A DNA stretch of 63,959 nucleotides, filler included, from an uncultured bacterium (GTDB taxonomy: Bacteria > B130-G9), in the NCBI GenBank assembly GCA_965372715.1. It is 4 parts of 4 records of this genome, joined end to end, with 100 filler letters (N's around TTAATTAATTAA, not from the genome) between each part and the next. Parts side by side here need not be neighbours in the genome. Positions count along the whole stretch, not along the records: positions 1 to 20,879 come from CBDVDH010000062.1; 3 more parts are not named here. One strand, given 5' to 3'. A program made the translations under genes and the position numbers. Below the pieces are notes generated by a model. That model was not told the DNA's origin and did no database searches. It saw only the letters and a program-made list of their open reading frames with translations. Below are positions 1 to 63,959 of this stretch, piece by piece (the first letter of the stretch is position 1; the number at the start of each line of letters is the position of its first letter).

Positions 1-83
1 CCCTTGATAGGTTCGGTCGCATCAGAGAAGGGCGGGGCAAGCACCGCCCCTACACTACCCCAACGCCTCATGTCTGAACCTCC

Positions 84-587
84 ATGAGCCGCCCCTACGC
101 ACAACTCGAGCAGGAAGCCGCGCGCCTCGCCCAAGACGTAGCGGAGCTCTTCGTCGCCAAAAGCCTGAGCCTAGCGGTCGCCGAATCGTGCACCGGCGGG
201 CTCATTGCACACACGTTGACGAATGTCATTGGCTCGTCGAAGTTCTTTCTGGCGGGCCTCTGCGTCTATAGCCCTGAGGTCAAGGTCAGCGTCCTCGGTG
301 TGCCTCAGGAACTCATCGAGCAGCACGGAGTCGTCAGCGCCGCCGTAGCTGAGGAAATGGCCCGGCGCGTTCGGCTGCTCTGCGGGTCAAGCGCCGGGCT
401 CGCCACCACAGGCTATGCCGGCCCCGCAACCGGCGACGAGCAGCTTCCCGTCGGCACAGTCTTCATCGCAACCTCAACCGAGAAAGTGACAGCAGCGCAC
501 GAATTCCACTACGATACCGACCGCCTCCGCGTGAAGCTCATGGCCACCATCGACGCCCTGCGTCTGCTGCTGCACATGACTCCATGA
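84..587 (+). CDS. cinA: CinA C-terminal domain protein / nicotinamide-mononucleotide deamidase (PncC-like)
   Basis: Motifs AVAESCTGGLIA, GSS-x-F, GVVSAAVAEEMA, TTGYAGP and VGTVFIA. Confidence 0.9.
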   Translation: MSRPYAQLEQEAARLAQDVAELFVAKSLSLAVAESCTGGLIAHTLTNVIGSSKFFLAGLCVYSPEVKVSVLGVPQELIEQHGVVSAAVAEEMARRVRLLCGSSAGLATTGYAGPATGDEQLPVGTVFIATSTEKVTAAHEFHYDTDRLRVKLMATIDALRLLLHMTP

Positions 588-671
588 TCGAGATCTGATT
601 TCCAAGACGCTAAGCTCAAAAACAGCTTGAAAAGGCTACGCTATTTCGGTAAACCTTGCCGAAACAGGAGT
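506..671 (+). repeat. Copy 1 of a 166-bp imperfect direct repeat (last ~27 codons of cinA plus downstream sequence)
   Basis: Aligns without gaps to 1357-1522 (offset 851), e.g. shared ccatcgacgccctgcgtct and gatcgagatctgatttccaagacgctaagctcaaaaaca. Confidence 0.92.
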
Positions 672-767
672 TAGAATCTGATAGGAGCCGGGACCCAGGG
701 GATTATCAAGTCTGGGCCTTGGAGGTTGCGGGAACATCAGCGGCGAATGATCGATGGGAAATATAGC

Positions 768-1088
768 TTGAGTGATCTTCTCAGACAGATAAACGACCTC
801 ATTAGCGCAGGCGAAGTTCGGATATCAGAACATGAATATGACGAGTTGGCTGAAGATGGGCTGACGGCCAGAGAATTGCTTGCCGGGGTGGCGAATGCGA
901 CAATTATAGAGGAATACCCGGATTATCCCAAAGGTCCGTGTATTTTACTCTTACAGCAGGACCGTTCGGGCAAATCCGTCCATGTCGTATGGGGCATCCC
1001 AAAAGGACATGATAAACCTGTTGTTCTGGTTACGGCATACAGACCGGATCCGGAGCGATGGGATGAGAGTTTCTTACGGAGGCGATGA
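768..1088 (+). CDS. DUF4258 family protein (putative RelE-like toxin)
   Basis: ISEH, EEYPDYPKGPCILLL, VHVVWGIP and VLVTAYRPDPERW pattern; start uncertain (TTG 768, ATG 747 or 726). Confidence 0.75.
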   Translation: MSDLLRQINDLISAGEVRISEHEYDELAEDGLTARELLAGVANATIIEEYPDYPKGPCILLLQQDRSGKSVHVVWGIPKGHDKPVVLVTAYRPDPERWDESFLRRR

Positions 1089-1309
1089 CTATGATGCGGC
1101 GTAAAAAAACCAAGTATATCCACGAAGGCCACTATGTGGCAGAAGTTGAGGTGGAGCTGATAGAAGATGAAGGGGGCTGGTCCCCGTATCTCAGTGTGGA
1201 TGAGGCTTACAGATTGGATGACTTGCGAGATGCCCTCCGCCGGGGCGATTTGAAGTCGGCTGCAAGATACGGTCGCATCTACGAGCTTCGCCCAGTGGCG
1301 CACCAGTAA
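1085..1309 (+). CDS. Small partner protein of the DUF4258 gene (putative antitoxin)
   Basis: 74 aa, ATGA overlap with the upstream stop; EGHYVAEVEVEL...WSPYLS. Confidence 0.6.
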   Translation: MTMMRRKKTKYIHEGHYVAEVEVELIEDEGGWSPYLSVDEAYRLDDLRDALRRGDLKSAARYGRIYELRPVAHQ

Positions 1310-1356
1310 CGTGCATAACCACGGCTTCAACTCGGACCGGCAACTCCCCTTAGATG

Positions 1357-1522
1357 CCACCACGATACCGGCCGCCTCGGAGCCAAGCTCGCCGGCGCCA
1401 TCGACGCCCTGCGTCTCCTGCTGCATACGACTCCACGATCGAGATCTGATTTCCAAGACGCTAAGCTCAAAAACACCTTGAAAAGGCTATGCTTTTTCAG
1501 TAATGATTGCTGAAACAGGAGT
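1357..1522 (+). repeat. Copy 2 of the 166-bp direct repeat (diverged cinA 3' remnant)
   Basis: Translates as HHDTGRLGAKLAGAIDALRLLLHTTP versus HYDTDRLRVKLMATIDALRLLLHMTP; the TGA stop is CGA here. Confidence 0.92.
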
Positions 1523-1528
1523 CGGCCA

Positions 1529-1735
1529 GTGAATAATGTATCGAAATCAGATCAAGGCGAGCTCCTTCAGGAGTTGTGCCGAAAGCACGGCCTTGAGCCA
1601 AAGGTCGTTGAAGAGCTCATCAAGATCGAGAAGCAGTGTCAACACATGGAGCGGAGGCTCGGCATCTCTGACGCATTGAAGCGGTGCATTCTCGACAGCC
1701 TGAAAACGCCAGAGCGGGTGTCTGATGAACGATAA
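1529..1735 (+). CDS. Small helical protein resembling the DndC C-terminal tail / small proteins of dnd loci
   Basis: LLQELCRKHGLEPKVVEELIKIEK...RRLGISDALKRCI; GGAG RBS 7 nt before GTG; first gene of the dnd-like operon. Confidence 0.55.
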   Translation: MNNVSKSDQGELLQELCRKHGLEPKVVEELIKIEKQCQHMERRLGISDALKRCILDSLKTPERVSDER

Positions 1736-2366
1736 CAAGAGCGTTTCAGAGCTTAAGGCCGAAGCCCTTGAAGCCATAGAGCTTCTAAGTGCAACTATCG
1801 ACGAGCTCGCGGAGATCGCGAATTCCATACCCGAAACAGACGCAAAGAGAGCCCAACTTAGAGAGATCTCTAGATCGATCCAGGAGTTGGAAAAGAGAAA
1901 CATCCCTGTGCCGGACGGATTGCGGCAACTCAGAACGTCAATCGCTTCTGAATTGGGGCCGGTGGATGAAGCGAAGGAAGCGATACGCGAAACGGCCAAA
2001 TGCCTGGCGGAGACGATGCGTCGCTTGGAAGGACTAGGCTTGACGAGCCGTATTAAACCTAAGCGCAGAAGTCGAAGGTCAAGCTCTCCCACCACGTCGA
2101 ACTCGACCTTACGAGAACTCATCATCGAGGCGCTTCGATCGCATGGTGGACGCGCGACCCGTGGGGAGGTGCTGGCCCGGATAGAAAGGCGACTCCGAGG
2201 TCAATTCACAGCTCGCGACCTCGAAACCTATTCAGGTCGTGACAAAGTCTGGTGGAATAGGGCCTCAGTCGAGCGCCAGAATATGGTTCGCGAGCGCATA
2301 TTAAAAAACGACTCGCCAATCGGGATATGGGAGCTTGCTGAAGGGGATGGTAATGCGGCTTCTTAG
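1725..2366 (+). CDS. Helical N-terminus plus C-terminal Mrr_N-like winged-helix protein
   Basis: C-terminus LRELIIEALRSHGGRATRGEVLARI...WWNRASVERQNMVRERIL...SPIGIWEL; no nuclease domain visible. Confidence 0.7.
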   Translation: MNDNKSVSELKAEALEAIELLSATIDELAEIANSIPETDAKRAQLREISRSIQELEKRNIPVPDGLRQLRTSIASELGPVDEAKEAIRETAKCLAETMRRLEGLGLTSRIKPKRRSRRSSSPTTSNSTLRELIIEALRSHGGRATRGEVLARIERRLRGQFTARDLETYSGRDKVWWNRASVERQNMVRERILKNDSPIGIWELAEGDGNAAS

Positions 2367-4368
2367 GCTTGCGATAGAGAATTATAAGTGCTTTCAAGAT
2401 CGTACAGAGATAAACTTCACGGCCGGGCGCGTTGAGCCGGGCAGGAACATCTTTCTGATCGGTGGGATGAACGGCACGGGGAAGACTGCGATTATGGAGG
2501 CGATCAACTTCTGCCTCTATGGTGAGAAGAAAGCCGTGATGCTCAAAGATGGGATGAATAAAGAACAGGAGAACAAACACAATGTCAGGTGCTCGATAGA
2601 GCTCAGCTTTGAAACAGATGAGGGTTCCGACGTGACTGTCAGGCGGAGTTGGACGGCGCATGCGCTCTTTCCGCCGCCGAGCGCCGACGAGCTTATTGAG
2701 GACCTCACCGTGGTTGTTGACGGGAACAGAACGTCAGGGATGAGTGAGGAGCGTTGGGCAGAGTATCGAGACAGTCTGATCCCCCAAACGGTCGCCCAAT
2801 TCTTCTTCTTTGATGGCGAGAAGATCCAGCAAATCGTGGCTGACAAGGACTCAAAGAAGACCTTGACCGAATCGATGGAAGCGGTCTTGGGCATTAGGAT
2901 AGTCCGGAAACTGATCGACGACCTCAGGAAAATCCAGATAACTGGAAAGAAGGCGAGGTGTGATACCTCAGAAAAAGATATAGATTGGCAGAAAAAGCAG
3001 CTTGAGGCTTTCATGGCCAAGCTCGCCAAGAAAAAAGAACTCGTGGAGAAGGCAAGGCACGACATGCGCGAGTTTGAGGCTGAGTTGGGGACCCTCGAGA
3101 AGAGCTTCTCCGAGAGGTTCTCGCCCGATCAGAAGGACGGGACCAAGCGCGACGAGCTGACGCGACAGGAGATGCGCCTGGAAAACCAGCTGAGCCAGAT
3201 CCATAAGCACCTCAGGGAGTTTGCCGAGCGAATATTGCCGTTATCGTTGCTCGCGACGCACTTGCCCGATTTGCGGAGACAGCTGGAGGCGGAACAGAAG
3301 GCTGTGGTTAGCGCAGCAGTTAAGGACGAGGCGGACGCACTTGCCGCTGCGATAGTTGAGGCAGCGGCATATCCCAACACGGTCTGTTGCCGTGAAAAGA
3401 TGTCCCAGTCGGCCAGGGAGGAGCTCCGCAATCGAGTGCTCGCGGTTATTCGCCACTTTCCCGAAGAACCGGCGCGGGCAGAAGAGCACCTGGAGCTGTT
3501 GCAGTTGTCGCCGACAGACGCGGCCCGGGTTCTAGACCGTATCAACGAGATTGAACGCAGCGACTCAGCCGGATTCAGCGCCCTTTTCAGGCACAAAGCC
3601 GAGCTTGCTTTCGAGCTCGAGAATGTCAAGGAGCAGGTCAAGAAGGCGTCTGTGGCCGATTCGGACAAAGAGGCGTTCGATAGACTTCAGTCGGAGATCA
3701 AGAGCTATTCGACTCAATTAGGGAAGAAGCGGGACGAGGAGAGCCGTTACATTGACGAATGCCGGGAGATAGAGAAAGAAATCGAAGAGCAGCAATGCAG
3801 CCTAGATAGGGCTTACAGAGAACTTTCTGTCACAAAGGAACACGATGCGTTCCTCAAACAGTGTCAAGGTCTCATCGATCTCTTCACCGAATACGTCGAT
3901 CTGCTGCGTGAAAGCAAGATACTAACGCTCCAGGAACGGACATTTGAGATGTACCGCAGGCTGGCAAGCAAGGGGGATCTAATAGAAAGCGTTCACATAG
4001 ACCCTGAATCCTATCGCGTTACCATCAAGAACCTTTCCGGACAGGAGGTGGCCAAGCATAATCTTTCTGCCGGAGAGAAAGAGGTATTTGCGATTTCGTT
4101 GCTTTGGGGATTGGCGCAGACTTCCGAGCTGGAGCTTCCCGTCGTGATCGACACACCCCTATCGAGGCTCGACAGCAAGCACAGGGATCGGATCGTGACC
4201 GATTACTTCCCGAACGCTGCCCTGCAAGTTGTTGTGCTTTCGACTGACACCGAGGTGGACCGACAACACTTCAGCAAGCTTGCGCCACACCTTCAGAACA
4301 GTATTCGTCTCCAATTCGACAAGACGCGCAAGCTCACGACCATCGAGGAAGGCTACTTCTGGGAGTAA
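2353..4368 (+). CDS. dndD: DndD-like SMC/ABC-family ATPase
   Basis: Walker A GGMNGTGKT, FFFFDGEKI, long coiled coil, signature LSAGEKE, Walker B VVIDTPLSRLD, VLSTDTE, C-terminal EEGYFW. Confidence 0.85.
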   Translation: MRLLRLAIENYKCFQDRTEINFTAGRVEPGRNIFLIGGMNGTGKTAIMEAINFCLYGEKKAVMLKDGMNKEQENKHNVRCSIELSFETDEGSDVTVRRSWTAHALFPPPSADELIEDLTVVVDGNRTSGMSEERWAEYRDSLIPQTVAQFFFFDGEKIQQIVADKDSKKTLTESMEAVLGIRIVRKLIDDLRKIQITGKKARCDTSEKDIDWQKKQLEAFMAKLAKKKELVEKARHDMREFEAELGTLEKSFSERFSPDQKDGTKRDELTRQEMRLENQLSQIHKHLREFAERILPLSLLATHLPDLRRQLEAEQKAVVSAAVKDEADALAAAIVEAAAYPNTVCCREKMSQSAREELRNRVLAVIRHFPEEPARAEEHLELLQLSPTDAARVLDRINEIERSDSAGFSALFRHKAELAFELENVKEQVKKASVADSDKEAFDRLQSEIKSYSTQLGKKRDEESRYIDECREIEKEIEEQQCSLDRAYRELSVTKEHDAFLKQCQGLIDLFTEYVDLLRESKILTLQERTFEMYRRLASKGDLIESVHIDPESYRVTIKNLSGQEVAKHNLSAGEKEVFAISLLWGLAQTSELELPVVIDTPLSRLDSKHRDRIVTDYFPNAALQVVVLSTDTEVDRQHFSKLAPHLQNSIRLQFDKTRKLTTIEEGYFWE

Positions 4369-4374
4369 TAGGGC

Positions 4375-5910
4375 ATGGCTGACCGTCTCTACACATCATC
4401 GGATGCCGCTAAGACACTGAGCGATCTTGGATACTTGACCGGACTTGAGTTTGTAGCTTTGGCGCGCCTTGCGTTGGCATACTCTATAAAGAAGGTCGGA
4501 GATACGGTCCAGCACAGCTCAGATTTTTCAGGCAAGGAGATCCGCAAGACCTTCTTTTTCGGCACCGATGAGAGTGTCCTGAGGAGCCTCGTTCGCGTAA
4601 TATACCGTGACGCCTTCGAGGACGACGACAGGTTCTTTTCCAGGCGTTCGGTCTGCAAGGACCACATAGATAACGGCCTGAAGCTGTTGGCGGATGTATT
4701 CGAGCAATGCGGGCGAAACCCAGATGTCTTCTTTCAGAAGCTCGCCGCGGAGATTCCGTCGCCCGCCGCCGGTCGGGCTTATGGGCCCATCCCGCATCTC
4801 GACATCGAGGTCGGCAAGGACATCAAGAACACGCCAGTCGTTCTTGAGATCAACAACACCTCGCGCCACTCGAACCCTCACGTTGCCATCATCGGTCAGT
4901 CCGGCTCAGGCAAAACCCAAATCCTGCTCAAGATTCTCGCCGACATTAGGAAGCAGTCGGATTTCCGGACTAACTTCATCTTGTTTGACTACTCGAAGGG
5001 GGACATTGCCTCCAACACCCAATTCATCGAGACGTCTCGTGCCACAGTCTATAATCCTGCGGCGAAGCCTCTTCCTTTGAACCCGTTTGTCCTCGACATA
5101 TATGACGAGAAGTCCATCATATGGTCTGCCGAAGCGAAGGCGGACTCATTCTCCTCGATCAGCGCCCACTTCGGCTTCGTCCAGAAGAGCAAGCTGGCCA
5201 AGTCTATAACAAGGGCCTATGAGCAGCGCGCCGATCAAGACTTACCTTATCCCGATTTTGGCGAGGTCCTTGAGATCGCACGGGCTATGTACAAAGAGGA
5301 TAAGGCCACCGACGACTCGCTTATCGAGACGTTAAGGCGTCTTTCAGACTTCTCTTTGTTCTGGGAACATGGGGATCAACAGCAGCTCATCTCATCCCTG
5401 TGGACGCAGACAATCGTTATTGATCTCAGCAAGCTTCAGGCGCTCAAGGAGCTGGTTGCCTACCTCGTCATCGAGCAGCTTTACAGGCAGATGTCGGGCC
5501 TGCCTGATAGTGAGACGCTCGATGATAGACGCCAGATAAGGACCGTCTTGGCGATTGATGAGGCACATAACTATCTACCCCAGAAGAACTCCCTTCTACA
5601 GACAATTGTTCGGGAAGGTCGCTCAAGGGGAGTCGCAGTCTTCTTTGCGTCGCAATCACCCAGCGACTATGAACAGGACGGTTTTGATTTCAAAGAGCAC
5701 CTGGAGTTCTCGCTGATCCTGCAATGCAAGGTGAAGTCAGCGTCTGCAGTTCAGAATCTGATCAGCTGCAGTCCGCAGGCTGCCAAGCAGTTGCGGGTGA
5801 ATCTTGCGCACTTGAACCTGTTTGAGGTCATCTCGAAGGCCATCGGCGAAGATAGGGATTACACGCGCTTCATGGCGATTCCGTTCTTTGAGGCGTCTAA
5901 GACGCCTTAA
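4375..5910 (+). CDS. DndE-like N-terminal domain fused to a HerA/FtsK-type (DUF87, DndH-like) P-loop ATPase
   Basis: N-terminus RLYTS..A..TL..L...TGL....LARLALAYSI...HIDNGL; C-terminus NPHVAIIGQSGSGKT, LAIDEAHNYL, REGRSRG...ASQSPSDY. Confidence 0.75.
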   Translation: MADRLYTSSDAAKTLSDLGYLTGLEFVALARLALAYSIKKVGDTVQHSSDFSGKEIRKTFFFGTDESVLRSLVRVIYRDAFEDDDRFFSRRSVCKDHIDNGLKLLADVFEQCGRNPDVFFQKLAAEIPSPAAGRAYGPIPHLDIEVGKDIKNTPVVLEINNTSRHSNPHVAIIGQSGSGKTQILLKILADIRKQSDFRTNFILFDYSKGDIASNTQFIETSRATVYNPAAKPLPLNPFVLDIYDEKSIIWSAEAKADSFSSISAHFGFVQKSKLAKSITRAYEQRADQDLPYPDFGEVLEIARAMYKEDKATDDSLIETLRRLSDFSLFWEHGDQQQLISSLWTQTIVIDLSKLQALKELVAYLVIEQLYRQMSGLPDSETLDDRRQIRTVLAIDEAHNYLPQKNSLLQTIVREGRSRGVAVFFASQSPSDYEQDGFDFKEHLEFSLILQCKVKSASAVQNLISCSPQAAKQLRVNLAHLNLFEVISKAIGEDRDYTRFMAIPFFEASKTP

Positions 5911-6045
5911 GTCACCCTTTCCCCTTTTCGCCCCGTTTCCCCATTGCGGAAACTACTCCTCGCAGCCCTTGATAGTTCATACGGTGGTTGAGTATGCTTC
6001 CGAAGACAATCCGCCCGACTACGAGGAGTCGGGCTACGTCGGTTT

Positions 6046-7287
6046 GTGGAGGTCAGATTGATACTCAAAGAGCCAATACTCGTCGGGCTAACGCAGCTTT
6101 CGGCCAATAAGCTCCGCTCGTTCTTGACGATGCTCGGGATTCTCATCGGCGTCGGCTCCGTCGTCGGCATCGTGTCAATCTCGGACGGCGCAAGAGAGAT
6201 GTTGCTCGCCGAGATGGACAAGTTTGGCGGGAGCAACTTGATGTGGGTCTCGCCTCCGCATCGGTGGGTGAGGCGCGACGGCAGATGGCAGAGGCGGGCC
6301 TATGACGCCTATTTGGACAACGACGACGTCAGGAGAATCGCCAAGTGCAGCGACCACATCGTGAGCGTCCTGCCGATGGTCCGCGTCGGGGGCAACGCGA
6401 CACACGAGATGAACACATCCAGCTGCACAATACTCGGGACGTTGCCGACTTATGCGGAGGCGATGGACTGGAAGCCCGAGCGAGGGCGATTCTTCTCAGA
6501 GAGAGACGAGGCGTCGTGGCGGAAGGTCTGCGTGATCGGCGACAAGGTCTATGAGGACCTGTTCCCGGACGAGGCGGACCCGGTTGGCGAGGATATCAGG
6601 CTGGCCGGTGTCCGATGCGTGGTCATCGGAGTGATGGAGCAAAAGAGCGTGTTTGGCAACGACTGGGGATACAACGTGTTTGTCCCTTCATCCACGGCCC
6701 AGCACAGAATGACAGGCTCCGAAAGGATCAACTACCTGCTGGTCAATGTTGACAACAGCCTGAACGTCTCAAAGGCCGAGCGCCGCGTCAAATCGCTCCT
6801 GAAGCGGACCAAGGACCACGGCGATGAATACCAAATCAGGACGGCCCAATCCGAAATCGAGAAAGTCGAAGAGGCGCTGTTCATCGCAAAACTGGTCACG
6901 GGCGGGATAGCGGCTATTTCGCTAATTGTAGGCGGCGTTGGGATCATGAACATAATGCTCGTCTCGGTCGCGGAGCGCACTCGTGAGATTGGCCTGCGCA
7001 AGGCCGTAGGCGCACGGAAGATGCACATATTCTTCCAGTTTTTGATCGAGGCGATAATCCTGTGTATTCTGGGATGCGCCGTTGGCATCGGCATCGGCTT
7101 CGCGCTCGGGCTTGGAATAGCCGCTATCATATCGAAGACCGCGGACATGGAGTTCATAAGCGTTGTGTCCGCGAAGGCGATCATAATGGCGGTCGCCTAC
7201 TCCGTCGGAATTGGCCTTGCGGCTGGAGTATTGCCAGCCGTCCGGGCCGCGCGGCTGAATCCCGTCGAGGCGCTTCGCTACGAGTAA
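6046..7287 (+). CDS. MacB/FtsX-family ABC transporter permease
   Basis: NKLRSFLTMLGILIGVGSVV, GGVGIMNIMLVSVAERTREIGLRKAVGA, AARLNPVEALRYE. Confidence 0.92.
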   Translation: MEVRLILKEPILVGLTQLSANKLRSFLTMLGILIGVGSVVGIVSISDGAREMLLAEMDKFGGSNLMWVSPPHRWVRRDGRWQRRAYDAYLDNDDVRRIAKCSDHIVSVLPMVRVGGNATHEMNTSSCTILGTLPTYAEAMDWKPERGRFFSERDEASWRKVCVIGDKVYEDLFPDEADPVGEDIRLAGVRCVVIGVMEQKSVFGNDWGYNVFVPSSTAQHRMTGSERINYLLVNVDNSLNVSKAERRVKSLLKRTKDHGDEYQIRTAQSEIEKVEEALFIAKLVTGGIAAISLIVGGVGIMNIMLVSVAERTREIGLRKAVGARKMHIFFQFLIEAIILCILGCAVGIGIGFALGLGIAAIISKTADMEFISVVSAKAIIMAVAYSVGIGLAAGVLPAVRAARLNPVEALRYE

Positions 7288-7308
7288 ATTGTCTTTCAGA
7301 AACGGAGC

Positions 7309-7381
7309 TGTAGGGGCAGGCCCCCGCGCCTGCCCTGTCCAATTGGAACCACCGAGGGCGGACACGGGGGTCCGCCCGTAC
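7309..7381. repeat. GTAG-type REP doublet (REPIN-like)
   Basis: tgtaggggcaggcccccgcgcctgccct...agggcggacacgggggtccgcccgtac; inverted relative at 51885-51958, further relative at 14578-14653. Confidence 0.75.
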
Positions 7382-7403
7382 GACCTGGCAATAGACCGAT
7401 AGG

Positions 7404-9395
7404 ATGACAGACCTGGCAAGGATTGGCGTCGATACTGGCGGCACTTTCACGGACATTATCCTGAGCCGGCGAGGCGGGTTCTCGATCAAAAAGGTTCCAT
7501 CGCGGCCCGACGCGCCAGAGCTCGCCATCGTTGACGGTCTCTCGGGTGTCATTGAGCGAGATGACTGCGGCACGATCGTGCACGGAACGACGATCGCAAC
7601 CAACGCGCTGCTATCCCGATCCGGTCAGAAGACCGCCCTTGTGACCACCGCGGGCTTTGAGGACATCCTCGAGATAGGCCGCCAGAACAGGCCGGAGCTC
7701 TACGATCTCTCCACACGAAAGCCCCTGCCGCTTGTTCCAAGAGAACTCGTCTTCGGCCTGAGTGAACGGACGCTCTATTCCGGAGAGGTTCTCGAGCCAC
7801 TCACCGACGCTGCGATAACCGAGCTCGTTCAGAACATCAGAACGTCCGGCGCGGAGTCGGTCGCCGTGTGCCTCCTGTTCTCGTTCGCCAACCCGCAGCA
7901 CGAAAGCGCGGTTCGACAGGCCATAGAAAAGCTCGGCCTGTTCGTCTCGGCTTCGTCCGACGTCCTGCCCGCTTACCGAGAATACGAACGGTGCAGCACG
8001 ACCGTCGTCAACGCATACGTCGCCCCCGCCATCACCCAGTATCTGGAGCGCCTCAACTCGGCGCTTGACCGCTGGCGGATACAGATAATGCAGTCCAATG
8101 GCGGGTCGCTCTCGGTGTCGGCGGCATCCAGAAGACCGGTCGCTACCATACTCTCAGGCCCCGCGGGGGGTGCAATCGCCGCCAAGAAACTCGCCGCGAA
8201 AGTGGGCGAGCAGAACGTCATATCATTCGACATGGGCGGCACATCGACCGACGTCTCGCTGATAGCAGGCGATCTGAGCTGGAGCGCCAAGACCACCATC
8301 TCGGGCTGCCCGATAGCGATTCCGGTCATCGACATCCACACGGTCGGCGCGGGCGGTGGCTCAATCGCATACCTCGACGCCGGCGGCGCTCTTCGCGCAG
8401 GACCCGAAAGCGCCGGCGCGGACCCGGGCCCGGCCTGCTACGGCAAGGGCCACGAGCCTACCGTGACGGACGCCAACGTCGTCCTCGGACGGCTCTGCCC
8501 AGAATGGTTCCTGGGCGGGGCCTTCAAGATACATCCCGACCGAGCGCGAGAAGCAATCGCCAAACTTGCTGGAGACATGAACATCTCGACGGAGGCCGCC
8601 GCCGAGGGGATCGTCCGTGTCGCAAACGCCACCATGCAGCGGGCCCTTTCGGTGGTCTCAGTTCAGCGCGGCTTCGACCCCCGCGAGTTCTCGATTGTCG
8701 CCTTCGGAGGCGCGGGGCCTGTCCACGCGTGCGACCTCTGCCGAGCGATTTCCGCCAGGTCCGTCATCGTGCCCAAACACCCCGGCATCCTCTCCGCGAT
8801 TGGGATGCTCGAGGCGGACATGGTTCGCGACTACAAGAAGAGCGTCCTGATGCCCGCGACCGCAGAGGCTTCCAAAGAACTCGAGGCGAAGTTCGCAGCG
8901 CTTGAGGCGCGGGCGGGTGATGACCTTCGGGAGGATGGGGTTCAGCGCGAAGCCATCCACTTCCAGCGGCGGGTTGAGATGCGCTACGTTGGCCAGTCTT
9001 ATGAGATCGACATCCCATTCTCAGAAAGCTATTTGGATACGTTCAACGAGACCTACTTGCAGGAATACGGCTACTTAGACAAGGAGAAGCCCACGGAGGT
9101 CGTCAACATCCGCGTCATGGCCGTCGTCCCCACCCAACCCGACACCGCCATGCTCTTCGGCGATGAACCCTGGCCCACCGGGAACCCCGTCCTCGGAACG
9201 CAGCGCCTCATCGAGGGCGGCAAGCGCCTCGACGCCGCGCTCTATCAGCGCGACCTGCTCAAACCGGGCGCTGAAGTCCGAGGCCCGGCCGTGATTGTCG
9301 AATACTCCGCCACGACCTACATCCCCTCCGACTTCTCCTGCAAAGTCGATGACCTCGGCAACCTGATTCTGACGACGGGCCCCCTTCTGAGCTGA
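7404..9395 (+). CDS. Hydantoinase/5-oxoprolinase A-type subunit
   Basis: GVDTGGTFTD, HGTTIATNALL, SGPAGG, DMGGTSTD, GAGGGSIA, SAGADPGPACYG. Confidence 0.93.
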   Translation: MTDLARIGVDTGGTFTDIILSRRGGFSIKKVPSRPDAPELAIVDGLSGVIERDDCGTIVHGTTIATNALLSRSGQKTALVTTAGFEDILEIGRQNRPELYDLSTRKPLPLVPRELVFGLSERTLYSGEVLEPLTDAAITELVQNIRTSGAESVAVCLLFSFANPQHESAVRQAIEKLGLFVSASSDVLPAYREYERCSTTVVNAYVAPAITQYLERLNSALDRWRIQIMQSNGGSLSVSAASRRPVATILSGPAGGAIAAKKLAAKVGEQNVISFDMGGTSTDVSLIAGDLSWSAKTTISGCPIAIPVIDIHTVGAGGGSIAYLDAGGALRAGPESAGADPGPACYGKGHEPTVTDANVVLGRLCPEWFLGGAFKIHPDRAREAIAKLAGDMNISTEAAAEGIVRVANATMQRALSVVSVQRGFDPREFSIVAFGGAGPVHACDLCRAISARSVIVPKHPGILSAIGMLEADMVRDYKKSVLMPATAEASKELEAKFAALEARAGDDLREDGVQREAIHFQRRVEMRYVGQSYEIDIPFSESYLDTFNETYLQEYGYLDKEKPTEVVNIRVMAVVPTQPDTAMLFGDEPWPTGNPVLGTQRLIEGGKRLDAALYQRDLLKPGAEVRGPAVIVEYSATTYIPSDFSCKVDDLGNLILTTGPLLS

Positions 9396-9407
9396 ATGCT
9401 CGCTCTG

Positions 9408-11317
<1,910 letters not shown>

Positions 11318-11669
11318 CTTTGCATCCCTCGAATGAAAATGGGACCTCCGGCTGCACTATGCCAACCACCGTTGCGGTCGGATGCCTTTGGCCCCGGATG
11401 TATTTGCAGTGATGTTGATGCGGTGATCGGCATAGCACTGTGATATTCGCATAGAGGTCCAGACATTGTCAACCAGACTCGAGCGTGGATTACGAGGCCA
11501 AGAGCGTCACGTAATACGCCATGACGTGCGCTGGCAGGTCACGCTGCCGCTGGCTCCTCTATCCCGTCTCTCGAAGCAACTTCTTTACACCGGGTCTTTT
11601 GGGTTCAGGAACCGGCGTTTGACTCGAAGAGCAGCAAGGCGCAGTGTTACAATAAGGAGGAGCCAGGAG

Positions 11670-13019
11670 ATGAGCAGGTTTTTTGAATGCCTGATTCCTG
11701 CGATGGTCGCATTTGTCACAGCCAGTTTAGCGCCGGCACAGACGATAACTACGTTTCCATTTGGCCCGCCGCCTTCCTGGGTCCATCCGAACTCACGATT
11801 GAGGGTCGGGCCCGAGGGAGATATTTGGTTTGTATTAGACGAGCCGCTGCGCCTAATGCGGATCCGTCAAGGTCAGCTTGAATGCGTGTATGAGACGGCC
11901 ATCTATGACTATTGGGGTATTGACGTAACAGTCGCGCCGGATGGGACGATCTACATCGACAACTTTCAATACGAGTTCAGCCTCGAGGCCGGCATAACAG
12001 GAACTGGCGTTGTCGAGCCTTCATTCCAGTGGAGGCGGATCTCATTCAAGGGCACGATTGATGCGGACGGGCGTATGTTTTGCGTCTCGGGTCCATGGAA
12101 CTCCCAGGACCCCAGGTGGTACAACATATATGAGCTGTACCGAAACGCCTCTTACCAATGCCGCATGGGGCTGAGTTACATCGGCTCCATTGTAGCGGTT
12201 TCGGCAGAGGAGTTCTGGATCGTCAGCTCGTATAGTAAGTACCTGCCTGCGTCTCTGTTGACGCTCAACCTGGACACGGGCCAAGTCGAGGCAAGCCATA
12301 CAATTGTTGGTGCGATTGCCGCAGTGCATCTCTTCGCCAAGGATTCTGAAGGCCGGTTATGGCTGGCGGCTGAGAACATCGCGTACTTCGACGGAGAGTC
12401 GTTCGTGGTGTTCGCTATACCCCCCGAGGGCACACGCGGAGAATACCGCAGCGTGAGTCTCGCCGCCGATGGGGCCGTCTGGGCGGTCCTTCTCCTTTCC
12501 AGAATGCCCCCCTTCGAGTGGGGTGTAGTCCGATTTAGTGGCGACGAAAGGCGGACTTTCACGGCTGAAGACGGTCTCCTCGCCAATGGGATACGGTGGC
12601 CGCCGTTGATAGACTACGACGGAAATGTCTGGGTATTTCACTACCAAGGCATCAGCATGATCGCCGACGGGGGTTGGCCGCCGATGCGGCTCAGTCTGGC
12701 GAAGCTGGAGACGCCGGAGGGCATCGCGGTTGAGGCGCAGGTGATAAACAATGGGCCGGTCGTTGGGGTTGACGTGTATGTGGCCCTCGAGCTGAATGGG
12801 CAGCTCTTATTCTGGCCGAACTGGCAGCCGGCGCCGTCTCCCGTCCACGTCAACCTCAAGCCCGGGCACAACCAGACCGCAACCATCATCTCCGCGCCTC
12901 GCTCAAACATCCCGCCTGGCACCTACACGTTCTACGCCTGCATGACGGGCCGTAACACACAAAAGCTCATCGGCCCCCTCGACCGCAAATTCGAGTCCCT
13001 GACAGTGGAGGTCGATTGA
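11670..13019 (+). CDS. Secreted beta-propeller-like protein with a C-terminal 'VDVYVA' domain
   Basis: Signal peptide ending ASLAPA-Q; repeated (A/D)xDGxxW turns and TFTAEDGL; AAGGAGG/AGGAG upstream of the ATG. Confidence 0.65.
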   Translation: MSRFFECLIPAMVAFVTASLAPAQTITTFPFGPPPSWVHPNSRLRVGPEGDIWFVLDEPLRLMRIRQGQLECVYETAIYDYWGIDVTVAPDGTIYIDNFQYEFSLEAGITGTGVVEPSFQWRRISFKGTIDADGRMFCVSGPWNSQDPRWYNIYELYRNASYQCRMGLSYIGSIVAVSAEEFWIVSSYSKYLPASLLTLNLDTGQVEASHTIVGAIAAVHLFAKDSEGRLWLAAENIAYFDGESFVVFAIPPEGTRGEYRSVSLAADGAVWAVLLLSRMPPFEWGVVRFSGDERRTFTAEDGLLANGIRWPPLIDYDGNVWVFHYQGISMIADGGWPPMRLSLAKLETPEGIAVEAQVINNGPVVGVDVYVALELNGQLLFWPNWQPAPSPVHVNLKPGHNQTATIISAPRSNIPPGTYTFYACMTGRNTQKLIGPLDRKFESLTVEVD

Positions 13020-13039
13020 CCGCGGCGCCCTCCGGGCCG

Positions 13040-14356
13040 TTAGCCGCTTTTGGCCTGAAGCTCCTTCGCGTAGGCCTCTTCGCGCATTTTGTTGACGTAA
13101 TCGGGCCTCTGGAAGGAATACTCGAAGTTCGTGTGAACGTCGTAGCGGTTCTCGAGAATCGCCACTACGTCCGCCGTGAAGACATATTCCTCATCCGTTG
13201 GAATGACGAGAACCTTAACCCTCGAATCGTCCGCGCTGATAACGAGCTCCTTGTTCCTTGTGTGCGCCGCCTCGTTGCGTTCCTTGTCGAGTTTGACGCC
13301 GAGCGGCGCCATGTTCTCTAGCGCCATACCCCGTATCTCAGGGCTCATCTCGCCCACGCCAGCCGTGAAGACGATCGCATCGAGGCGCCCGAGCGCGGCA
13401 TAATAGGCGCCGATGTATTTCTTGATGCGGTATGCCTCGAGGTCCATTGCGAGCTTCGCCCGTTCATCGCCCTCCGCGGCCGCCTTCAGGATGTCCCGGC
13501 GGTCGGTGTATTTGCCCGTAATGCCCAACAGGCCACTTTTCTTGTTCAGGGTCTTCTCGACCTCCTGCACCGTCATACCAGTTTTGTCGCAGATGAACGG
13601 TATTATCGCCGGATCAAGGTCGCCGCTTCTTGTGCCCATCACAAGACCCTCAAGCGGCGTCAAGCCCATCGAGTGGTCGAACGCCACGCCGTTCCTGATC
13701 GCCGTGAAGCTCACGCCGTTGCCGATGTGACAGGTGATGAGATTGCACTCGAAGGGCGGTTTGTTGAGCATCACCGCCGCACGCTTCGCGACGTAAAGAT
13801 GCGAGGTCCCGTGGAAGCCGTAGCGCCTCACGCGGTACTTCTCATACCACTCGTAGGGAACCGCATAGGTATAGCTCGTCGCGGGCATTGTTTGCAGGAA
13901 GGCCGTGTCCATCACGGCGATGTGCGGAACGTTCGGCAGAACCTCCATCGCCGCCTCAATCCCCTGAATGTTCGGCGGATTGTGCAGCGGCGCAAGCGGG
14001 CAGAGCTCCTTGAAAGTCTGGAGCGACTCATCTGTGATACGGACTGACTTAGCGAACTTCTCGCCGCCGTGCACGACGCGATGCCCGACCGCGCTTATCT
14101 CGAAGATGTCGCTCAAGACGCCGCGATCCTCCCGGACAAGCATGTCGATGATCAGCGAAAGCGCCTCCTTATGGTCGGGACAGTCGTGATGCTCGATATA
14201 CTCCTCTCGGCCGGGGACCTCATGCTTGATGAACGCATCTCCTACTGTAACGCGTTCCACGATGCCCTTGGCCATAATCAGTTTCGCTTCCCAGTTATAG
14301 ACCTGATACTTGGCCGACGAGCTGCCGCAATTCAGAGAAAGGATGATCTGAGCCAT
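13040..14356 (-). CDS. ackA: Acetate kinase
   Basis: LNCGSSSAKY, GHRVVHGG, LAPLHNP, RYGFHGTSH, EGLVMGTRSGDLDP, FTAGVGE. Confidence 0.96.
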   Translation of the reverse strand: MAQIILSLNCGSSSAKYQVYNWEAKLIMAKGIVERVTVGDAFIKHEVPGREEYIEHHDCPDHKEALSLIIDMLVREDRGVLSDIFEISAVGHRVVHGGEKFAKSVRITDESLQTFKELCPLAPLHNPPNIQGIEAAMEVLPNVPHIAVMDTAFLQTMPATSYTYAVPYEWYEKYRVRRYGFHGTSHLYVAKRAAVMLNKPPFECNLITCHIGNGVSFTAIRNGVAFDHSMGLTPLEGLVMGTRSGDLDPAIIPFICDKTGMTVQEVEKTLNKKSGLLGITGKYTDRRDILKAAAEGDERAKLAMDLEAYRIKKYIGAYYAALGRLDAIVFTAGVGEMSPEIRGMALENMAPLGVKLDKERNEAAHTRNKELVISADDSRVKVLVIPTDEEYVFTADVVAILENRYDVHTNFEYSFQRPDYVNKMREEAYAKELQAKSG

Positions 14357-14691
14357 AATGCCCTCTTCTTATGGGTTTCGGTTTACCTTCAGGCGCGATC
14401 CTGCCAATCTACTGGCGAAAAAGCCTTTATACCACAAGACCTGACCCATGCAAGTATAATCATCGAGAAGGGTCTCCGTAAGACGGAAACGGGAGAAAAG
14501 GAAAAAAGGAGAAAGGGACAAAAGGAAGGTGAACGCGGGCGCCGTGTTCATTTGCAGCACTATTGTCGTAATCGCCCTGTAGGGGCAGGCCCCCGTGCCT
14601 GCCTAACATCTGAATTCACATCAAAGGCGGGCGGCTCGTGAGCCGCCCCTACGAAGGGGTCGATTTGCGGGGAGTCCCCAGGAGGAGAAGA

Positions 14692-15582
14692 TTGACCATT
14701 GACGAAATAATCAAACAGGTATCAGCAATCCTCGCGGACGCTGGCGTGTCAAGCCCGCGCCTCGATGCGGAGCTGCTCGTAGCCCATTGCCTCGGCATTG
14801 AGCGCGACGTGCTGCCCTTGAAGGGCCGAGAGACGCTCAGTGAAGAGCAGGCGCAGCGCGTCAGAAGCCTGGCGAGGCGCCGGGCAAACAGGGAGCCAAT
14901 CCAGTACATTCTTGGTCATCGGGAGTTCTGGTCAATAGACCTCGTCGTCAGGGAGGGCGTCCTGATCCCACGCCCAGAGACCGAGACGCTGGTTGAGGCG
15001 GCGATTGAACACTTGAGCGCTCGCTCCCATCCCGACAGGACCGCCGCCCGTCCTCTCATACTAGACATTGGCACAGGCGGCGGGGCGATCGCGATCGCAA
15101 TCGCAAAGGAACTTGACAGAATATGCTGGATAATCGCAACCGACATCTCGCGTTCGGCCGTTGCTGTGGCCAGGATAAACCTGTCGCGCAGAGACCTGGC
15201 GGACATAATAACACTCGTCCAATGTAACATGGCAGACGCGCTTTCGGCCGATGCGCTCGCAGGCAAAGTCGATCTGATCGTCTGTAATCCGCCCTATATC
15301 CCTACCCAGCAGCTGAAGGAGCTTCAGCCCGAGATCAGTCACTTCGAGCCAACGATCGCGCTCGACGGAGGCGCCTCCGGTCTGGACTTCTATCCACGCC
15401 TGATGGAAATGGCTTCAGTCCTACTTACAATCGGCGGAGCGCTTGTCTGCGAGATCGCCCCCGACATGCCGGCTGACATCAGAAGTATTTGGCGGGCCTA
15501 CCGGAGATTCTTGGGCGAGCCCAAATTCGTTGCCGACCTCAGCGGCCGCCCGCGCGCCGTCGTGCTCCGGAGACAGGTCTGA
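14692..15582 (+). CDS. prmC: Release factor glutamine methyltransferase (HemK)
   Basis: PRLDAELL, EPIQYILG, VLIPRPETE, LDIGTGGG, NPPY; TTG start after GGAGGAG. Confidence 0.93.
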   Translation: MTIDEIIKQVSAILADAGVSSPRLDAELLVAHCLGIERDVLPLKGRETLSEEQAQRVRSLARRRANREPIQYILGHREFWSIDLVVREGVLIPRPETETLVEAAIEHLSARSHPDRTAARPLILDIGTGGGAIAIAIAKELDRICWIIATDISRSAVAVARINLSRRDLADIITLVQCNMADALSADALAGKVDLIVCNPPYIPTQQLKELQPEISHFEPTIALDGGASGLDFYPRLMEMASVLLTIGGALVCEIAPDMPADIRSIWRAYRRFLGEPKFVADLSGRPRAVVLRRQV

Positions 15583-15619
15583 ACAGGAATTCGTGCCCCG
15601 GGACGCCGGCGGCGACCTT

Positions 15620-15812
15620 TTGGAGTGCGGCGGCTTGACGCCGTTTTCACTGGTGGTGGCTTGACACCACTTTCTGATAGACGTCCATTTCGAACATGAA
15701 AGCCAGGATGTAGAGAATAGGAAGTCTTCCAACAGTGCTCACGCCGCGTCAAGCCGCGGCCAGCCAAAGCGGCGTCAAGCCGCCGCAGTCCAAAGCACCC
15801 AACGGGTGGGAC
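15620..15812. repeat. Inverted pair of TGGAGTGCGGCGGCTTGACGCCGC-type REPs
   Basis: Palindrome at ~15620-15645 and reverse copy at ~15765-15795; relatives near 21870, 39725, 46400, 46545 and 57970. Confidence 0.75.
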
Positions 15813-15920
15813 TCATAAAACCCACCGCGGTCGCAACAATCGCCCGTTGGCAGGACCAGAACGAGTTGGCCGCACGAGGTCCGACGCCGTCAATCTGATT
15901 TTTCGGGTCCCCCCCCGTAC

Positions 15921-15949
15921 TTGACACCTGCGAGGGAATTGGTAATACT
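15921..15949 (+). promoter_or_regulatory. Putative sigma70 promoter for the small peptide and C25 peptidase genes
   Basis: Perfect TTGACA, then 16-17 nt spacer to TAATACT. Confidence 0.5.
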
Positions 15950-16110
15950 GAAGCAGAACGGCAGTATCGGGCGAGCTTCAGAAGGCGGTGAATCATAACT
16001 GACCGGTGCCATTTTGCTTCACAGCCTCCCAATTTTCTCGCCTCTGCCACGAAGGCTCTTTTTGGACAACGGGCATTGCCCGAGAACTTTTAGCCACAGA
16101 AGGAGAACAG

Positions 16111-16233
16111 ATGGCATCGAAGACACGCACCTACGAGGCGCCAACGGTGGTAACCCTGGGTTCCCAGGAGATCACCTCCGCCCTTGGCCCCTCGCTGTCA
16201 TGCACTGGCTTCGGCGGCTCCGTTAGCTGCTAG
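16111..16233 (+). CDS. 40-aa RiPP-precursor-like peptide MASKTRTYEAPTVVTLGSQEITSALGPSLSCTGFGGSVSC
   Basis: AGGAG RBS; YxxPxVxxLG leader motif typical of RRE-bound lasso-type leaders; Ser/Gly/Cys-rich tail. Confidence 0.65.
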   Translation: MASKTRTYEAPTVVTLGSQEITSALGPSLSCTGFGGSVSC

Positions 16234-16312
16234 CAACGGGCGAAATCACAACGCACGCGACGATAGCGATTGCGCCGCGGCAAATGATCAAATGATCGAG
16301 GGAGGAAAAGAA

Positions 16313-18628
16313 TTGAAAATCCGATTCATGCTTTTGGTAATTGCCCTTGCTGTCATGGGCAACTGGGCGGCGGCAGACGAGATAGTCGTCGAGTTCACGC
16401 CCGGCGAATACACAATTGAGGACGTGGAGAACGGCGAGATAATCCGCATGGAGGGCTTCGGCCAGGGCGGGTCTCCGGGTTCCCCGATGCTGCCTTCGAA
16501 GACCTACTACATAGCTCTACCCCCAGACGTCGTGTGGGATTCGATCTCACTCTCGGTTGTCGAGAAGAGCGAGGCGAATCTCCCCAGCGTTTATGACATC
16601 GCGGCAGGCCCTCCGGCGCTCACACGGGGCGATGAAGGACAAGATGTCTTAGATTGGGGCGATGCCACAAACATCATGGACGGCAGAGATGTAGATGTTT
16701 ACGCGACGGACGCGTATCTGCCCGCTCAGTCAGCCCAAATCAGCGCCTTCAGCCAGATGAGGAAGTGGAAGTTCGTCCGCGTGGACTTCAGACCCATGAG
16801 GCACAATCCTGTATCGAGGCAAATACTATATTGTGACGGGATGTCCGTGAAGATCGCATTTGCACGTGATCCCAATCTCATGGATCCGGATCTTTTGGCG
16901 GATCAGGCAATGGACTCGGAAGCTGCTGAGATGTTCTTGAACTATCATTCCGCCGGGTCTTGGTATCTCCCCAATGGGATGCGCCCTCTTGGTCAGGGTG
17001 ACAGCTTCGATTACGTGATCATCACGACTGAGGCAATACGGACCAATGTAACTGAATTGAGCAACCTAAAGACACATCTTGAGAACCTAGGCCATAGCGT
17101 GCTTATCGTTACCGAGGACGACAGCTATGGGGACACTTCTCCGAAGGCTGGCGGCTACGGTTCTGCTGACGCTGACGCGATTAGGGCTTGGCTGATGGAT
17201 ACGTATGCCGACTATGGCATAGAGTACGTGCTACTGATAGGCGATCCGGACCCCAATGACGGCTGTGTCCCAATGAAGATGTGCAAGCCCTACAACACAA
17301 ACACCCCCACAGATTACTATTTCGCTGACCTTACCGGCGATTGGGATTCCGATGGTGATGGTGTCTATGGTGAGTACGGCGAGGACAACGTTGACTTTGC
17401 GGCAGATGTTCTTGTCGGTCGCATTCCCTTCTACAAGAATGCGGCAGGGGGTCCTCTTTATGGTAATGTAGATGCCATAATGCAGAAAGTGATTGATTAC
17501 GAGAATGCCGCTGGCGATCTCGATTGGCGTCTTTCAGCTCTTCTGCCTGAGTCCTACACCCACGATTATGTCTCAATGGACGGCTCCTATTATGGCCGGG
17601 CGATGGAAACCGAGTTCTTCCATCCAGAAGGCTTCTCGACGTGGGAGATGTATATGACCGGGACATCTGGCTGCGACTCTCATTACACGCCAGATGAGGA
17701 GCTTACGGGGGAAAGCGGGAACCCATTCTCCAATCGCGGCGGCGTAACCTACGACAATTGGTCGGCCCAGGCTTACGGCATGATGTGGTGGTTTGGTCAC
17801 GGAAACTGGCAAGGAACTGGCATTGGCTATGGATCAGGTGATTGCGACCGCGACCAGATGTTCTTCTACACATGGTGTGAAGACCTGGACAACGACCAGC
17901 CAGCGTTAACATTCCTGGGGAGTTGCCTGAACGGTGAGCCAGAAGAAGAGGAGAATATGGGCTACTCGCTCCTTTTGGAGGGGGCTGTCACTGTGGTTTC
18001 TGCTTCCAGGAACTCTTACGGTTGGGGGAGCTCGAATCCCTTTGACTCGAGCACTGATGAGGGAGACCTGCTGCATATCGGCTATTGGTACGGCTATTAT
18101 GTAGCCCATTACGGTGGGCCGTATGGTCAGGCTGCAAAAGCGCTATATAAGACCAAGAACGACCTCCGTCACAACTACCATGCATGCGAATGGCAGAACT
18201 ACTTCGGCTTCAATCTATACGGTTGCCCGCACACACGCCTCGTCGGCGACCTAAATAACTATATCAGGCTAGAGAGCTTCGAGGCGCACGCTAGGGGCCG
18301 CAACATCGTGCTGACCTGGGAGACCGGGGCTGAGATCGACAACGCAGGCTTTCTAATCTATCGCTATGACGGCAATGAGCGCAAGGCCATAAGCCGCCTG
18401 ATCGAGGCCGAAGGCAGCGCGGCTGCCGGCGCCTCATACAGGTTCGTTGACAGCAACGTAAGACCGGGCGTTACGTATCAATACTGGCTGGTTGACATCG
18501 ACACGAATGGGACATGGACAGCGCACGGCCCCGTTCGCGCCCGCATCAACATCGAGCCAGCCGGCGTTCGAATTCGCCAGACAACGAGAGATCGAGCGAG
18601 TGGCAATGCCGCGGCAATAGCGAGATAG
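16313..18628 (+). CDS. Secreted C25 (gingipain-family) cysteine peptidase with propeptide
   Basis: GGAGG then TTG; signal peptide; GSPMLP propeptide; YVLLIGD, DYYFADL, VGRIP, catalytic GHG and SCLNG; C-terminal LTWETGAEIDNAGF domain. Confidence 0.85.
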   Translation: MKIRFMLLVIALAVMGNWAAADEIVVEFTPGEYTIEDVENGEIIRMEGFGQGGSPGSPMLPSKTYYIALPPDVVWDSISLSVVEKSEANLPSVYDIAAGPPALTRGDEGQDVLDWGDATNIMDGRDVDVYATDAYLPAQSAQISAFSQMRKWKFVRVDFRPMRHNPVSRQILYCDGMSVKIAFARDPNLMDPDLLADQAMDSEAAEMFLNYHSAGSWYLPNGMRPLGQGDSFDYVIITTEAIRTNVTELSNLKTHLENLGHSVLIVTEDDSYGDTSPKAGGYGSADADAIRAWLMDTYADYGIEYVLLIGDPDPNDGCVPMKMCKPYNTNTPTDYYFADLTGDWDSDGDGVYGEYGEDNVDFAADVLVGRIPFYKNAAGGPLYGNVDAIMQKVIDYENAAGDLDWRLSALLPESYTHDYVSMDGSYYGRAMETEFFHPEGFSTWEMYMTGTSGCDSHYTPDEELTGESGNPFSNRGGVTYDNWSAQAYGMMWWFGHGNWQGTGIGYGSGDCDRDQMFFYTWCEDLDNDQPALTFLGSCLNGEPEEEENMGYSLLLEGAVTVVSASRNSYGWGSSNPFDSSTDEGDLLHIGYWYGYYVAHYGGPYGQAAKALYKTKNDLRHNYHACEWQNYFGFNLYGCPHTRLVGDLNNYIRLESFEAHARGRNIVLTWETGAEIDNAGFLIYRYDGNERKAISRLIEAEGSAAAGASYRFVDSNVRPGVTYQYWLVDIDTNGTWTAHGPVRARINIEPAGVRIRQTTRDRASGNAAAIAR

Positions 18629-18806
18629 AACAAAAGCACAGAACAGACATCAACTGAATGAGAGCGGGGCTGCGATCCATACGGGTTGCGGCCCCGTCGT
18701 CTTTCTTGCAAAAGCCTATCGTCATCGATACTCTTGTTCCCGCATTAGACTGGCGGCGTCTTGCACGACGCTGTCGTAAAACCAGTCATCTTGAAAGGGA
18801 GATAGG

Positions 18807-19397
18807 ATGGCATATACGGGCGATACCCGCGCCGCAGTTCGGCGCGTCGGGCAGTTGGTTGCGCTGATCGCTGTGTTGGTTATGTTTTCGGCTCTAGTAG
18901 TTCAAACCGGCTGTTCCGGAGACGACGCCGGGGATTCGGGCCGGGGTGGCAAGTCGAACCGAACGTCAGGCGACGAAGGCGATGCCCCGAATTTCAAGCT
19001 GAAGTCGCTCGATGGGGAGATGGTGGAGCTGAAGTCGCTCAGGGGGAAGATCGTCGTCATCGATTTCTGGGCCACGTGGTGCCCCCCCTGCCGAATCACG
19101 CTGCCACTTATGAACAAAATCTATGAGAAGACCCGCGGCAAGGACGTCGAGGTGTTCGGCATCTCAACAGACCGCATATCGTCGGAGAAGGTCAAGGAGT
19201 TCGTCAAAAAGAACAAGATATCAATGCCGATCCTTCATGACAGAAACGGGACCGTCTCAAGGAAATACGGCATCAGAGGCATCCCGGCGATGTTCATCAT
19301 CGATCAGCAGGGAGACATCTACGACAGACGCGTGGGCGCTGACCAATTACTTGATAAAAAGGTGCTTAAAAAGATCGACCAGCTTCTGGGAGAATGA
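18807..19397 (+). CDS. TlpA/ResA-family thioredoxin-like lipoprotein
   Basis: APNFKL, DFWATWCPPC, YGIRGIP; lipobox-like TGC. Confidence 0.9.
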   Translation: MAYTGDTRAAVRRVGQLVALIAVLVMFSALVVQTGCSGDDAGDSGRGGKSNRTSGDEGDAPNFKLKSLDGEMVELKSLRGKIVVIDFWATWCPPCRITLPLMNKIYEKTRGKDVEVFGISTDRISSEKVKEFVKKNKISMPILHDRNGTVSRKYGIRGIPAMFIIDQQGDIYDRRVGADQLLDKKVLKKIDQLLGE

Positions 19398-20708
19398 TCG
19401 ACGTGGACGTTCCCGGACATCCGGCTGTAGGGGCGGTTCACGAACCGCCCTTTCGGCGGGCGAATCCGTAGGGGCAGACCTGCGCGTCTGCCCGATATGC
19501 GATTTGTCCGCTGCAAACTTCGGCGAGAGACAGTAATCGTCGAGCGGACGCGCGATAACGTCCCAGCGGAATTCCTCCGCCAGCTGGGCGAGACGCCGCC
19601 TATACCCCTCAATCTTCGCCGGCTCCGCGCCTCGAATGTTCAGTATCGCCTCGGCTAGCGCATCGACGTCCTCCTGCTGAACGGTAATACCGACGTCTCG
19701 TTCCTTGACGAGGCGCGAGATGTAGTCACCGTCGGTCATGATCATCGGCAGTCCGGCCCAGATGTAATCGAGCGCTCGCGTCCGTATCGAGAATCTGTTC
19801 TCGACATGATCGAAATGGGTTGAGACGCCGGCGTCCGCCTCAAGCAGAAAGTTCTGCCGCATCTCATACGGAACCCACTCCTGATTGAAGAAGACCGATT
19901 TGCCCAGCAGGTCAAGCTCATTGGCGAGGGATTTGGCCTCGTTTGCGACGCGGAATTGCTCCTTGGGCATGGCGGGATGCGGATGCTTGACGCCAAGAAA
20001 GAAGAGCCTGATTGCTTTGCCCGCCTCGGACACACGGCCCATCGCGCGGATCAGCGTGAACGGGTCGAACCAGTTCCAGATGCCGCCGGCCCAGATCAGC
20101 ACGAAATCGTCTTGGGCGATGCCTTTGACGACACCTTTCAGAACTTGTGTCGTGTGACGTGGAGGCCTGCTTGAGACGCCAAACGGAATCGTGCAGACCA
20201 GGCTGTTGAGGCTCTTGTCCGAGCCATAGGTCTTTGGGTTGATCCTTCCGAGCGCGGCAAGCATGCCTATCCAAAACGACCGTTGGTCCTGGGTTCCCGC
20301 AATGAAGAAATCGCCTGTGAGCAGCTGGTCCTTCAGGACGGTGAGGTCCGATTCGAATTGTGACCATGTCCCCTCGCCCTGATAGACCTCGAGCTTCTCG
20401 AGCACGAACGGGTCATAGAGGTCCATGACAAGCGGCTTGCCTAGTGCCTTTAGGAACGGGTAGATAGCAAGCGTGTAGGGCGGAAGCACAATCACATCGC
20501 TTCCTTCGGCGAGCGCCCGGAGCACTTCTGGGTCCTGCCTAAACGGCGCCATCGAGAATCCCTCGGCGGAGATATCCGGCTCGTTCTCACAGGCAAGCGT
20601 TACCTCATGCCGAGGGCAGAGAGCCTTGCTGAGCTCGAAGCAGCGTATCGCCGGGCCCGCCATCTTCTTGGATACGTAGTCGTTGCTGATGAGAAGAACC
20701 CGACTCAA
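19347..20708 (-). CDS. Glycosyltransferase family 4
   Basis: MAGPAIR, DLYDPF, IWAGGIWNWFDP, RTRALDYIWAGLP. Confidence 0.85.
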   Translation of the reverse strand: MSRVLLISNDYVSKKMAGPAIRCFELSKALCPRHEVTLACENEPDISAEGFSMAPFRQDPEVLRALAEGSDVIVLPPYTLAIYPFLKALGKPLVMDLYDPFVLEKLEVYQGEGTWSQFESDLTVLKDQLLTGDFFIAGTQDQRSFWIGMLAALGRINPKTYGSDKSLNSLVCTIPFGVSSRPPRHTTQVLKGVVKGIAQDDFVLIWAGGIWNWFDPFTLIRAMGRVSEAGKAIRLFFLGVKHPHPAMPKEQFRVANEAKSLANELDLLGKSVFFNQEWVPYEMRQNFLLEADAGVSTHFDHVENRFSIRTRALDYIWAGLPMIMTDGDYISRLVKERDVGITVQQEDVDALAEAILNIRGAEPAKIEGYRRRLAQLAEEFRWDVIARPLDDYCLSPKFAADKSHIGQTRRSAPTDSPAERAVREPPLQPDVRERPRRSFSQKLVDLFKHLFIK

Positions 20709-20879
20709 CGTCTCACCTCAAGTCGTATGCGATGGCTGCGGGAAACAACGCTCGCAAAGGCGAATATACCATGTTCGCGCGGTCTCAACCGGTTGCGGCG
20801 CAAATGGCTGTTAGCCATTGTAGGGGCGGTGCTTGCCCCGCCCTTCATACGTTCGGTCACATCAGAGAAGGGCGGGGCA

Positions 20880-20979
20880 NNNNNNNNNNNNNNNNNNNNN
20901 NNNNNNNNNNNNNNNNNNNNNNNTTAATTAATTAANNNNNNNNNNNNNNNNNNNNNNNNNNNNNNNNNNNNNNNNNNNN
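20880..20979. other. Artificial contig linker
   Basis: N44-TTAATTAATTAA-N44, with stops in all six frames. Confidence 0.98.
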
Positions 20980-20981
20980 TG

Positions 20982-21650
20982 AAGACACGGGATGCTGGCA
21001 CGACCTTCGTCGCCCTGTCCGAAGGCCTGATCTGTACAACCGTTAGCGACATCGCGATCGACCCAAGAGACCCTGCAAGAGTTTACGCCGCTGCCGGATA
21101 TCTCGGAAGCGTGGTTCCAGGTTTCGGGCTTTACCAACTGGACACTACCGGGCTTCAATGGAACCCGATCGAGTGTCCGGAGATTCAGGACGTTGCCCTA
21201 ATGAAGTTGGCCATCGACCCCTGGACCGAAGACCGGGTGCTCTGCGCGTTTTCGGGCAACTCGCTTTATGCTTACCAGAAGGCAGCGGTGTCGCCTATCG
21301 AACTCTCGCTCTCAACGGACCAGAGCCAATACGTCGCCGGGGAGACCCACGTTGGCAGAATATCAGCGACGAACAGCGGTGGAGACATCAACGTTGACCT
21401 CTACGTCGCGATAATGCTGCCGGACGGCGCCCTGCTCTTCTGGCCAGAGTTCAGCTCCGAGATGAGCCCCGGATACTGGATGACGCCGATGCCGGAGGGC
21501 TTCTCGATCAGCGACTACGTGTTCTTCGACATGGCGCTGCCGGACAGTCTGCCAGTCGGCAGTTACACCTGGTTCGGGATGTTCTATGGCCAGGGTTCCG
21601 AGGACGCCGTCAGCAATTTGGCAAGCGCCAACTGGACATTTCTGCCGTAA
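20982..21650 (+). CDS. 5'-truncated BNR/Asp-box repeat protein with a C-terminal 'VDLYVA' domain
   Basis: Frame open from the contig edge: KTRDAGTTF (Asp-box), IAIDPRDPARVYA, LAIDP. Confidence 0.7.
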   Translation, partial: KTRDAGTTFVALSEGLICTTVSDIAIDPRDPARVYAAAGYLGSVVPGFGLYQLDTTGLQWNPIECPEIQDVALMKLAIDPWTEDRVLCAFSGNSLYAYQKAAVSPIELSLSTDQSQYVAGETHVGRISATNSGGDINVDLYVAIMLPDGALLFWPEFSSEMSPGYWMTPMPEGFSISDYVFFDMALPDSLPVGSYTWFGMFYGQGSEDAVSNLASANWTFLP

Positions 21651-22083
21651 AGGCGCATGCGCCTCGGCGGCATTCGTGAACGGCTGTCCGAGAGGTGAGA
21701 TCAACGTTCTTGGCGGGTCATTCTTTGGAGTGCTTCTGTCCCGGCACCGCTTTCACTTGCCGCGGCCTGACGCGGCGCTGGCTCTGGCCGACATCGTTCC
21801 ATTCTCTGGATCGCCTGCTGCAAGGTTAAAAGAGCGACTTATCAGAGGGCGGCGCCGGGTCACCGCCAGCCAAAGCGGTGCCAGGTCACCGCACTCCAAA
21901 AGCCAGAAGCAGCTTACGTCAATCTGATTATCGGGAGTGCGCGACCGCCTATCAATAAGCGGCCAAGTTGGTATGATCACCCATAAGTCGGAACTCCGAA
22001 CTTGCTGAGTTAGTTTAACTTCCGAGGCAAGCGTCGGGAAGGCGCCCTTCTGGTTGTGTTAGAGTCCTTGAGGGTTTTGCTGA

Positions 22084-22593
22084 ATGCAGGTGCTTTTCGC
22101 GCCTTGGAGGCTTGAGTATATTTTGTCTGAGAAGAGGCCTGAAGATTGCATTTTCTGCGACATGGTCGCTTCCAGCGACGACGAGGGGAAGCTCGTGGTT
22201 CGTCGTAGCGAGCGGAGCATCGTGGCTCTTAACCGCTATCCATACAATAACGGCCATCTCATGGTGGCGCCGATGCGGCACGTCGGCAGCCTCGCGGAGC
22301 TGCACGAGGCAGAGATACTCGATGTCTTTAAGACGCTCAGGCTTTGCGAAATGGTTCTCACAAGGAGCCTGCGACCGGAGGGATTCAATATGGGGATCAA
22401 CATCGGCCGCTGCGCAGGGGCCGGGGTCCCGGGTCACGTTCACGTTCATATCGTGCCTCGTTTCAGCGGGGACAGCAATTTCATGACTACCGTCTCGCAG
22501 GTTCGGGTCATCCCTGAACTACTCTCGGAGACGTTCGAGCGGCTCAAATCCGAGTTCGCTTTGTTAAGCGCTGAAGATGAAGGCAAGACGTAG
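22084..22593 (+). CDS. HIT family hydrolase (Ap4A hydrolase/phosphorylase-like)
   Basis: APWR, CIFC, NRYPYNNGHLMV, HVHVHIVPR. Confidence 0.93.
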   Translation: MQVLFAPWRLEYILSEKRPEDCIFCDMVASSDDEGKLVVRRSERSIVALNRYPYNNGHLMVAPMRHVGSLAELHEAEILDVFKTLRLCEMVLTRSLRPEGFNMGINIGRCAGAGVPGHVHVHIVPRFSGDSNFMTTVSQVRVIPELLSETFERLKSEFALLSAEDEGKT

Positions 22594-24895
22594 GCTTCGA
22601 ATAGCGCTTGTCTCAACAGCGATCTGTCTGCTGGGGGTTCTTTCATATTTTTTTCTCTCCTCATCTCACAGGAGCGGTCACGAGGCCACAGAGGAGATCG
22701 ACCTGTCCGACGAATGCCTCAGCGATGCCATCGTAATAAAGGGCTTTCGCCAGACTGTTGCCGAAGGAGCAAAGACGATTTACGACCTTTGGGCGCAGAC
22801 TGCGACGCTGAGGGTCGAAACGAGGGAATACTCGCTCCAGGGCGTTCTCCCGGCGAGCACCTACTTCGGGGAGAAGGGCCGTCGAGTTTCGTTCAGCGCG
22901 GACGAGGGCATCTACGAGCCGCGTTCGGACAATGTCATACTCCGGCGAAACGTCATGGCAATGCTGTCCACCGGCCTGACGCTGAGGTGCGATGAGGTCA
23001 GATTCAGCCGGTCCGAGATGACCGCGTCAAGCGAGTGCCCGGTGGTCGTTACCGGCGAGGGCATCCGCTTTCACGCAAAGGGTTTCTCGGTCGATCTCCT
23101 CTCTCAGGAGGTCCTGTTTCCGTCCGTAATACACGTTGAATCGGACTCATCGCCGACCGAGGTAATGCAGCTCCTTGGGGATGAGGACCGAGCGCCCAGC
23201 TCTCAAGAGGCGCTGGAAGAGGGATTTCTGCTAAAAGCCAATCGAATGCTAGTGCGCATTAGGGAGAAGACCGCTGAACTCACCGGCGATGTGGCTTTCA
23301 GGCTCGGAGAAAACGAGCTTTTTGCCGAGCTGGCGTTGTTTGGCTGGGGCAAGAAGCTCCGAGAGATTGAGTGGGGAAAGCTGGACGGTGTAGTTGTGGT
23401 CAAGACACCGGATGGCGCAGTGGGGTGCGAGCAGGCTGAGTATCGCGACGGGCGACTCGTCCTTCAGGGCAAGCCCCTGCTTGTTCACGATTTCGATAGG
23501 CTTGGCGCCGCCGGAAGGGATCATTTGGCTGGTGGGACGCAGCAGGGACCATGGCCTACCCCTTGGTCGAGCTTCGAGAGCGGTCGGAAAGAGCGCGGCC
23601 GAGCATCCTTCTTCGGCGCCAGAGACAGATTCACCGTGTTCCGTTCTGCGGCGCGCTATCTTGGCTGTAGTACTTTGAGCGCAGACGAGATGATTTATGA
23701 GGAGGGCTTTGGCCGATTCTCAGCCAGGGGCAGCGTGATTCTGTCGCTCTCCGGTTTTGCGGGCATGGCTGAATCGGCGCCTGTGACCTGTTCGAGAGTT
23801 CTTGCTCACTCGCTTGATGTTGATCTCGACGCCAAGAGAGCGCATTTCGCCGGAGGAACTGTCTTAAACCACGGCCAGAACTCCATAAGCGCCAACACGC
23901 TTTCTGTGGGGATGAAGAGCATGGGCAAGGGTGATGTCCAAATAGAATCGCTCGACTTTGGCGGCTCGGTCGAGGCCCGCGTCTTATCGCCCGATAGGTC
24001 CAAGGGACCTGACACAGATGCGAGGTTACGTCTTGTGCGGCTTCATGCGCAGGAGCTTTCGGTCGATGCCAGCGGCGGCGAGGTCCACTGCTCCGGGGAC
24101 GTCTCGATTCACTCGCAGGATCAGGCGCTCAGTTGCCAGGAGCTTCAGATGACCCTTTCGGAGGGCATGTCGGGCATCGAGCGGCTTGTGGCAAGAGAAC
24201 GCGTGGTTCTCGAGAGTCAGGGTCGGATGGCGACTGGCGGCAAGTTCGTTTTCGATGCGGTCCAGGAAGTCGCCGAGCTCACGCGGCAGCCAAAGGTTTG
24301 GTATGGCGAAAACGTCATACTGGGTCGAAAGGTCTCCTATGACCTCCAGACGGGCAATCTCAGCGTGATCGACCGCGTCAACGGTGTATTCTATAGTGAA
24401 AAGGAACTCACAGTTGGCCAGAAGGGCGAACGCGGCGAGGAGCGCACCAGTGAGAACGAGGCGCCTCTTTCGCTCAGCGACTCCATCCGTCGGCCTGGCA
24501 AGGTTGAGCTCTCGGCAGACAGGTTAGATTACAATGAGAAGACAATGGAAGGCTCTTATTCAGGCGGGGTAGTGGTTCGCAAGGGCGAGGCGATTTTCTC
24601 CGCGGACAGCATTAAGATGATAGGCGACCCTGCATCGGGTAAGATAGAGACCCTTGAGGCGCGTGGAAATGTTCGAGTCCAAGACGGATTGAGGGTTCTG
24701 CGAGCCGAGCGAGCGATTTACTATGACGACGAACAGAAGGTGGTGCTTTTTGGCAGCCCGAAGGTCTATGAGTTTGGGAAGATAATCACGAGAGGTACGG
24801 TAGTTACGCTGTATCTTAAGAAGAAAGAGTATGAGATCAAGGGCGAGGACGAGACCAAGATCAAGACGACTTTCTTCGTGCCGGAGAAGCGGTAG
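22577..24895 (+). CDS. LptC-LptA (OstA) multidomain fusion, LPS export periplasmic protein
   Basis: N-terminal TM anchor, LptC-like region, repeated beta-jellyroll motifs (SADRLDY, ARGNVRV, AERAIY, LFGSPKV); directly upstream of lptB. Confidence 0.75.
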   Translation: MKARRRLRIALVSTAICLLGVLSYFFLSSSHRSGHEATEEIDLSDECLSDAIVIKGFRQTVAEGAKTIYDLWAQTATLRVETREYSLQGVLPASTYFGEKGRRVSFSADEGIYEPRSDNVILRRNVMAMLSTGLTLRCDEVRFSRSEMTASSECPVVVTGEGIRFHAKGFSVDLLSQEVLFPSVIHVESDSSPTEVMQLLGDEDRAPSSQEALEEGFLLKANRMLVRIREKTAELTGDVAFRLGENELFAELALFGWGKKLREIEWGKLDGVVVVKTPDGAVGCEQAEYRDGRLVLQGKPLLVHDFDRLGAAGRDHLAGGTQQGPWPTPWSSFESGRKERGRASFFGARDRFTVFRSAARYLGCSTLSADEMIYEEGFGRFSARGSVILSLSGFAGMAESAPVTCSRVLAHSLDVDLDAKRAHFAGGTVLNHGQNSISANTLSVGMKSMGKGDVQIESLDFGGSVEARVLSPDRSKGPDTDARLRLVRLHAQELSVDASGGEVHCSGDVSIHSQDQALSCQELQMTLSEGMSGIERLVARERVVLESQGRMATGGKFVFDAVQEVAELTRQPKVWYGENVILGRKVSYDLQTGNLSVIDRVNGVFYSEKELTVGQKGERGEERTSENEAPLSLSDSIRRPGKVELSADRLDYNEKTMEGSYSGGVVVRKGEAIFSADSIKMIGDPASGKIETLEARGNVRVQDGLRVLRAERAIYYDDEQKVVLFGSPKVYEFGKIITRGTVVTLYLKKKEYEIKGEDETKIKTTFFVPEKR

Positions 24896-24900
24896 GAGAT

Positions 24901-25015
24901 GAGAAAGGCGGAAGGATGTAGGCGGAAGGATGAAGGATGAAGGATGAAGGATGAAGGATGAGAAGCGCTATAATGAATGACTCTTCCTGCATAATTCATA
25001 ATTCAGGCTTCCAGA
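24901..25015. repeat. GAAGGAT-heptamer repeat element, copy 1
   Basis: gagaaaggcg(gaaggat)n...taatgaatgactc...ataattcataattcag..ttccaga; second copy at 35892-35971. Confidence 0.8.
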
Positions 25016-25752
25016 GACGTTCCGCTCGGAGCGACAGCTTGCGCTGCGTCGAGCTCTCGAAGCAATACCACGGTCGGACGGTTGTAGATCGTGTGAGCCT
25101 CGAGGTTCAAAGGGGCGAGATCGTCGGTCTTCTGGGGCCAAACGGGGCTGGCAAGACGACGACGTTTTATATGTTGGTTGGTCTTGTGAAGCCTAATGGT
25201 GGCACGGTTTTGCTTGGCGACGAGGATATCTCCGGTCTTCCCGTCTATGCTCGGGCGAGAAGGGGCATCGGGTATCTGCCGCAGGAGGCCTCAATCTTCA
25301 AGCGGCTTTCAGTGAAGGATAACATAAGAATCGTGCTTGAGAGCCGTCGTCTTTCGAGGAAGGATATTGAAGAGCGAATAGACGAGCTTTTAGCGCTTCT
25401 GGACATCAAGCACATTGGGAGCTCGATGGGTTACACGCTTTCAGGTGGCGAGAGGAGACGGGTGGAGATCGTTCGCGCGTTGGCGCTTTCGCCCTCGTTC
25501 ATGCTTCTCGATGAGCCGTTTGCGGGGATTGACCCCATCGCAATAGTTGACCTTCAGAGCATAGTACGGAAGCTTCGGGCGTTAAAGATTGGGGTATTGA
25601 TAACCGATCATAATGTAAGGGAGACCTTGAAGATCACAGATAGGGGCTTCATAATTGATGAGGGCAAGATAATTAAGTCCGGTGATCCGGAGGCGATCGC
25701 GAGCGATCATCTTGTGAGAAAGATATACTTGGGGCATGACTTCGATCTGTAA
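24958..25752 (+). CDS. lptB: LPS export ABC transporter ATP-binding protein
   Basis: GLLGPNGAGKTTTFYM, YLPQEASIF, LSGGERRRVEI, LLDEPFAGIDP, TDHNVRETL; true start may be TTG 25039. Confidence 0.95.
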   Translation: MRSAIMNDSSCIIHNSGFQRRSARSDSLRCVELSKQYHGRTVVDRVSLEVQRGEIVGLLGPNGAGKTTTFYMLVGLVKPNGGTVLLGDEDISGLPVYARARRGIGYLPQEASIFKRLSVKDNIRIVLESRRLSRKDIEERIDELLALLDIKHIGSSMGYTLSGGERRRVEIVRALALSPSFMLLDEPFAGIDPIAIVDLQSIVRKLRALKIGVLITDHNVRETLKITDRGFIIDEGKIIKSGDPEAIASDHLVRKIYLGHDFDL

Positions 25753-25778
25753 CGGGTTCTGGAAGGGGTAGGTGGGCT

Positions 25779-27284
25779 TTGGCTGACGATTCTCTGAACA
25801 GGCACAGATTGTCGGCAAGGCTTGAACTGCGTCTGACGCAGAAGCTATCTCTTACGCCTCAGATGCGTCAGTCCTTGGAGATGCTCCAAATGAATGTCTT
25901 GGAGCTGCAACAGCAGATATTGGCTGAGCTGAGCGAGAATCCCCTTCTGGAAGAAGTCTCGGACTATGAGAAGGGGCCAGACGAGGATGAAAGCCCGACC
26001 CGTGACCCCGGCCAGGAGTCCTACGATGAGGTGATGTCTTTGCTCCTGAAGCGGCAGGACGATGATGGTCCGGAGGAGGACGAGCTCCGTGCCCCGGTTG
26101 TCGAGCGCTGGCGCGGCGATAGCGACACAGTGGACCCGGCGGTTTATGATCGCGTGTTATTCACGCGCGAGGACCTCGCTGACCACCTCTTGGTCCAGCT
26201 TCATCTGGCCAGGCTCTCTGCGGATGATCTCGATATTGCCGAGCGAATAATCGGGAACATCGATACTGACGGTTTTTTGCGCGCGTCGCTGGGCGAGGTA
26301 GCTGGGAATACGAAGACGCCGGTCGCAAAGGTCAAACAGCTCCTTCGTCTGATTCAGGAGTTTGACCCGCCCGGAGTGGGCGCCCGGGACCTCAAGGAAT
26401 GCCTCAAGATACAGCTTCGGCAGCTATTTGCGGAACAGGAGCTTCTCACGAACTCCGACCCGTTTCCGGCGAGGCTGCGCGCGTTAACCAAGAAAGCGGT
26501 TGACAAGCATTTCGACCTTCTGGTGTCTCATAAGTATTCCGAGCTGAAAAAGGCGCTCGGTATAGGAGACAAGACCTTAAAGAGCATTATCGGACTGATT
26601 GAGACACTTGAGCCAAGGCCTGGAAGTGGCTTCGATCGTGAAAGCGGCGTTCCGGTCGTGCCTGACGTTTACGTCGTGAAGCGCGGCTCGAGATTCGTTC
26701 CGATCTTGAATGAGCAGAAGTTGCCAAGACTGAGAATTGTCCGGAATTATCAGAATAGTCTTCGGGTGAGTGAGTTGGGCCCGGAGGAGCGCGAGTTCAT
26801 CAAGCAGAGGGCCACCCGGGCAAACTGGGTCATGAAGAGCATCGCCCAATGGAAGCGGACGATGCTCCGCGTGGCCGAGGTTATAGTTGAGTTCGAGGCC
26901 GAGTTCTTTGAGAAAGGGACGTTGTTTTTGAAACCTCTGAAGCTCACGGATGTGGCGACGCGGCTTGAGCTTCACGAGACGACGGTCGGCAGAACCGTGT
27001 CGAACAAGTTCATCGATACGCCTCGCGGGGTCTTTGAGATGAAGTACTTCTTCCACCGGGGGCTTGACACGCTTGGCGGGACAAGGGTGTCCTCAATCAC
27101 TGTGAAGCAGCTTGTCAAGGAGCTGATTGCGAAGGAGCGACCGGATTCGCCATACAATGATCAGCAGATTTCGAGCGTGCTTGCGGAGCGGAGAATCAAG
27201 GTATCGAGGAGGGCGATCGCGAAGTATCGCGAGTCGTTGGGCATCCCTCCATCGCATTTTAGAAAACGCCAGAATGTGACGTAG
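25779..27284 (+). CDS. rpoN: RNA polymerase sigma-54 factor
   Basis: LTPQMRQSLEMLQM, ENPLLE, DPPGVGARDLKECL, HETTVGR, RpoN box SRRAIAKYRE. Confidence 0.96.
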   Translation: MADDSLNRHRLSARLELRLTQKLSLTPQMRQSLEMLQMNVLELQQQILAELSENPLLEEVSDYEKGPDEDESPTRDPGQESYDEVMSLLLKRQDDDGPEEDELRAPVVERWRGDSDTVDPAVYDRVLFTREDLADHLLVQLHLARLSADDLDIAERIIGNIDTDGFLRASLGEVAGNTKTPVAKVKQLLRLIQEFDPPGVGARDLKECLKIQLRQLFAEQELLTNSDPFPARLRALTKKAVDKHFDLLVSHKYSELKKALGIGDKTLKSIIGLIETLEPRPGSGFDRESGVPVVPDVYVVKRGSRFVPILNEQKLPRLRIVRNYQNSLRVSELGPEEREFIKQRATRANWVMKSIAQWKRTMLRVAEVIVEFEAEFFEKGTLFLKPLKLTDVATRLELHETTVGRTVSNKFIDTPRGVFEMKYFFHRGLDTLGGTRVSSITVKQLVKELIAKERPDSPYNDQQISSVLAERRIKVSRRAIAKYRESLGIPPSHFRKRQNVT

Positions 27285-27364
27285 CAACAGCTGCCTGACC
27301 TTGATGGGAGTTCTTTGCTTGAGGCAGGCACACTTGCTGAAAACTGTCCGGGGAGAGTTGCGAG

Positions 27365-27928
27365 ATGAATATCACTTTTGTCAGTCGGCACTTTGAGCTC
27401 AAGGACTCTCAGAAGTCTTTCATTGAGAGGAAGCTTAGGTCAATTAGAAAGCGATATTTCGATAAGCGACTAGATGTGCAGGTGGAGCTGACTTCAGAGA
27501 AATCTAGGCAACGCTGCGAGCTGAATGTGCGCAGCGACAGGTTCAAGGAGCTGCTCCGAAGCGAGAGTCACGACATGCAGCAGTCAATGGTCGAGGCAAT
27601 TGACAAGCTTGAGATGATGCTGCGTAAGCGGCATGACAAGATGGTTAACAGGAAGCGGATTGAGAAGCGTGATAGGACTGAGATCGTGACGGATTTGCGG
27701 TCTGAGAACGAAGGGGATACGAACGGAATCGGCGGGTCGGTTGAGCTGCCCGAAATAGTCGAGGTTGCTCCGAGCTCGGCAAAGCCGATTTCGGTGCCGG
27801 AGGCAGCGATGCTTCTGCACGAGTCAGACGATCAGTTCATAGCGTTCAGAGACGCACGAGAAAACGAATTCGTAGTTCTTTATAAGCGCCAGGATGGAAG
27901 GCTGGGGCTGATCCGGCCCAGTTTTTGA
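27365..27928 (+). CDS. hpf: Ribosome hibernation promoting factor (long form)
   Basis: MNITFVSRHFEL, AIDKLE, C-terminal KPISVPEAAM...VLYKRQDGRLGLI; follows rpoN. Confidence 0.88.
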   Translation: MNITFVSRHFELKDSQKSFIERKLRSIRKRYFDKRLDVQVELTSEKSRQRCELNVRSDRFKELLRSESHDMQQSMVEAIDKLEMMLRKRHDKMVNRKRIEKRDRTEIVTDLRSENEGDTNGIGGSVELPEIVEVAPSSAKPISVPEAAMLLHESDDQFIAFRDARENEFVVLYKRQDGRLGLIRPSF

Positions 27929-28014
27929 GGGGCGCAACCTGAAGTGGAAAGTGAACGGTCCTTCTCACGCCGCGGCCCATCTTTCTTTTGTGATCTGAGG
28001 CAAGGGGTTCTCAG

Positions 28015-28455
28015 GTGATCGGCGTCCTCATCGCGTCGCACGGTTCGCTTGCGGCGGAACTACTTAGAACAGCGGAGAAGATCATTGGGCCGCAGAAGCA
28101 GGTCGCGGCTCTATCTACCAGTAACTGTTGCGAAAGGCGCCAGCTTCAGGGAGAGGCTAAACGGTTGATCGATTCGCTCGATTCTGGCGAGGGCGTGCTG
28201 GTCATGGTTGACAGCCCGGGGGGCACACCGGCCAACATCTGTCTCGAGGCTGCTTGTGGAAACGGCGGCGTCAAGGTCGTGAGCGGCGTTAACCTACCAA
28301 TGCTCTTGTGCCTCCTCGATAGGAAGCAGGGGCAGACGATTGAGAAACTGGCAGGCACGGCGCTTTCCGCTGGCAAGAGGACGATCTGCGATTTGACTGA
28401 CGCTATAAGCGACAAGGCCGGGGCCCCGGGCGCCGGGAGTAACAAGGTTCAATGA
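28015..28455 (+). CDS. PTS mannose-family EIIA
   Basis: IASHGSLA, DSPGGTPAN, GVNLPML. Confidence 0.9.
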   Translation: MIGVLIASHGSLAAELLRTAEKIIGPQKQVAALSTSNCCERRQLQGEAKRLIDSLDSGEGVLVMVDSPGGTPANICLEAACGNGGVKVVSGVNLPMLLCLLDRKQGQTIEKLAGTALSAGKRTICDLTDAISDKAGAPGAGSNKVQ

Positions 28456-28961
28456 GCATCGAGCTGGTTCGGCTTGATGACAGGTTAGTCCACGGCCAGG
28501 TGGTCGCCGGATGGGTCAGAACCCTCTATTCGACGAGCATTGTCGTAGTCGATGACGAGGTTGCCGGGGACCCTTTTCAAGAAAGCCTCATGAGGATGGC
28601 GGTGCCAGAGGGCATAGAAGTTGAGGTTTTCCCGGTTGACAAGTGCAACGGTCTCTACAGGCAGTTGGAGGAGTCGCCTAGAAGAGCGATAGTTCTCTTC
28701 TCCCGAGTGATCGACCTTTTCGGGCTCTTCTTCCGCGACGAGTTCCCGGTCCATGTGCTCAATATCGGCGGCATTAGCTTTAGTGAAGGCCGGGAACAGC
28801 TCGCAGAATCGCTGTTTCTTTCCGAGGCGGAGATACAGATGCTGGCGGATATGGCAAACGCAGGCGTTGAGGTAGAGCTTCAGCCCACTCCTTTCGACCG
28901 GGTGATCGACTTCCACGAGCTGCTGAAAATTCGCGACGCAAGACGACTCGCGGAGGGCTAA
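28452..28961 (+). CDS. PTS mannose/sorbose-family EIIB
   Basis: RLDDRLVHGQVVAGW, LNIGG. Confidence 0.92.
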   Translation: MSIELVRLDDRLVHGQVVAGWVRTLYSTSIVVVDDEVAGDPFQESLMRMAVPEGIEVEVFPVDKCNGLYRQLEESPRRAIVLFSRVIDLFGLFFRDEFPVHVLNIGGISFSEGREQLAESLFLSEAEIQMLADMANAGVEVELQPTPFDRVIDFHELLKIRDARRLAEG

Positions 28962-28964
28962 ATA

Positions 28965-29768
28965 ATGCCAGTGTCAATGTTCGAGCTGGCGCCTGCAATG
29001 AGCGCGGTGGGCGCGTTGCTCTCTCTTGACGACAACGTCCTGTTTCGGGGTATGTTCGCGCAGCCGATCGCGTGTGGCTCGATTCTGGGCCTGTTGTTCG
29101 GCGATCTGCGGCTCGGCGCAACCGTAGGCGCCATACTGCAATTGCTCTGGCTATTCGATGTCCCAGCCGGAGGTTTCATAAGCATTGACTACACTTCCTG
29201 CACAACCATCTCCCTGGCCCTGTTGCTGCCACTGATTCAGTCGGGACTCACCGTGAAAGAGTCGCTCATTTTGGGCCTTCCGTTCTTTGTCCTGATTGGG
29301 ATGTTGGGGGGAGCTCTCTCCTCACATCTCACCAAGCGCCTCCGTCGATTCAACGAGGTCATCGTTCAGAGAGCCGTTCGGGGGATTGATAACGGCAAGA
29401 TCTCCTCGGTTTGGCGCAACAATACGGCGGCGCTCTTGCCGATGTTTGCAAAGGCCTTCATCGTTATCCTGGCCTCGATATTGGCAGGCAGATTCGTGGC
29501 ATTCCCTCTTCTGCGCTTTTTTGTGAAACACTGTGATGTATCCGTATATGGGTTCTGGGTCGCCGCGCTCCCAGCTGCTGGAATCGGGATAGGCCTGAGC
29601 GCTCTGCGCGAGCATCGCGGCATAGTATTCGCCGGCGTTTCGATGGCCGCTGCGCTGATAATCATGCGCATCAACGTGCTCTCAGCGCCACTTGCTGCGG
29701 GTTTGGTTCTTTTGAGCTGCCTCATCGTTTTTCTTGTGTGGCGGAGGTTGAGTCCAAATGAGCGATAG
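28965..29768 (+). CDS. PTS mannose-family EIIC
   Basis: QPIACGSILGLLFGD...GAILQLLWL..PAGG; multi-TM. Confidence 0.85.
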   Translation: MPVSMFELAPAMSAVGALLSLDDNVLFRGMFAQPIACGSILGLLFGDLRLGATVGAILQLLWLFDVPAGGFISIDYTSCTTISLALLLPLIQSGLTVKESLILGLPFFVLIGMLGGALSSHLTKRLRRFNEVIVQRAVRGIDNGKISSVWRNNTAALLPMFAKAFIVILASILAGRFVAFPLLRFFVKHCDVSVYGFWVAALPAAGIGIGLSALREHRGIVFAGVSMAAALIIMRINVLSAPLAAGLVLLSCLIVFLVWRRLSPNER

Positions 29769-30534
29769 ACCTGAAGCGACGCGCATCCCCAAGGGGATCC
29801 GCACTGCTGTCGCGCTGCGGACATTCATGCTCGAGGCCTGCTGGAACAACAGGGCCAAGCAGAGCCTCGGCCTCTGTTTCTCGATTCTTCCGGCGCTCAA
29901 GAGGCTCTACTCTGGCCAGGCTCTTAAGGAGGCGCTCAAGAGGCACCTTTCGGTCTTCAATACGAACCCGTGCTTTTCTGGTTTCATCGCTGGGGCTATC
30001 ATACAGCACGAGGCCGCCGGGCAAACGGATGACTCTCAAGAAAAGTCGCGGATGGACCGGATGAAGTCGATGCTTGGTGGGACGTTCGGTGCGCTGGGAG
30101 ACGATCTGATGTGGTTCTCGCTAAAGCCATTCTTGGGAACACTGGCGGTTCTTCTTTTCCTTCTGGGCAACGAGTGGGCGTTCGTCTGGCTGGTTGGCAT
30201 CTTCTCCGCCTCGAGCATTGTGCTTCGCCTCAGAGGCGTTGAACTGGGATTGAAGGGCGGTTTAGCGGTTCAGCGGCACTTGAATAGAATCAAGTTCAAA
30301 CGCATCGCAGTGGCGCTAAAGCGCGCGACATGCGTTCTGTTGGGAGCGGTCGCGGGGGTTCTGCTCTCAGCGGACAGGTGGTCTGTTGCAGAATGCAACG
30401 GATTGTGGTTCGGGGCCGCCATGACTGTGCCGATTATCGTCGTTTGCTTTATACTCAGGTCAAGAAACGTCTCTTCGGGGAAAATCGGGGCCGGTGTTTG
30501 CGTCCTGATCCTTATCGGGGTTCTTCTAAGTTGA
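29758..30534 (+). CDS. PTS mannose-family EIID
   Basis: ACWN...QSLG, RHLSVFNTNP, GALGDDLMW. Confidence 0.88.
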   Translation: MSDRPEATRIPKGIRTAVALRTFMLEACWNNRAKQSLGLCFSILPALKRLYSGQALKEALKRHLSVFNTNPCFSGFIAGAIIQHEAAGQTDDSQEKSRMDRMKSMLGGTFGALGDDLMWFSLKPFLGTLAVLLFLLGNEWAFVWLVGIFSASSIVLRLRGVELGLKGGLAVQRHLNRIKFKRIAVALKRATCVLLGAVAGVLLSADRWSVAECNGLWFGAAMTVPIIVVCFILRSRNVSSGKIGAGVCVLILIGVLLS

Positions 30535-30561
30535 CGGTTTGTGCAGTTTCGGGACTGGTTG

Positions 30562-30849
30562 ATGCGTGAAGAACAGGTAACGATCAAGGACGAGTTCGGG
30601 ATGCACCTGAGGTCCATAATGTCACTTGTTGAGGCGGCCAAGTCCTTCAAGTCGGACGTAAGCGTGAGGTTCGGAGATGAGGTCGCGGATGGCAAGAGTC
30701 CCTGGGCCCTGCTTGCGCTAGGCGTTATAGCAGGCAGCCGGATAAGTCTCTGCGTGGATGGTCCAGACGAGGACGATGCAATGGCTAAGCTGCTCCAGCT
30801 TGCTGAAAACAGTTTCATTCCGCTGAGTGGGCTCGAGAGGGATAGATGA
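30562..30849 (+). CDS. ptsH: Phosphocarrier protein HPr
   Basis: GMHLRS (His15), DGKS (Ser46), GPDEDDAM. Confidence 0.88.
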   Translation: MREEQVTIKDEFGMHLRSIMSLVEAAKSFKSDVSVRFGDEVADGKSPWALLALGVIAGSRISLCVDGPDEDDAMAKLLQLAENSFIPLSGLERDR

Positions 30850-32603
30850 AACGGCTCAGCGGGATAAAGGCCTCGCCTGGGATTGCGATAGGTCGTGCTT
30901 TCATCCTTGATCGCAGTTTGCAGCCGGTTGAGAAGAAGGCAATTCCTGAAACGCGGCTTGCGCGCGAGATAAAGAGATTTCTGTCGGCTATTGAGAAGGC
31001 CCAAAAGGAGATTGAGGCGATCCGGGCGAGCTTGGAAACCGACAAGGCGAAAGAGCTCTCTACGATCCTCGACACGCATATCATGCTCTTGCAGGACGAA
31101 GCTCTAAAAGGCGACGTCATCAAGATAATAAGTGAGCAGAAGGTCAACGCGGCCTGGGCGGTCTCGGAGCACGTTGGTCGGTTCAACGAGATGCTCGCCA
31201 GTGTAGGTGGCGAGTATCTTTCGAGTAGAGTGGCCGACTTGAACGACATCAAGAGTCGATTGCTTGAGAATCTCGGCATAAGCGCTGGTGTGTCCCGGAT
31301 AGATGAGGCCCCTGAGGGTTCGATAGTGGTTGCGCGGGATATTACGCCATCTGAGGCGGCGCAGATCGACACGGCACGAATCGTCGGCTTTGTTACAGAG
31401 CTGGGCAGCAGGACATCTCATTCGGCAATACTGGCGAGGGCGCACGAGATACCGGCCGTTGTGGGCGCCGTAGGTGTGTTGCAAAGCGTCAAGCAGGGGA
31501 CCAGGATGATCGTCGATGGCCTTGACGGCAAGGTCGTCATCTTCCCTACGGCGAAGCATCTCGCGGAGTACGAGAAGAAGAAGAGCGCCTATGAGTATTA
31601 CGTTACGGAGCTGCTGTCAGCCGCCGATCTGCCCGCTGAGACCAGAGATGGCTTCAGGATAGCGATTGAGGCCAACATAGAGTCGCCCCACGACATTAAG
31701 ACATCTCTTGAGCATGGGGCGGTGGGAATTGGCCTTTACAGGACAGAGTATCTCTTCATGGAGCAGAAACACATTCCGAGTGAGGATGAGCACTACCTGG
31801 CCTACAAGTCCGTGGCCGAACAGATCGCGCCTCACTCGGCGACTATCAGAACGATCGACATCGGTGGCGAGAAGCTATTTGGCGCGGTCAAGATGCCGTC
31901 GCAGCGCAATCCTGCTCTCGGCCTCCGGGCGATACGGCTGTGTTTTGCAAGGCCCGAGATGCTGAAGGACCAGATAAAGGGGATACTCAGAGCTGGCGTC
32001 CACGGGAACCTGAAGATAATGTTCCCGATGATAAGCGGCGTCGAGGAGCTCAAGAAGGGTAAGGCGGTCATAGAGGAGTGCAAGCGGGAGCTGAAGAGGG
32101 CCGGAGTACCCTTCAATGACGAGATGGAGGTGGGGATCATGATCGAGATTCCCTCGGCCGCCATGACCGCTGACATATTGGCCTCGGAGTGCGATTTCTT
32201 CAGCATCGGGACGAACGACCTTATCCAGTATTCGCTCGCCATCGACAGGGCGAACGAGGAGGTGGCGTATCTTTACGACCCGCTGCATCCGGCCGTTCTC
32301 AGAACCATAAAGATGATCGTTGACGCGGCTCACGCTCACAAGGTGGGCGTAGGTGTCTGCGGCGAGATGGCGGCCGAGCCACTATACGTGCTCATGCTTC
32401 TCGGACTCGGTGTCGATGAGTTGAGCATGAACCCAGTCGCGATCCCCGCAGCCAAGAAGATCGTCAGAAGCTCCCAGCTGTCGGAAGCGCTTGAAATAGC
32501 CCGCAAGGCCCTCTACTTCGGAACGTCAGATGAGGTCGAGCAATACATATACCGCGTCATGTCAAAGCGCTACCCCCAAGAGATCGCCTCGCTAGTATTC
32601 TGA
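30846..32603 (+). CDS. ptsI: PEP-protein phosphotransferase (enzyme I)
   Basis: SRTSHSAILAR, GIGLYRTE, NPALGLRAIR, SIGTNDLIQY, VCGEMA. Confidence 0.96.
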   Translation: MKRLSGIKASPGIAIGRAFILDRSLQPVEKKAIPETRLAREIKRFLSAIEKAQKEIEAIRASLETDKAKELSTILDTHIMLLQDEALKGDVIKIISEQKVNAAWAVSEHVGRFNEMLASVGGEYLSSRVADLNDIKSRLLENLGISAGVSRIDEAPEGSIVVARDITPSEAAQIDTARIVGFVTELGSRTSHSAILARAHEIPAVVGAVGVLQSVKQGTRMIVDGLDGKVVIFPTAKHLAEYEKKKSAYEYYVTELLSAADLPAETRDGFRIAIEANIESPHDIKTSLEHGAVGIGLYRTEYLFMEQKHIPSEDEHYLAYKSVAEQIAPHSATIRTIDIGGEKLFGAVKMPSQRNPALGLRAIRLCFARPEMLKDQIKGILRAGVHGNLKIMFPMISGVEELKKGKAVIEECKRELKRAGVPFNDEMEVGIMIEIPSAAMTADILASECDFFSIGTNDLIQYSLAIDRANEEVAYLYDPLHPAVLRTIKMIVDAAHAHKVGVGVCGEMAAEPLYVLMLLGLGVDELSMNPVAIPAAKKIVRSSQLSEALEIARKALYFGTSDEVEQYIYRVMSKRYPQEIASLVF

Positions 32604-32897
32604 CCGAGGTGTGCCCATTCGGTTACCCCTGCCAGCTCCAGCCTTCGACCGTTCGAGTTGATTCAGCCACGAATGCACACGAATTGACACCAAGCCCGTA
32701 TTATTCGTAAACTGCGGATGCGATGAGATGTGGGGCGGCTTTCCAGCCTGCCTTTTGTAGTGATTGCCGCATCCCTCACATGGAACACTCTGTCGCGCCA
32801 GACCCTGACTTTGGCAGGCTGGAAGAGGCTGCCCCATAAGTCGGGGCATGGAGGTTTTTTCGTCCACTTGCACAAAAATGTTACAGGAAATACGATC

Positions 32898-33062
32898 GAT
32901 TGTCAAGATCAAAGTGGCCGTTTTCTTATGCGACGCGATTGTCGGAATCGGCCTGTAGGGGCGGTGTCTCAGACCCGCCCGCCTACATCAATCCCTGCGG
33001 ATACGAGGCATCTTATGCGACCGTCAATTCGAAAGGGCGGGTCTTCAGACCTCGCCCCTACA
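32898..33062. repeat. REPIN/MITE-like element (GTAG REP inverted pair with conserved spacer and flank)
   Basis: 32898-33031 is near-identical to 63826-63959; related elements at 48239-48347 and 53330-53435. Confidence 0.85.
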
Positions 33063-33416
33063 CAACCGCAACGACTTATGGGACAGCCTCCGGAAAGGCT
33101 GCCCCACACCCACGAGAGTCACGGCCTTGAATTATTCGGGCAAGGGGTCTTGAACATGGAACGTGGATTTCGGTGCGCCGTACGACGGCCAAACTTCCGC
33201 TGCGGCCTTTGACTTTCAACTTTCGACTTCGGGCTTTCGACCATTTTGGCTCGGAAGATCTTCGTGATTTGGCGCTTTACATCTACAACTGAGATGGTAT
33301 TTTCGCTTTCTGTTTGTGCCAAGACGAGGGAGGCATAGGCTCCCCTTGAGATAACGAATCCGCGGCAGCAGCCCAGCCGCAGCGGTGGTGATAACGGCTT
33401 CTAACTGGAGGTTAAT

Positions 33417-35863
<2,447 letters not shown>

Positions 35864-35891
35864 AACGATAAGGTATGCAATCTGGACACTC

Positions 35892-35971
35892 GAGAAAGGC
35901 GGAAGGATGAAGGATGAAAAGCGCTCTAATGAATGACTCATCCTTCATAATTCATAATTCAGCCTTCCAGA
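35892..35971. repeat. GAAGGAT-heptamer repeat element, copy 2
   Basis: Same flanks as 24901-25015 with fewer heptamer units. Confidence 0.8.
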
Positions 35972-35983
35972 AAGTGGGGTTAT

Positions 35984-38413
35984 ATGGCTAAGAAATCACT
36001 TGTGATTGTAGAGTCCCCGGCCAAGGCCAAGACGATAAACCGATACCTGGGTGAAGGTTTTGTCGTGAAGTCATCGGCCGGGCACGTGAAAGACCTTCCG
36101 CTGAGGAAGCTCGGCGTTGATGTTAATGACGGCTTCACTCCCGAGTATGAGGTCGTCAAGGACAAGGTACCGGTGATAAAGGACCTCAGAGCTCTGTGTA
36201 AGAAATGCGACAAAGTGTATCTCGCGACTGACCCAGACCGAGAGGGCGAGGCGATTTGCTGGCACCTTCGTCAGGAGCTGGATTGCGCGGATGAGCAGGT
36301 CTTTCGGGTTCTGTTCACGGAGATCACCAGGAGCGGAATCGAGCGGGGGATGTCCAACCCGATGCCCATAGACATCAATAGGGTCAACGCTCAGCAGGCG
36401 CGTCGCGTCCTCGACAGGCTCGTCGGTTACCAGATTAGCCCGCTACTTAGCCAGAAGGTTCGCCAAGGTCTCTCTGCCGGCAGGGTTCAATCCGTCGCGC
36501 TCAGAGTGATCTGCGAAAGGGAGATGGCGATAAGGGAGTTTACGCCTGAGGAATACTGGTCCATAACCGCCGTGCTTGAGACCAAGGACGGCAAGGAGGT
36601 CAACGCGGAGCTCGTAAAGATGGGCAAAAAGGCCGCCAAGATCCCAGACGCCAAGAAGGCGGAAGAGATATACGACAGAATACTGAAGCAGGCGACTATT
36701 CTGGTTTCCGACGTCAAGAGAGTCGAGAAGAAACAGCCGCCGCCGCCGCCGCTCATTACGAGCACGCTTCAGCAGTACGCGTCGGCCGACCTGCGCCTCG
36801 CGCCGAGGGTGGCTATGGAGCTCGCACAGAGTCTTTACGAGGGCGTCGATCTGAAGGACGCTGGCCTGGTAGGTCTGATCACTTACATGAGAACCGACTC
36901 TACAAGGGTCGCAGAGACAGCGCTAGCGAGGGTCCGAGACCTAATCGGCGAGACATTCGGCCCTGATTACGTGCCGCAGACGCCAAATCGATACAAGTCC
37001 CCAAGGGGCGCGCAAGAAGCGCACGAGGCGATAAGACCGACGGACCTATTCATGAGGCCAGACGAGATTAGGCATTTTTTGTCGAAGGATCAGTTTAGGG
37101 TCTATCGGCTGATATGGGCTGCCTTTGTCGCGAGTCAGATGAAGCCTGCGCTATTCGATCGCACTGTGGCGCAGCTTAAGGTCGGTGATTTCACCTTCAA
37201 GGCCCAAGGCTCAGTTCGAACCTTTCCCGGTTTCCAAAGGGTGCATGAGGAGCTGAACCATCACAAGAGACCGCAGAAGGACGTCGTGCTCCCGGCGCTT
37301 GAGATAGGCGACGAACTCAGTCTGAAGAGCCTCGAGAAGAAGCAGCACTTCACTGAGCCGCCGCCTCGATATACTGAGAGCAGCCTGATCAAGGGGCTGG
37401 TGGAGGCTGGGATAGGGCGTCCGAGCACCTACGCGATGATCTTGAACACAATTCGGATGCGCGAGTATGTTCAAATGGAGAAGCGCGCGTTCAAGGCGAC
37501 GCCTCTGGGTCTTCTCGTGAATCGGCTCCTGATTGCCAACTTCCCCAAGGTGATGGACGTCAACTTCACGGCCGATATGGAACAGCAGCTTGACGCTGTT
37601 GAGGAGGGCAAGCTTGACTGGCAGGAGGCAATTGGCAGGTTCTACGAGGACTTCTCAAGGGCAGTGAAACGTGCCGAGAAGAACATGGCGGTACCCCAGC
37701 AAGAGACCAAATACGAGTGCGAGCAGTGCAAGAGCAAGATGCTCCTGAAATGGAGCCGGAGAAAGGGCTGGTTCCTGTCGTGCTCAGCCTATCCGAAGTG
37801 CAAGACGGCCAAGGACGTGGTTTACGACACGCTTGGCAACCTAAGGGTCGTCGAGCCCAAGAAAAGCAAAGTCATGTGCGACAAGTGCGGCCGCGAGATG
37901 GTGCTCAAGCAGTCCAGATACGGTAGCTTCCTGGCTTGCTCCGGCTATCCTGATTGCCGGAACACCAAGCCGGTCCGCATGGATGAGCAAACGGGCGAGA
38001 TGGTTGTGGTCAAGATGGAGGAGGTTGATGAAACCTGCCCAAAGTGCAGCTCGAAGCTGGTCATAAAGCTCGGCCGGAGCGGCAGATTCCTCGCCTGCTC
38101 AGCGTATCCCAAGTGCACGTTCACCAAATCGATCAGTATCGGCGTTGCGTGCCCGAAGCAGGACTGCGGCGGATACATAACGGAGAAAAGAACTAGGAAG
38201 GGCAAGATATTCTACGGATGCAGCAATTACCCGAATTGCAGGTTTGCCGTTTGGGATAAGCCGGTTGCGGAGAAGTGCCCCCAATGCGGCGGCTTGATGG
38301 TCACAAAATACGAAAGAGGGTCTGACCAGCCCACTTATTTGTGCAGCCAAAAGGACTGCGGTCACAGAACCTCTGACATTAAGCGAGAAAAGGAGCCCCA
38401 AGAAGATAGCTAA
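35984..38413 (+). CDS. topA: DNA topoisomerase I
   Basis: LVIVESPAKAKTI, ATDPDREGEAI, SAGRVQS, ITYMRTDS, several C-terminal C4 zinc ribbons. Confidence 0.98.
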   Translation: MAKKSLVIVESPAKAKTINRYLGEGFVVKSSAGHVKDLPLRKLGVDVNDGFTPEYEVVKDKVPVIKDLRALCKKCDKVYLATDPDREGEAICWHLRQELDCADEQVFRVLFTEITRSGIERGMSNPMPIDINRVNAQQARRVLDRLVGYQISPLLSQKVRQGLSAGRVQSVALRVICEREMAIREFTPEEYWSITAVLETKDGKEVNAELVKMGKKAAKIPDAKKAEEIYDRILKQATILVSDVKRVEKKQPPPPPLITSTLQQYASADLRLAPRVAMELAQSLYEGVDLKDAGLVGLITYMRTDSTRVAETALARVRDLIGETFGPDYVPQTPNRYKSPRGAQEAHEAIRPTDLFMRPDEIRHFLSKDQFRVYRLIWAAFVASQMKPALFDRTVAQLKVGDFTFKAQGSVRTFPGFQRVHEELNHHKRPQKDVVLPALEIGDELSLKSLEKKQHFTEPPPRYTESSLIKGLVEAGIGRPSTYAMILNTIRMREYVQMEKRAFKATPLGLLVNRLLIANFPKVMDVNFTADMEQQLDAVEEGKLDWQEAIGRFYEDFSRAVKRAEKNMAVPQQETKYECEQCKSKMLLKWSRRKGWFLSCSAYPKCKTAKDVVYDTLGNLRVVEPKKSKVMCDKCGREMVLKQSRYGSFLACSGYPDCRNTKPVRMDEQTGEMVVVKMEEVDETCPKCSSKLVIKLGRSGRFLACSAYPKCTFTKSISIGVACPKQDCGGYITEKRTRKGKIFYGCSNYPNCRFAVWDKPVAEKCPQCGGLMVTKYERGSDQPTYLCSQKDCGHRTSDIKREKEPQEDS

Positions 38414-38602
38414 TGTGGGGGCGCTTCCCCGACTTCTATGCAGGCTCGAGTATAATCCGGATTCGGCGTCGTAGGGGCGGTCAAAAGTCGCCCGTTCTGA
38501 TGAATGGGCATCGGGAGGTGCTGCATTCGATCGGATCCACACAGGTGGGCGGGTCAAAGACCGCGTCACTACAGGGCCACAATTCCCACGATCACATCTG
38601 AA

Positions 38603-39529
38603 ATGAATCCATTGACGCGGCTTGCCAGAGCCGCCTACTACCAGTTCTTCGCCACAATCTCGAAGGTGCTCTTGCCCAACACCAGGCGGCTTTTCGCGCT
38701 CGGCGCTTTTTTGGGCGGAATGCGATACCATGTCGGCTACGTAGGCAAGATGCGCTCTAAACGGTGGTATCTGAGATACCTGCGTGAGGCGCTGCCTCAC
38801 CTAACTGAACGCCGAAGGTGCGAGATACTCAAGAAGTTCTGGATTGACCATGAGAAATCGTTTCTCGAGCTCTTTCTAATTCCAACCCTCTCGAGAGACA
38901 ATATCGATGCTTTCGTGCAATTCGATGGACTCCAAATCCTCGACGATTGCCTCAAGGCCGGCAGGGGCGTGGTCCTTGCTGTGCCGCATTTCGGCAATTC
39001 GCGGCTTCTACACATCGCCCTTGCCATAAAGGGCTACCCAATGAACGTCATCTCATCCCGATATGAGGAGGCGTCGGACAGGGTGCGTGAGATTCTGCTC
39101 GGGCCCTCGCTTAAATGGCACAAAGTCGGCCACCCCGACACTTCCCCTCGCTGGATGTTCAATGCCCTCAAGCAGAATGAGATTCTGCAAATCTCGCCCA
39201 CGGCTTTCGGCGCCTCAAAAGGCTGCTGGATTGAGTTCCTGGGTGGCAGAACTCTGGTCTCCAGCTCTCCCGCGCGGCTGGCGATTTCAACCGGGGCGCC
39301 GCTCGTGCCCGCCTTCATATTCCGCGCCCCGGACGACAGACACCGCATAGAAATTAGGCCGCCACTTGAGATTGAGCAGTTTGACGACCGACAGCGAACC
39401 ATCGACGCTGCCACAGCAGAACTCATGAAGACCCTCGAGGAATACACCACCCAATACCCTGACCAGTTCTATTGGATGTGGTTTGTGATCCGCCGTCAGC
39501 AGGCTGAAGGCCTCGTCCCGCCGGAATAG
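38603..39529 (+). CDS. LpxL/HtrB-family lipid acyltransferase
   Basis: GRGVVLAVPHFGN, EFLG...ARLA..TGAPLVP, YPDQFYWM. Confidence 0.8.
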   Translation: MNPLTRLARAAYYQFFATISKVLLPNTRRLFALGAFLGGMRYHVGYVGKMRSKRWYLRYLREALPHLTERRRCEILKKFWIDHEKSFLELFLIPTLSRDNIDAFVQFDGLQILDDCLKAGRGVVLAVPHFGNSRLLHIALAIKGYPMNVISSRYEEASDRVREILLGPSLKWHKVGHPDTSPRWMFNALKQNEILQISPTAFGASKGCWIEFLGGRTLVSSSPARLAISTGAPLVPAFIFRAPDDRHRIEIRPPLEIEQFDDRQRTIDAATAELMKTLEEYTTQYPDQFYWMWFVIRRQQAEGLVPPE

Positions 39530-39613
39530 AGACCAGGGCGGAAGGGTCCTGTAGGGGCGGTGCTTGCCCCGCCCTTCTCTGATGTGACCGAACGCTCGCC
39601 GGCAGGCGCAGTC

Positions 39614-39713
39614 NNNNNNNNNNNNNNNNNNNNNNNNNNNNNNNNNNNNNNNNNNNNTTAATTAATTAANNNNNNNNNNNNNNNNNNNNNNNNNNNNNNN
39701 NNNNNNNNNNNNN
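39614..39713. other. Artificial contig linker
   Basis: N44-TTAATTAATTAA-N44. Confidence 0.98.
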
Positions 39714-39917
39714 GCCGCGGCGAGTCAAAGCGGCGTCAAGCCGCCGCACTCCAAAATCACCCAATGGGTGCGACTCACACCCCGACCCCCGTCCCACTCA
39801 TCACCTTTGGGCAGCCGCAAAACGTCTTAGCCCCACCATCTTTCTTGCCGTCAATGTGATTATTGGGGAAGATGGGGCGGCTTGCCTAGGCAAGGGCTAG
39901 TTGATAGCATCACTTGC

Positions 39918-41933
39918 ATGGAAACTGGACTAATGTCGTGGGAGGCGCGGGCGGCAAGATCTCTGTCCCGGTGGTATGTGTTCGTGCCCCTGATCATCCT
40001 GTTATCCCTGCTGATCTACGGGACTTGTCTCGATGATTTTCCTATTCCCGAGACATTCGCCCACATGTCGCCGTTCAGTCTTGCAGCGCTAGTCGATCAG
40101 GTCTGGAACGGCCTTTGGAACTTCTGCCGGCCCACGGCGATGATCATCTTCCGCATCGGCACTGCGCTTTTTGAGTCCAACTACGTAGGCTACCGGTTGA
40201 TGGTTCTCTCTCTGCATCTGCTCAACGTGTTCATGGTGTTTGCGCTGGCGAGGGTTCTTTTCAGAAACGAGATGGCCGCCGTTGTGTCGGGACTCATTTT
40301 CGCAACTCACCCTATCCACAGCGAATGCATCTGTCTGATTGTTTCGCTGTTTGATGTATCGTGCATGACCTTCTTCCTCGCATCCCTGCTGGCTTTCGAC
40401 CGCTATCTAGTCGCTCGGGAAAGTGGATCGAGGGCTCAGGCACGGGCTTGGCTCCTTGTCACTTGTCTGCTCTTGATGCTCTGTCTGGGCTCAAAGGAAG
40501 TGGGGGCCACGCTTCCCTTTGTCATGATTGCCTACGATGCTTGCACGCGGATTCGGAGGGATCGTATGAAGGAGTCCGTCATCGCAGTAGGCAGACGAGC
40601 GATCCCGTTTCTCCTCATACTCGCTGCCTACATTATCTTCAGGATTGCGCGGTACGAGCAAAACGTGAGCTATGTGAGGCTCTTCTTCGATGAGCCGCTT
40701 GGGACTCTCAGGAACCTGATTGACTACTTCCGACTGGCTTTCTTTCCGAATGAGATGTGGGTGGTCCTGCTGCTTATGCTTCCGTTTGCGAAAAAGCAGT
40801 ATGTGTTTGCGCTAGTGTTTCTTCTGTTGCCGCTCCTTCCGCCCCTTCAGATAGTCCCTCAAGAGCGTTTTGTGTATATATCCAGCGCTGGCTACAGCAT
40901 GGCGGTCGCCTGGTGCTTTGTGATAGGGTGGCGAAGGATTGGGAACCTCCTCGGCGCGCTCAAGAGGCACAGTCGCATCGCCTCAATCGGTTCAGCTGTC
41001 GCTATCTGCATCGCTGTTTTCCAGATGCCGTTTGCCTACATGAATACGTTGACTTGGAGTGAATTCGTGCCGATCCGCAAAACGCTGAGCTCAATCTGGC
41101 GAGTTGTCGGGAGACCTGAGCCGGGAACAGTGCTTTACTTCGCGAACATTGAGCCGCAGCAAAACCTTGCGCAACTGAGCGAGTATGACCCCAGGATTAC
41201 GGGCGCCTTCAGGTGCGAGAAGTTGATCAACTATCTTTTCGAGAACCATGACGGACAGGAGTTCTTCTTTGAGATCAGAGGCAAGGAGGCGTTTCCGAGC
41301 GAGGACCTTCGCAGTAAGTGTAAAAAGCTTGAGGCCAGACTGGGCCGAATGAGCTATGGCCAGCCGGATTTCATCTGGGGCCCCGGCGGCCGACCACTCT
41401 CCGAATGGACAGTTCTGGGCGCAGACCCCAGTTTCAGGCCAGCTGTTGATGAGCAGGGGATCGGCGGCGCAGTTGAGAGAATCGAGACCCGGGTTTGCGG
41501 AGACGAGCCGGTTGTGCTGTTGAGCCCGATTCTCGACATCTCAACTGTGGACGTCACGTCGGTTGCGCTGGACCTTGACGTCCTGTCCGAAGGGACGACC
41601 TGTCAGTTGGAGTGGACCCTTTTGCCAGATGGGGAAAGACGAAGCAATCCGGCCTCGGTCATCGGGGTTTATCACGATGTTGAGGACCCAACAGGTCCGC
41701 TAAGCTCAGGCCGGTGGCGGCAAGCCGCTCCCAGGGTCAGTGTGGGGATGGACTTGACGACCCTGGACCTGGGGTCGCGCCCAGATTGGGTCTTCGAGCG
41801 GCGAAAGGTGGAGCGAATCGCCATCAAACTGACCGGCAATAGCAGACTGTCCGTCTTCTCTATCAAACTCGAGCGGCCGTTAAAGACTAGAGCCCCCGGC
41901 TTACAGGCCATACTCCAGTTCCACGAGAAGTGA
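39918..41933 (+). CDS. GT-C fold (PMT/TMTC-like) membrane glycosyltransferase with an extracytoplasmic C-terminal domain
   Basis: RP motif, LHLLNV, FATHPIHSE, SKE, ERFVY; many TM helices; start uncertain. Confidence 0.7.
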   Translation: METGLMSWEARAARSLSRWYVFVPLIILLSLLIYGTCLDDFPIPETFAHMSPFSLAALVDQVWNGLWNFCRPTAMIIFRIGTALFESNYVGYRLMVLSLHLLNVFMVFALARVLFRNEMAAVVSGLIFATHPIHSECICLIVSLFDVSCMTFFLASLLAFDRYLVARESGSRAQARAWLLVTCLLLMLCLGSKEVGATLPFVMIAYDACTRIRRDRMKESVIAVGRRAIPFLLILAAYIIFRIARYEQNVSYVRLFFDEPLGTLRNLIDYFRLAFFPNEMWVVLLLMLPFAKKQYVFALVFLLLPLLPPLQIVPQERFVYISSAGYSMAVAWCFVIGWRRIGNLLGALKRHSRIASIGSAVAICIAVFQMPFAYMNTLTWSEFVPIRKTLSSIWRVVGRPEPGTVLYFANIEPQQNLAQLSEYDPRITGAFRCEKLINYLFENHDGQEFFFEIRGKEAFPSEDLRSKCKKLEARLGRMSYGQPDFIWGPGGRPLSEWTVLGADPSFRPAVDEQGIGGAVERIETRVCGDEPVVLLSPILDISTVDVTSVALDLDVLSEGTTCQLEWTLLPDGERRSNPASVIGVYHDVEDPTGPLSSGRWRQAAPRVSVGMDLTTLDLGSRPDWVFERRKVERIAIKLTGNSRLSVFSIKLERPLKTRAPGLQAILQFHEK

Positions 41934-42028
41934 CGATATCAGCCGATTGGACTTGTAAGCGCCGCGCCCCCAGGGACGCGCGGGCTACCTCGCGAGGGCA
42001 CGATTGTCGCCCGATGCGGTTGGTGACC

Positions 42029-43837
42029 TCAAAGATTCGACTTGAGCCGGAGACCCAATTCGTCGAGCGCCGCCTCATCGACCTGGGCGGGCGCGCCCGT
42101 CATGAGGCACGAGGCGGCGGTTGTCTTCGGGAACGCTATCACCTCGGAAATCGAATCGACACCACAAATCTGCATGACCATCCTGTCAAAGCCGAACGCG
42201 ATCCCGCAGTGGGGTGGTGTGCCGAACTTCAACGCGTCCAGGAAGAACCCAAAGCGCCGAATCGCTTCAGCTTCGCCGATCCCGATAGTCTCAAGCACTC
42301 TCTTCTGAAGGTCAGGGTCAAATATCCGGACCCCACCCCCCGCTATCTCCTGATCGTTGACGACAAGGTCGTATAGCCTGGCCCGGACTCTGAGCGGGTC
42401 AGTTTCGAGCAGCGGCTCATCCTCGGGAAAGACGCCCGTGAACGGGTGGTGCTTCGGGACGATCTCGCCCGTCTCGTCATCCTTGTCAAACATCGGGAAC
42501 TCAGTAACCCACAGCGGGGCATACTTGCCTTCCGGCATCATGTTCTCCACCCGGGCAATGTGCTGCCTGAGGCGCCCCATCGCGGTCTGGACCTTCGGTT
42601 CTGGACCCGACGCCAGGAGGAGCATGTCCCCGCTCTTAGCCCCCATGCTTTCTGCGAGTCGCTCGGCAAACGCCCCCGCAATCTCCTTCTTGGCGGAGCT
42701 CTTGATCCCCTCGCCGGTCATCTTGACCCACACGAGTCCAAAGACCCCAAGCGCTCTCACGATTGGGGATAGAGTATCGATGACCTTGCGAGAATAGCCG
42801 ACGCCGCCCGGGACACACAGTCCCACGACTCGGCCACCCCGCTCGAACGCCTCGGCGAACGGCGAAAAACCACTGTCTGAAAACGATTCCGTAACGTCGC
42901 ACAGCTTCAGGCCGTAACGGAGGTCGGGTTTGTCAGACCCATAAATCCGCATGGCCTCGTCAAACGTTACGATCGGGAACGGGCGGGGCATCTCGACCCC
43001 AAGCACCTTGCCATACACGGCGCAGGTTATCCGCTCCGCGATATCGAAAATGTCGGGTTCGTCCGCGAACGACATCTCGACGTCGATTTGTGAGAACTCG
43101 GGCTGGCGGTTGGACCTAAGGTCCTCATCTCTGAAGCATCTCGCTATCTGGAAATATCGATCGACGCCGGCCACCATAAGTAGCTGCTTCAGAAGCTGCG
43201 GCGACTGTGGAAGCGCGTAGAAACTGCCGTGACGTATCCGGCTGGGCACGAGGTAGTCACGCGCCCCCTCGGGCGTGCTCCTTATCATAAATGGCGTCTC
43301 GACCTCAATGAAGCCGGCATCGGACAGAACGCGCCTCGTCTCCCGCATCGCAACATGACGCGCCCGGAGCCGCTTAGCCATAATCGGGCGCCGCAGGTCA
43401 AGGTAGCGATACTTAAGCCGCAGCTCGTCTTTCGCCTTAACGTCATCCTGTATCACAAAAGGCGGAACCTCAGCCCTTGCGAACAAAGAAAGCGACTCGA
43501 TGCGAATCTCGATTCCCGAGGCGAACCCATCGCCCCTCTTGGCCTCTTTCGGCCGGGCCTGGACCTTACCCACCGCCGAGACCACGAACTCCGCGTGGAG
43601 CTGCCTGCATTGCTCGGCCAGGTTGGGGCTCTGTTTCACGTCAACCGCGAGCTGCACCAGGCCGCTTCGGTCTCGAACATCGACGAAGATCAGGCCGCCA
43701 AGGTCCCGGACCCTGTGGACCCACCCGTTGACTACGACTCGCTGCCCAATGTTCCCCTCTGATAGGTCCCCGCAATAGTGCGTCCGTTTCAGCTCGGGAC
43801 TAAGGCCCTCGACCGTCAATTCGCTCTCGTTTGCCAT
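42029..43837 (-). CDS. aspS: Aspartate--tRNA ligase
   Basis: RTHYCG, RLKYRYLDLRR, TPEGARDYLVPSR, RCFRDEDLR, HHPFT, PPHCGIAFGFDR. Confidence 0.98.
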   Translation of the reverse strand: MANESELTVEGLSPELKRTHYCGDLSEGNIGQRVVVNGWVHRVRDLGGLIFVDVRDRSGLVQLAVDVKQSPNLAEQCRQLHAEFVVSAVGKVQARPKEAKRGDGFASGIEIRIESLSLFARAEVPPFVIQDDVKAKDELRLKYRYLDLRRPIMAKRLRARHVAMRETRRVLSDAGFIEVETPFMIRSTPEGARDYLVPSRIRHGSFYALPQSPQLLKQLLMVAGVDRYFQIARCFRDEDLRSNRQPEFSQIDVEMSFADEPDIFDIAERITCAVYGKVLGVEMPRPFPIVTFDEAMRIYGSDKPDLRYGLKLCDVTESFSDSGFSPFAEAFERGGRVVGLCVPGGVGYSRKVIDTLSPIVRALGVFGLVWVKMTGEGIKSSAKKEIAGAFAERLAESMGAKSGDMLLLASGPEPKVQTAMGRLRQHIARVENMMPEGKYAPLWVTEFPMFDKDDETGEIVPKHHPFTGVFPEDEPLLETDPLRVRARLYDLVVNDQEIAGGGVRIFDPDLQKRVLETIGIGEAEAIRRFGFFLDALKFGTPPHCGIAFGFDRMVMQICGVDSISEVIAFPKTTAASCLMTGAPAQVDEAALDELGLRLKSNL

Positions 43838-44028
43838 CTGTCGTGTGATTCCTCACTCAGCTTCTCTGCTCAACAGTGATTCCGTCAATTCCCTGTCATG
43901 TTCCTTAATCGCTTGATGTCTCGCGGTTTCTCGCTCGCTACGTCGCCATTCGGTCCGGCGTTCGTAGGGCGCCTAACCGAAAGAAACCAGCTGACTGTCT
44001 GCGTATCAGTCTCCCCCTCGAGAATGGA

Positions 44029-46194
44029 TCAGTCCTTCCCAACGAAGTAGTCTATGACCTTCTGCAAAGCATAGGCGGCGTCGCTCACGTCGTCGGCGGT
44101 CATTCCCAAATGAAGCGGAAGAAAAATGAGCTGCGAGAGCAACGTGGCCGCCACGGGCGAGATGTGGCTGCTCTTCCCCTTGGCCTGACCGCGCGACCTC
44201 GCGATGGCGACTTCAGCCGCGCAATCTCCTCCGCCTCTGAAGGCCTCGATCTTTTCCGCCTTCATCAGACGTTCAAGCTGTAAAGCTTCGAGTTCCAGCT
44301 CGTGGAAATCGATGAACACTGGATATCGGCTACCTGACCTCTGCACCTCCTCGGCTGGGCGAACGATGCTAACGTGAGGCACATCGGTCAAAAGCTCGTC
44401 ATAGACCGCCTGAAGACTCCGGCAGGTCCCCGCCGTGTCATAGAGCCGCTCGAGATTTGACGTTCCGAGCATGGCACACACTGGCGACAGCCCCAGCTGC
44501 CTCTGCACGAACGGCTGCGGGCCATCCGCGAGGCGACAGGCGAGGAAATCCCAGACCGTCTCCTTCATCGAGGCGTCGCCCATCAGAATCGCCCCGCCGC
44601 CGAGCGTTGTGATGTTCTGATCGACGCCAAGGTCAAGGACTGCGACCGAGCCATAAGAGGCCACGTCCCTATCAAGCACCGTCGCGCCTAACAGATTCTG
44701 AGCGTTGACGATGAGGGCGCATCGGGCCTCGTCTGCCATCGACTGAAGGGTCTCAAGCGGCTCAGGAACGTCAAGAATGGAACCGGCCACAACCGCGGCT
44801 GCGCCCTTTTCAAGGTGTTGCTCGAGCTTCGTAAGGTCATAGCAGAGCGTGTTCTCATCGATGTCGCAGATCACCGGGCTGAACCCGAGCTGCGACGCCG
44901 CGGCATAGACCCTGGCGTCCGCGAAGGGATGGATGACTATCCCCTTCGTCGAACTGCGGTCCAACATCGAAAAGGCGCCAAGCAGGGCGAGATAGTGCGA
45001 GTGCAGAAGAAGCACCGCCGAGGAGTCGAACGTCTCACGGAGCGAGCTCTCGAAATCACCGATAGGATCACCTAACTGACCCTCTGCAACGCTCTTGAGC
45101 TCGTTTGATAGCCTCTCTCTATCGGAGCTGCTGATCGCCGGCAGCCGGTTTCTAAGAAGGGTTGTTCTGGACGTCTCGCCGCCCTCCGCGACCGGGATAT
45201 TCATCAGATGTTTCAGGTGCATGACGTTGAAGTATCGGCTGCTGTAAGGCTCGGACAGGCGGCCCTCCCGCAGAGCGCCCGCGATCTCCCGCGCGCCTTG
45301 GGCTAGCGGGACGGTCATCTCGTATCCCAGCCGGTCCCGAATCCTGTCGAACCGAACGCGATACGATCTCCTGTCGGCGTCATCAGGCGCTGTCTCGACT
45401 TTGGTGTCCGGAACCTCACCGGCAACAACCTCTGCCAGGTCGCGAATCCTAACGTTGTGCTCGTTTGAGCCAACATTGAACACCTCGGCAGCCACATACT
45501 CCCGCTCGGCAGAGAGAACCGTTGCGATTGCCCCCGCTGCGTCCTTCACGTGCAAGAAAGGTCGCCACTGGCCGCCGCCGCCAAGCACGATGATCTCATG
45601 CTTCTCGAACGCGCTCATTGTCATCAAGTTGATCGCAAGATCGAAACGCATCCGAGGCGAATACCCAAATAACGTCGCCTGGCGAAGGACCGTAACCGCA
45701 AAACCCTCGTCCGACATCTCGAGCAGCGCCCGCTCTGACTTTATCTTGAGCCGCGCATAAAGCGAGACCGGGGAAAGCGGAGAAACCTCGCTAACAAGCT
45801 TGTCCCCGCAGGCCCCATAGACGCTCGCCGACGAGGCGAAAACAAACCTCTCGACGCCGCGTGACTGAGCCATCCTTGCGAGCTTCACGGTTGCGACGTG
45901 GTTGATCTCCTCGGCCATCGTCGGCGAGAGATCGCAAGACGGATCGTTGGCCAGACTCGCCAAATGCACAACCGCCCAAACATCGTCCAGAAGCCACGGG
46001 AACTTCTCTATGGCCCGGATGTCCCCCTTCGCGAGCTCGAACCTGTCCGCGTCCAAAACGCTCAGAAGCCCACTATCGCCGAAATAAAGCCGGTCAAAAA
46101 CCCTAATATCCGCGCCTCGCTCGACAAGAAGCGGACAGAGCACGCAGCCAAGATAACCCGCTCCACCTGTTACAAGTATTCTCTTGCCCTGCAA
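44029..46194 (-). CDS. NAD-dependent epimerase/dehydratase fused to a degenerate DegT/DnrJ-type aminotransferase domain
   Basis: TGGAGYLG, ASSASVYG, YARLK, RPFLHVKD; the C-terminal half follows the DegT fold but lacks the PLP lysine. Confidence 0.8.
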   Translation of the reverse strand: MQGKRILVTGGAGYLGCVLCPLLVERGADIRVFDRLYFGDSGLLSVLDADRFELAKGDIRAIEKFPWLLDDVWAVVHLASLANDPSCDLSPTMAEEINHVATVKLARMAQSRGVERFVFASSASVYGACGDKLVSEVSPLSPVSLYARLKIKSERALLEMSDEGFAVTVLRQATLFGYSPRMRFDLAINLMTMSAFEKHEIIVLGGGGQWRPFLHVKDAAGAIATVLSAEREYVAAEVFNVGSNEHNVRIRDLAEVVAGEVPDTKVETAPDDADRRSYRVRFDRIRDRLGYEMTVPLAQGAREIAGALREGRLSEPYSSRYFNVMHLKHLMNIPVAEGGETSRTTLLRNRLPAISSSDRERLSNELKSVAEGQLGDPIGDFESSLRETFDSSAVLLLHSHYLALLGAFSMLDRSSTKGIVIHPFADARVYAAASQLGFSPVICDIDENTLCYDLTKLEQHLEKGAAAVVAGSILDVPEPLETLQSMADEARCALIVNAQNLLGATVLDRDVASYGSVAVLDLGVDQNITTLGGGAILMGDASMKETVWDFLACRLADGPQPFVQRQLGLSPVCAMLGTSNLERLYDTAGTCRSLQAVYDELLTDVPHVSIVRPAEEVQRSGSRYPVFIDFHELELEALQLERLMKAEKIEAFRGGGDCAAEVAIARSRGQAKGKSSHISPVAATLLSQLIFLPLHLGMTADDVSDAAYALQKVIDYFVGKD

Positions 46195-46288
46195 ACCAAT
46201 CCCTCCCGGTTGGCTAAAGAGTCAGATTCGAGAAAACCATCTCGGAGAATACCAGCATGCGTTCGAAACTCAACGGTCTTGGTGAATT

Positions 46289-46616
46289 CCCGAAAAATCA
46301 GATTGCCATCAGTGGATGCGTCGGGTCAGACCAGCTTGACGAGTTTGGAAGGCGATTGAGGCAGCGAGGTTTGCTTGAGGAGTTGCACCCGATGGATGCT
46401 TTGGAGTGCGGTGGCTTGACACCGCTTTGGCTCGCCGCGGCCTGACGCGGCACCCGCTCCGATTGATCATTCCCGGTTCCTGAAATCGTCCGTTCACCGC
46501 CAAGAAAGCACTCCTGGGAAGGCCCTGCCAGGTCACCGCCAATGAAAGCGCCGTCAAGCCGCCGCACTCCAAAACGGCCCGTCTCTAAGTTACGTCCAGC
46601 AATCTGATTTTTCGGG
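46289..46616. mobile_element. MITE-like element with perfect 18-bp terminal inverted repeats enclosing an inverted REP pair
   Basis: cccgaaaaatcagattgc (46289-46306) and gcaatctgatttttcggg (46599-46616). Confidence 0.6.
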
Positions 46617-46697
46617 TGAATTGCAGTCTCCCTCCTGGGGTAGCTGCCCGGCATTGTGACTCTTGCCGATGATCTGGCGTCTTGATACGATATTTGA

Positions 46698-48228
46698 AAT
46701 GCCTGAAAACCTTTACATCTTCGTCAACTGGGCTTGTGGAGGAGTAATCGCTGCGATTCTGCTCAAGCGATTCGCTCCTCAGTGGTCGGTTTGCGAGCGG
46801 CTTTTCTCGCACAAGATGAGGCCGGCTCGCATCGTGGTTTTGGCGGCCATTCTCTGCGTTGCCGCACTGGAGTTCTTCCACACCACGCTCTACGAGCCGA
46901 TGTTTTTGCGCGCTCAGAAGGACGATCCCACATTCCAACTGTCCGAGGACACCCACCCGAACGCCGACAGTCCCCCGAAACTGCCCAAGAGCCTCGACTT
47001 CGCCGAATATTGGCTGGGCTCGACGGACCTTGCGCTCGGCCACAACATCTATCGGGACATGGCCGAATACATCCATTTCAAGGCCGCCGAACACAAGAAG
47101 GACGGCAGGGACGTCTCAATGGCGAGGTATGCGGACTTTGAGCCGACGAGCAGGGAGGGCTTCGACAGGCTCCAGCAGCTGTCGCAGCGAAACGGCATCC
47201 CCGTCTTTCCGCATTTCACATATCCCCCCACGTGGTATCTGCTCTTCACGCCGTTTACGTGGATGGACTGGCGCGATGCGCACGACCTCTGGCTCGGTGC
47301 GAACCTGGTCTTCGTTGCGGCATCGATCGTTCTTATCCTGCTCGCAGTTGGTTACAGGCCCAGGTCGAGCGAGGAGATTCTGGCGCTGGCAACGCTCATC
47401 CTGGGCTACTCGCCGCTCATATTCGCGCTCAAGGAATGCCAGGCCAACAGCCTCGCGCTCCTCATCGTCTGCGCGGCCTTGTACCTCGCATCGCGCGGCA
47501 AGAACGCCCTGGCTGGGACACTGATCGCTCTCGGCGCCGCGGTCAAGGTGTTCCCCGGGATACTGCTGCTTTATTTCCTTTGGAAGCGGAAGTTCAGGCT
47601 CGCCGCCTGGGGATTTGCCTCGCTGGCCGCCATCATACTGTTCTCGATCGCAGCCGTCGGCTGGGACGTGCATCATTGGTATTTTTTCAACGTGGCGCCG
47701 ACCTGGGCATCGAACGTAAGGGCTTTTGACATGAACCAATCAATCGCCGGGGTCATCGCCCGCGCGTTCGTGGGCGGCGAGGGGATTGCGCCAATCGCGC
47801 ACAGGCCCGGGCTGGCAAGGGCATTGATCACTTCCTCCCAGATCGCACTGCTGGCGATTCTACTGTGGACGAGCAGGGCCGCTGCGAGGCGCTTCACCAA
47901 TCGCGTGTGGCTCGAGACCGGCCTCGTGATAGTCTTCTACCAGCTCGCCTCAACATGGGTCCTTATCCACCACCTACAATGGCTGCTGATCCCGTTTCTC
48001 TTGGCGTGGGCAATTGCGGCTACAGATTCCCGGCGGCTCTCACCCCGGTTGCTGACGGTGCTCAGCTTCTCGTATCTGCTCACGGGCGTCAAATACATCT
48101 ATTACCGCGAGGCCTTCAGGGCTGGCGCGATGGCGCTTCTCGCTTCGCTCAAGTGCTTCGGTGTGGTCGTCTTGTTCTTTGCGCTAGTCATGGCGATTGC
48201 GCGATCGCGATCAGAGGAAGAGACGTGA
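46698..48228 (+). CDS. GT87/DUF2029-family membrane glycosyltransferase
   Basis: DFAEYW, FTYPP, QAN, AVKVFPG, NQSIAG; multi-TM. Confidence 0.8.
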
Positions 48229-48238
48229 TTTTCGTGGT

Positions 48239-48347
48239 TGTAGGGGCGCGGTCTGAAGACCCGCCCGCTCATATCAATCCAATCGAATACGGCATCTCGA
48301 TAAGGCAATCAATTAGAACGGGCGGGTCTTAAGACCTCGCCCCTACG
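48239..48347. repeat. REPIN-like element
   Basis: GTAGGGGCG inverted ends; reverse complement aligns with 53330-53435. Confidence 0.8.
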
Positions 48348-48391
48348 AAACACCCCACGCAATTATGAGCCGGCTCCCTCAAAAGCACCCA

Positions 48392-49672
48392 TCACAGCAT
48401 TCGATATAGAAGGAAAATGCCGAAATAGACGGCCATCGACAGTGTGCATGGGAGAATCAGGAGGCGCGCCACCTGCATGAACTTGACGTCGAAATACTCG
48501 TTGGAGAGTATGAGGCAGAGGTGCACTGGTGTGAGCATCACGGCGATGAACCCGGACACCGAGAAGATGAACACGTAGGCGACGAGCTCGGATTGCGGAA
48601 GCGATGCGACGAAGACTGGGTATAGGATTGGCAGCGCTATCCCAACATAAGCCACGACGATGCCTGTAACGAAGCTGACGAGAAACGGGATGGCGAACGC
48701 AAGCAGCAGCACGGGCGCCTCCTGCCCTTTCAGAGTGTTGGTGATCTCCTCAATGGCGCCAGCGTCCTCGAGCACCTGGCTGAAGATGAGTATCGAGCCG
48801 ACCGTGAGCATCGTCATTGATACGCGCTTGTTGAGCACCATTCTGGCGACCGCCCAGGGCCTTAATCCTGTTCCCCAAAGCGCCATGCCAATCCCGACCA
48901 GAAGCGCCAGCACAAGCGACATCCTGGCAGGCAGCTTCTGAAGCGCGAGACCGGCGGATTCCAGGGCGCTTCTTAGATTCACGAAGACGAAGTTCAAGAC
49001 GACAACTGCCACGATGGCTCGACTTATGCCCAGAAGCCGGAGGATCGAGCCCTTCGATTTGGGTCTGTTCTCCATTTTCGATTTAGGCAGCCGTCGAAGG
49101 TAGAAAAAATAGCCGATAACGACCATCACGACCGAGGCGGGCAGAAACACAATTATAATCTTGGCGATGCTGAAGCCAGTAATCGCGCAGATGAGGATAA
49201 CGGACGGATAGAATGGCCACCAGTATTCCCATATATGCCTGAACCAGAAGTTTATCGTTGCTCTGTGGACATTGTCGGTCTCAAGGTCGCGCGATGCCTC
49301 GTCAACGAGCGGCGCGGAGAACCTGGCCCCGCCTGGCATCGGCAGCAGGCCAATGATGGCCGTCATCGTCGGGACCGCGAACCTCGGGTTTCGGATGACT
49401 TCCCGAACCGCCGCCACAAGCTTCCGCAGCTGCTTTGTCTCCTGCATGATTGCTGAGAGCAAGACGATCATGACGACAATCAAGAGAAGCACGAGGTTAG
49501 GCGGGTCGAAGACGCCGACGAGGATGCTGTACCCGAGCGCGTCAAGCGACATCTCCAGCCACAGGCCGAGCACTATCGAGCCGGCGAAAAGCGATACACC
49601 AAGCGGCGACCGCAACTTGAGGCTGAAGACAACCGCAAGGAATACGATGATTATCTTGGCTACCGGCGACAT
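48392..49672 (-). CDS. DUF401-family membrane protein (putative transporter)
   Basis: IGLLPMPGGARFSAP, NFWFRHIWEYWWP, TPVHLCL. Confidence 0.85.
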   Translation of the reverse strand: MSPVAKIIIVFLAVVFSLKLRSPLGVSLFAGSIVLGLWLEMSLDALGYSILVGVFDPPNLVLLLIVVMIVLLSAIMQETKQLRKLVAAVREVIRNPRFAVPTMTAIIGLLPMPGGARFSAPLVDEASRDLETDNVHRATINFWFRHIWEYWWPFYPSVILICAITGFSIAKIIIVFLPASVVMVVIGYFFYLRRLPKSKMENRPKSKGSILRLLGISRAIVAVVVLNFVFVNLRSALESAGLALQKLPARMSLVLALLVGIGMALWGTGLRPWAVARMVLNKRVSMTMLTVGSILIFSQVLEDAGAIEEITNTLKGQEAPVLLLAFAIPFLVSFVTGIVVAYVGIALPILYPVFVASLPQSELVAYVFIFSVSGFIAVMLTPVHLCLILSNEYFDVKFMQVARLLILPCTLSMAVYFGIFLLYRML

Positions 49673-49687
49673 GCTCGCCTGTATAAC

Positions 49688-51808
49688 CTATGTCTTAACG
49701 TCAATCAATCTCAGATCGATACGGCCGATCGGGACCTGAACCGAGCGGACGCGGACCTTGACGGTATCACCCATCCGGAAACGCTTGCCCGTCTTCATTC
49801 CGGTCACGCACTGTTTCTCCTCGTTAAACGAGTACCGGTCGTCCCCAAGCGACAACAGCAACACGAACCCCTCGACGAAGAACTGGTCCAACTCCACGAA
49901 AAAGCCCTTCATCGTCAGACCAGAGATGATCCCCGTGAAGTCGTCGCCTATCTTGTCGGCCATGAACTGAGCCTGACGCATCTTGACTATCTGCCTCTCT
50001 GCGGCCATCGCGGCGCGTTCACGAACGGAGCAGCGATGCGCCGCCTCCTTCAGCGCATCGGCGCCCATTCTCACCTTGAACTTAGCCTTGCCCCTCAGAC
50101 GCTGCTTCACGAATCTGTGCACCATAAGGTCGGGATACCGCCTGATCGGCGACGTGAAGTGGGCGTAGCAGTCCGACGCAAGCCCAAAGTGGCCGATGTT
50201 CTCAGGCGAGTACTTGGCGATCTTGAGCGCTCGTAGGATGAGGTAGGAGATCAACCGCTCCACTCGTTTGCCGCGAACCCTCTCGACGAGCTGTTGAAAC
50301 TTGTCCGAAACGTCGCCACCCGAAAGCGACATCTCGAGCCCAATCGCTTTGAGCGTCCGAGAAAGGCCGATGAGCGATTCGTCGTCCGGCGGCTCATGCA
50401 CGCGATATGCGCATTTGGACCCGCCGGCCGTAAGGTATGACGCAACAGCCTCGTTGGCCGCGATCATGAACTCCTCAATTAGTCTGTGGGCGGGATTTCG
50501 CTTCTCGCGGACGACGTCCTCTGGTTTGCCCTGAAGGTCCAATATGACAATGGGGTCAGGAAGGTCGAAGTCGAGGCCGCCGCGGCTCATTCGGCTCTTC
50601 GTCAAAAGGCACGCGAGGTCATCCATGGCAAACAGGTATTCCGAAAACCCGGGCACGTCAACGGCCTCACTGGCCCCCTCCCGCCGTTGCTCAAGCAGCG
50701 CCCCAACCTCGGTGTAGGTCAGCCTGGCGTTGCTCTTTATAACGCTTTCATAGACCTTCGAGCCGCGGATTCGGCCCCGCTTGTCGAAATCGGTCTGGAC
50801 CGTCATTGTCAGCCGGTCCTCGTTCGGTTTGAGGCTGCATATCTCATTCGATAGCTCAAACGGCAGCATCGGAATCACGCTGCCGGGGAAATAGACGCTG
50901 TTGCCCCTGTCAAAGGCATCCTTGTCAAGAGCGCAGCCCTCCCCAACGTAATGACCGACGTCCGCGATGTGAACCCAAAGCCGAAAGCCGCCGTCACGTC
51001 GCTGGATGCTCACCGCGTCATCGAAATCCCTCGCCTGCTCACCGTCGATCGTGAATGCGATCAAGCTTCGGTGGTCAACCCTGTCTCCGATCTCCTCCCG
51101 CGTCACCGCAACCGGCGCCCTCTTCCCCTCGGCAAGCGCCTCGTCCGAAAACACCGTCGGGATGTCAAACTTGGCGATGATTATCCTACAAAGAACATCC
51201 GGGTCGTCGGGCCTGCCCCAAACCTCTGTGATAGTAACGTGTATCTGCTTGAATCGCTCGTCGATCCGGTCCACCGCAGCCTTCACAACTATGCCGTCGT
51301 CAACTCTGCCGGCCACGTTGCCTACGACAATGACCTCGTGGAAGATCTTCGCCGAAAGCGGCTCGAGGAACATGCCTTTGCTGCTTTTGACGACCTTGCC
51401 CGCGAGCTCGCGCCTCCTGCGCTCGACGATCCTAACGACTTGGCCGCTTGTCCGCCCCCGCTGCTTCTTGGTGTATGCGACCTCGACGATGTCGCCGTCG
51501 ATTGCCCCGCCCCAGCGCGGCGAGGGCACATAGATGTCGTCCGCTCCGGAGGAAAGGGGAATAACGAAGCCAAAGCGCTCGTTGACAGGGTCGAAACGCC
51601 CCAGCAGGCGACTCTTCACCGACGTTACACAGAACTTGCCGTCCGAGTCCTTGAGCACCTTGCCACGAGAGACGAGGTGGGCGAGGCGCTTGACCACCGC
51701 CTTCCGCTCCCTACTTGTGTCCAGGTGCTCTGCAATCTGCTCTAGTGAGAGGCGTTGTCCGCCTCCGCGCTTGAGAATGTTCAGTATTCTCCGCTCTGTT
51801 CTGTCCAA
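49688..51808 (-). CDS. rnr: Ribonuclease R
   Basis: TIDGEQARDFDDA, HIADV, LIEEFMIAAN, HFTSPIRRYPDL, C-terminal S1 domain. Confidence 0.96.
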   Translation of the reverse strand: MDRTERRILNILKRGGGQRLSLEQIAEHLDTSRERKAVVKRLAHLVSRGKVLKDSDGKFCVTSVKSRLLGRFDPVNERFGFVIPLSSGADDIYVPSPRWGGAIDGDIVEVAYTKKQRGRTSGQVVRIVERRRRELAGKVVKSSKGMFLEPLSAKIFHEVIVVGNVAGRVDDGIVVKAAVDRIDERFKQIHVTITEVWGRPDDPDVLCRIIIAKFDIPTVFSDEALAEGKRAPVAVTREEIGDRVDHRSLIAFTIDGEQARDFDDAVSIQRRDGGFRLWVHIADVGHYVGEGCALDKDAFDRGNSVYFPGSVIPMLPFELSNEICSLKPNEDRLTMTVQTDFDKRGRIRGSKVYESVIKSNARLTYTEVGALLEQRREGASEAVDVPGFSEYLFAMDDLACLLTKSRMSRGGLDFDLPDPIVILDLQGKPEDVVREKRNPAHRLIEEFMIAANEAVASYLTAGGSKCAYRVHEPPDDESLIGLSRTLKAIGLEMSLSGGDVSDKFQQLVERVRGKRVERLISYLILRALKIAKYSPENIGHFGLASDCYAHFTSPIRRYPDLMVHRFVKQRLRGKAKFKVRMGADALKEAAHRCSVRERAAMAAERQIVKMRQAQFMADKIGDDFTGIISGLTMKGFFVELDQFFVEGFVLLLSLGDDRYSFNEEKQCVTGMKTGKRFRMGDTVKVRVRSVQVPIGRIDLRLIDVKT

Positions 51809-51988
51809 TGGCCTTCCTGATTCCTATGAGTTACGGCGACGAGTTTACTCGGTTCATTCCCCATTCGGCAACCGCCGCCATTTGTGTAGGGGCGAGCACC
51901 CGAGTTCGCCCTCCGTTATTCAGCTTAGACAGGGCAGGCGCGGGGGCCTGCCCCTACATGTCGTGTCCTGCTTCGCTCGCACAGACCG

Positions 51989-53260
51989 TCAGCTCTTGAC
52001 GATGATCGGGGCGAAGCCGAGGTCGCCAAAGAGCTTATCGACGAATCGCATGGCGCGGGACTCGACCTTGAGCAGGGCGAGATGCTCGTTGTGGCGCACG
52101 TATTGGCGCTCGACCAGCTGAATTGCCCTGGCGAAATCCGCTGGCTCGACGTTGTCTCTGCCGTCCTGAAGGGCGAATACTTCGGACAGCCACTTGGTCA
52201 CGCCATAGATGAGCAGAAGCATGTTATACCCTCTGAAGAGGCCGTATTCAGAGACGAAGGTCTTGCGAAAGATGCAATGCGTCATGTATCTTTCTGCGAG
52301 GTCGTTGACCTGCTCGTTCTCTGGGTCGAACTCTATATCGCATAATCTTCTGATCGGCACGGGCGCAGAAAGCACTGGCACCCTGATTTTGCCGACGTTC
52401 AACGTCAGCTTGACGTTGTTGACCCATGTGCGCAGCAGGACACTCAGCTTGCCCCTCTTCTCGGAGGCGCTCGATGCAAACGTGAGGAACGTTACCACAA
52501 AGACCTGCTGCCGGTGCTTCGATGACATCTTTTCGCTCTTCTTGGCAATCTCGTAGAGCTTAAAGATGTGCTTGGGCGCGAACTTCTTAAGCCGCTTCTG
52601 AACTGGCTCTAGGCCCAGGACGATCTTCTCGTCGTCATAGACATTCTTGGTGAGGCTATAAAGGAATACATTTCCCGCTATGAGGCGGTCCTCGACCGTG
52701 CGTCGCCGGTCGGAGAGGATACTGAGCAGCCTCTCCTCAATGAGCAGGTAAGCATCGTAAGTGATTGAGGTTCTGCTCTTCAGGAGGACCTTGTCGCCGA
52801 CCGTAACCTTTCGCCCTGTCTTGGCATAGAGCTTCTCAAGTTCTGGGCGATACCGCTCAATGTCAATGCCTCGTTGATGCAGGACCTCATTGCAGACGAA
52901 TGAGACGTCAACCACAACGCCTCGAGGCGTCTCGACAAACCTGAACGGAAGCTCACGGCAGACAAATGGCTTGGCGTCGTAACCCAGCCGTTTGTGAACG
53001 ACGCAGAGGTTGTCCTTGTCGAGAAGTGGACAGCCGGCTGTCAACTCATCGGGCACAATGACGCCACCAACGCCCGTCTTGTCGTCTTGCTTTCGAGGAG
53101 GCGCAACGGAAGACCTGATGTCGTCCGGGAGGTTGTCAAGACACTCCTTCTCGACCTCGACGAGCCTTCGCTGGCGGCAGCAGTAACCGCATCCGACGCA
53201 CTGATAACGTGTGTTCGATGGGAAAATGAACTCTGGTCTATCGGTAAGATTGGTATCCAA
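51989..53260 (-). CDS. YkgJ/FliB-like cysteine-cluster (CxxCxxCC) protein
   Basis: CVGCGYCC, CPLL...LCVVH......KPFVCRELPF. Confidence 0.75.
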   Translation of the reverse strand: MDTNLTDRPEFIFPSNTRYQCVGCGYCCRQRRLVEVEKECLDNLPDDIRSSVAPPRKQDDKTGVGGVIVPDELTAGCPLLDKDNLCVVHKRLGYDAKPFVCRELPFRFVETPRGVVVDVSFVCNEVLHQRGIDIERYRPELEKLYAKTGRKVTVGDKVLLKSRTSITYDAYLLIEERLLSILSDRRRTVEDRLIAGNVFLYSLTKNVYDDEKIVLGLEPVQKRLKKFAPKHIFKLYEIAKKSEKMSSKHRQQVFVVTFLTFASSASEKRGKLSVLLRTWVNNVKLTLNVGKIRVPVLSAPVPIRRLCDIEFDPENEQVNDLAERYMTHCIFRKTFVSEYGLFRGYNMLLLIYGVTKWLSEVFALQDGRDNVEPADFARAIQLVERQYVRHNEHLALLKVESRAMRFVDKLFGDLGFAPIIVKS

Positions 53261-53329
53261 TCGCTTCTCATTCCGTTGGGCTTTGCAGGAGCGGCTCAGG
53301 GAGGCTGGGGCACAGGTCGGTCCCGGGCG

Positions 53330-53435
53330 CGTAGGGGCACGGTCTCGGACCCGCCCGTTCCAATTGATTGCCCTATCGATAATGCTGTATTCAACTAGAC
53401 AGAGTTAGACGGGCGGGTCTGAGACCCGCCACTAC
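53330..53435. repeat. REPIN-like element
   Basis: Inverted homologue of 48239-48347. Confidence 0.8.
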
Positions 53436-53513
53436 AAAGCATTTTCGGCCATCGCAACGCCTGTGGACGGCGCTTTACGTAACCTAGAGAACCAGCCTCA
53501 CTCAGCTCGAGTA

Positions 53514-53720
53514 TTATTCAGCCTGGCCCGGGCCCGATTTATCGCCGCAAGGGCACATCAACCAAAGCCTGGCCCAAACCGCGAAGCCCAGGCAGACCAT
53601 TGTGAACCGCCAGACGCCTGTGGCCGTTACGAACAGCCTTATGCCGAACAACTTGAAGACTATTGAGACGATGAAACCAATGACGGCAAGAACAATCGCC
53701 GTCTTCTCCAGTCCTTCCAT
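53514..53720 (-). CDS. Small two-TM membrane protein (68 aa)
   Basis: GGAGGG RBS before ATG 53720; MEGLEKTAIVLAVIGFIVSIVFKLFG... Confidence 0.6.
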   Translation of the reverse strand: MEGLEKTAIVLAVIGFIVSIVFKLFGIRLFVTATGVWRFTMVCLGFAVWARLWLMCPCGDKSGPGQAE

Positions 53721-54088
53721 GATTCCCTCCTTCGACTGACACGAATAGCAACTGGTTATCTTCCGTACCCACGAAGCGTATCGCCAACGTTGTGAATTGT
53801 CAAAGGCAAGTTCTAACTGGGTTTGACTCTGGATAGCAGACAATGTTGGGTTCATACCATGAGGCCTGTGGAAGATGCGGTCCATGTTGCCATCTCCGAC
53901 ATAGGATGACTTGATGAGTCCCTCATCGCCCGGCGAAAGCGGTGGCGATGTAAAGGGCTATCATTGTCCTAGCCCATCTTCAGATGGGGGATCTAGGGCA
54001 GCCCGACACCCTCTCCTCTGTCCTTTTCAGGTGAGGATTCCGGGGAGGAGGAGGGAGCGCCTCGCGTCCTCAAGTCACCCGACTGGAA

Positions 54089-54303
54089 GTGTTAAGATAA
54101 TGAGAGCCATCTATATAACCGCGTTGAAACGCGGTCCAGATGACTGCAGACTCTGCCTACAATCCGGAGTCACACCCTTCTAGCTCACCCCAGAGACGAC
54201 GAGCCTTAAGCCCTAACAATTATACGCATATTCATGGAGTTAGATATCTCTGACTCACCGCGTTTCAACGCGGTGATATGAATGGCTCTTATTATTCTAA
54301 CAC
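54089..54303. repeat. Element bounded by 47-bp imperfect inverted repeats containing the palindrome ACCGCGTTGAAACGCGGT
   Basis: 54089-54135 matches the reverse complement of 54257-54303; related ccccacgttgaaacgtgggg at ~54465. Confidence 0.8.
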
Positions 54304-54723
54304 CCGAATTCATTCGGGTGACGGCTGCACCTCAAGAGCCTCATCCTCCCTCCAGAGAATTCGCTCCTGAAGAGGATGCATGGGGGGCGGCCTGAAATCT
54401 GACCTCACATCAACCGTTTGTGCGACCCCTTCAGGGTCGGTTCTTCGGCGCCTGCCGACCGAATCCCCACGTTGAAACGTGGGGCTATTCACGTTATTCC
54501 CCTTCAGAGAATACGATTTATAGAACACAACAGACAGCCCTCATCAACCCAAAATATGCGCGTGATTGTTAGCCTTAAGACGGGCTCACCACATATATTG
54601 GCTCTTCGCTTAAGACTCCTCGCCTTTTTCCCGATGTGATCGCTTAGGACAGCAGACTCTGGCGACTTTTCGAGCAGTCTTTGGACTCCCCGAAAAGCAT
54701 AGTTACCAACGGAGGAGAATAAC

Positions 54724-57678
54724 ATGAAGACACCGGTCGAGGGCGGAATAATGGCTAGTTCTCTAGCAGCCTTCGCTGCATTGACAATGCTCCTGCCAGC
54801 AATCGGCATGGCGGCGCCGACGATTACAATCTACACCGACGTGGCGAGCTACGACCCGGGCGATAGGATCGAGGTCAGCCTTTCGGCTGAGAACTACGAT
54901 ACCGAAATCACGGTTGATGTGTACATCGGCACGATCATGCCAGATGGCACGGTAATGACGCATGGCCAATCCGGGTTCAGTATCTTCATGCAGCCCTGGA
55001 TACGGGACATTTACGTCCCGGCGCCGTTTTCTATGGACAGAACGCCCTTCATCTGGCTCTGCGCGCCCCAGGGCCTCGAGGGCGACTATCTACTCGCGGC
55101 CGGCATGGCAAACCCTTCGACAACTGAATTCTTGGGCGAGATAAGCTTCGCGGCCTTCAGGATCGAGAGCGATCCGACATCTCCGAGGGCATTCATCGAT
55201 TCAATCTCACCCAGCCCTGCGATTGTGGGCGTTGATTTGGTTCAGTTCCGGGGTCACTCGGAGCGCCTCGGTGGGTCGATTGTGGCGCACGAGTGGTGTT
55301 CCGATCTCGATGGCGTGCTGAGCAATGTGGAGGATTTTGACAAGTCTGCGAGCAACCTTAGCCTGGGCGAGCACACGATTTCATACACAGTGCAGGACGA
55401 TGATAGCAGATGGGCCGCTCCCGCCACGGAGTTCCTCGTCATTGAAGCGCCGAATGCCGCCCCAAAGGGCTACATTGACTCTATTTGGCCAAATCCCGCG
55501 GCCCAGGATGAAGGCTCAGTAACGTTTCTCGGTCACGGAACGGACAGCGACGGCACAATCGCGACGTTCGAGTGGAGCTCCAATCTCGATGGCATTCTCA
55601 GCACAGCTGAGGACTTCGAGGAATATGCGTCCTCGCTTACCGCGGGCTCGCACATCATCTCCTATCGCGTCAAGGATGACGGTAACCAGTGGTCTGAGGC
55701 GGCCACGGCAATGCTAACTGTCACGCCGGCGCCTGGCATACCGCTGGCAGTCATTGATTCCATAAATCCAAACCCGGCTGTTCAGAGTGAGGACACGCTG
55801 CAATTTCGTGGGCACGGAGAGAGCGAGAACGCGTCTATTGAGGCCCACGAATGGTGTTCGGACATAGACGGTATTCTCAGTGCTGTGGAGGATTTTGAAG
55901 TATCTACGAGCGCTCTCGCACTCGGGACGCACACGATCTCGTATCGAGTCCGGGACGATAATGGACGCTGGTCCGAACCAGCGACGGAAGAACTGATCAT
56001 CCAGGCTGAAGAAGACGCGCCTCAAGCATACATTGACGCCATCTGGCCGAATCCCGCGACCCAGGGCCGGGACACAGTGGACTTTGCGGGCCACGGCGCG
56101 GTTGACAATGGCTCGATCGAGGCGCACGAGTGGAGCTCCAGCTTGGATGGCCTGCTGAGCACGAGCGAGGATTTCAGCGAATTGGCAAGCAATCTGACGT
56201 CGGGCAGACATACGATCTACTACCGAGTCAAGAACAACGGCGGGCGGTGGTCCAATCACGCTACGGACACTCTGGTCATCGAGTCGCGCACGCCGCTGCC
56301 ATCCGCGCATATCGACATGATATTGCCCAATCCTGCTTCGCAACAGAGCGACACGGTGCAGTTCCGTGGGCATGGGGAGAGTCAAAGCGGGCCGATCGTC
56401 AGCCACGAGTGGTATTCGAGCCTCGATGGGATGATCAGTTTTGTCGAGGACTTCTCGGTTGAAGCGAGCGACCTGTCGGTTGGGACACACACAATCTCAT
56501 ATCGCGTGCAGGACGCCGATGGCCTCTGGTCCGCCGCGGTGACCGAAAGCCTCATCATCGAGGAATGGGACTCTTCGCTGATGGCGTTTATCGACTCGAT
56601 AACGCCGAATCCAGCCACGCAGGGCGAGGACACGGTGGAGTTCACGGGCCACGGAGTAGATGCTGAGGGCACGATTCAGGGCTTTGAATGGAGCTCCAGC
56701 CTCGACGGGACACTGAGCATCGAGGCGGAGTTCTCGTTGGCCGCGAGCGATCTTACGGTGGGGACGCATAGGGTCTCGTTCAGGGCCCAGAATGGCGAGG
56801 GAGAATGGTCTCAGGCTGCTACGGAGACGCTGGTTATCATCGGGACCAATAGCCCGCCACAGGCAGTCATTGACTCAATCTCGCCGAATCCGGCCACCCA
56901 GGGCGAGGACACGGTGGCCTTCACAGGGAGCGGCACGGACGACGACGGGACGATAGCCGGATATGAATGGAGCTCTGACCTCGACGGATTGCTCAGCACG
57001 GAGGCAAGTTTCTCAATAGCCGCGAGTGAGCTAACAGTCGGGACGCACATTATCTCATTCGAGGTTCAGGATGACGATGGTGAATGGTCAGAAGTCGTAA
57101 CCTCGAGCCTCGAGGTGCAGGCCGGCAACGGCATCCCAACAGCTTACCTCGACGCGATCTGGCCGAATCCGGCGGTGCAGGGCGACGACACTGTGAACTT
57201 CTGCGGCCACGGGTTGGATAGTGACGGCACAATCGCGGCCTTCGAGTGGAGCTCCGACCTGGACGGCGCACTCAGCACGCTGGAGGACTTCGAGCTCGCC
57301 GCCGCCTCAATGACGATCGGCACGCATGTGGTCTCGTTCCGCGTGCAGGACAATGACGGCCTCTGGTCAAACGCAAAAACCACAAGCCTCGTCATCCGTG
57401 CATATCCAACGGCGGTCATCGACGTGATCTATCCGAGTCCGGCGACGCAAGGCGTGGACACGGTTCATTTCATGGGCCACGGTGAGAGCCAGGGCAGCAC
57501 TATCTCGGCCTACGAGTGGTCCTCAGACCTCGACGGGGCTCTCGGTTCGGAAGCGTCCTTCTCCCTGGAAGCGAGCGACCTGTCGGTTGGGACACACACA
57601 ATCTCATATCGCGTGCAGGACGCCGATGGCCTCTGGTCCGCCGCGGCTACCGAGAGCCTCATCATCGCCGCTGAGTAG
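54724..57678 (+). CDS. Secreted protein with an N-terminal 'VDVY' domain and nine tandem PKD/Ig-like repeats
   Basis: Signal peptide; nine ~92-aa units P-x-A-x-ID-x-I-x-PNPA...F-x-GHG...EWSSDLDG...G-x-H-x-IS-(Y/F)-RV-x-D-x-DG-x-WS. Confidence 0.85.
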   Translation: MKTPVEGGIMASSLAAFAALTMLLPAIGMAAPTITIYTDVASYDPGDRIEVSLSAENYDTEITVDVYIGTIMPDGTVMTHGQSGFSIFMQPWIRDIYVPAPFSMDRTPFIWLCAPQGLEGDYLLAAGMANPSTTEFLGEISFAAFRIESDPTSPRAFIDSISPSPAIVGVDLVQFRGHSERLGGSIVAHEWCSDLDGVLSNVEDFDKSASNLSLGEHTISYTVQDDDSRWAAPATEFLVIEAPNAAPKGYIDSIWPNPAAQDEGSVTFLGHGTDSDGTIATFEWSSNLDGILSTAEDFEEYASSLTAGSHIISYRVKDDGNQWSEAATAMLTVTPAPGIPLAVIDSINPNPAVQSEDTLQFRGHGESENASIEAHEWCSDIDGILSAVEDFEVSTSALALGTHTISYRVRDDNGRWSEPATEELIIQAEEDAPQAYIDAIWPNPATQGRDTVDFAGHGAVDNGSIEAHEWSSSLDGLLSTSEDFSELASNLTSGRHTIYYRVKNNGGRWSNHATDTLVIESRTPLPSAHIDMILPNPASQQSDTVQFRGHGESQSGPIVSHEWYSSLDGMISFVEDFSVEASDLSVGTHTISYRVQDADGLWSAAVTESLIIEEWDSSLMAFIDSITPNPATQGEDTVEFTGHGVDAEGTIQGFEWSSSLDGTLSIEAEFSLAASDLTVGTHRVSFRAQNGEGEWSQAATETLVIIGTNSPPQAVIDSISPNPATQGEDTVAFTGSGTDDDGTIAGYEWSSDLDGLLSTEASFSIAASELTVGTHIISFEVQDDDGEWSEVVTSSLEVQAGNGIPTAYLDAIWPNPAVQGDDTVNFCGHGLDSDGTIAAFEWSSDLDGALSTLEDFELAAASMTIGTHVVSFRVQDNDGLWSNAKTTSLVIRAYPTAVIDVIYPSPATQGVDTVHFMGHGESQGSTISAYEWSSDLDGALGSEASFSLEASDLSVGTHTISYRVQDADGLWSAAATESLIIAAE

Positions 57679-57869
57679 CGGAGTTACACCAATTCGAGAG
57701 GCTGGGTCATGATTCGGTGTCTGGCCTCGTAGGGGCGCGTGCTTGCCCCGCCCTTCATACATTCGACAGACAATAGTAAAAGGGTGCAGTTCGCCGCGCT
57801 GCGAACACCCCTACCCCGAATAATTCAAGGGCATGACTCTCGTCGGTGTGGGGCAGGCTTTCCAGCCTG

Positions 57870-57969
57870 NNNNNNNNNNNNNNNNNNNNNNNNNNNNNNN
57901 NNNNNNNNNNNNNTTAATTAATTAANNNNNNNNNNNNNNNNNNNNNNNNNNNNNNNNNNNNNNNNNNNN
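57870..57969. other. Artificial contig linker
   Basis: N44-TTAATTAATTAA-N44. Confidence 0.98.
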
Positions 57970-58118
57970 CAAGCCGCCGCACTCCAAAAGGCCAGAGCCG
58001 CCGGCGTCAATCTGATTTTTCGGGCCTCAGTCCCTCTGATTGACTTGCGACCCACGTTGGGACAGTATCGCAAGACTCGAATCCGACCAGTTGAATACCT
58101 CGAAGGGCTGTGGAAACC

Positions 58119-59021
58119 ATGAACGTGCTCACGTCGCATCTTGGGGAAACGTTCGCAATACTCTGCGGTCTGTTTTGGGCGATGGCCGTGTGCCTTTTCA
58201 AAAAGAGCGGCGAGACCATGCGGCCGATGTCGCTCAATCTCTTCAAGAACTCACTGGCGGTTGGGTTCTTCGCCATCACGCTTGCCGTCTTGCGTCAGCC
58301 GCTCATCATCGATGCGCCCCCGAGGGACTACATTCTGGTGATTCTAAGCGGCGTTATTGGGATGACGGTTGCGGACACGCTCTTTCTCTCGAGTCTGAAC
58401 AAGATTGGCGCCAGCCTGTGGGGATTGGTCGATTGCCTCTACACGCCCAGCGTCATCGTGCTTGCCTTCTTTCTGCTGGGCGAACGGCTTACCTGGTCTG
58501 ATCTCGTCGGGGGAGTGCTAATTATCTCTGCCATACTTATTGCCGCGCTGAATCTCGGGGAGCTGAGGGATTTGCACGGCAATGGTGTTGCAACCGGCGT
58601 CATGCGGGGCGTCGTCGCCATCGTGTTAATGGCCTTGGGCGCGGTGATAATGAAGCCGGTGCTTCAGGCCGGGCGCCCCCTTGTTTGGGTAACGCAGATG
58701 AGGCTCATCGCCGGCACGATAGGCGTCATAGCAATCGCACTGTTCCGCCGGGACAGGTGGTCGGTTTTCGCAGGGATGTGGCCCGGTCGTGGATGGAAAT
58801 ACACGGTGGCAGGCGCCTTTCTAGGGCCCTATATCACTGTATTGCTCTGGGTTGCGGGGATGAAATACATTCAGGTGTCGGTCGCGGCCATGCTAAATCA
58901 GTTGAGCGTCTTCTTCATATTCATCTTCGCCTATTTCTTCCTCAAGGAGCCGCTCTCATTCCGCAAGATGCTGGCTCTTGTCGTCGCTTTAGTCGGCGTG
59001 GCGTTTGTCGTGGGATTCTAG
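58119..59021 (+). CDS. DMT/EamA family transporter
   Basis: About ten TM helices in two repeats (LLGERL / FLKEPL). Confidence 0.88.
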   Translation: MNVLTSHLGETFAILCGLFWAMAVCLFKKSGETMRPMSLNLFKNSLAVGFFAITLAVLRQPLIIDAPPRDYILVILSGVIGMTVADTLFLSSLNKIGASLWGLVDCLYTPSVIVLAFFLLGERLTWSDLVGGVLIISAILIAALNLGELRDLHGNGVATGVMRGVVAIVLMALGAVIMKPVLQAGRPLVWVTQMRLIAGTIGVIAIALFRRDRWSVFAGMWPGRGWKYTVAGAFLGPYITVLLWVAGMKYIQVSVAAMLNQLSVFFIFIFAYFFLKEPLSFRKMLALVVALVGVAFVVGF

Positions 59022-59171
59022 CCTGTAAAGGCGCTAGCCAGGTATCGGGCCGTTAAGGGATTGGCTTCTTGCTGAGGCTCAAATCGACGTCAGGTTCTAT
59101 GTAAAAGCGAGCAAATAGGAGGCTGGGCTTGCATTCAGCCCTTCTCTGATGTGACTGAACCTATCAAGGGC

Positions 59172-60386
59172 TCATCGCGCCGCCAACGCCAGGACCGCGG
59201 TAAGTACAGCGTCTGCAAGCTCGGTCTTGGGCGCGAGCTCTAGCTCCCTAACCTTACCATCAGGCCATATCATTGTCGCCGTGATTGTGTCCACCTCGAA
59301 TCCCGAATCGGGCGCGGAGACATCGTTGGCAACTATCAGGTCGAGGTTCTTGGTGAAGAGCTTCTGCCTCGCGTTTTCCACAACGTTCTCAGTTTCCGCG
59401 GCGAACCCGACGATGATTTGTCCCATTGCCCTAATCTGCCCGACCTCCGTCAGGATGTCTAGGGTGCGACGAAGCTCCAAAGAGAGCTTATCAGGCCCCT
59501 TTTTCAGCTTCTGTGGCACTGCATTCAACGGAGCATAATCCGCCACCGCGGCGGCCATTATCAAGACCTGCTGCGATGGCAGCGCCTCAAGGATGGCATC
59601 CCGCATCTCCTCAGCCGATATGACATTCATAACGTCAATGCCCAATAGCGGCTCTAGAGCAGTGGGCCCAGCTACAAGCGTAACATTCGCGCCTCGCACA
59701 GCCGCTGCTCTCGCGAGGGCAAAGCCCATCTTGCCAGATGAGCGATTCGAGAGGAACCTGACCGGATCGATCATCTCTCGTGTTGGGCCCGCCGAGATGA
59801 GGACGTTCAGACCCTTCAGGTCGCGCCCGTGTCGCACAAGCGAGGCAACAGCGTCAACGATCGTGGCTGGGTCCGACATCCTGCCCTGGCCGGAGGTCCC
59901 GCACGCCAGTTCGCCAGACTCGGGACCGATGAACGAGGCGCCTAGCTCGCGGAGCCTCTTGATGTTTTGCTGCACCACAGCGTTTGCGAACATTCGAGCG
60001 TTCATTGCGGGCGCGATGATGATAGGGCATTCGCACGACAAAAAAACTGTGCTCAGGAGGTCATCCGCGATGCCGCCGGTGAACTTGCCGATGATGTTGG
60101 CGGTGGCCGGTGCGACGAGCAACCCGTCCGCCCACTCGGACAGCGAGATGTGACCTATAATCTCATTCCTAGAACGAGCGAACATCTCAGAATAGACGGG
60201 ATGCCCAGAAAGCGTTGCGAGCGTCTCAGCGCCGATGAACCTCGCGCCGTTCTCAGTAAGAATAACCTTGACATCAAAGCCTCGTTTCGTGAGAAGCCGC
60301 AGCGTCTCGGCTGATTTGTAGGCCGCAATGCTGCCGGTAACGCCGAGGAGAATGTTGCCCGGACGCGCGTCATTCTCTGTCATCAT
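59172..60386 (-). CDS. coaBC: Phosphopantothenoylcysteine decarboxylase/ligase
   Basis: GVTGSIAAYK, APATAN, APAMN, LACG..G.GR, DPVRFLSNRSSGKMG, GFAAET. Confidence 0.97.
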   Translation of the reverse strand: MMTENDARPGNILLGVTGSIAAYKSAETLRLLTKRGFDVKVILTENGARFIGAETLATLSGHPVYSEMFARSRNEIIGHISLSEWADGLLVAPATANIIGKFTGGIADDLLSTVFLSCECPIIIAPAMNARMFANAVVQQNIKRLRELGASFIGPESGELACGTSGQGRMSDPATIVDAVASLVRHGRDLKGLNVLISAGPTREMIDPVRFLSNRSSGKMGFALARAAAVRGANVTLVAGPTALEPLLGIDVMNVISAEEMRDAILEALPSQQVLIMAAAVADYAPLNAVPQKLKKGPDKLSLELRRTLDILTEVGQIRAMGQIIVGFAAETENVVENARQKLFTKNLDLIVANDVSAPDSGFEVDTITATMIWPDGKVRELELAPKTELADAVLTAVLALAAR

Positions 60387-60407
60387 CTCCTGGCATGTCC
60401 TCAACAA

Positions 60408-60749
60408 TCATGTGGCTGAAGAGCGTTCATATATGACTCTTCCCTCAAGCCAGGCCGGCCGCGCCACAGTGCCCGGAATCTGGCGGTCCAGCTCAAACTC
60501 GTCCGGTGTAAGCACAATGATGTCTATTGCCAGCTCCAATCCCTCAAGAGCCCCATCCATCTCAACCATCGACGTTCGACGCTTACCTTTGATGGGACAG
60601 ACAACGAGAATATCAACATCACTGCGGTCATCCGACTTCCCGCGTGCATGAGAGCCAAACAGAATGATTCGTTCCGGCCGAAACCGCGCCACAAGACGTT
60701 TTGTGATTTTGCCCAGAGTTTGCTCGCTAATCATGTTCTCATATCCCAT
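60408..60749 (-). CDS. Minimal nucleotidyltransferase (MNT) domain protein
   Basis: PERIILFGSHARG...SDVDILVV...IDIIV. Confidence 0.88.
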   Translation of the reverse strand: MGYENMISEQTLGKITKRLVARFRPERIILFGSHARGKSDDRSDVDILVVCPIKGKRRTSMVEMDGALEGLELAIDIIVLTPDEFELDRQIPGTVARPAWLEGRVIYERSSAT

Positions 60750-60865
60750 GTCCCCCCGTTGTTGCTCACCGGACATGCGTAAACCTGCACGGGAGCTTAC
60801 CCAACTATTCCGCGTGGCCAGACTCGATTGATTGAGACCATCTCTACGTCTTGAGACCGCTATGT

Positions 60866-61297
60866 TCATCCATCGCGCTTCATTAGAACAGTGAATCCTT
60901 CCTGCTCGAAATGATGATCATTCGTCAAGACCTCTGTTAGTAACTCGGCTGTCATGACGTTCATTGAGATGCAATCGGTCAAGCTGTATTTCTTGTCAGG
61001 TCGCTTCTCAAACAGTTCAAGACCAGTCAAGAACGACTCTCTGGTTTGGGGGATGACCCTTACGTTTGGGTTGCTCAATATGGCCCGCACCATCTTCACA
61101 GCCTGGTAACGAAGACGTGTCGATTTGGAAAGCGCACTCAAGAACTCGGTAAGAACCTCGTCTGTTGTGATGATGTATATCTCGCCGAGCGTCTCCCGGA
61201 CTTCTTTGGCTACATGATGCCACGAGTCGCGCGCATCCACGACCGCAATCCAGTAGTGGGTGTCCGCAAAAACGCTGTTACCGCTTTGGAGTTCCAT
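60866..61297 (-). CDS. PIN-domain (VapC-like) toxin
   Basis: VFADT, VLTEF, YSLTDCISM, LTNDHHFEQEGF. Confidence 0.9.
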   Translation of the reverse strand: MELQSGNSVFADTHYWIAVVDARDSWHHVAKEVRETLGEIYIITTDEVLTEFLSALSKSTRLRYQAVKMVRAILSNPNVRVIPQTRESFLTGLELFEKRPDKKYSLTDCISMNVMTAELLTEVLTNDHHFEQEGFTVLMKRDG

Positions 61298-62189
61298 ATA
61301 GGTAGTGATCCAGATTGTCGGTCAGATCGTCGGGGAGCTTGTCCCATTCCTCCTGGGGCACCTCTTTCGCTAGCTCTTCCAGTACTTCCTCAATTGGCTT
61401 GGCTGAGCGGTCGAATTGACGTTCTTCAGAAACGAAATTCATCTCCACAACCTTGGTCACTCGGAGCAGCTTGCCCCGGGCCGAGTACTCGCCGAGCCCT
61501 CTCACGTGCAGACGAAGTCTCTTATGTTCTTTTAGAGCTGTCGTAACCTGTTCTTCCTGTTCAGGGGTGAAAACAGCAGTGATTCTGGTATCCTTTCCAG
61601 TTAAGATCTGGAATCGCGCCTGCCGAACATCTGCTTCAAACACTTCACCTGTCAGATCGACAAGAGCTTCGTGTGGTTTCTCAAGGTAGCCTCGCAGCTT
61701 GAGGCTCTGAGAAGATGTCATGCGCACTGGGTGTTTATTGCTGATACGCAGTTCTATTGCCTCATCGTCTCCAAGCGTCTGCCCCCATTTGGCGTACTCG
61801 TCCAGCAATTCCCTGGACATGTCTTTCGGCAAAGGTGAATCGGCTTCCAAAGCCATCAGTAGCTCATGGGCCGTGTTCACAGCCTTCGTAAGTTCCGGGG
61901 CCTGTTCTTCCCACAACACGCCCTGCACTTCCTTTTCAATATGGACCTCAAGGGGGGCAACTGCGCATCCCTTTTCGATCTTCCTGAGATAAAGGCGCAC
62001 ACGCTTTTCGAAATGCGCTGGAAGATGCCTACGGTCCGGCTTCGCCGCCAGCCAAAGCGCTTTCGCAGTTTCCGCCATCATTCGTTGAAACTGGATCAGT
62101 TCGGTCAAAGCATCCAGGTCCAAGGCGTTGTCCCTGAATCGCTCGCCCTTGAAAACGAGCCTCGCCAGCACTTTCCACTTTCCAGACAT
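61278..62189 (-). CDS. ~303-aa unknown protein with a C-terminal antitoxin-like tail
   Basis: Ends ...VPQEEWDKLPDDLTDNLDHYLYGTPKR and overlaps the PIN gene start. Confidence 0.65.
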   Translation of the reverse strand: MSGKWKVLARLVFKGERFRDNALDLDALTELIQFQRMMAETAKALWLAAKPDRRHLPAHFEKRVRLYLRKIEKGCAVAPLEVHIEKEVQGVLWEEQAPELTKAVNTAHELLMALEADSPLPKDMSRELLDEYAKWGQTLGDDEAIELRISNKHPVRMTSSQSLKLRGYLEKPHEALVDLTGEVFEADVRQARFQILTGKDTRITAVFTPEQEEQVTTALKEHKRLRLHVRGLGEYSARGKLLRVTKVVEMNFVSEERQFDRSAKPIEEVLEELAKEVPQEEWDKLPDDLTDNLDHYLYGTPKR

Positions 62190-62302
62190 ACTATTGTCCT
62201 CAGAATTCAATGCGGCGCCTCTTGGTCGCCATCAAGCTCGGTGCAACACCTGCCACAAAACGAACTGCTAAGATTGATGATAGTGCGGAGTCAGCAGTTT
62301 GG

Positions 62303-62974
62303 TCAACCCTGGTCTGGGCCCACGTCGTGAATCAGCGCCCGATGCTTCTCCTGAGTCATCCTGGCTCTCTCGGCCGTTATGATGCTCTGGATACTTGAGA
62401 CTGCCGAATCGACGTCATCGTTGACGACCAGATAATCGTATCTCTTTGATTCTCGGACCTCATCCTTTGCCCGACTAAGCCTCTTCGCGACCTCTACATC
62501 GTCCTCGCTCCCGCGTTCCGCAAGCCGGTCTCTGGTCTCAGAGAACGTCGGCGCGACGACGAAGATGAGCACGGTTCTCTTATACTTGGACCGAACGGCG
62601 ACGCCGCCCTGGACGTCTATCACAAGCAGCGCGTCCCTTCCTTGCGAGAAAATGCTCAGAACGTCCGATGCTCGTGTGCCATAGCGGTTGCCATGGACCT
62701 CGGCCCATTCAAGCATCTCGCCTCGCTCAACGAGCCTCTCGAAGTCGGCCTGTTGCAGGAAATAATAGTCGGCGTCGGGTCTCTCGCCCGGCCTTGGGGG
62801 TCGGGTCGTGCAGGACACGTTGAGGGCTACGCGTGAATCAACCGACGCGACGCGGCGCGCTACGGTGCTTTTGCCGGCGCCGGCAGGGCCGGAAAGGACA
62901 AACACAGCCCTGCCATCTGCCACGGCTTGGCGTAGAAGCTGTCCAGTCGAGCCCTCAGCCGACGCCGGGTACAT
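62303..62974 (-). CDS. gmk: Guanylate kinase
   Basis: SGPAGAGKST, SCTTRPPRPGE, EWAEVHGNRYGT, IDVQG, YDYLVVND. Confidence 0.96.
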   Translation of the reverse strand: MYPASAEGSTGQLLRQAVADGRAVFVLSGPAGAGKSTVARRVASVDSRVALNVSCTTRPPRPGERPDADYYFLQQADFERLVERGEMLEWAEVHGNRYGTRASDVLSIFSQGRDALLVIDVQGGVAVRSKYKRTVLIFVVAPTFSETRDRLAERGSEDDVEVAKRLSRAKDEVRESKRYDYLVVNDDVDSAVSSIQSIITAERARMTQEKHRALIHDVGPDQG

Positions 62975-63032
62975 TCTGTTACTAGTCTTTAGTTGTAAGC
63001 TCTGGTCGTCACACCTTCACGTATGATTCGAC

Positions 63033-63281
63033 TTACTTGAGTTTCTTGAGAAGCGCGTCCCGCTCGAAGCCGGTTAGCCACACGTGGTCGGAGTCAGTGA
63101 TGATCAGGGACTTAGTTCTGCTGCCCTGAGTCGCATCAATCAGCTTGCCGGCGAGGCTTGCGTTCTTCTTCAACTTCCGCGCTGGCGAGGAGTTGAAGGC
63201 TATCACGCCCACGATCCTTGAGGCGTCGAGGAAGTTGTTCTCCGTCTCCTCGATGATGATGTATTTCTTGTCCATGCTCAC
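63033..63281 (-). CDS. remA: DUF370 / RemA-family protein
   Basis: NF...RIVGVI..SSPARKL...LIDATQGSRTKSLIITDSDHV; directly upstream of gmk as usual. Confidence 0.8.
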   Translation of the reverse strand: MSMDKKYIIIEETENNFLDASRIVGVIAFNSSPARKLKKNASLAGKLIDATQGSRTKSLIITDSDHVWLTGFERDALLKKLK

Positions 63282-63323
63282 GTCACCTACCTTTCTTTTC
63301 TAGTTTTCTCGCGGCAATGGGCT

Positions 63324-63810
63324 CTATTTGGAGTGCCATGTCCGCATAAACGATCCAAGTTTGCCAAAACCTGCAATTGCATAACTTGCCGCTATTCTGT
63401 GATTCCTGCTCCTTAGTAGCCCTGACATAATATACCTTGCCGTGAAGTGGAATCTCTCAAAAGGCTCCCTGCAAACCCCTTCGCCATCGGCTTTCGACAG
63501 ACACAAATGCCTAAACTCAGGTTGTAGAATCGGGTCTTTTTCAACAAGAATTCCTAAGTCTTTACAAATATCGCAAAGAATTGTTCCTAGAAAACACATA
63601 GCAAGAATAAGCTCCGCAAAGGCCTCGTCAAGCTCAATTGCGAAGTCTATCGATTTTTTTCACGCTCTCGGGCATCTCCCAGGCCAAGCCGATGACGAAG
63701 AACATATACGCATCGATCCCGAACTGCTTGCACGCCGCCAGGGCGCGCCTCGAAGCAGCGAGCGTTTGGTGGGTGAAGCCTAACTGGCTGGATGCGAGCT
63801 CGACATACGT
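63324..63810 (-). pseudogene. Frameshifted C-terminal remnant of a (probably B12-dependent) radical SAM protein
   Basis: ACKQFGIDAYMFFVIGLAWEMPESVKK, then after a frameshift in an A7 run SIDFAIELDEAFAELILAMCFLGTILCDIC; 5' part replaced by a REPIN. Confidence 0.6.
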
Positions 63811-63825
63811 ACAGGCAATTCGGTG

Positions 63826-63959
63826 GATTGTCAAGATCAACGCGACGGTTTTCTTATGCGACGCGATTGTCGGAATCGGACTGTAGGGGCGGCGTCTCAG
63901 ACCCGCCCGCCTACATGAATCCCCGCGGATACGAGGCATCTTATGCGACCATCAATTCG
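63826..63959. repeat. REPIN/MITE-like element (runs to the window edge)
   Basis: 134-bp near-identical copy of 32898-33031. Confidence 0.85.

Follow-up and report, generated by a model that had tools for sequence, protein, structure and literature searches.

Within the 63,959-nucleotide stretch of DNA analysed here, the whole of which we call the window, four intact open reading frames lie on the plus strand at positions 1529-5910. The first (1529-1735) encodes a small conserved protein of 68 amino acids, sp, which falls in the Pfam family Sp-DndD (PF20306); the second (1725-2366) encodes a 213-aa adaptor-reader protein composed of an N-module and a C-terminal winged helix; the third (2335-4368) encodes a 677-aa ABC ATPase of the DndD clade, recognised by TIGR03185 and by the PADLOC DndD model; and the fourth (4375-5910) encodes a 511-aa fusion of DndE with a HerA/FtsK ATPase, recognised by Pfam DndE and DUF87. 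Genes 1-3 overlap, and gene 4 begins 6 nt past the end of gene 3; for the third gene, both the alignment and the PADLOC models favour a start at residue 7, that is, at position 2353. Two overlapping, weak sigma-70-like promoter matches (1478-1537, plus strand), which are pattern matches only (9/12 each in a consensus scan), are located just 5' of the small gene and extend into its start. The ORF calls and domain searches bear out the initial annotation, which had described four overlapping or abutting genes, all intact; its statement that nothing resembling a PAPS reductase lies between cinA (84-587) and MacB (6046-7287) also holds.

The upstream edge of the cassette is marked by the second copy (1354-1522, unstranded) of a 169-nt direct repeat, found in a repeat search as family D1 and 86% identical to the first copy, which lies at the 3' end of cinA (503-671). 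The two copies bracket an inserted DUF4258 toxin-antitoxin-like pair (726-1309) that is outside the system. In the nearest relative, the genome G001, the cassette is absent and a different toxin-antitoxin pair occupies the same slot, the flanks being 88-96% identical to those of the window. The GC content of the cassette is 0.535, against 0.635 for cinA and a window mean of 0.565; because the cassette is so near this mean, composition is weak evidence of horizontal transfer.

The 677-aa protein scores 375.9 bits on the NCBIfam DndD model TIGR03185 (cut-off 245.85), and its top match in PADLOC is DndD (1.4e-131), with PbeC (3.9e-124) behind it. The columns of the Walker A, Q-loop, signature, Walker B, and H-loop motifs are invariant in 31 sequences, including that of the window, which confirms the earlier call of a DndD-type ATPase with intact motifs. 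The solved relatives of this protein by sequence are Rad50 heads, and its gene adjoins the fusion gene in all 80 homologous loci. On TIGR03185, the fusion-linked DndDs reach 364-399 bits and the canonical DndD of the genome G005 reaches 678; the fusion-linked proteins thus constitute a distinct subgroup.

In the fusion protein, a DndE domain (residues 4-107, nt 4384-4695, plus strand; 34.8 bits on Pfam DndE, cut-off 25) is followed by a HerA/FtsK ATPase of the DptH/DndH type (residues 141-506, nt 4795-5892, plus strand; 38.3 bits on DUF87/HerA, cut-off 23.2), so the junction of these two domains proposed in the initial annotation is recovered with both parts above their Pfam cut-offs. On the NCBIfam equivalog TIGR03184, the DndE domain, which is fused and not free-standing, scores 27.3 bits against a cut-off of 71.85, and on Pfam FtsK_SpoIIIE the ATPase scores 25.2 bits against 24. 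The PADLOC DndH model is matched in its C-terminal region (2.9e-36), with residues 141-456 of the fusion aligned to model positions ~1300-1665, and when the profile of the fusion is compared with solved structures, it finds the C-terminal domain of DptH (7es4, 6.3e-32) and an archaeal DndE (7x4e, 3.9e-4). Homologues of about 508 aa form 735 clusters at E <= 1e-5. In 18 sequences, Walker A, the DEAH box, and the conserved arginines show no variation (G174, G177, G179-K180-T181, D395-E396, and R413/R416). By these scores and residues, the protein is a HerA/FtsK ATPase with a P-loop, Walker A and Walker B motifs, and, in R413/R416, a candidate arginine finger. HerA/FtsK motors have roles in DNA repair and segregation.

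The 68-aa protein matches Sp-DndD over residues 8-50 with 40.1 bits (cut-off 27.2). It also aligns with the C-terminal ~55 positions of the DndC models of PADLOC and NCBIfam, a profile built from 40 homologues aligns to residues 428-483 of real DndC, and real DndC, when compared with the homologous loci, matches them through its tail alone, onto the small gene (30 loci). By these alignments, the 68-aa protein corresponds to the C-terminal module of DndC, present here as a free-standing copy. The small gene is found upstream in 62 of the 64 loci having at least 3 kb of flank, and the mean column identity of its product is 56%. The predicted complex of the small protein with DndD scores 0.50, against 0.00 for the best control, on a scale on which values of 0.60 or lower are seen in 7 of 80 solved complexes and in both of the two mismatched pairs (of 110) that passed; the runs share at least 80% of contacts, and the pLDDT of the partner is at least 67. 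This model weakly suggests a contact between the two proteins. A full-text literature search for Sp-DndD found no paper. The fusion and Sp-DndD were reportedly described, probably for the first time, by Krishnan et al. in NAR in 2020, a study to which Rakesh and colleagues refer in their 2024 paper.

The AlphaFold2 model of the 213-aa protein, based on 27 sequences (mean pLDDT 91.1), comprises a three-helix N-module (residues 7-103, nt 1743-2033), a basic disordered linker (residues 104-125, nt 2034-2099), and a C-terminal winged helix (residues 126-204, nt 2100-2336), all on the plus strand. The initial annotation had named an Mrr_N-like winged helix here. The winged helix itself is present in the model, but the Mrr_N assignment is a weak sequence call on a generic fold: the match to Pfam Mrr_N (PF14338) reaches 19.9 bits (E = 8e-4) and that of the homologue in L009, the closest related locus, 25.1 bits, both below the cut-off of 29.5. 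A Foldseek search with the model returned generic winged-helix DNA binders at E >= 0.17 and none at E <= 0.001, and the adaptor profile found coiled-coil noise alone among solved structures. Across 43 sequences, an N-module motif (Q44, P63, L66, K70, and L73) is nearly invariant and the C-terminal domains differ, being Mrr_N-like wHTH, RAMA, or others, with one to four adaptor copies per locus. In other words, the protein is a member of a modular family with a constant three-helix N-module and a swappable C-terminal domain. What was proposed earlier as an Mrr_N reader is one of several interchangeable C-terminal domains on a common adaptor, which is present in 43 of the 51 loci with both flanks. 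A helical N-domain, a linker, and a winged helix are also the layout of the kleisin ScpA. Because the C-terminal domain is swapped (RAMA and others) and the gene is duplicated in tandem, the protein is more probably a reader than a kleisin, and the kleisin-like reading was set aside as the main one.

A profile-based search of the homologous loci, in which HsdM and HsdS were scored in the 51 loci with at least 8 kb upstream, places the cassette in a wider frame. In 41 of these 51 loci, the cassette is the 3' part of a longer operon, which begins with a Type I-like methylase bearing a PD-(D/E)xK nuclease domain and with a specificity subunit (HsdM-like in 39/51, HsdS in 41/51). The domains of this methylase are HSDR_N_2 and N6_Mtase, and its nuclease residues D119, E136, and K138 are each conserved in at least 93% of 31 sequences. 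No HsdR was found in the long-form loci, either among the neighbour clusters or among the downstream ORFs; there is no conserved downstream gene cluster, and none of ten large downstream ORFs on the same strand has a helicase domain. The association with HsdM and HsdS could in principle be no more than co-location within a defence island, but in L047 and L015 the genes overlap by 4 nt, in a series of overlaps that runs from hsdM through to the fusion gene, which, together with the missing HsdR, speaks against it. On the same grounds, we rejected the idea that the cassette is mere cargo within Type I restriction-modification loci. In most relatives, the cassette is coupled with a methylase that carries a nuclease and with a specificity subunit, a link that the initial annotation had missed; the usual form of the system is therefore restriction-modification-like.

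The window has the short form. No match to the profiles of the long-form HsdM-like and HsdS proteins was found in it; this form has no recognisable nuclease or methylase, and no obvious means either to harm an invader or to discriminate self from non-self. In the tree, the window groups with L010, L011, L012, and L018, and four of these five rows, including the window, are without HsdM and HsdS (L011, with an upstream flank of 4.5 kb, was left unscored). The branch that separates this group from the 53-row crown clade has 100% SH-aLRT support, in a tree that comes from a quick search and carries a long-branch warning. The window lies on a deep branch that lacks the methylase, and a search of five short-form genomes revealed no orthologue of the HsdM that bears the nuclease. 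It should be mentioned that hsdM and hsdS can also be lost, as indicated by the crown-clade loci without them (L017, L045, L050, L077, and L086). The fusion proteins of L078 (Bacteroidota) and L079 (Cloacimonadota) are identical, an example of the spread of the cassette across phyla without regard to phylogeny.

Several other explanations of this cassette have to be considered, of which two place a missing partner elsewhere in the genome. The DndC body is missing from the cassette, which therefore has no sulfur-transfer enzyme; a tblastn search with a genuine 548-aa DndC across all 64 kb of the window, the extent of the DndC search in this organism, found no match (best E = 1.9). An intact dndC (with iscS/dndA) outside that extent would make the cassette one half of an ordinary but split Dnd system that produces phosphorothioate. 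The resemblance of the small protein to the DndC tail would agree with this, as would the placement of the fusion under 'PT-modification systems' in the available text of PMC10853773, and DndC is indeed above the curated cut-off in 4 of the 80 genomes with the DndD-fusion pair. In all four, however, it is on another contig than the pair (G005, G034, G040, and G070), in G005 and G034 beside a second dndD of its own, and none of the remaining 76 genomes has a DndC that exceeds the cut-off. DndC is entirely absent from the nearest relative, G001 (96% complete), and no DndC occurs in G002, the genome of the closest homologous locus; most of the genomes searched are metagenome bins, in any single one of which such an absence is not proof. 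The existence of the DndC tail as a gene of its own also fits a system with no need of the DndC body. The initial annotation had considered that close homologous loci might all carry dndC upstream of the small gene, as a split or decayed Dnd system would, but dndC adjoins the cassette in none of the 80. With dndC adjacent in no locus and on another contig in the four genomes, the family does not represent an ordinary Dnd system that was split or has decayed; its independence of sulfur chemistry, suggested from the outset, is supported, and for the window we regard the split system as extremely improbable. A modification arm supplied in trans is also very unlikely, if less extremely so. By this explanation, the cassette would be the restriction arm and one of the host's many DNA methylases its counterpart, a candidate being a 605-aa N6_N4_Mtase with a restriction-endonuclease-like domain (a methylase-Mrr_cat fusion, 9408-11225) 3.5 kb away; relatives of the cassette do normally travel with a methylase. 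This gene, however, is on the strand opposite to the cassette with two unrelated genes between them, it belongs to a methylase family different from that of the long form's HsdM-like partner, and it is kept at 96% nucleotide identity in G001. Because G001 has it as one of a multi-copy family and has no cassette, we assign it to the genomic backbone and rejected it as the cassette's partner.

The two remaining explanations concern what the cassette does where it stands. It could be a relic, inert or slowly decaying and functionless, left after a long form had lost its nuclease-methylase and specificity genes. The short form is without the long form's methylase and its sole recognisable nuclease, the few crown-clade loci mentioned above are in the same state, dndD is truncated in one locus (L023), and the terminal branches of the window and L018 are long (1.42 and 1.77 changes per column), which could mean relaxed selection. 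Against this, the four ORFs of the window are intact with every ATPase motif, and L009 has the same layout at 56-66% protein identity with an intact fusion gene. Moreover, the basal group has the methylase-less state in common; its named members, which are from Hydrogenedentota, Ignavibacteriota, and Armatimonadota, all have intact genes, and its adaptor genes are duplicated and varied (L009 and L010), which points to ongoing selection. We therefore consider a relic unlikely, although it is the least unlikely of the four alternatives. A housekeeping machine for DNA repair or segregation, in which a Rad50/SMC-like ATPase and a HerA/FtsK motor would act on the host chromosome by analogy with the archaeal HerA-Mre11-Rad50-NurA system, is suggested by the Rad50 heads among the solved relatives of DndD, by the work of HerA/FtsK motors in repair and segregation (as given in the available text of PMC10853773), and by the several short-form loci flanked by housekeeping genes. 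Such a machine would hardly be missing from the nearest relative at 88-96% flank identity or be scattered among phyla in discord with their phylogeny, as the L078 and L079 fusions are; most loci are tied to a methylase, a specificity subunit, and known defence cargo, and no Mre11- or NurA-like nuclease partner occurs among the conserved neighbour clusters. We give this explanation slightly less weight even than a methylase acting in trans.

The reading that we prefer, and that we hold to be rather likely, is that the four genes at 1529-5910 form an intact operon, probably acquired by horizontal transfer, and that this operon is the short form, lacking the methylase, of a system that is widespread and independent of DndC. 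At the core of this system are the DndD-clade ABC ATPase, the DndE::HerA/FtsK fusion, and a conserved, detached DndC C-terminal module of ~60 aa, with the adaptor as an accessory that contributes the DNA-reading domain, in the window a winged helix. As part of this explanation, we infer that the cassette makes no phosphorothioate.

A DndE-HerA/FtsK fusion beside a DndD-related ATPase has been described, as 'clade-3' HerA/FtsK and under PT-modification systems, in the available text of Rakesh, Aravind and Krishnan (2024; PMC10853773). The two core genes are the same, the HerA/FtsK domain there is related to that of DndH, and Sp-DndD covers the small protein. The "candidate new SMC + HerA system" of the initial annotation is thus new only in part: it is DndC-independent, and a role in defence or DNA scanning is plausible from its context, but the pairing of DndD with DndE-HerA had been published and a Pfam family for the small protein exists. 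Relative to that text, DndC is absent here from beside 80 loci and from 76 of 80 genomes, and the pair is joined by adaptors with swappable readers and usually by the nuclease-bearing Type I-like methylase and specificity subunit; Krishnan 2020 or the supplements may describe more. A literature search on the combination of DndD, RAMA, HsdM, HsdS, and HerA returned nothing on this architecture, the available text of PMC12707154 included. What is new here is the recognition of the small protein as a free-standing DndC C-terminal module, the modular adaptor family, and the methylase-linked long operon.

Among the better-known systems, the cassette shares with canonical DndABCDE a DndD that passes the equivalog cut-off and a small protein similar to the DndC C-terminal module, together with a domain that is DndE by the Pfam model and below the cut-off of the NCBIfam equivalog, but it has no DndC body, its DndE is fused to a motor ATPase, and its DndD belongs to a lower-scoring subgroup. 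With DndFGH/DptFGH it shares the fusion ATPase and its C-terminal tail, which are closest to the C-terminal domain of DptH/DndH, whereas the ~1300 N-terminal residues of DndH (helicase-like, TRD, inactive methylase, and REase) have no counterpart in the four proteins, and neither DndF nor DndG is among the PADLOC matches listed for them. The long form resembles Type I restriction-modification in its HsdM-like N6-adenine methylase, HsdS, HsdR-type PD-(D/E)xK domain, and ATP-driven motors; it differs in that no HsdR was found, that the nuclease domain is carried on the methylase, and that DndD and DndE-HerA stand in the place of the SF2 motor, and the form in the window is without any Hsd gene. 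MADS (mad1-mad8) likewise combines a Type I-like methylase (mad2) and specificity subunit (mad5) with several ATPases, and the long-form HsdM and HsdS match mad2 and mad5. Among the PADLOC matches listed (the best 25 per protein; for DndD, the best 25 of 97), the four proteins match mad8, through the fusion ATPase (1.8e-21), and weakly mad3, with no mad6 or mad7. MADS, however, contains neither DndD nor DndE, but it includes an OLD-like nuclease, MAD3-MAD4, and requires a MAD6-8 set that is not seen in the cassette; in the available text of the MADS preprint (bioRxiv 10.1101/2023.03.30.534895), MAD6, MAD7, and MAD8 are mandatory in the detection model and the term DndD has zero occurrences. 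PbeABCD/CxC-ABC, finally, also unites a DndD-like ABC ATPase, a DndE-like protein, and a small protein, and the window DndD matches PbeC (3.9e-124). Unlike in PbeABCD, the ATPase of the cassette is matched better by DndD models and exceeds the cut-off of the DndD equivalog, the small protein is well conserved (PbeB is described as rapidly evolving and mostly disordered), and PbeA, an HKD nuclease-SF2 helicase, is missing, with no PbeA-like gene found between cinA and MacB.

Some long operons include RhuM/PDC-S05, YhcG/PDC-S02, or DarT-DarG, and other loci stand beside pAgo, a Schlafen/AlbA protein, or a Type II restriction-modification system. From this genomic context, the system probably has a defence role, anti-phage or anti-plasmid. 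We speculate that the winged helix of the adaptor would select DNA, possibly by its modification state, and that the three-helix module and the small protein would tether the adaptor to the DndD dimer; DndD and a DndE-HerA ring could then scan or pump the selected DNA in an ATP-driven manner. In the long form, the PD-(D/E)xK nuclease-m6A methylase and the specificity subunit would jointly label DNA as self and cleave non-self DNA, with the DndD/DndE-HerA module replacing the missing HsdR motor. Because the short form has no dedicated nuclease, its effect on invading DNA might arise from translocation itself, from a host nuclease, or from nicking by DndE, which is reported to nick DNA in vitro in the available text of He et al. 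(2022; PMC9239217). We can only tentatively suggest, as a possibility that may well prove wrong, that the family is an uncharacterised ATP-dependent immune class in which an SMC/Rad50-like DndD and a DndE-HerA ring replace the Type I helicase motor. The long form would then be a new type of restriction-modification system, with its nuclease on the methylase, a Dnd-derived motor, and swappable readers; the short form would be self-sufficient and free of methylase and nuclease, its adaptor reading DNA (perhaps foreign modifications, in a Type IV-like manner) and invaders being disabled by translocation or by DndE-type nicking.

Annotation pipelines give the names DndD and DndE to these genes, and PADLOC matches them to DndD/PbeC and DndH, with the risk that genomes having only the cassette are counted as phosphorothioate-modifying; for most such genomes, the present results suggest otherwise. 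It has been proposed that DndD and DndE together form a general core for scanning DNA, able to recruit different chemistries. The family described here is a clean test of this idea, in that the core is kept, the sulfur enzyme has been dropped save for its docking tail, and a ring translocase has been added; in most genomes, this scanning core is paired with a nuclease-bearing adenine methylase. If the short form protects its host alone, it would provide immunity with no obvious nuclease or self-marking, and how the host is spared would become the question. If the long form restricts DNA, a Type I-like motor would be replaceable by an SMC-like ATPase and a HerA ring.

The cassette comprises four genes on the same strand, flanked by cinA (84-587) on one side and a gene for a MacB-type permease (6046-7287) on the other; genes 1-3 overlap, and 6 nt separate the end of gene 3 from gene 4. 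The first (1529-1735) encodes a small protein of 68 aa that scores over the Pfam cut-off for Sp-DndD; the second (1725-2366), a 213-aa protein, here called the adaptor, with an Mrr_N match below threshold at residues 133-206; the third (2335-4368, probably from 2353), a 677-aa DndD that scores 375.9 bits against an NCBIfam equivalog cut-off of 245.85 bits; and the fourth (4375-5910), a 511-aa fusion protein in which a DndE domain over the Pfam cut-off (residues 4-107) is followed by a HerA/FtsK-type ATPase. In PADLOC, DndD models narrowly outscore PbeC models on the 677-aa protein, whose closest solved relatives are Rad50 heads. Among solved structures, the fusion profile matches the C-terminal domain of DptH (7es4, 6.3e-32, residues 142-506) and also an archaeal DndE (7x4e), and alignments containing the window proteins show no variation in the ATPase motif columns of DndD or of the fusion. 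Because the ORF calls, the library scans for domains, the structure-profile matches and these invariant columns all bear it out, the four-gene DndD and DndE-HerA operon described in the initial annotation is confirmed.

The small protein is well conserved (mean column identity 56%), and of the 64 loci whose flank reaches 3 kb or more, 62 have its gene upstream. DndC residues 428-483 align with a profile built from 40 homologues, and a Leu/Cys-rich and Arg-Arg-x-Gly-x-Tyr pattern is conserved in both the small protein and the DndC tail. When 1.84 billion representatives were searched exhaustively with a profile, 224 relatives came up at E ≤ 0.001, and nearly all of the best 150 of these are free-standing proteins of less than 100 aa. 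The small protein may be read as the tail of DndC, released as a separate gene. A predicted complex with DndD scored 0.50, against 0.00 for the best control, in a range (at or below 0.60) into which, in calibration, just 7 of the 80 solved complexes fell, as did both mismatched pairs that passed, out of 110. Contacts agree between runs to at least 80% and the partner pLDDT is 67 or higher; the small protein could perhaps contact DndD.

The AlphaFold2 model of the adaptor (27 sequences, pLDDT 91.1) has three long helices (residues 7-103), joined by a disordered basic linker (104-125) to a winged helix (126-204). A Foldseek search with this model gave generic winged-helix DNA binders alone, none at E ≤ 0.001, and no relative of the adaptor was found by sequence among solved structures. 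An alignment of 43 homologues shows a common N-terminal module, in which one motif hardly varies, and differing C-terminal domains. Taken with the window, the 80 loci with a relative of the fusion hold 80 adaptor copies over 57 loci: 47 copies, including that of the window, end in the Mrr_N-like winged helix, 16 in a RAMA domain, 8 in an unassigned domain (always in a copy directly after the fusion gene) and 9 in rarer types. RAMA exceeded the Pfam cut-off in three of the four proteins that had it as best match. Mrr_N and RAMA, to go by their Pfam names, are tied to restriction and modification sensing. The number of copies varies from 0 to 4 per locus across the 80 loci, and 43 of the 51 loci for which both flanks could be read have an adaptor. 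From these alignments, the adaptor can be read as a part that plugs exchangeable DNA-reading domains into the DndD machine. In L061 (~7079-7561), a single stop-to-stop reading frame holds both the small protein and the beginning of an adaptor, which is either a natural fusion or a sequencing artefact; a fusion, if real, would favour the two proteins acting jointly.

A methylase partner, beyond what the initial annotation could show, goes with most relatives. Clustering of the neighbours over all loci revealed, in most of them, two extra upstream genes in the same operon: one for a protein of ~920 aa in which an HSDR_N_2 nuclease-like domain precedes an N6-adenine methylase domain (PADLOC Type I MTase, 1.6e-146), and one for a Type I specificity subunit of ~455 aa. 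Of 51 loci whose upstream flank is 8 kb or longer, a profile search found the methylase in 39 and the specificity subunit in 41, and 4-nt gene overlaps run from the methylase to DndD in L047 and L015. The nuclease motif D119...E136-x-K138 is kept in at least 93% of 31 sequences. HsdR was not found at these long-form loci, no downstream cluster is common to more than 5 loci, and a helicase domain occurred in 0 of 10 large same-strand downstream ORFs. Because methylase and specificity genes lie upstream and HsdR was not found, the common form looks like a restriction-modification system with its motor subunit swapped for DndD and DndE-HerA. The long-form operon is also a landing site for further defence genes: the specificity gene and the small gene are often separated by a passenger of a kind familiar from defence islands (L047, 6125-7168; L033, 6103-7212; L052, 5469-7163), namely RhuM (PDC-S05), the YhcG/DUF1016 nuclease (PDC-S02) or DarT-DarG. 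Among the carriers of a long-form operon are cultured isolates, such as Paracoccus sulfuroxidans (L082), Aequorivita nionensis (L058) and Nitrosomonas sp. Nm51 (L073).

The initial annotation had also noted the lack of dndC. Among the 80 loci encoding fusion relatives (45-66% identity, from many phyla), DndD adjoins the fusion gene in all 80 and dndC lies next to the cassette in none, a pattern that is not weak over 80 even though most of these genomes are metagenome bins, in which a single absence is weak. The idea that the cassette is an ordinary Dnd system split across the genome draws on the few genomes in which DndC does occur. A DndC model search of the 80 genomes gave matches above the cut-off in 4 and partial or weak ones in a few; in G005 and G034 DndC is next to a separate dndD, the second in the genome, on another contig, and in three genomes (G040, G070 and G076) it is on a contig other than that of the DndD-fusion pair. 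A real 548-aa DndC from G005 matched the 80 loci solely through residues ~392-486 and solely onto the small gene (30 loci), and gave no match in the 64-kb window (best E = 1.9). The nearest relative genome, G001 (96% complete, with flanks of 88-96% nucleotide identity), has neither the cassette nor DndC. Because adjacency is 0 of 80 and the DndC matches are limited to the small gene, the cassette family is, on the evidence of gene content, independent of DndC, and a split Dnd system is very improbable.

The methylase-bearing relatives raise the possibility that the short form in the window is a relic of the long form; the window's 64 kb gave no match to profiles of the long-form methylase and specificity subunit. 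A quick, unrooted maximum-likelihood tree of the fusion (58 rows, 57 distinct, with a long-branch warning) groups the window with L010, L011, L012 and L018, apart from a 53-row crown clade (100% SH-aLRT). Four of the five rows in the window's group, the window included, are without methylase genes, the upstream flank of L011 being too short to score, and the crown clade has them in 39 rows, with 10 unknown and 4 missing. The locus nearest by identity (L009, 66%) is laid out in the same short way, its fusion gene intact, and short-form loci directly adjoin housekeeping genes, e.g., those for MurJ, an aldolase, sugar dehydratases and a topoisomerase. With the query used, no orthologue of the nuclease-bearing methylase was found in five short-form genomes. 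Because the scored rows of the window's group and L009 keep an intact methylase-less layout beside housekeeping genes, the short form is, as judged from these loci, evidently a recurrent intact arrangement and not a one-off truncation, and we regard a relic as unlikely. Rather less likely is a modification partner encoded in trans. The window does carry a methylase gene at 9408-11225 (- strand; 605 aa, with an N6_N4 methylase domain and an Mrr_cat/NA-iREase1-like endonuclease domain), but G001 has this gene at 96% nucleotide identity without the cassette, together with many copies of 66-78% identity on at least seven other contigs. It belongs to an expanded methylase-endonuclease-like family and was rejected as a partner for these reasons. 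A housekeeping role in repair or segregation appears a little more doubtful again. Separately, the fusion proteins of L078 (a bin labelled Bacteroidota) and L079 (Cloacimonadota) are identical, which points to a very recent transfer or a binning mix-up.

The cinA-macB slot is a variable hotspot. The 3' end of cinA, with sequence downstream of it, forms a direct repeat of 169 nt (503-671 and 1354-1522, 86% identity), whose second copy stops 7 nt short of the small gene. Between the two copies lies a toxin-antitoxin-like pair (726-1309), in which a 74-aa gene (1085-1309) overlaps a DUF4258 gene (726-1088); the whole looks like a small cassette inserted with target duplication. In the G001 slot (L002), the four-gene cassette is missing and the DUF4258 pair is replaced by a nucleotidyltransferase (NTP_transf_2) and HepT-like RNase pair (2111-2419 and 2385-2756), after which the cinA 3' end, as judged by eye, recurs. 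Toxin-antitoxin cassettes of different kinds seem to swap at this slot. The GC content is 0.535 in the cassette, 0.635 in cinA and 0.565 in the whole window. A short, intergenic, REP-type-like element (~1-60, 5915-5960 and 7309-7381), one copy of which lies right after the fusion stop codon, has dozens of matches across G001 contigs. A 517-aa ORF beside the methylase gene (11466-13019, +) had no Pfam or PADLOC match.

The pairing of DndD with DndE-HerA is already known, since Rakesh, Aravind and Krishnan 2024 (PMC10853773), citing Krishnan et al. 2020, mention a DndE-HerA/FtsK fusion next to a DndD-related ATPase. They also describe DndD-DndE as an obligate scanning core and state that ~30% of taxa with this core miss DndC. 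Their text does not mention HsdM or Mrr, and the string RAMA turns up there just as part of longer words, in the reference list and funding note. MADS, as described in parts of PMC13662399 and bioRxiv 10.1101/2023.03.30.534895, likewise combines ATPases, one of them distantly related to one here, with a methylase and a specificity subunit, but is without DndD or DndE. As far as seen, the family-wide lack of DndC, the detached DndC tail and modular adaptor, the nuclease-bearing methylase partner without HsdR and the short stand-alone form are new, although Krishnan et al. 2020 and the supplements may hold part of this.

What was observed directly is which parts are present, how conserved they are and that DndC is absent; all of the action is inferred. 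The reader domain of the adaptor would pick the DNA, and its helical module, with the small protein, would fasten the adaptor to the DndD dimer; DndD and the DndE-HerA ring would then scan or pump DNA, driven by ATP. In the long form, self would be marked by the methylase and cutting performed by the nuclease fused to it. The window's form, without a dedicated nuclease, would have to take effect via translocation, DndE-type nicking or a host enzyme; an archaeal DndE is reported to nick non-specifically in vitro (PMC9239217). We hold this mechanism less firmly than the overall statement, which is that the cassette is probably a defence or DNA-surveillance machine.
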